This document shows positions 1-64,000 of a stretch of 64,000 bases of DNA, one piece after another. Each line of letters opens with the position of its first letter. The stretch's first letter is position 1. Source of the stretch: Eledone cirrhosa (lineage: Eukaryota). The position numbers and the translations under genes are program-made. Location of the stretch: NCBI GenBank assembly GCA_964016885.1, contig OZ024765.1, positions 4,092,001 to 4,156,000 of the forward strand. The letters are read 5' to 3'. The notes beneath the pieces were generated by a model. It did not search any database. It had not been told where the DNA came from and saw only the letters and a list, made by a program, of their open reading frames with translations.

Positions 1-1
1 C

Positions 2-243
2 CGTCCCATTCAAAAATCTAAATCGCAACTCATAACAACAATACGGCACAATTATTTCACCTCAATCAGCCCTGCTCTCTTCAACATCACACCAGGACAC
101 GTCAAAACAGAAACTGACCACACAAAATTCAAGAAGTCTTTGGACAAATTCCTCCAAGTAATCCCGGACAAACCACCCACACCCGGATATGTCTCCGCAA
201 ACAGTAATTCTTTTCTCGAATGGGCCATGGTGCCCAAATCCTG
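2..243 (+). mobile_element. CR1-group LINE ORF2 C-terminal relic
   Basis: Frame 2 reads ...PALFNITPGHVK...[32 protein letters not shown]...*, a typical CR1-clade ORF2 end. Confidence 0.65.
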
Positions 244-325
244 AATTGAAAGACTTCGCCAGGTGGTGCTATTAAGTTAGACATGGCCTGGGCCAATACT
301 GGCCAAAACATTTCAAAGTTATATA

Positions 326-372
<47 letters not shown>

Positions 373-1812
373 GTATATATATATATGTATATATATATAT
401 ATGTATATATATAAATATATACATATATACATATATATGTAAATGTATATATATACGTATTTACATATATATATATATGTGTGTGTGTGTGTATTATGTG
501 GGTCTCAATATGTAAACTAAATGAAAGACAACAAAACGAAGAGTCTACTGAATGCTAGAAATGGCAGCCACTGAAATATTATAAATAATGATAGTTTTAG
601 TGGTTAAACAACACTCAAATATATGCCATATTCAACAGTTTACCCTACAATACCTTACAAAACTGATGAAAAACCTCTTCAGCGGTTAAAAATACTATGT
701 ATGTATGTATGCACATGTGTACATGTATGTGCATATGTAGATATGTGTGTATGTATATATGTGTATGCATATGTATGCATATGTGTGGGGACATAGAAAT
801 AGTCGGGCTGGATACTTGTAGTATGGTAGTAATATAGTAATAGTATGGTAGTAATATAGTAATAGTATGGTAGTAATACAATAATAGTAAGGTAGTAATA
901 TAATAGTATGGTAGTAATATAATAGTATGGAAGTAATATAATTGTTTCTACTTTAGGCACAAGGCCAGCAATTACCCAGTGCATTACTGGTACTTTATTT
1001 TATCGACCCCGTAAGGATGAAAGGCAAAGTCAACCTCGGCGGGATTTGAACTCAGATCGTTAAATAATAAAACCTAATTATAAAATAAAAATATATTTTT
1101 AAAACGGAGGCCCTGAGGGTATGTAGCCCTAAGCTATAGCTTCCTGATAAATCTAGCACTGAGTGATCTACATGATAAACTATCACCCAGTACATAACTG
1201 TAAAGTGGTTGGTGATAGGAAGGGTATCCAACTCTAGTAAACTCACCAAAGGGTTAGGAAGGCTCTTCAACTATGGAAGGACATGGGGTCGTCCCTACTG
1301 TTGCTGCCATCATAAAATGCATGCAGTCTGTGATAACGTCCAGCCCTCATTAGCAGAGAAAAGTGCTTGAAAGAATAACGATGATAATATATATATAAAT
1401 ATATCATCATCATCATTTTACATCCGCTTTTCCCTGCTTGCAAGGGTGGGACGGGAACTGATTCTGGCTTGATTTCTACAGCTGGATGCCCTTCCTAACA
1501 CCAACCTCATTTACAGTGAGTGCTGGGTGCTTTTTTGCCATGGCACCTCCACGACCACTTTGCAGTGGAATGATAGGGACCCCAGTCCCTATCATCTCAT
1601 TTCTACAGCTGAGTAAACTGGAGCAATGTGAAATAAAGTGTCTTGCTCAAGGAAACAACACATCACCTGGTCTGAGAATTGAACTCACAACCTTTCAATT
1701 GCAAGCCCAATGCTCTAACCACTAAGCCATGTGCCTCCATGTATATATATATATCTATGTCTTTTCAATTGTGTCTACATGCAAATAGAGCTATATTTTA
1801 CCTTTGCTATAT

Positions 1813-1843
<31 letters not shown>

Positions 1844-2384
1844 GCTCCATAAGCTATAGTGTGGGCAACCCGTCTAGGAGAGCTACCACACCGAATAAAT
1901 TGGAGCGGGATGGAGAAGTCCCCTAGGTCCAGTAAGATGACCTCCCTAGAGCTGGTGGCACGAATAAAAGCACCTGGTCCATGCTGTAAAATGGAGGAAA
2001 TGGTAGTAGCATTCAGCTATTAGAAACCATGCTACACTATGGGGTGGCGGAGCCCCCTAAGTCCAGTAAGACAACCTCTCTAGTGCTGGTGGCACAAATA
2101 AAACCACCCAGTCCATTCTGCTAGAGAGGAAACAATTGATTAAGGATGTAGATTGATATCAAGGCCATGGTACTTATGTTTGTCCTTTCTAATCAGAATT
2201 ACTCTCCTAAACAGGTTGCCCTCACTACAGCTTACAGAACCCACATCTGCCCCATGCAATCATTTTTAATTGGAATCACTGCTCTCTTAGACAGGTTGCC
2301 TTCACTATGGCTTATGGCACCTACATCTATCTTGTGAACAGTTAATGAAATAAAATTAAAATAAGAAAACAACACATGTAAAGT

Positions 2385-2394
2385 TTTATTTATT
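2385..2394 (-). terminator. Candidate XPD polyadenylation signal (overlapping AATAAA x2)
   Basis: Plus-strand TTTATTTATT. A GU/U-rich tract lies about 25-45 nt downstream on the minus strand. Implies a 3'UTR of about 0.9 kb. Confidence 0.5.
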
Positions 2395-2592
2395 GAGATT
2401 TGGTTGGAAGTTTAAAGTGGTTTGTGTTCAATTATACTGAATAATATCCTGGGGAAATACATCAACATCACAACATCACATTCTGTTCCTTCTTAAAGAC
2501 ACGGTGAAGGAAAAATATTAACAAAAACCTTCTTGTGACTGTTTCATTTATTATTGCTACTTATATACTCAAATAGACTGTGTGTGTGTATG

Positions 2593-2710
<118 letters not shown>

Positions 2711-2867
2711 TATTGGTGCTCTGAAATAGTGATGTATACATGAATGTATGTATAATATATTTGGCAATATACTGTATGTTTAATTAAAAACATTTAGAAG
2801 ACTATTCGCTATTAGTTTTAAAGTAGTGACTAAGTCACTAACTTATTCTCAGTAAAAACAAGGGGGA

Positions 2868-2913
2868 GTGATAGACAGTCTGTTTCTCGCTTGTTACTGT
2901 TTATCAAGACCAC
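2868..2913 (-). ncRNA. Degenerate U3-A8 hammerhead motif in predicted XPD 3'UTR
   Basis: GUGGUC-UUGAUAA-ACAGU aaca AGCGA-GAAA-CAGACUG-UC^UAUCAC; stem II is mismatched. Confidence 0.45.
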
Positions 2914-3306
2914 TCACTCTCTTGCCTCTGCCGAGGGTTATAGAAGCTGGATTCTTATAGAATTCCAGCAATATTTAAGAGTTGATTAGTCACTACTTTA
3001 AAACTCATAGAGAATGGTCTTCAAAGTGTTTGTTCCTAAGTTGATATCCCTGAGGAATTCTTGCTGGCAATGGAGTCATTTATATTCTGAATAACTCTGG
3101 TGAGATGGACAGACACACTGACAGATGGTGGTTGTGGAGCTGATAGTGATGATGGTGGTGGTGTGGCTGATAGTGATGGTGGTGGGGCTGATAGTGATGA
3201 TGATGGTGGTAATGATAGTGATAGTGGTGGTGGTGGTTGTAGGGCTGGTAGTGATGATGGTGGTGGTGGTAGTGATGGTGGCAGGTATGTCAAAAAAACA
3301 CATTTT

Positions 3307-45443
<42,137 letters not shown>

Positions 45444-45620
45444 TGTTTTGGTGCCGGGTTTCCGAAGTTCAGTTGTAAAAGTAACATGAAAGCCTAAGAC
45501 ACCGGTTCGAACAATAGCAAAAAATGCCTGGGTTAACCGGAAGTTGTCTTCTGGAAACGGTGTCAGATGAGATGTGTACCTAGTTTAAAATAAAATCGAA
45601 CCTGAACCTAGTTCCAAAAT
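45444..45620 (-). promoter_or_regulatory. Putative XPD 5'UTR / core promoter
   Basis: Unique, locally CpG-rich sequence directly upstream of the ATG, with an ETS-type CCGGAAGT motif at 45537-45544. Confidence 0.5.
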
Positions 45621-45915
45621 CACAACACGCTGGCTAGTGATTAAGGCACAAGGCCAGCAATTTGGGGGAAGTGAAAAACGATTATATCAACCCATGTGCA
45701 TAACTGGTACTTTAATTTATTGAGTTCAGAAGGATGAAAGTGAAGTTGACTTTGGTAGGATTTGAACTCAGAACTTAAAGATCCGGAACAAAAACTACTA
45801 AGCATATATATCTATATATATTTCTATATATGTATATATATGGGTGTATATTTATGTATATGTATGTATGTATGTGTATACACACACATATATATAGTCT
45901 TTCTATTATCTGATG

Positions 45916-48318
45916 AGATGAAAACTAGGAGTAGACAAATGGCTTGTGAGAATAGTAGAAGCCGTGTATAGAAGAACAGTCAGCAAAGTCAGAATTAAAA
46001 ATGACTATAACGAAGAATTTAGCATGCAAGTTGGTGTCCATCAGGGCTCAATTCTTAGCCCTCTCCTGTTTATTATCATTCTGCAGGCAATAACGGAGGA
46101 GTTTAAGACTGGATACCCATGGGAACTTCTCTATACAGATGACATAACCCTTATAGTCAGATCTATAGCTGAATTAGAGATGAAATTCCAAACGTGGAAG
46201 CACAGCCTAGACCCTAAAGGTTTTAAAGTCAACCTGGCAAAGACTGAAGTACTAGTAAGTAGGAAGGTTAACAGGGCTCAGATCTCCTCTAGGAAATAGC
46301 CCTCCTCTGTGTGCAGAAAAAGACTAGGTAGAGATTCTATTCTATGCCCCAAATGTAAGCAATGGGTACACAAGAGATGTAGTGGGATCTCAGGCAAGCT
46401 AACAAAGAACGTAGATTTTACATGTGGCCAGTGCACAGGGGCAGTAAGTAGCAAGAGCTCTCAGGTTACAATCACCTTCAAATGCTCAGAGGGCTCAGTA
46501 GCAGTGGTAGATAGTTTATGTTACCTGGGTGACCAAATCAGTAGTGGGGGAATGTGTTCCAAAAGCACAGTAACCAGAGTGGGATCGGGTTGGAGAAAGT
46601 TCAGGAAGCTACTACCGCTGCTAACTACAAAAGGTTTTTCCCTCAAAATGAAAGGCAGACTGTATGATGCATGTATCTGAACAACACTGTTGCATAGCAG
46701 TGAGATCTGGGCACTGTGTGCAAAGGACCTGCAACGATTGGAAAAAAATGAAGCCTCCATACTTGGATGGATGTACAATAGCAATATATGTGAACAGCAA
46801 AGCATAAATGAACTGGGCCTAACGAATTAAACGAATTAGGCCTAAGAGGGATCAGATGCAGTGTACAGGAGAGGATATTGTGATGGTATGGGCATGTGAT
46901 ATATATGAAGAACAACAGCTATATAAAAAGGTACAGAGCACTCAAAGTTGATGGTAGCCATGGAGTAGGCAGGCCTAGGAAGACTTGGGTTGAGGTGTTA
47001 AAAGCTGACTTTGCACAATTAACCCTCTCTAAGGTGATGACACATGACTGAGAACTCTGGCCCATTGCAGTACTTCAGAAGACCCACCCTCCCATATTCT
47101 CAAGCTGAGTTATATATTTAGTAGGCAACATCTTCCCCTACAATCTCTCCTCCCATACACCTCCCTTGCTGTAATCATCCCACCCCTATACCTATGTCCC
47201 CAATTCCCCAGGCATCTTTCCACTCCAACCCCCACCCAAGTCCCCATCCCATACCATAAAGTAATTGCCCCTGAATTACGACAAAAGCGCCCAGCCCACA
47301 CTGTAAAGTGGTCATGTAGGTGTTATGAGAAAAAGCACCCAGCCCACACTGTAAAGTGGCTGTGTAGGTGTTATGACAAAAAGCACCCAGCCCACACTGT
47401 AAAGTGGTTGTGAAGGTGTTATGACAAAAAGCACCCAGCCCACACTGTAAAGTGGTCATGTAGGTGTTATGACAAAAGGCACCCAGCCCACACTGTAAAG
47501 TGGCTGTGTAGGTGTTATGACAAAAAGCACCCAGCCCACACTGTAAAGTGGTTGTGAAGGTGTTATGACAAAAAGCACCCAGCCCACACTGTAAAGTGGT
47601 CATGTAGGTGTTATGACAAAAAGCACCCAGCCCACACTGTAAAGTGGCTGTGTAGGTGTTATGACAAAAAGTGTCCAGCCCACACTGTAAAGTGGTTGTG
47701 TAGGTGTTATGACAAAAAGCACCCAGTCCACACTATAAAGTGGTCATGTAGGTGTTATGACAAAAAGTGTCCAGCCCACACTGTAAAGTGGTCCTGTAGG
47801 TGTTATGACAAAAAGTGTCCAGCCCACACTGTAAAGTGGTTGTGTAGGTGTTATGACAAAAAGTGTCCAGCCCACACTGTAAAGTGGTCCTGTAGGTGTT
47901 ATGACAAAAAGTGTCCAGCCCACACTGTAAAGCGGTTGTGTAGGTGTTATGACAAAAAGTGTCCAGCCCACACTGTAAAGTGGTTGTGTAGGTGTTATGA
48001 CAAAAAGTGTCCAGCCCACACTGTAAAGTGGTCCTGTAGGTGTTATGACAAAAAGTGTCCAGCCCACACTGTAAAGTGGTTGTATAGGTGTTATGACAAA
48101 AAGTGTCCAGCCCACACTGTAAAGTGGTTGTGTAGGTGTTATGACAAAAAGCACACAGTACATATGGTGGCATTAGGAAGGGCTTCCATCTGTAGAAATC
48201 TAGCCAGAAACAGTTCCATATGAGTAAGACACGATCAATTGACCAAACTTGCCTCAAATGGGACAACCAGTCTAATCCATGCTAGTGTGGAAATTGGATG
48301 TTAAACGATGATGATGAT
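45916..48318 (+). mobile_element. 5'-truncated, frameshifted RTE-clade LINE with a 48-bp minisatellite in its 3'UTR
   Basis: RT motifs VGVHQGSILSPLLF and ELLYTDD, Cys-rich CxxCxQWVHKRC, GRPRKTW, then the repeat array and a (GAT)n tail. Confidence 0.88.
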
Positions 48319-48929
48319 ATATATATACATACATATGGGGGGGGGGGGGGGCATTTTATATTCTGATTCCACATATTGCTTGGTGTTCATTTTGGTGTGA
48401 GCAATAAATTAACAAATTTTTTAAAGTATAGCCCCCCCCCCCCCCAACCCCAATTCTGTGTTTTGAATACTGAAAATTTAAGGAACTGTAAACTTGTTTT
48501 AATGCTATTAACTTTGTATTGGTTAAATATTACCTATATAACTTTTTATGAATTATATGCCCCCCCCCCCCCCAAATAAAATAGTTATTGTTGGAATCTA
48601 TTTATTTATATAGTTTGTATTATTTTTTTTTCTATCAAAAAAGTCTATATTAAGAAAAGCATCATCACCCTAACACCAACCTCATTTACAGTGAGTGCTG
48701 GGTGCTTTTTTGCCGTGGCACCTCCACGTCCACTTTGCAGTGGAATGCTATGGACCCCAGTCCCTATCATCTCATTTCTACAGCTGAGTAAACTGGAGCA
48801 ATGTGAAATAAAGTGTCTTGCTCAAGGAAACAACACATCACCTGGCCTGAGAATTGAACTCACAACCTTTCGATTGCAAGGCCAATGCTCTAACCACTAA
48901 GCCATGTGTCTCCATGTACCATATACAAA

Positions 48930-49340
48930 CAATTACTTGTTCCTTCATGTAACTTTGGGTGAAATTTAATCCAGAACCAGCTTGAAGCATAAACTTGTGT
49001 TATGATTTTAACAAGATCCATAAGATTCTCTTTGGGATTTTTTTACGAAACATATAAGCGAAGAATTCTGTTTGCACATTTTAAACACCTTGCATGATGG
49101 ATTTTACCAGGTGATCTTGCTGCTCATTGCTCAGAAACAAACCCTGTCTCAATAGTGAGGCGCATTCATACAGATATTTTTGATCCGAGCTTAAAGTATC
49201 AACAACTTCTAATGGCAATTCCTTCATTTTAGTTTTTACTGGAGAAAATTTGATTATCTTTAAGTTTGTTAAATCTTCTTTAATTTTATTGCCAATTAAG
49301 CCTTTTCATGTTGGTGGTCCTGTTGTTTTTCAATCTATGA
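48930..49340 (-). mobile_element. Degenerate DNA transposase fragment (probably hAT superfamily)
   Basis: LSSDQKYLYE...SPGKIHHARCLKCANRILRLYVS*...VYASSWFWIK; contains stops and a frameshift. Confidence 0.6.
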
Positions 49341-49550
49341 ATTCAAATACCTCTTGAAATGGAAGCCCATTTGTATGTAGCAGGCCACTGAGAAGCATAA
49401 GAACTGTGAAATCGGTAAAGGAAACAAATAAATATTCTTAAAAAGACTCCAGGTGCATTTTTGATTTCTTTTCCTTATTATACTTTCACCTCTGTAGGAC
49501 ATCTCGTTTATTTTTTCTTTTTCTTTTGTGTTTTTAAAAAAAAACCCCTC

Positions 49551-49618
<68 letters not shown>

Positions 49619-49633
49619 CTGTGAGTGCATTTT

Positions 49634-49673
<40 letters not shown>

Positions 49674-50210
49674 AAATGCACACACATACACACACATATA
49701 TATACACATATTTATGTATATTCAGTGGAAACAGAAAGAAGTGTTGCTTTTATAGAATTCACCCCTTTAAGATGGTTTTTTTTTAAAAATATTTTTTAGA
49801 TCATCTCTCAACGCTACAAAAACTTTCATTTAGATTTATTTAGTTTAGCTTTGTTTAGCTCTGTTGTTTTTTGTCTAACATGAACAACAACATCAATGAA
49901 TCATAGTAAAAGATTGAGCCTTGTTTTGTTCTAACAATCTAAACAAGGCTGCCAAGATGTCTGAAAATGAATTAGAAGAAATGCTATTTACCAAATGAAG
50001 GCCTGGAATTCAATGATCTTAAAATAATAAATGTTGCCAGCTGGTAAATGCTATGTAAAAGAATAGCGACATTTGAGATATTAGACTGGATAGACTGGAC
50101 TTAGGCAGGGATAATATATATGTGTATGTATGTGTGTGCAAGTATGTGTATACATATATATAGAGAAGTATGTATGTATGTATGTATGTATGTATATATA
50201 TGTATATATG

Positions 50211-50265
<55 letters not shown>

Positions 50266-51429
50266 TTGAGGTCAAAAAGTCAGTATTTCAGTGAAAATTT
50301 GTAATAGGGTGTGCATGTGTGTATGTATATATATATACACATATATGTATGTATATGTGTGTGTGTACATATATATATATATCTATATATATATCTATAT
50401 CTATATATATGTACACACACGCACAAATATATATAAATATATTTATATATATATATTCATACACACACACACAAATATATATAAATATATTTATATATAT
50501 ATATTCATACATACACACACACAAATATATATAAATATATTTATATATATATATTCATACACACACACACAAATATATATAAATATATTTATATATATAT
50601 ATTCATACACACACACACAAATATATATAAATATATTTATATATATATATTCATACACACATGCACAAATATATATATATATGTACACACACATGCACAC
50701 ACAATCAGACTGACCCCCACACCCATGTCTGTGCATTAGTCTGATTGAAGAGAAGACAACACCCAGCCCAAATAATTGGTAAAACTAAAATAAAATACAA
50801 TGCCCGTCCCGTCCCCACCCCACCAAAACTTCATAAAAAGTAGTAAATGGGTAGGATAAAAGATATCAGTTATTCTGGGGAAATTTATTGCATTGTATCC
50901 TTGATGGACTGTATTTCAGGGTGGGGGAGACACACACATACCTACATATATATATATATATATATATCTATGTATATATACATAGATATACATAGATATA
51001 TGTATATATATAGATATATATGTATATACATAGATATATATGTATATATATAGATATATATGTATATACATAGATATATATGTATATACATAGATATATA
51101 TGTATATATATAGATATATATGTATATACATAGATATATATGTATATACATAGATATATATGTATATACATAGATATATATGTATATATATAGATATATA
51201 TGTATATATATAGATATATATGTATATACATAGATATATATGTATATATATCAATGTATATATACATAGATATATATGTATATATATCAATGTATATATA
51301 CATAGATATATATGTATATATATCAATGTATATATACATAGATATATATATATATGTACATAGATATATACGTATATATATCAATGTATATATACATATA
51401 TGTACATAGATATATATGTATATATATCA

Positions 51430-51479
<50 letters not shown>

Positions 51480-51933
51480 ATGTATATATATACATAGATA
51501 TACATATATATATATCAATGTATATATACATAGATATACATAGATATATATATATATATGTACATAGATATATATGTATGTATACATAGATATACATAGA
51601 CATATATATATACATAGACATATATATATACATAGACATATATATATACATAGACATATATATACACATAGACATATATATACACATAGACATATATATA
51701 CATAGATATATATGTATATACATAGATATATATGTATATGCATAGATATATATGTATATACATAGATATATATGTATATACATAGATATATATGTATATA
51801 CATAGATATATATGTATATATATATCTATATATATATATAATAATATATATATATATATATATAAACACTTAGACACACAGATATGTACACACTTATGCT
51901 GATGTATGGGATTGTGTGATGGGAGAGAAGCAT

Positions 51934-52019
<86 letters not shown>

Positions 52020-52743
52020 GTATGTATATATATATATACCAAGACACACACACATATTGACACATGCACATATAGACATATACAGAAACACAGATATAGA
52101 CATATACACATGCAGATATATGGGACTGTGTAATACAGGAGACACACACACATTAATACATACATACATATATATACACATATATAGATACACTGACACA
52201 TACTTATTGACATACACAAACCTACAATCACACAATCACACAGATGTACATACACAAACATACACAAAAATTATTTAAATATACAACTGGACTTAACAAT
52301 AAGTCCATTGGTCAAGGAAACAGGACTAAAAACATATATATATATATATATGGAGACACATGGCTTAGTGGTTAGAGCATTGGCCTTGCAATCGAAAGGT
52401 TGTGAGTTCTCAGACCAGGTGATGTGTTGTTTCCTTGAGCAAGACACTTTATTTCACATTGCTCCAGTTTACCCAGCTGTAGAAATGAGATGATAGGACT
52501 AGGGTCCCTATCATTCCACTGTAAAGTGGTCGTGGAGGTGCCATGGAAAAAAAGCACCCAGCACTCACTGTAAATGAGTTTGGTGTTAGGAAGGGCATCC
52601 AGCTGTAGAAATCAAGCCAGAATCAGTTCCCGTCCCACCCTTGCAAGCAGGGAAAAAGCGGACGTAAAATGAAATGATGATGATGATGATGATGATATAT
52701 TAATTCAAAATATTAACAAAATAGATATTCTTGTGATCAATTA

Positions 52744-52810
52744 TATTTTATTATACATATTTCAGAGGTACTGAGTTAAGTTCAACAGTACGTCCTCATC
52801 AGATAAAATA
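52744..52810 (-). ncRNA. Type-I hammerhead motif, long stem II (left arm of palindrome)
   Basis: UAUUUUAU-CUGAUGA-GGAcGUACUG...CAGUACcUCU-GAAA-UAUGUA-UA^AUAAAAUA. Confidence 0.62.
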
Positions 52811-52940
52811 GGATGATGCATGACATACCCTGACATTGTAGATGGTTAAGATTCAGTCATGGTAGATGGTTAAGATTCAGTAATACTACCATAACTTAAT
52901 CTTAACCATCTACTATGTCAGGGTATGTCATGCATCATCC

Positions 52941-53007
52941 TATTTTATCTGATGAGGACGTACTGTTAAACTTAATTCAGTACCTCTGAAATATGTATAA
53001 TAAAATA
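52941..53007 (+). ncRNA. Type-I hammerhead motif, long stem II (right arm of palindrome)
   Basis: 8-bp stem I TATTTTAT/ATAAAATA, CTGATGA at 52949, GAAA at 52988. Confidence 0.62.
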
Positions 53008-53444
53008 TAATTGATCACAAGAATATCTATTTTGTTAATATTTTGAATTAATATTAATAACTCTGGAAAACCTTTTTTGTTGAGTGCTTCCAATCTATTG
53101 TAAAACTCATTCTTTGATGTATTCATTGAACCTTGTTTAACTTTTAAATATATATTTCGAGGCCGAAACAAATGAGATCGTGTAGGTGTCACGACAAAAA
53201 AACACACAGTCCACGCTGTAATGTGGCCGTGTAGGCAACACGGTAAAAACCTCCCAGACCCACACTGTAAATGTGGTTGGTGTTAGGAAGGGCATCCAAC
53301 TGTAGAAAACCTGCCAGACAGTCCTATGCGAGCAAGACAATCACTCTTGCCTCAAGTGGGACTACCCCCGTCCAAACCCATGCAAGCGTGGAACACGGAC
53401 GTTAAACGTTGATGATGATGATGATGATGATGATGATATACCAC

Positions 53445-54610
53445 AACTTGTTTGACTGTTTTTATAGTCTTCTTCAATAAATCTGTTACTGGTGACATGA
53501 TGAAGTTCTTCCTTCATCTCACCCTGTCTAGCATTGCTTTCTGAATTTCCCCTGCCTCCAAACCCTGTGTCATCTTCAAGAACATCCTTCAGCATGGTAT
53601 TTGGTCTCTCAACTTATCTGCACACACCAGGTTTCCAGAAAATAACTCTGCCAGCAGAGTTTATTGTGATATTTCACATGTCTGTTTCTGGTGACATGAT
53701 GAAGTTCCTCTGCCATCTCACCCTGTCTAGCATTGCTTTCTGAATTTCCCCTGCCTCCAAACCCTGTGTCATCTTCAAGAACATCCTTCAGCATGGTATT
53801 TGGTCTCTCAACTTATCTGCACACACCAGGTTTCCAGAAAATAACTCTGCCAGCAGAGTTTATTGTGATATTTCACATGTCTGTTTCTGGTGACATGATG
53901 AAGTTCCTCTGCCATCTCACCCTGTCTAGCATTGCTGTCTGAATTTCCACTGCTTCCAACCTGGTGTCATCTTCAAGAACATTCTTCAGCAAGGTGGTTG
54001 GTCTCTCAACTTATCTGCACACACCAGGTTTCCAGAAAATAACTCTGCCAGCAGAGTTTATTGTGATATTTCACATGTCTGTTTCTGGTGACATGATGAA
54101 GTTCCTCTGCCATCTCACCCTGTCTAGCATTGCTGTCTGAATTTCCACTGCTTCCAACCTGGTGTCATCTTCAAGAACATTCTTCAGCAAGGTGGTTGGT
54201 CTCTCAACTTATCTGCACACACCAGGTTTCCAGAAAATAACTCTGCCAGCAGAGTTTATTGTGATATTTCACATGTCTGTTTCTGGTGACATGATGAAGT
54301 TCCTCTGCCATCTCACCCTGTCTAGCATTGCTGTCTGAATTTCCACTGCTTCCAACCTGGTGTCATCTTCAAGAACATTCTTCAGCAAGGTGGTTGGTCT
54401 CTCAACTTATCTGCACACACCAGGTTTCCAGAAAAGGAATCTGCCAACAGAGTTCCTTATAACATTTCACATGTCCAGCTTATGCAAGCCTCCTACACCT
54501 TCTATAACACTCTGTATTTTAAATATCCCCCCCTCTTCTTCATTTTGCACACATCAGGTTTCCAGAAAAGAACTCTGCCAGCAGAGTTTATAGTGACATT
54601 GTGACATTTC
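53445..54610 (-). repeat. 199-bp tandem array derived from an RTE-like LINE C-terminus
   Basis: Period 199; the minus strand reads ...FWKP...LKNVLEDDTRLEAVEIQTAMLDRVRWQR. Confidence 0.65.
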
Positions 54611-55185
54611 CCATCTGGCTAATGTGAGTTTCCTACACCATATGATGTCAGAAAGGTGAAGGTGTGAGACATAGAGTGATTTATTTATGTGTTTTCCAGG
54701 ATATATTCTAGACCTTTCATAGTTAAAACCCCCCCAAAAAACCCAAAAAACCCCATAAAAACCCAAACCGGCATTGAATCAGTTTGGTTTAAACTAGCAC
54801 CTAAGATAGCAAGATATAAATTTATAGCTTGGTTAAACTTACAAATTGCTGATGCAGCAACAAAGTGTTTGTTTAATTTAAGTTTTGTGCAAAAACATGG
54901 AAAAAAGAAAACGATAAAAAAAAGATAAAAAAAAAAAATCTAAATAAAAAATAAAAAACTAAATAAAAAACTAAAAATCTTCTGCAATAAAGAAAATTCA
55001 AGAGGTTTTATATATTTTATATAAATCATGAACTGAATAATAAATGTAATCCTGGTCTGGATTTAAAAAGAAAATAAAGAGAACAAAACCAATGGAAATT
55101 TTCCAAATTATTCCTCAATAATAGACGCATTCAAAAATATATTTTTTACATGGAAAAAATTTTTAGAGTTATTTTATCTTTACAC

Positions 55186-55416
55186 CACAAATGTCGTTGC
55201 GGATCCACCGTGGACTCTTTCGGCCCCCACCCGCTTTCCTGTTGCTACAGTGCTGGCCGCCTTCCATGCTGCCCTCAACGAGGTCATTAAGCATGTCTTG
55301 GATGCTCCAGGCTTCCCCTCCCGGCTCGAGCCAGTGGGGCTGGACTGAGGGGACGGCAAAAGGCCAGACGGTATGACCATCTTCCCTTTTCGTGGTGGCA
55401 AACCCCTCGTCTGGGA
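55186..55416 (+). mobile_element. CRE-clade non-LTR retrotransposon relic (zinc knuckle + restriction-like endonuclease)
   Basis: [57 protein letters not shown]; contains a frameshift and a stop. Confidence 0.72.
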
Positions 55417-55487
55417 GGAAGAGAAAGAGGTGAGAGAATTCCGGCTGGATATCGCCACTTTAAATGCTAAAGGGTTAAATATACTAT

Positions 55488-56562
55488 ATCATCATCATCA
55501 TCGTTTTACGTACCCTTTTCTCTGCTTGCAAGGGTGGGATGGGGTCCTATTCAGCACAGCATCTCTCCACTTGTCACGGTCCTTCGTCATCTCCTCCGTG
55601 AGTTTCAGCGATCTGCGGTCTGCTCTCACCACCTCCGCCCATGTTTTACGTGGTCTACCTCTACTGCGTCTTCCTTCTACTGGGATTTCTTGGCACTTCT
55701 TTACCCAGCGGTCATCCTCCATGCGTATCACATGTCCATACCATCTCAGCCTTCTCTCCTGCACACCACAACTTATCCCTCTTATACCCAGTTTCTGTCT
55801 CAACACATCACATGTCCATACCATCTCAGCCTTCTCTCCTGCAAACCACAACTTATCCCTCTTATACCCAGTTTCTTTCTCAACACATCACATGTCCATA
55901 CCATCTCAGCCTTCTCTCCTGCACACCACAACTTATCCCTCTTATACCCAGTTTCTTTCTCAACTCATCACATGTCCATACCATCTCAGCCTTCTCTCCT
56001 GCACACCACAACTTATCCCTCTTATACCCAGTTTCTGTCTCAACACATCACATGTCCATACCATCTCAGCCTTCTCTCCTGCAAACCACAACTTATCCCT
56101 CTTATACCCAGTTTCTTTCTCAACACATCACATGTCCATACCATCTCAGCCTTCTCTCCTGCACACCACAACTTATCCCTCTTATACCCAGTTTCTTTCT
56201 CAACTCATCACATGTCCATACCATCTCAGCCTTCTCTCCCGCACACCACAACTTATCCCTCTTATACCCAGTTTCTGTCTCAACACATCACATGTCCATA
56301 CCATCTCAGCCTTCTCTCCCACACACCACAACTTATCCCCCTTATACCCAGTTTCTGTCTCAACACATCACATGTCCATACCATCTCAGCCTTCTCTCCT
56401 GCAAACCACAACTTATCCCTCTTATACCCAGTTTCTTTCTCAACTCGTCACATGTCCATACCATCTCAGCCTTCTCTCCCACACACCACAACTTATCCCT
56501 CTTATACCCAGTTTCTTTCTCAACTCGTCTATGCTTGGTCCTTCACATACATTGCCACTGCA
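55488..56562 (-). mobile_element. RTE 3' fragment with the same 80-bp tandem array (~10 units)
   Basis: Period 80 (55731, 55811, ...) with the same unit boundaries as at 16 kb. Confidence 0.85.
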
Positions 56563-56662
56563 CGTCCACTCTGTATGTTAAGGAGTTTAAACAGCTCACA
56601 ACCATAACTGGAATTCTATAAGAATCTAGCTTCTCTAACTCCCAGTAGAAGCGAAGGAGTGT

Positions 56663-56709
56663 GTAGTCTTGATAACCACTAACAAGTGAGAAACGGCCCC
56701 ATCAATTAC
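56663..56709 (+). ncRNA. Degenerate U3-A8 hammerhead motif
   Basis: GUAGUC-UUGAUAA-C CACU aaca AGUG A-GAAA-CGGCCCCA-UC-AAUUAC; homologous to the 310-nt monomer. Confidence 0.5.
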
Positions 56710-56872
56710 TCCCTTTTGCTTTTGCCGAGACAAGGTATCTGATGTTACTCACTACTTTAAAATTCACAGCGAATGGCCTTCAAAATGTTTTCAAATAAAC
56801 ATACAGTATATTATTAAATATACTATACATACATTCATACATACATCACTATTTCAGAGAACCAATACTACT

Positions 56873-56953
<81 letters not shown>

Positions 56954-57185
56954 GACATATGTATGTATACATATATACACATATATATACATATATATAT
57001 ATATACAAACATATATATATATATTCATATATATACATATTTTTATATATATGCATATATATATATATAATGACATATGTATGTATATATATATACACAT
57101 ATATATATATACATATATATATATACAAACATATATATATATACATATATATATATATTCATATATATACATATTTTTATATATA

Positions 57186-57232
<47 letters not shown>

Positions 57233-57271
57233 TATATATGGTGAACTAACTGTTGTGGAACTACTTCTATC

Positions 57272-57317
<46 letters not shown>

Positions 57318-57356
57318 TATATATGGTGAACTAACTGTTGTGGAACTACTTCTATC

Positions 57357-57410
<54 letters not shown>

Positions 57411-57563
57411 ATAAATGCTCTGAAATAGCGATATATATGTGAATATAGACATAGAATATTCGAAAATATTCTGTATGTTTATAATAAACATTTTGAAGAC
57501 CTAATCGCTATAGAATAGAATACGTCACGTATTACAATTAGATTCTCGATAAAAGCAAGGGAA

Positions 57564-57606
57564 GTAATCTACGCGTTTCATTCTTGTTAGAAATCATCAG
57601 GACTAC
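57564..57606 (-). ncRNA. Minimal type-I hammerhead ribozyme (array copy 1)
   Basis: GUAGUC-CUGAUGA-U UUCU aaca AGAA U-GAAA-CGCG-UA^GAUUAC. Confidence 0.75.
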
Positions 57607-57873
57607 ATATCCAGTGCTTTTATCGAGAATGACACAGCTAGAGACTTATAGAATACTTAGCTGTGTACAGGAACTGGTTTGAAAGAGCGGTTGCCGGTCC
57701 GGCAGAAATTAGAAATTGGAATAAATGCTCTGAAATAGCGATATATATGTGAATATAGACATAGAATATTCGAAAATATTCTGTATGTTTATAATAAACA
57801 TTTTGAAGACCTAATCGCTATAGAATAGAATACGTCACGTATTACAATTAGATTCTCGATAAAAGCAAGGGAA

Positions 57874-57916
57874 GTAATCTACGCGTTTCATTCTTGTTAG
57901 AAATCATCAGGACTAC
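57874..57916 (-). ncRNA. Minimal type-I hammerhead ribozyme (array copy 2)
   Basis: Same motif, 310 nt from copy 1. Confidence 0.75.
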
Positions 57917-58367
57917 ATATCCAGTGCTTTTATCGAGAATGACACAGCTAGAGACTTATAGAATACTTAGCTGTGTACAGGAACTGGTTTGAAAGAGCGG
58001 TTGCCGGTCCGGCAGAAATTAGAAATTGGAATAAATGCTCTGAAATAGCGATATATATGTGAATATAGACATAGAATATTCGAAAATATTCTGTATGTTT
58101 ATAATAAACATTTTGAAGACCTAATCGCTATAGAATAGAATACGTCACGTATTACAATTAGATTCTCGATAAAAGCAAGGGAAGTAATCTACGAATATTT
58201 TCGAATATTCTATGTCTATATTCACATATATATCGCTATTTCAGAGCATTTATTCCAATTTCTAATTTCTGCCGGACCGGCAACCACTCTTTCAAACCAG
58301 TTCCTGTACACAGCTAAGTATTCTATAAGTCTCTAGCTGTGTCATTCTCGATAAAAGCACTGGATAT

Positions 58368-58410
58368 GTAGTCCTGATGATTTCTAACAAGAATGAAACG
58401 CGTAGATTAC
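58368..58410 (+). ncRNA. Minimal type-I hammerhead ribozyme (array copy 3)
   Basis: CTGATGA 58374-58380, GAAA 58395-58398, predicted cut after A58404. Confidence 0.75.
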
Positions 58411-58677
58411 TTCCCTTGCTTTTATCGAGAATCTAATTGTAATACGTGACGTATTCTATTCTATAGCGATTAGGTCTTCAAAATGTTTATTATAAACATA
58501 CAGAATATTTTCGAATATTCTATGTCTATATTCACATATATATCGCTATTTCAGAGCATTTATTCCAATTTCTAATTTCTGCCGGACCGGCAACCGCTCT
58601 TTCAAACCAGTTCCTGTACACAGCTAAGTATTCTATAAGTCTCTAGCTGTGTCATTCTCGATAAAAGCACTGGATAT

Positions 58678-58720
58678 GTAGTCCTGATGATTTCTAACAA
58701 GAATGAAACGCGTAGATTAC
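58678..58720 (+). ncRNA. Minimal type-I hammerhead ribozyme (array copy 4)
   Basis: Same motif. Confidence 0.75.
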
Positions 58721-58987
58721 TTCCCTTGCTTTTATCGAGAATCTAATTGTAATACGTGACGTATTCTATTCTATAGCGATTAGGTCTTCAAAATGTTTAT
58801 TATAAACATACAGAATATTTTCGAATATTCTATGTCTATATTCACATATATATCGCTATTTCAGAGCATTTATTCCAATTTCTAATTTCTGCCGGACCGG
58901 CAACCGCTCTTTCAAACCAGTTCCTGTACACAGCTAAGTATTCTATAAGTCTCTAGCTGTGTCATTCTCGATAAAAGCACTGGATAT

Positions 58988-59030
58988 GTAGTCCTGATGA
59001 TTTCTAACAAGAATGAAACGCGTAGATTAC
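58988..59030 (+). ncRNA. Minimal type-I hammerhead ribozyme (array copy 5)
   Basis: Same motif. Confidence 0.75.
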
Positions 59031-59209
59031 TTCCCTTGCTTTTATCGAGAATCTAATTGTAATACGTGACGTATTCTATTCTATAGCGATTAGGTCTTCA
59101 AAATGTTTATTATAAACATACAGAATATTTTCGAATATTCTATGTCTATATTCATATATATATATATATATAATATATAAGATCAAAAGATGGTTAAATG
59201 AGTTCCATA

Positions 59210-59280
59210 TATTTTATTATGCGCATTTCAAAAACAAATATCATCATGCAATAACATTTGTGTTTTCATCAGATAAAATA
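59210..59280 (-). ncRNA. Type-I hammerhead motif, long stem II
   Basis: UAUUUUAU-CUGAUGA-AAAc ACAAAUGUUAU ugcaug AUGAUAUUUGU uUUU-GAAA-UGCGCA-UA^AUAAAAUA. Confidence 0.65.
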
Positions 59281-59484
59281 GATATGAAGGTTAAATATAT
59301 CAGATAAAATAGATATGAAGGTTAAATATATCAGATAAAATGATATGAAGGTTAAAAACACTTGTGGATAGTGCAGTTTTAAATCAATATATATATATTA
59401 TGTATACTCCAGTCCTACAAATTGTAGAGTGCTTCTTATCCGATATCTGCATTGCTTTATTGTACTACAATAAAACTCACCTCC

Positions 59485-59538
<54 letters not shown>

Positions 59539-59599
59539 CATATATTTATACATACATATATATATATATATATACATATATATATACATACATAATATA

Positions 59600-60270
59600 C
59601 GTGAACGGCAAAGCATAAACGAACTAAGGACAAAATTAGAAATAAGAGGGATCAGATGTTGTTTACTCGAGAGAAGGCTACGCTGGTATGGTCACGTGAT
59701 GCGCATGAAAGTCGATAGCTGTATAACGAAGTGCAGGGCAATAAAGATAGACGGTAGCCACGGAATAGGCAGACCTAGAAAAACCTGGGACGAGCTGATA
59801 AACTCCGACCTCACACACTTACACCTCTCCAAGACAATGTCACTGGACCGAGACCTTTGGCGGTACTCAGTAACAGAGAAGACCCGCCTTACCTAAATAC
59901 ATAGTAAAACCTACTACAGCCAGTAGGCATCTCTAACAAAATACCCCCCCCCCCCCATCCACACCACCCCGTTCTATGAAAAGTTATGTTGGTGCCACAC
60001 CATCCAGGCCGAAACAAATGAGATCGTGTAGGTGTCACGACAAAAAAACACACAGTCCACGCTGTAATGTGGCCGTGTAGGCAACACGGTAAAAACCTCC
60101 CAGACCCACACTGTAAATGTGGTTGGTGTTAGGAAGGGCATCCAACTGTAGAAAACCCGCCAGACAGTCCTATGCGAGCAAGACAATCACTCTTGCCTCA
60201 AGTGGGAATACCCCCGTCCAAACCCATGCAAGCGTGGAACACGGACGTTAAACGTTGATGATGATGATGA
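59600..60270 (+). mobile_element. RTE LINE 3' end (ORF2 end + 3'UTR with 49-bp modules)
   Basis: [12 protein letters not shown]...GRPRKTWDE...EKTRLT*, poly-C, repeat modules, (GAT)n; homologues at 43608-44055 and 53160-53437. Confidence 0.82.
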
Positions 60271-60304
60271 TATATACATATATATATATATGTATATATT
60301 ATAC

Positions 60305-60336
<32 letters not shown>

Positions 60337-60559
60337 CATACAAACAAACAAACATTTATATATGTTGTTGAAGTTGGCTAATATCCTGTATTTGAATAAT
60401 AAATTATTAATTCTTGCTAGAGTGATTCTGGCCATTTAAGTCAGAACATTGTTCTCAGAAATGGTGCTTATGTTTTGAAAATGGCCCATAATTTTACAGG
60501 AAGAGTCTAATAATGAACTTAAAGTTGAATACATACAAACACACATACACTATATATAC

Positions 60560-60604
<45 letters not shown>

Positions 60605-61059
60605 TATATACATCTATAAATATATATACATCTATATACATGTACATACATATATATATATATATATGTATATTTATACGTACATATATACATACGTCTA
60701 TAAATATATATACATCTGTATACATATACATACATATATATACGTATATATATACATACACATATATATATATGTATACATATACCTACATATATAAATA
60801 TATGTATATATATACATACAAATATATATATACATATATGTGTATATATACCTACATTTATAAATATATGTATATACATACATATATACATACACACACA
60901 CACATGTGTGTGTATGTGTATATATATACATATATATATACATACATAAACATATATATATATATATATATATAATCATCATTACCTTCATCATCATTTT
61001 GACATCCATTTTTACATGCTCACATGGGTTATATATACATATATATAACCCATATATAC

Positions 61060-61093
<34 letters not shown>

Positions 61094-62007
61094 ACACTTA
61101 CATACACATATATATTATTATGTACATATAATAATATATAAGTGTATGTAAGTGTATATATATATATGTATATACACTTACATACACATATATATATGTA
61201 CATATATATATATATCATCATCATCACTGTTTAATGTCTATTTTTCCACGCTTACATGGGTCAGACGTGTTGCCATGTAATGACACAAATCTGTCTAAAA
61301 GACTTCACCTCCCCCCTATTTGCGACAAACCACTTTAGTGATCTCATAACCAACCTCTACAGCATCTGTTCCTGTTTCAAAAACCACAGGTCTGTAACTT
61401 CACAATAAAATCATGCCCGGTCCACTGATGAATGCAGAAAATTTTCAGGCATTTTAACATAGTTATAGGGTTCAGTTAACCCTTTAGCATTCACATTACT
61501 TTACATACTAATATAGGGGGGTGAATTGTATATATAAATAAAGAAGTATACATATATATCATCATCATCATCATCATCATCATTTTACGTCCACTTTTTC
61601 CCTGCTTGCAAGGGTGGGATGGAAACCGATTCTGGCTTGATTTCTACAGCTGGATGCCCTTCCTAACACCAACCTCATTTACAGTGAGTGCTGGGTGCTT
61701 TTTTTTCGTGGCACCTCCACGACCACTTTACAGTGTGGGCTGGGTACTTTTTTGCCGTGGCACTTCCACAACCACTTTTGCAGTGGAATGATAGGGACCC
61801 CAGTCCCTATCATCTCATTTCTACAGCTGAGTAAACTGGAGCAATGTGAAATAAAGTGCCTTGCTCAAGGAAACAACACATCACCCGGTCTTAGAATTGA
61901 ACTCACAACCTTTCGATTGTAAGGCCAATGCTCTAACCACTAAGCCATGTGCCTCCATGAATAAATATAAGAATGAATACATATATGTATATATATATAT
62001 ATATGTG

Positions 62008-62050
<43 letters not shown>

Positions 62051-62124
62051 GCACATATATATATACATATATATATTCATATATATACATATATCTATCT
62101 ATATACATACACACACATATATAT

Positions 62125-62162
<38 letters not shown>

Positions 62163-62198
62163 CGTATATATATATATATATATGTGTATATATATATG

Positions 62199-62232
<34 letters not shown>

Positions 62233-62307
62233 TATATATATACATATACATATATGTATTCATATATATACATATATCTATCTATATACATACACACACA
62301 TATATAT

Positions 62308-62363
<56 letters not shown>

Positions 62364-62372
62364 CATATATAT

Positions 62373-62410
<38 letters not shown>

Positions 62411-62891
62411 GGGATTCATTCATACTATAGAGAACACATCAAAGTATATTTGCTGGAGTGAGAGGAAAATTCAATACGTATCCATTAGAAAACTTCTGAA
62501 AAATACTTTTTAATGGCAAATGTTAAGAAAAAATATTTCTAGGAATGCTCAATTTTTTCCATATCTTCGACATTAACCTTACCTGCTGTTAGCTGTATGG
62601 TATTCATGTATTTATAAATACATCTTAAACTTACACTCTTATACATGAATATATATGTATGTATATATGTATATATATATATTATATATTTCGTTTCTGA
62701 ATTTGTTTAGCAAGATTCTTTATCTGAAAACGTGTGTTGAAACCGATATTGTTATACTTTGGGAGGGTCATGTTGCCAATAAGAAACACACGCACCAGTT
62801 GCTTTCACTTCAATTTATTATAATAAATTTATAAATTTAGGAATTTATAAATTTCCGGTTGGTTCCACAACCAGATGATTGTTTATATATT

Positions 62892-62934
62892 GTCAAAGTT
62901 CTTTCGTCACACATTCTGTGACCTCTTCAGTGAC
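62892..62934 (-). ncRNA. Minimal type-I hammerhead motif (further family)
   Basis: GUCA-CUGAAGA-G GUCACA gaaug UGUGAC-GAAA-GAAC-UU^UGAC. Confidence 0.6.
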
Positions 62935-63274
62935 TGGGGATTTTGTTTTTTGTTTTTGTGCCTCTCCTTTGTTCTGTCCTACGCCATCTTGTTTTTGTGT
63001 GTGTTGTGTGCTTAGTTTGCGCATGTGTTACATCTGGGTGTCTGTGTATGTTTATATTCATTTATTTATTTGTTTATTTACAAGTTACTGGTTGGTTGTT
63101 TGTTCTATGTGTGTGTGTGTTTTCATTTTGTCCTTAATTGTAAGTTGTGATGTTGCTGTTCCTGTTGTTGTCCTCAGCTCGTAATGGACATTTATACGGA
63201 ACAGGCTGTTCCATATAACCATGTCCATTACAAGCTGAGGAGCCGCTAAGGTGAACTAACTGTTGTGTAACCAC

Positions 63275-63332
<58 letters not shown>

Positions 63333-63458
63333 GAATGTATGTATTGTATATTTAATAATATACTGTATGTTTATTTAAAAACATTTTGAAGGCCTTTTGC
63401 TATGAATTTAAGGTAGTGACTATATTCACATACCTAACTTCAGCAAAAATAAAGGGAA

Positions 63459-63503
63459 ATAACTGATGACTGTTTCTCAATGTTTAGCGGTTATCAAGGT
63501 TAT
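63459..63503 (-). ncRNA. Degenerate U3-A8 hammerhead motif
   Basis: AUAACC-UUGAUAA-CCGCU aaac AUUGA-GAAA-CAGUCA-UC-AGUUAU, inside a ~312-nt repeat unit. Confidence 0.42.
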
Positions 63504-64000
63504 AAACCCCTCTGATTTTGCTGTGAATTATAAAATAGAAGTTGGATTCTTATAGAATACCAATCATGTTTGTGAGCTGTTTAAACTCATTAACATACAG
63601 AGTGGATGCCAAGCCAGCAACGATTAGAAATTTGTGTTCGTGCTCTGAAATAGTAATGTATATTTAATAACATACTGTATGTTTATTTAAAAACATTTTG
63701 AAGGCCTTTCTCTTTACTTTTGCTGAAGCTAGGTATGTGACTAAAAGGTCTTTAAAATGTTTTAAAATAAACATACAGTATATTATTAAATATGCAATAC
63801 AGACATTCATATATACATCGCTATTTCAGAACAGCAACACATATATTAAGAAGATAAATAATACATACATTCTTATATACATCGCTATTTCAGAGCACCA
63901 ACACACATATATATATATTAAGAAGATAAGGTAGTATTCATTTTCTGTTGGTAAAAATCAAACTTGTGGAGTGATTATGGATCTGTTAATAAAGGGGCAA

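Follow-up and report, generated by a model that had tools for sequence, protein, structure and literature searches.

Hammerhead ribozymes with a U3-A8 core pair in several subfamilies of putative non-LTR retrozymes of Eledone cirrhosa

Introduction

The closest described systems are the metazoan non-LTR retrozymes (Cervera and de la Pena 2020, PMC7229834; Li, Clavereau and Pollet 2026, bioRxiv 10.64898/2026.07.22.740005). According to the available parts of these reports, they are likewise ~300-nt low-GC tandem units without protein, each carrying one type I hammerhead, in copies ranging from monomers to long arrays, and their mobility is proposed to depend on Penelope-like elements, as we propose for the units of Eledone cirrhosa. 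Unlike what is found in Eledone, those parts of the two reports mention neither U3-A8 nor C·A or A·A at 10.1·11.1. Circular RNA is a trait of the metazoan retrozymes, while the Eledone units are known from their DNA.

Natural U3-A8 hammerheads have been published. Perreault et al. 2011 (PMC3088659) described isolated cases, together with a U10.1·U11.1 mismatch of the kind seen here in families Y and E; neither C·A nor A·A at 10.1·11.1 is mentioned in the portion of that paper at hand, nor is a switch within a lineage. The Cercyon Penelope-like elements of Schistosoma mansoni (Cervera 2014, PMC4209133) show the same core covariation, with a similar number of U3-A8 matches (~1,300) and a dimer-type helix III, and were likewise missed by the standard descriptor. 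The Cercyon motifs are minimal, with a long helix II and a short helix I, and lie in pseudo-LTRs, whereas the Eledone motifs have a canonical 6-bp helix I, a bulge, a 4-bp helix II and a 6-nt loop, and occur in stand-alone tandem units. The helix sizes and loop 2 are those of Rfam RF02275 (Hammerhead_HH9). The novelty that an initial annotation implied for U3-A8 was therefore overstated; what is less ordinary here is the likely reversion in subfamily E and the C·A or A·A at 10.1·11.1.

Results and Discussion

Copies in the Window

The window is a stretch of 64,000 nucleotides (assembly GCA_964016885.1, contig OZ024765.1, positions 4,092,001 to 4,156,000). Its three dispersed relatives of the 310-nt units all read UUGAUAA instead of CUGAUGA, as the initial annotation had stated, and GAAAC stands 14 nt after this core in each of them (Table 1). 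The cores are not chance matches, since the reversed-pattern control gave 0 matches in every pattern search. The copies are 71-80% identical to one another over ~260 nt and are homologous, at ~70% identity, to the CUGAUGA units of family Y, a young family with a C3-G8 core in tandem arrays. The Y arrays in the window carry a ~28-nt tail at their left end only, and both ends lie in (TA)n.

Table 1. Positions of the retrozyme-like copies and their hammerhead motifs in the window
Feature	Position	Strand	Remarks
Subfamily B element copy	2700..2990	-	tail adjoining (TA)n
Decayed hammerhead, subfamily B copy	2868..2913	-	U3-A8, A10.1·A11.1; two stem II pairs and G1.1 lost
UUGAUAA core, subfamily B copy	2907-2901	-	
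Short inverted fragment beside subfamily B copy	2986-3031		
Subfamily A element copy	56565..56864	+	~300 nt, non-coding; 3' end into (CA)n/(TA)n
Decayed type I hammerhead, subfamily A copy	56663..56709	+	G1.1, G16.2 lost
Helix I of 56663 hammerhead	56663-56668	+	
Core U3-U4-G5-A6-U7-A8-A9 (UUGAUAA) of 56663 hammerhead	56669-56675	+	
C10.1·A11.1 of 56663 hammerhead			in helix II
GAAA of 56663 hammerhead	56690-56693	+	
Predicted cut of 56663 hammerhead	after 56703	+	
Family Y head-to-head inverted arrays	57400..59163	not assigned	310-nt units, five CUGAUGA cores
Subfamily C element copy	63323..63620	-	ends directly in (TA)n
Decayed hammerhead, subfamily C copy	63459..63503	-	U3-A8, C10.1·A11.1; G1.1, G16.2, one stem II pair lost
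UUGAUAA core, subfamily C copy	63497-63491	-	
5'-truncated tandem fragment and inverted fragments	63653..63914	not assigned	no second ribozyme

The stem I covariants (GUAGU/AUUAC, GUGGU/AUCAC and AUAAC/GUUAU) are as claimed. The stem II CACU/AGUG around an AACA loop is intact in the 56663 copy only; two pairs are broken in the 2868 copy and one in the 63459 copy, whose loop differs (UAAACA). The ~312-nt period noted near the last copy is real, 63341-63397 matching 63653-63709 at an offset of 312, but it reflects a 57-nt 3' fragment rather than a second ribozyme. All three copies are decayed, as had been suspected. Helices I-III are broken in them, although intact in the family majorities; G1.1 is missing in 3/3, which breaks the C2.1-G1.1 pair throughout, and G16.2 in two (56663 and 63459). 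The 56663 copy folds no better than its shuffles (z -1.7); a copy of subfamily D reaches z -9.2, a value inflated by its TA flank.

The 56663 copy had no Rfam match. An intact U3-A8 copy of D was found weakly, aligning to RF02275 with E=0.00039 and 24.5 bits; family Y scores 19.2 bits against the same model, and both values lie far below its gathering score of 52. Of the 320 whole-window Rfam matches, the 150 listed were microsatellite-driven miRNA matches below threshold and were set aside.

The 3-8 Pair Across the Genome

The three window copies belong to three different subfamilies, A, B and C. Rather than marking a single sister family, as first thought, U3-A8 is the majority state in five subfamilies, including the young D, with at least 553 exact copies. 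One D array has 17.3 units with a period of 318, and none of the 16 cores found in it has C3 or G8.

Genome-wide, one pattern series taken outside family Y gave 1,413 U3-A8 and 869 C3-G8 matches, against 41 with U3-G8 and 32 with C3-A8. A Watson-Crick pair is thus present in 2,282 of 2,355 matches, counts that are not independent events and that have only 2-3 changes underlying them. Positions 3 and 8 were not seen to vary independently, and 61 of 64 aligned copies retain the pair. When both positions were left open in the pattern, U3 was found in 30 of 31 matches and A8 in 30 of 31, and 88 of 100 aligned copies have U-A, in agreement with the proposal that U3-A8 is a consensus and not a product of decay.

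The type I hammerhead core (N3-U4-G5-A6-N7-N8-A9...G12-A13-A14, with A15.1-U16.1 and H17) is present in the majority sequences of six families, and the bulge, a 6-nt loop 2 with a final A, and U1.7 in five of the six. In type I hammerheads, U1.7 has a role in the tertiary contact between loops 1 and 2. Helices I and II covary between subfamilies, as the initial annotation held for the stems: over 64 aligned copies, 84.7% of the cells pair, compared to 23-46% in slid registers. Eight of 14 pairs have changed on both sides in these copies, a count that is not above the shuffle control (126/500). The majority sequences of A, B, C and Y keep helix I paired at all six positions, and U·U pairs occur in helix I of D and E. 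In D, 10.2-11.2 is C-G (13) or U-A (7) in 20/20 copies.

The 10.1-11.1 pair is usually G-C in type I hammerheads, being highly, though not absolutely, conserved. D has G-C at this place, A and C have C·A, B and I have A·A, and Y and E have either U·U or A-U. The pair is thus lacking in A, B, C and I, where C·A or A·A should weaken the ribozyme.

The Elements and a Proposed Mechanism

The sequence shared by 60 loci is ~300 nt long and contains no shared ORF; the D unit has 34% GC. Tandem units within the 150-400 nt expected of non-LTR retrozymes, each with a type I hammerhead, are found in the D and Y arrays, while single units prevail in A, B and C, together with partial tandems, most copies having only one ribozyme. 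The insertions display 5'-truncated partial tandems, inverted copies, a one-sided tail and microsatellite targets, features also reported for Penelope insertions in the accessible part of PMC8557442. Because of this Penelope-type anatomy, the elements are likely ~320-nt non-coding non-LTR retrozymes, moved by a Penelope-like element.

No ORF with RT and GIY-YIG shared with the repeat was found within 1.5 kb at the 60 loci, and a GIY-YIG fragment at locus L055 has its own repeat, unrelated to the elements. One adjacent Penelope repeat (~62700-63200) was considered as the mobiliser, but has only TA runs in common with the elements.

The best explanation, in which we have considerable confidence on the basis of the DNA sequence, is that the window copies are decayed retrozyme insertions whose U3-A8 hammerhead was fixed in several subfamilies and is predicted to cut multimeric transcripts. 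Tandem units would be transcribed, and the helix III segments of neighbouring units would pair into a dimeric ribozyme; these segments are self-complementary or nearly so, with duplex energies of -6.9 to -20.1 kcal/mol compared to 0 to -2 kcal/mol for the hairpin. The hammerhead would then cut the transcripts into unit-length RNAs, and the monomers would circularise and be reverse-transcribed into (TA)n targets. Selection would act on the source elements and not on the dispersed copies, which decay. Intermediates with a mismatched 3-8 pair were probably able to persist, since such a unit, when in a dimer, can be cut by the intact core of its neighbour.

History of the Core Switch

The tree was calculated on a flank-trimmed alignment; of its 54 rows, 50 were used, the other four being truncated or deleted. 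I, D and E form a 100/100 group nested among the U3-A8 families, E being 6.7% apart from the U3-A8 subfamily I, and the best tree has three changes of the 3-8 pair. A grouping of D with I was not rejected by the AU test (p=0.20). Trees on the untrimmed alignment, which placed D inside E and gave an AU p of about 1e-4 for several switches, were dropped because part of the rows extended into (TA)n beside the elements. The relationships suggest that the retrozyme lineage likely changed its 3-8 pair in concert at least twice, and that subfamily E is likely a reversion to C3-G8.

We have also considered a scenario with active ribozymes and a single switch, in which the U3-A8 families descend from a common ancestor, E being an ancestral C3-G8 lineage related to Y. 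Joining Y and E in one clade is not rejected by the AU test (p=0.062), Y is on a long branch, and U11.1 is common to Y and E. However, apart from the three changes on the best tree, root-to-tip distances against family divergence speak for rooting near A/C, where r is about -0.85 to -0.88 with Y omitted, rather than on E, where it is about 0, and at the 53 A/E differences Y shares the A state at 29 and the E state at 14. A single switch is accordingly possible but doubtful. To the more specific form of the repeated-change reading, that one lineage crossed the 3-8 fitness valley repeatedly and reversibly, from C-G to U-A and back and possibly a third time, with the state of 10.1·11.1 coupled, we would give about even chances; mismatches with A11.1 occur only with U3-A8, and U11.1 only with C3-G8.

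Activity and Alternatives

A different possibility, which we regard as improbable, is that the U3-A8 families are passengers with weak or no catalysis, whose hairpin is kept for RNA structure or recognition by the RT and which are cut in trans by C3-G8 relatives or remain uncut. The long outer hairpin is conserved anyway, 10.1·11.1 is mismatched in A, B, C and I, and minimal Penelope hammerheads cleave poorly in vitro (PMC4209133). The statement of the initial annotation that U3-A8 rescues catalysis is moreover context-dependent: in the available part of PMC9901934, pairwise mutagenesis of one type III construct rescued the 3-8 pair by the G-C swap only, other double mutants having low activity. 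Against this, the accessible text of PMC3088659, citing earlier work, describes U3-A8 as active in vitro. The unpaired core letters U4, G5, A6, A9, G12, A13 and A14 are the majority in every family, although only 81 of 196 shared columns are invariant. The U3-G8 and C3-A8 pattern searches of the genome revealed no whole family with a mismatched 3-8 pair, and cutting across families would be hindered by the differences in their helix I arms.

Neutral decay of dead copies, by CpG loss at C7-G8 and a C-to-T change, could draw on the C7 of subfamily A and on CpG sites decaying at 18-27%, but it is refuted by fixation in the young D (U3-A8 in 19/20 copies, at ~2% from their own majority), and A8 is found in 43/47 A, 26/27 B and 20/20 C copies, with U7 in B, C and D. 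The earlier argument that neither site is a CpG does fail in A, where C7-G8 would be one because C7 is present in 41 of 47 copies; U3-A8 as the family state survives this loss on the other grounds given above.

Conclusions

Retrozyme surveys based on CUGANGA would miss more than 1,400 motifs in the genome of Eledone cirrhosa. The value of the finding lies in a dated series of natural families within one genome, which differ from each other at 3-8 and 10.1·11.1 and include young intact copies in the hundreds. The series allows a direct test of the spread and reversion of a double compensatory change in a catalytic core, and of whether extended dimeric hammerheads can function with the unusual mismatches at 10.1·11.1. 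If the pair did change repeatedly and reversibly, the siblings I and E would constitute a natural experiment on core epistasis and on the rescue of mismatched intermediates in dimers.

Hammerhead Repeats in the Window

The window covers G000:C26:4092001-4156000 in a 3.0-Gb genome. The UUGAUAA hammerheads that the initial annotation reported there are real, three cores being found, and BLAST inside the window ties all the UUGAUAA copies and the CUGAUGA arrays together by homology. Each UUGAUAA copy is damaged, as had been proposed, G1.1 being missing from all three and G16.2 from two, while stem II pairs are damaged in two. The suggested 312-nt period is present, but as a 57-nt partial tandem. 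Stem II pairing is clear in some of the seven other hammerhead-like cores.

Positions of hammerhead cores and neighboring repeats in the window
Feature	Position	Strand	Source
UUGAUAA core, subfamily A (56663 copy)	56669	+	motif scan of window
UUGAUAA core, subfamily B (2868 copy)	2907	-	motif scan of window
UUGAUAA core, subfamily C (63459 copy)	63497	-	motif scan of window
Five CUGAUGA cores, inverted 310-nt arrays (family Y)	57400-59163	head-to-head inverted	motif scan of window
Other hammerhead-like cores	31590, 12716, 11973	-	window motif scan
Other hammerhead-like cores	16646, 43262, 45072, 40784	+	window motif scan
Penelope pseudo-LTR-like repeat with its own CUGAAGA hammerhead motif	~62700-63200, core at 62930	-	
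Inverted repeat, ~45-bp, near-perfect	40791-40890		
Long, strand-skewed minisatellite arrays; repeats 77-88 nt and 42 nt	17340-21371 and 23362-28349		

Ribozyme Structure and Subfamilies

The family majorities have the canonical type I hammerhead layout. Helix I has 6 bp and is accompanied by a bulge of 3 nt and an outer stem that is long; helix II has 4 bp and a loop of 6 nt; helix III is short and self-complementary. In the 64 of 97 available rows that were aligned, 84.7% of the cells are paired, compared to 78.5% in shuffles and 23-46% in slid registers, and 105 cells have changed on both sides; the eight covarying pairs are not above the shuffle control, and the relatedness of the copies inflates scores of this kind.

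Subfamilies A, B, C, I, and D carry U3-A8, while E and Y carry C3-G8. The mean divergence from the family majority, with ragged ends, is 7-9% for A, B, and C, 4% for E, and 2% for D; in trimmed, selected rows, Y stands at 0.2%, D at 1.1%, and E at 3%, while A, B, C, and I range over 3.6-5.2%, all values being biased low because the copies were chosen as best hits or exact matches. The genome has 553 exact 34-nt matches to D, and a tandem array of D comprises 17.3 units of period 318, in which 16 cores were found, some decayed and none with C3 or G8. The 10.2-11.2 pair of D switches between C-G and U-A in step, with no mixed rows among the 100 matches listed of the 553. Of the 64 aligned rows, 63 leave 10.1·11.1 unpaired. 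By family, D has G-C at this position, Y and E have U·U or A-U, and A, B, C, and I have C·A or A·A.

Two further hammerhead repeats with C3-G8 were encountered: repeat F (loci L152-L155), with a period of about 480-490 nt, U10.1·U11.1, and a CUAG helix III, and family G (L156-L159, L170), with a canonical GUCC/GGAC helix II. An insertion of subfamily C with an identical inversion breakpoint recurs at many loci (L100-L118, on C4, C10, C18, C23, C26, and C28), which suggests that it spread by segmental duplication or is carried inside a larger repeat.

U3-A8 as the Consensus

The proposal that U3-A8 is the family consensus is borne out. A genome search with positions 3, 7, and 8 open gave 31 exact matches, with U3 in 30, A8 in 30, and C3 in none. 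A broader pattern gave 9,013 matches, including 66 U3-A8, 3 U3-G8, and 2 C3-A8; the 100 matches listed are all C3-G8 of family Y. A pattern excluding Y gave 1,413 U3-A8, 869 C3-G8, 41 U3-G8, and 32 C3-A8 matches (controls 0). These counts stem from few founder events, the changes not being independent. The similarity search found 132 copies in 120 loci, of which 32 sharing a common 80-mer were removed, mostly same-locus or segmental duplicates and a few probably distinct; U-A is present in 88 of the 100 left.

CpG decay had been discounted on the ground that neither changed site is a CpG. This argument fails for subfamily A because C7 is its majority (41 of 47 copies); A8 is nevertheless fixed in A at a level well beyond the 18-27% at which CpG sites decay. 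The mixed matches (U3-G8 and C3-A8, complete listing) lie mostly on stems of D, E, and F, which is what single-copy decay would predict. At L005 and L013 (G000:C3, 121.8 Mb and 124.5 Mb), three copies of subfamily A carry a U3·G8 wobble and have a helix III variant in common; they are possibly a small transposed intermediate. Three U3-G8 pattern matches spaced by ~1.82 kb and having a different stem (G000:C3:350059809-350063482) are probably an unrelated tandem repeat.

Number of Core Switches

Once positions 3 and 8 were masked and the flanks trimmed, the best tree for the 50 rows requires three changes at 3-8. Forcing Y and E together lowers the log-likelihood by 17.5 units, yet the AU test does not reject this arrangement (p=0.062), and more than one position of D is compatible. 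In the family-level tree, I+D+E has 100/100 support, inside B, and E differs from I by 6.7%. Of 53 sites, Y agrees with A at 29 and with E at 14. A root near A/C is favored by root-to-tip regression. We consider two or more switches, including a reversion, to be reasonably probable.

Mobility

Alongside the copies lie tandem pieces that are truncated at the 5' end and pieces inverted head to head. Among 125 distinct 3' ends, 76 have a tail, closely followed by a TA run in 31, while 21 continue directly into (AT)n and the remaining 28 fall in neither class. In the window, only one end of the Y array bears a tail. Truncated tandems, inversions, and a one-sided tail match the anatomy of Penelope insertions given in PMC8557442. 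No linked coding partner of the repeat family was found.

The Penelope pseudo-LTR-like repeat of the window also occurs 3' of a GIY-YIG fragment (Pfam E=0.0005, below cutoff) at locus L055; a query spanning it matched in 22 of 170 loci, in some through just short flanking pieces, and the L055-type repeat is unrelated in sequence to the studied elements.

By analogy with retrozymes, as outlined in PMC7229834 and bioRxiv 2026.07.22.740005, the units would be transcribed, cleaved as dimers, circularized, and reverse-transcribed. The dimer model is adopted from PMC4209133; mismatched units may, we infer, be rescued inside dimers.

Relation to Known Hammerheads

The compensatory reading of U3-A8 is largely right, but the variant was already known: natural U3-A8, and likewise U10.1·U11.1, is reported in Perreault 2011 (PMC3088659), and ~1,300 U3-A8 minimal hammerheads are reported in Schistosoma (PMC4209133). 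For the construct of PMC9901934, activity was restored by the G-C swap only, which counts against full rescue by U3-A8. The sections available of PMC7151607, PMC3884650, and PMC2920678 contain nothing on the 3-8 pair. Our literature search, with most subscription papers outside its scope, returned no report of the repeat family or of within-lineage switching. What is added here is family D, which is young and intact, together with the likely reversion and the mismatches at 10.1·11.1.

Follow-up and report, generated by a model that had tools for sequence, protein, structure and literature searches.

A Young Head-to-Head Insertion of a Hammerhead-Bearing 310-nt Repeat in Eledone cirrhosa, with an Inversion Point Close to the Predicted Ribozyme Cut

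Introduction

Does the point at which a repeat array turns into its own inverted copy record the cut of the ribozyme that the repeat carries? The question is raised by an insertion in the DNA of Eledone cirrhosa, lying in a stretch of 64,000 nt of contig OZ024765.1 (hereafter, the window), where two arms of the same repeat meet close to the predicted cleavage site of a hammerhead. The initial annotation of this DNA had proposed that reverse transcription reached a ribozyme-generated RNA 5′ end and switched template there, so that the junction would be a genomic footprint of self-cleavage in vivo. According to the available text of Cervera 2014 (PMC4209133), in vivo evidence for hammerhead cutting during transposition is absent, and in Frangieh 2024 (PMC11167929) hammerhead cleavage was dispensable in vitro. 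Among the papers listed in literature searches, no study was found that maps the inversion points of PLEs (Penelope-like elements) or retrozymes against the hammerhead cut. The main text of Cervera and de la Peña 2020 (PMC7229834) does not mention truncation, and its passages containing “invert” concern invertebrates; insertion junctions are not treated in the available text of Li, Clavereau and Pollet 2026 (10.64898/2026.07.22.740005).

Results

The 310-nt Unit and Its Predicted Hammerhead

Repeat analysis of the insertion gave a period of 310 nt for both arms, a correction to the initial annotation. Unit positions are numbered from the first nucleotide 3′ of the predicted hammerhead cut (position 1). 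The GC content of the unit is 34% and, as a circle, it folds with a z-score of −4.2. The sequence criteria used for non-LTR retrozymes were tandem units of 150–450 bp, low GC, two or more successive units each with a complete type I hammerhead, and non-coding character. All of them were found here: the low-GC units are in tandem, five complete type I hammerheads lie on consecutive 310-nt units within the insertion, and no ORF of at least 120 aa was found across it. Judged by these sequence features, the 310-nt repeat is a non-coding non-LTR retrozyme with a predicted type I hammerhead. A two-polarity, viroid-like identity was dropped because no hammerhead core was found in the antisense strand of the unit.

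The hammerhead is composed of a 6-bp stem I, CUGAUGA, a 4-bp stem II under a U-U pair, GAAA and the cleavage triplet GUA, with a stem III of 1 bp plus a palindromic loop, and it is predicted to cut between GUA and the following G. All the elements of a type I core are present (CUGANGA plus GAAA, an NUH triplet, stems I and II, and a short palindromic helix III), and the hammerhead and cut position predicted earlier were both recovered. The Rfam model Hammerhead_HH9 aligned to the unit in the same register with 19.2 bits and an E-value of 0.041, below its gathering score of 52. The Rfam scan of the 64-kb window yielded no match at the gathering level, and AT-repeat miRNA noise was found among the best 150 of its 165 sub-threshold matches.

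The hammerhead helices are retained in three older relatives of the unit within the window (relics A, B and C, see below). Considering four related sequences, with the structure drawn from the young unit, two-sided changes occurred in 9 of 28 pairs, a level reached by 7 of 500 shuffles, and slid controls gave 0–3 such pairs. The covarying pairs include C3-G8 of the young unit, which is U3-A8 in the three relics, a core variant known from Schistosoma PLEs. The U-U pair at the base of stem II has a counterpart in axolotl HHR_Amex2, and it becomes A-U through the sole difference found in the 310 nt of the copy in sequencing run X10.

The active fold of the monomer was computed at −25.2 kcal/mol versus an MFE of −31.9 kcal/mol, a cost of about 7 kcal/mol, and the self-duplex of the stem-III palindrome at −9.5 kcal/mol. 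These modelled energies suggest that cleavage may be dimer-dependent, a behaviour expected of metazoan hammerheads of the dimer type (PMC4209133). The bare 43-nt motif has an MFE of −4.6 kcal/mol, and together with the flanking 16-bp stem it reaches −32.7 kcal/mol (z-score −4.5); the filter for active hammerheads used by Li et al. (10.64898/2026.07.22.740005) is an MFE < −5 kcal/mol.

Anatomy of the Insertion

The left arm (57405..58193, minus strand) is 789 nt long and comprises unit positions −4 to −1, two full units and then positions 1–165, with zero mismatches to the 310-nt unit along its whole length. It contains two intact hammerheads, both on the minus strand, at 57874..57916 (predicted cut 57880/57879) and 57564..57606 (57570/57569), and at 58184..58193 a partial third one made of the 3′ strand of stem I and half of the stem-III palindrome (minus strand, predicted cut 58190/58189). 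The right arm (58193..59154, plus strand) is 962 nt long and comprises unit positions 99–310, two full units and then positions 1–130; it extends to unit position 139, at 59163, when one mismatch and an overlap with the AT tract are allowed. Its three hammerheads, on the plus strand, lie at 58368..58410 (predicted cut 58404/58405), 58678..58720 (58714/58715) and 58988..59030 (59024/59025). The only internal difference between units is a G>A substitution at a CpG of the right arm (58286, plus strand, unit position 192), and with this single CpG transition the insertion can be taken as very young. The change likely arose after insertion; the contigs from runs X10 and X4 have the common letter at the matching position.

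The arms meet at their 5′ ends, that is head-to-head, and the G at 58193 is common to both. The sequence GTAATC-TACG at 58184–58193, followed by a quasi-palindrome, was confirmed. The earlier description of arms of about 690 bp around a loop of about 100 nt holds for one register only, with arms of 692 nt (57400–58091 and 58193–58884) lying 101 nt apart. The repeat search gave an alternative register with arms of 763 nt each, 207 nt apart, and the 690/100 geometry omits the final 275 nt of the right arm, since the insertion continues to 59154.

At the outer side, the arms end at unit positions 165 and 130, 35 nt apart (26 nt with the right arm extended to 59163), and the 35-nt 3′ extension or tail (57405..57439, minus strand, unit positions 131–165) occurs in the left arm only. 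An (AT)n target tract adjoins the left arm (57363..57404) and another one the right arm (59155..59179); outside them, the unique flanks are unrelated to each other and not mirrored. No target-site duplication is readable, because both flanks are (AT)n.

A motif of about 36 nt followed by (AT)n was also observed at 57240–57275, 57325–57360, 63250–63280 and 31655–31678 (minus strand), adjoining three different hammerhead insertions; at 57189–57406 the motif is duplicated as an 85-nt tandem. The copies at 57240 and 57325 are not part of the 310-nt unit, and the motif may come from the tail of another, third PLE family that supplies targets.

Position of the Junction Relative to the Predicted Cut

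As the initial annotation had described, the left arm passes the predicted minus-strand cut (58190/58189) by 3 nt, or by 4 nt counting the shared G at 58193, and ends inside stem III. The breakpoint falls halfway through the stem-III palindrome. The interpretation placed on this position fared otherwise. A template cleaved by the ribozyme would end at +1. The left arm contains TAC(G) from upstream of the cut, and the chance of such a match to the uncleaved continuation is 0.019 for TAC and 0.003 for TACG. Because the left arm extends past +1 as in the uncleaved unit, a stop of the reverse transcriptase (RT) at a ribozyme-made 5′ end, followed by template switching, is unsupported. Two intact hammerhead sites were crossed by the left arm before stopping and three by the right arm, among them the same-register site at 58404. 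With this overshoot, the crossing of two intact sites and a fold-back geometry that fails, the junction could not be upheld as a footprint of in vivo self-cleavage. A ribozyme-defined 5′ junction like that of R2 was not found either, the left end being at −3/−4.

In a 310-nt unit, one of two 5′ ends would fall within about 4 nt of the cut with a chance of 5–6%, and the site was picked after the fact, so the coincidence of junction and cut is modest when taken alone. TAC is also found one base upstream of the right-arm start in the right-arm template, and the junction can be rewritten with the left arm ending at +1 and the right arm beginning four bases further upstream, one base having been lost. 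TAC at the junction is more simply seen as microhomology between two cDNA ends than as a cleaved end plus a deletion. Speaking against a microhomology join, 1 nt or less of microhomology is expected in 82% of random head-to-head joins. Both 5′ ends fall at palindromic features, the left one at the centre of the stem-III palindrome and the right one at the base of an 8-bp hairpin with a 4-nt loop (58193..58211, plus strand, unit positions 98–117). This observation is weak, because palindromic or hairpin features occupy 37% of the unit. The junction near the cut may hint at an effect of the ribozyme, without recording the cut itself.

Other Hammerhead Copies in the Window

Copies of two hammerhead families were collected in the window with nhmmer and BLAST. 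Among the older relatives of the 310-nt unit, relic C (63323..63850) is a head-to-head inversion with TTT at the junction (63707–63709); its right arm has a 5′ end at +6 (to +9), and its left arm begins on a short palindrome, at +68. Like the young insertion, it has one long and one short 3′ end; in relics A and B the 3′ end is the long one. Relic A (2706..3031) has an inversion near 2986, and its 5′ ends (about −113 and +41) both lie away from the cut. Relic B (56565..56872, plus strand) has its 5′ end at about −139. Short palindromes or hairpins occur at or near a junction end in all three inversions of the window. Other observations around the relics were a duplicated 3′ end near 63854–63908 in relic C, a 71-nt near-perfect inverted repeat at 63171–63241 just upstream of the relic C flank motif, and a short inverted stretch directly upstream of relic B, near 56539–56552.

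The second family comprises a copy at 42219..42303 (plus strand), 5′-truncated at −7 inside the stem-III palindrome, and copies at 12692–12716 and 31566–31590 (both minus strand); its 5′ ends are at −46 or beyond, −47 and −7. The family displays a minimal stem III and ends in (AT)n about 80–100 nt past the cut, and one copy has GUU in place of GUA.

Adding the ends of the young insertion (−4 and +99), ten 5′ ends were available in the window, with none at +1 and three within −7 to +6, an interval fixed after the data had been seen; the relic ends are approximate, as they come from decayed copies. Outside the discovery insertion, two of the eight ends fall within −7 to +6. For these 2/8, p is 0.048 under a uniform 310-nt null and 0.10–0.34 when the null favours short truncations. 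Counting the inversion ends only, one or more of four near the cut has p 0.17. The end of relic C is compatible with trimming of a cleaved end, those at −4 and −7 run past the cut into stem III, and relic A contradicts any rule. The bias of 5′ ends towards the ribozyme in this window is a lead, not a result.

Occurrence of the Unit in Sequencing Runs and Collections

In a word search of sequencing runs, 20 of the 24 runs listed carry 0.59–0.78 of the 37 query words. These 20 runs with a near-identical unit bear 17 organism labels and belong to 16 studies, and one of them has only 4 million letters; no RNA runs were found among the unit-holding runs listed. The presence of the unit across many runs could possibly be due to carry-over, DNA of prey or cobionts, related species, or an abundant circle. 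Reads of four of the listed runs were placed on one unit. The Hi-C runs X21 and X22 (12,836,656 records each) gave zero reads, which carries no weight as a test. Runs X10 and X4, of unrecorded type, each gave one isolated contig of 340 nt that closes to 310 nt, with depths of 34 and 10 and with 1 and 0 differences, respectively, in which no strand-change joint, loose end or flank was seen. Such closed contigs would be produced by a tandem array as well as by a circle, and because of them the unit can be considered real, in tandem or circular form, elsewhere. Concerning the junction words, no listed run clearly has them by this indirect measure (best share 0.78, versus 0.82 of the query made up by unit-only 31-mers). 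Pattern scans of metagenome, viral and genome contig collections gave zero loci.

Other Repeats in the Window

The window is repeat-rich DNA with a GC content of 21–49% per 2-kb bin and numerous (AT)n tracts and minisatellites. The latter include arrays at 17340–21371 and 23362–28349 (77/88-nt units, about 48 copies, and 42-nt units, about 121 copies; GC skew up to 1.0), an 80-nt minisatellite present at 15953–16515 and 55686–56568, 39 kb apart, in opposite orientation and 95–96% identical, and a 48–49-nt family found in both orientations (6946–7159, 7477–7668, 13959–14613, 33272–33477, 33900–34898 and 47276–48152). A LINE fragment at 45922–46677 (plus strand) encodes RVT_1 (E-value 4.6e-12) followed by a PHD finger (E-value 1.1e-6). 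Another one at 59600–59893 (plus strand), without Pfam match, is presumably an RTE-type C-terminus, by resemblance.

Discussion

Probable Insertion by a Penelope-Like Enzyme

The origin of the inversion that we favour, as somewhat more probable than the other readings together, is that a non-LTR retrozyme was inserted in trans by a Penelope-like RT-endonuclease and that two separately primed cDNAs were joined at microhomology. The enzyme would nick both target strands in (AT)n, and the cDNAs would start at two template sites, around unit position 165 and positions 130–139, on a circular or multimeric RNA. Each cDNA would then have crossed two or three intact ribozyme sites of its template. The join between the two ends would use either the shared G or TAC-G, in the latter case with 1 nt bulged out. 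The left breakpoint would reflect microhomology plus the stem-III palindrome, or chance, rather than a cleaved RNA end.

Three hallmarks of PLE insertions are found at the locus: an inverted, 5′-truncated head-to-head copy, a tail of 30–40 bp and an AT-rich or (TA)n target. The proposal of the initial annotation that a Penelope-type inverted truncated copy was made at insertion is supported by the head-to-head arms, the tail and the (AT)n target. In PLEs, the 30–40-bp tail is often at one end only, beside an inverted 5′-truncated copy, and such copies also occur in Naiad PLEs, which are devoid of canonical hammerheads (PMC8557442). The Anolis PAc protein nicks and extends both strands in vitro and prefers AT-rich DNA; its RT starts at two adjacent sites, the tail being the stretch between them, and insertion is unchanged in vitro with hammerhead mutants (PMC11167929). 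Palindromes have been reported at the inverted junctions of rotifer Penelopes (PMC3846280). As a counterpoint, the three of ten 5′ ends lying within −7 to +6 of the predicted cut exceed the uniform null.

No ORF with RT plus GIY-YIG was found in the insertion or among the 11 window ORFs scanned, and the sole RT fragment in those ORFs (45922–46296) is of LINE type. The insertion is not an autonomous PLE.

Alternative Explanations

A first alternative keeps the dual-primed insertion and adds a bias of the cDNA ends towards the ribozyme, with the RT stalling or dropping off a few nt from the cut. The cause might be a ligation scar in circular RNA, an end-to-end jump between cleaved monomers, after which the RT would stop, or the stem-III duplex formed between the two molecules of a hammerhead dimer, the palindrome having a favourable self-duplex energy. 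The ends near the cut span two families (−4 in the discovery insertion, +6 to +9 in relic C, and −7 at 42219), and in both tailed inversions, the young one and relic C, it is the tail-bearing arm that ends near the cut. Set against this, seven of the ten ends lie elsewhere, the tail-bearing arm of relic A ends at −113, and the statistics weaken under short-truncation nulls and for inversion ends alone, with an interval chosen post hoc and relic ends taken from decayed copies. Such a bias seems rather unlikely.

That the RT ran to a hammerhead-cleaved 5′ end at +1 and then switched template, leaving a record of in vivo self-cleavage, is improbable. The junction can indeed be written as a +1 end followed by TAC from the right-arm template and a 1-nt deletion, the right arm of relic C fits a cleaved end trimmed to the TTT microhomology, and the ribozyme cut of R2 defines its 5′ junction (PMC11331408). 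But the reading needs a chance match of 4 nt to the uncleaved continuation as well as the deletion; none of the ten ends is at +1 and two overshoot; and intact sites were crossed by both arms, including the same-register one. In addition, a single RT fold-back cannot yield two arms that measure 789 and 962 nt and differ in their 3′ ends, and with PAc uncleaved RNA is the dominant substrate and zero RNA-seq reads start or end at the cut (PMC11167929).

A very improbable origin is a one-strand fold-back by hairpin self-priming, or a replication template switch in an already existing tandem array. The right arm does start at the base of a perfect hairpin and the left arm, taken in the −4 register, is an exact mirror of the right arm's distal 754 nt with 35 nt added; self-priming has moreover been proposed for Penelope on antisense templates, from junction palindromes (PMC3846280). 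The template is lacking either way, being 275 nt short or missing the 35-nt tail, and one would hardly expect a DNA-level rearrangement to stop at the long 3′ site usual in the family. A single snap-back was rejected because of the arm lengths, the right arm running 275 nt beyond the mirror and the 35-nt tail remaining.

Finally, a sequencing or assembly artefact from a fold-back read is hardly credible, and was rejected because the outer flanks are unrelated and unmirrored; the loop is asymmetric, the arms stop at the two 3′ ends also found in the older relatives and a head-to-head arrangement recurs in two decayed copies, even if the arms are near-perfect, the junction was not seen in the two contig runs containing the unit and the best word share among the listed runs does not exceed that from the unit-only 31-mers.

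Comparison with Known Systems

The repeat resembles metazoan non-LTR retrozymes (PMC7229834; 10.64898/2026.07.22.740005) in its tandem monomers of about 300 bp, with a GC content of 34%, one type I hammerhead per unit and no ORF. It differs from the known ones in being a new sequence family and in having a multimer that lies here as a head-to-head pair of arms bearing a PLE tail. With EN+ PLEs (PMC3846280; PMC8557442; PMC4209133; PMC11167929), it shares partial tandems, an inverted 5′-truncated head-to-head copy, a tail at one end, targets that are AT-rich or (TA)n, an inverted junction with palindromes and a hammerhead with a short palindromic helix III, but the insertion has no RT or GIY-YIG ORF and both arms are multimers of a non-coding unit. 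As in the twin or dual priming of L1 (PMC2837659), two nicks would prime cDNAs that meet head-to-head with little or no microhomology; poly(A) is absent here and the enzyme class is different. The arms each begin in the terminal unit and have sequence in common, an arrangement closer to dual priming (PMC2837659). The 5′ HDV-like ribozyme of R2 (PMC11331408) is a precedent for a cut that fixes both the template and the genomic 5′ junction. In R2 the junction is at the cut, whereas here it overshoots the cut and the ribozyme is internal and repeated.

Significance for Retrozymes and Penelope-Like Elements

Cervera 2020 (PMC7229834) and the scenario of Li 2026 (10.64898/2026.07.22.740005) differ on whether retrozyme arrays are multimeric when they are inserted or expand afterwards. 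The near-identical multimers in both arms, together with the PLE tail and the (AT)n target, suggest that Penelope machinery produced the multimer at this locus during insertion itself.

For the question whether the hammerheads of PLEs and retrozymes cut in vivo during transposition, the locus offers a cheap genome-wide test. We advance, quite tentatively, that the 5′ ends and inversion points of retrozymes might pile up near the cut, with the Penelope RT stalling at the cleavage/ligation site or at the dimer helix. If this were true, genomes would hold a countable record of germ-line hammerhead processing, and the side of the peak (trimmed, on the + side, versus overshooting, on the − side) would separate cleaved linear templates from re-ligated circles.
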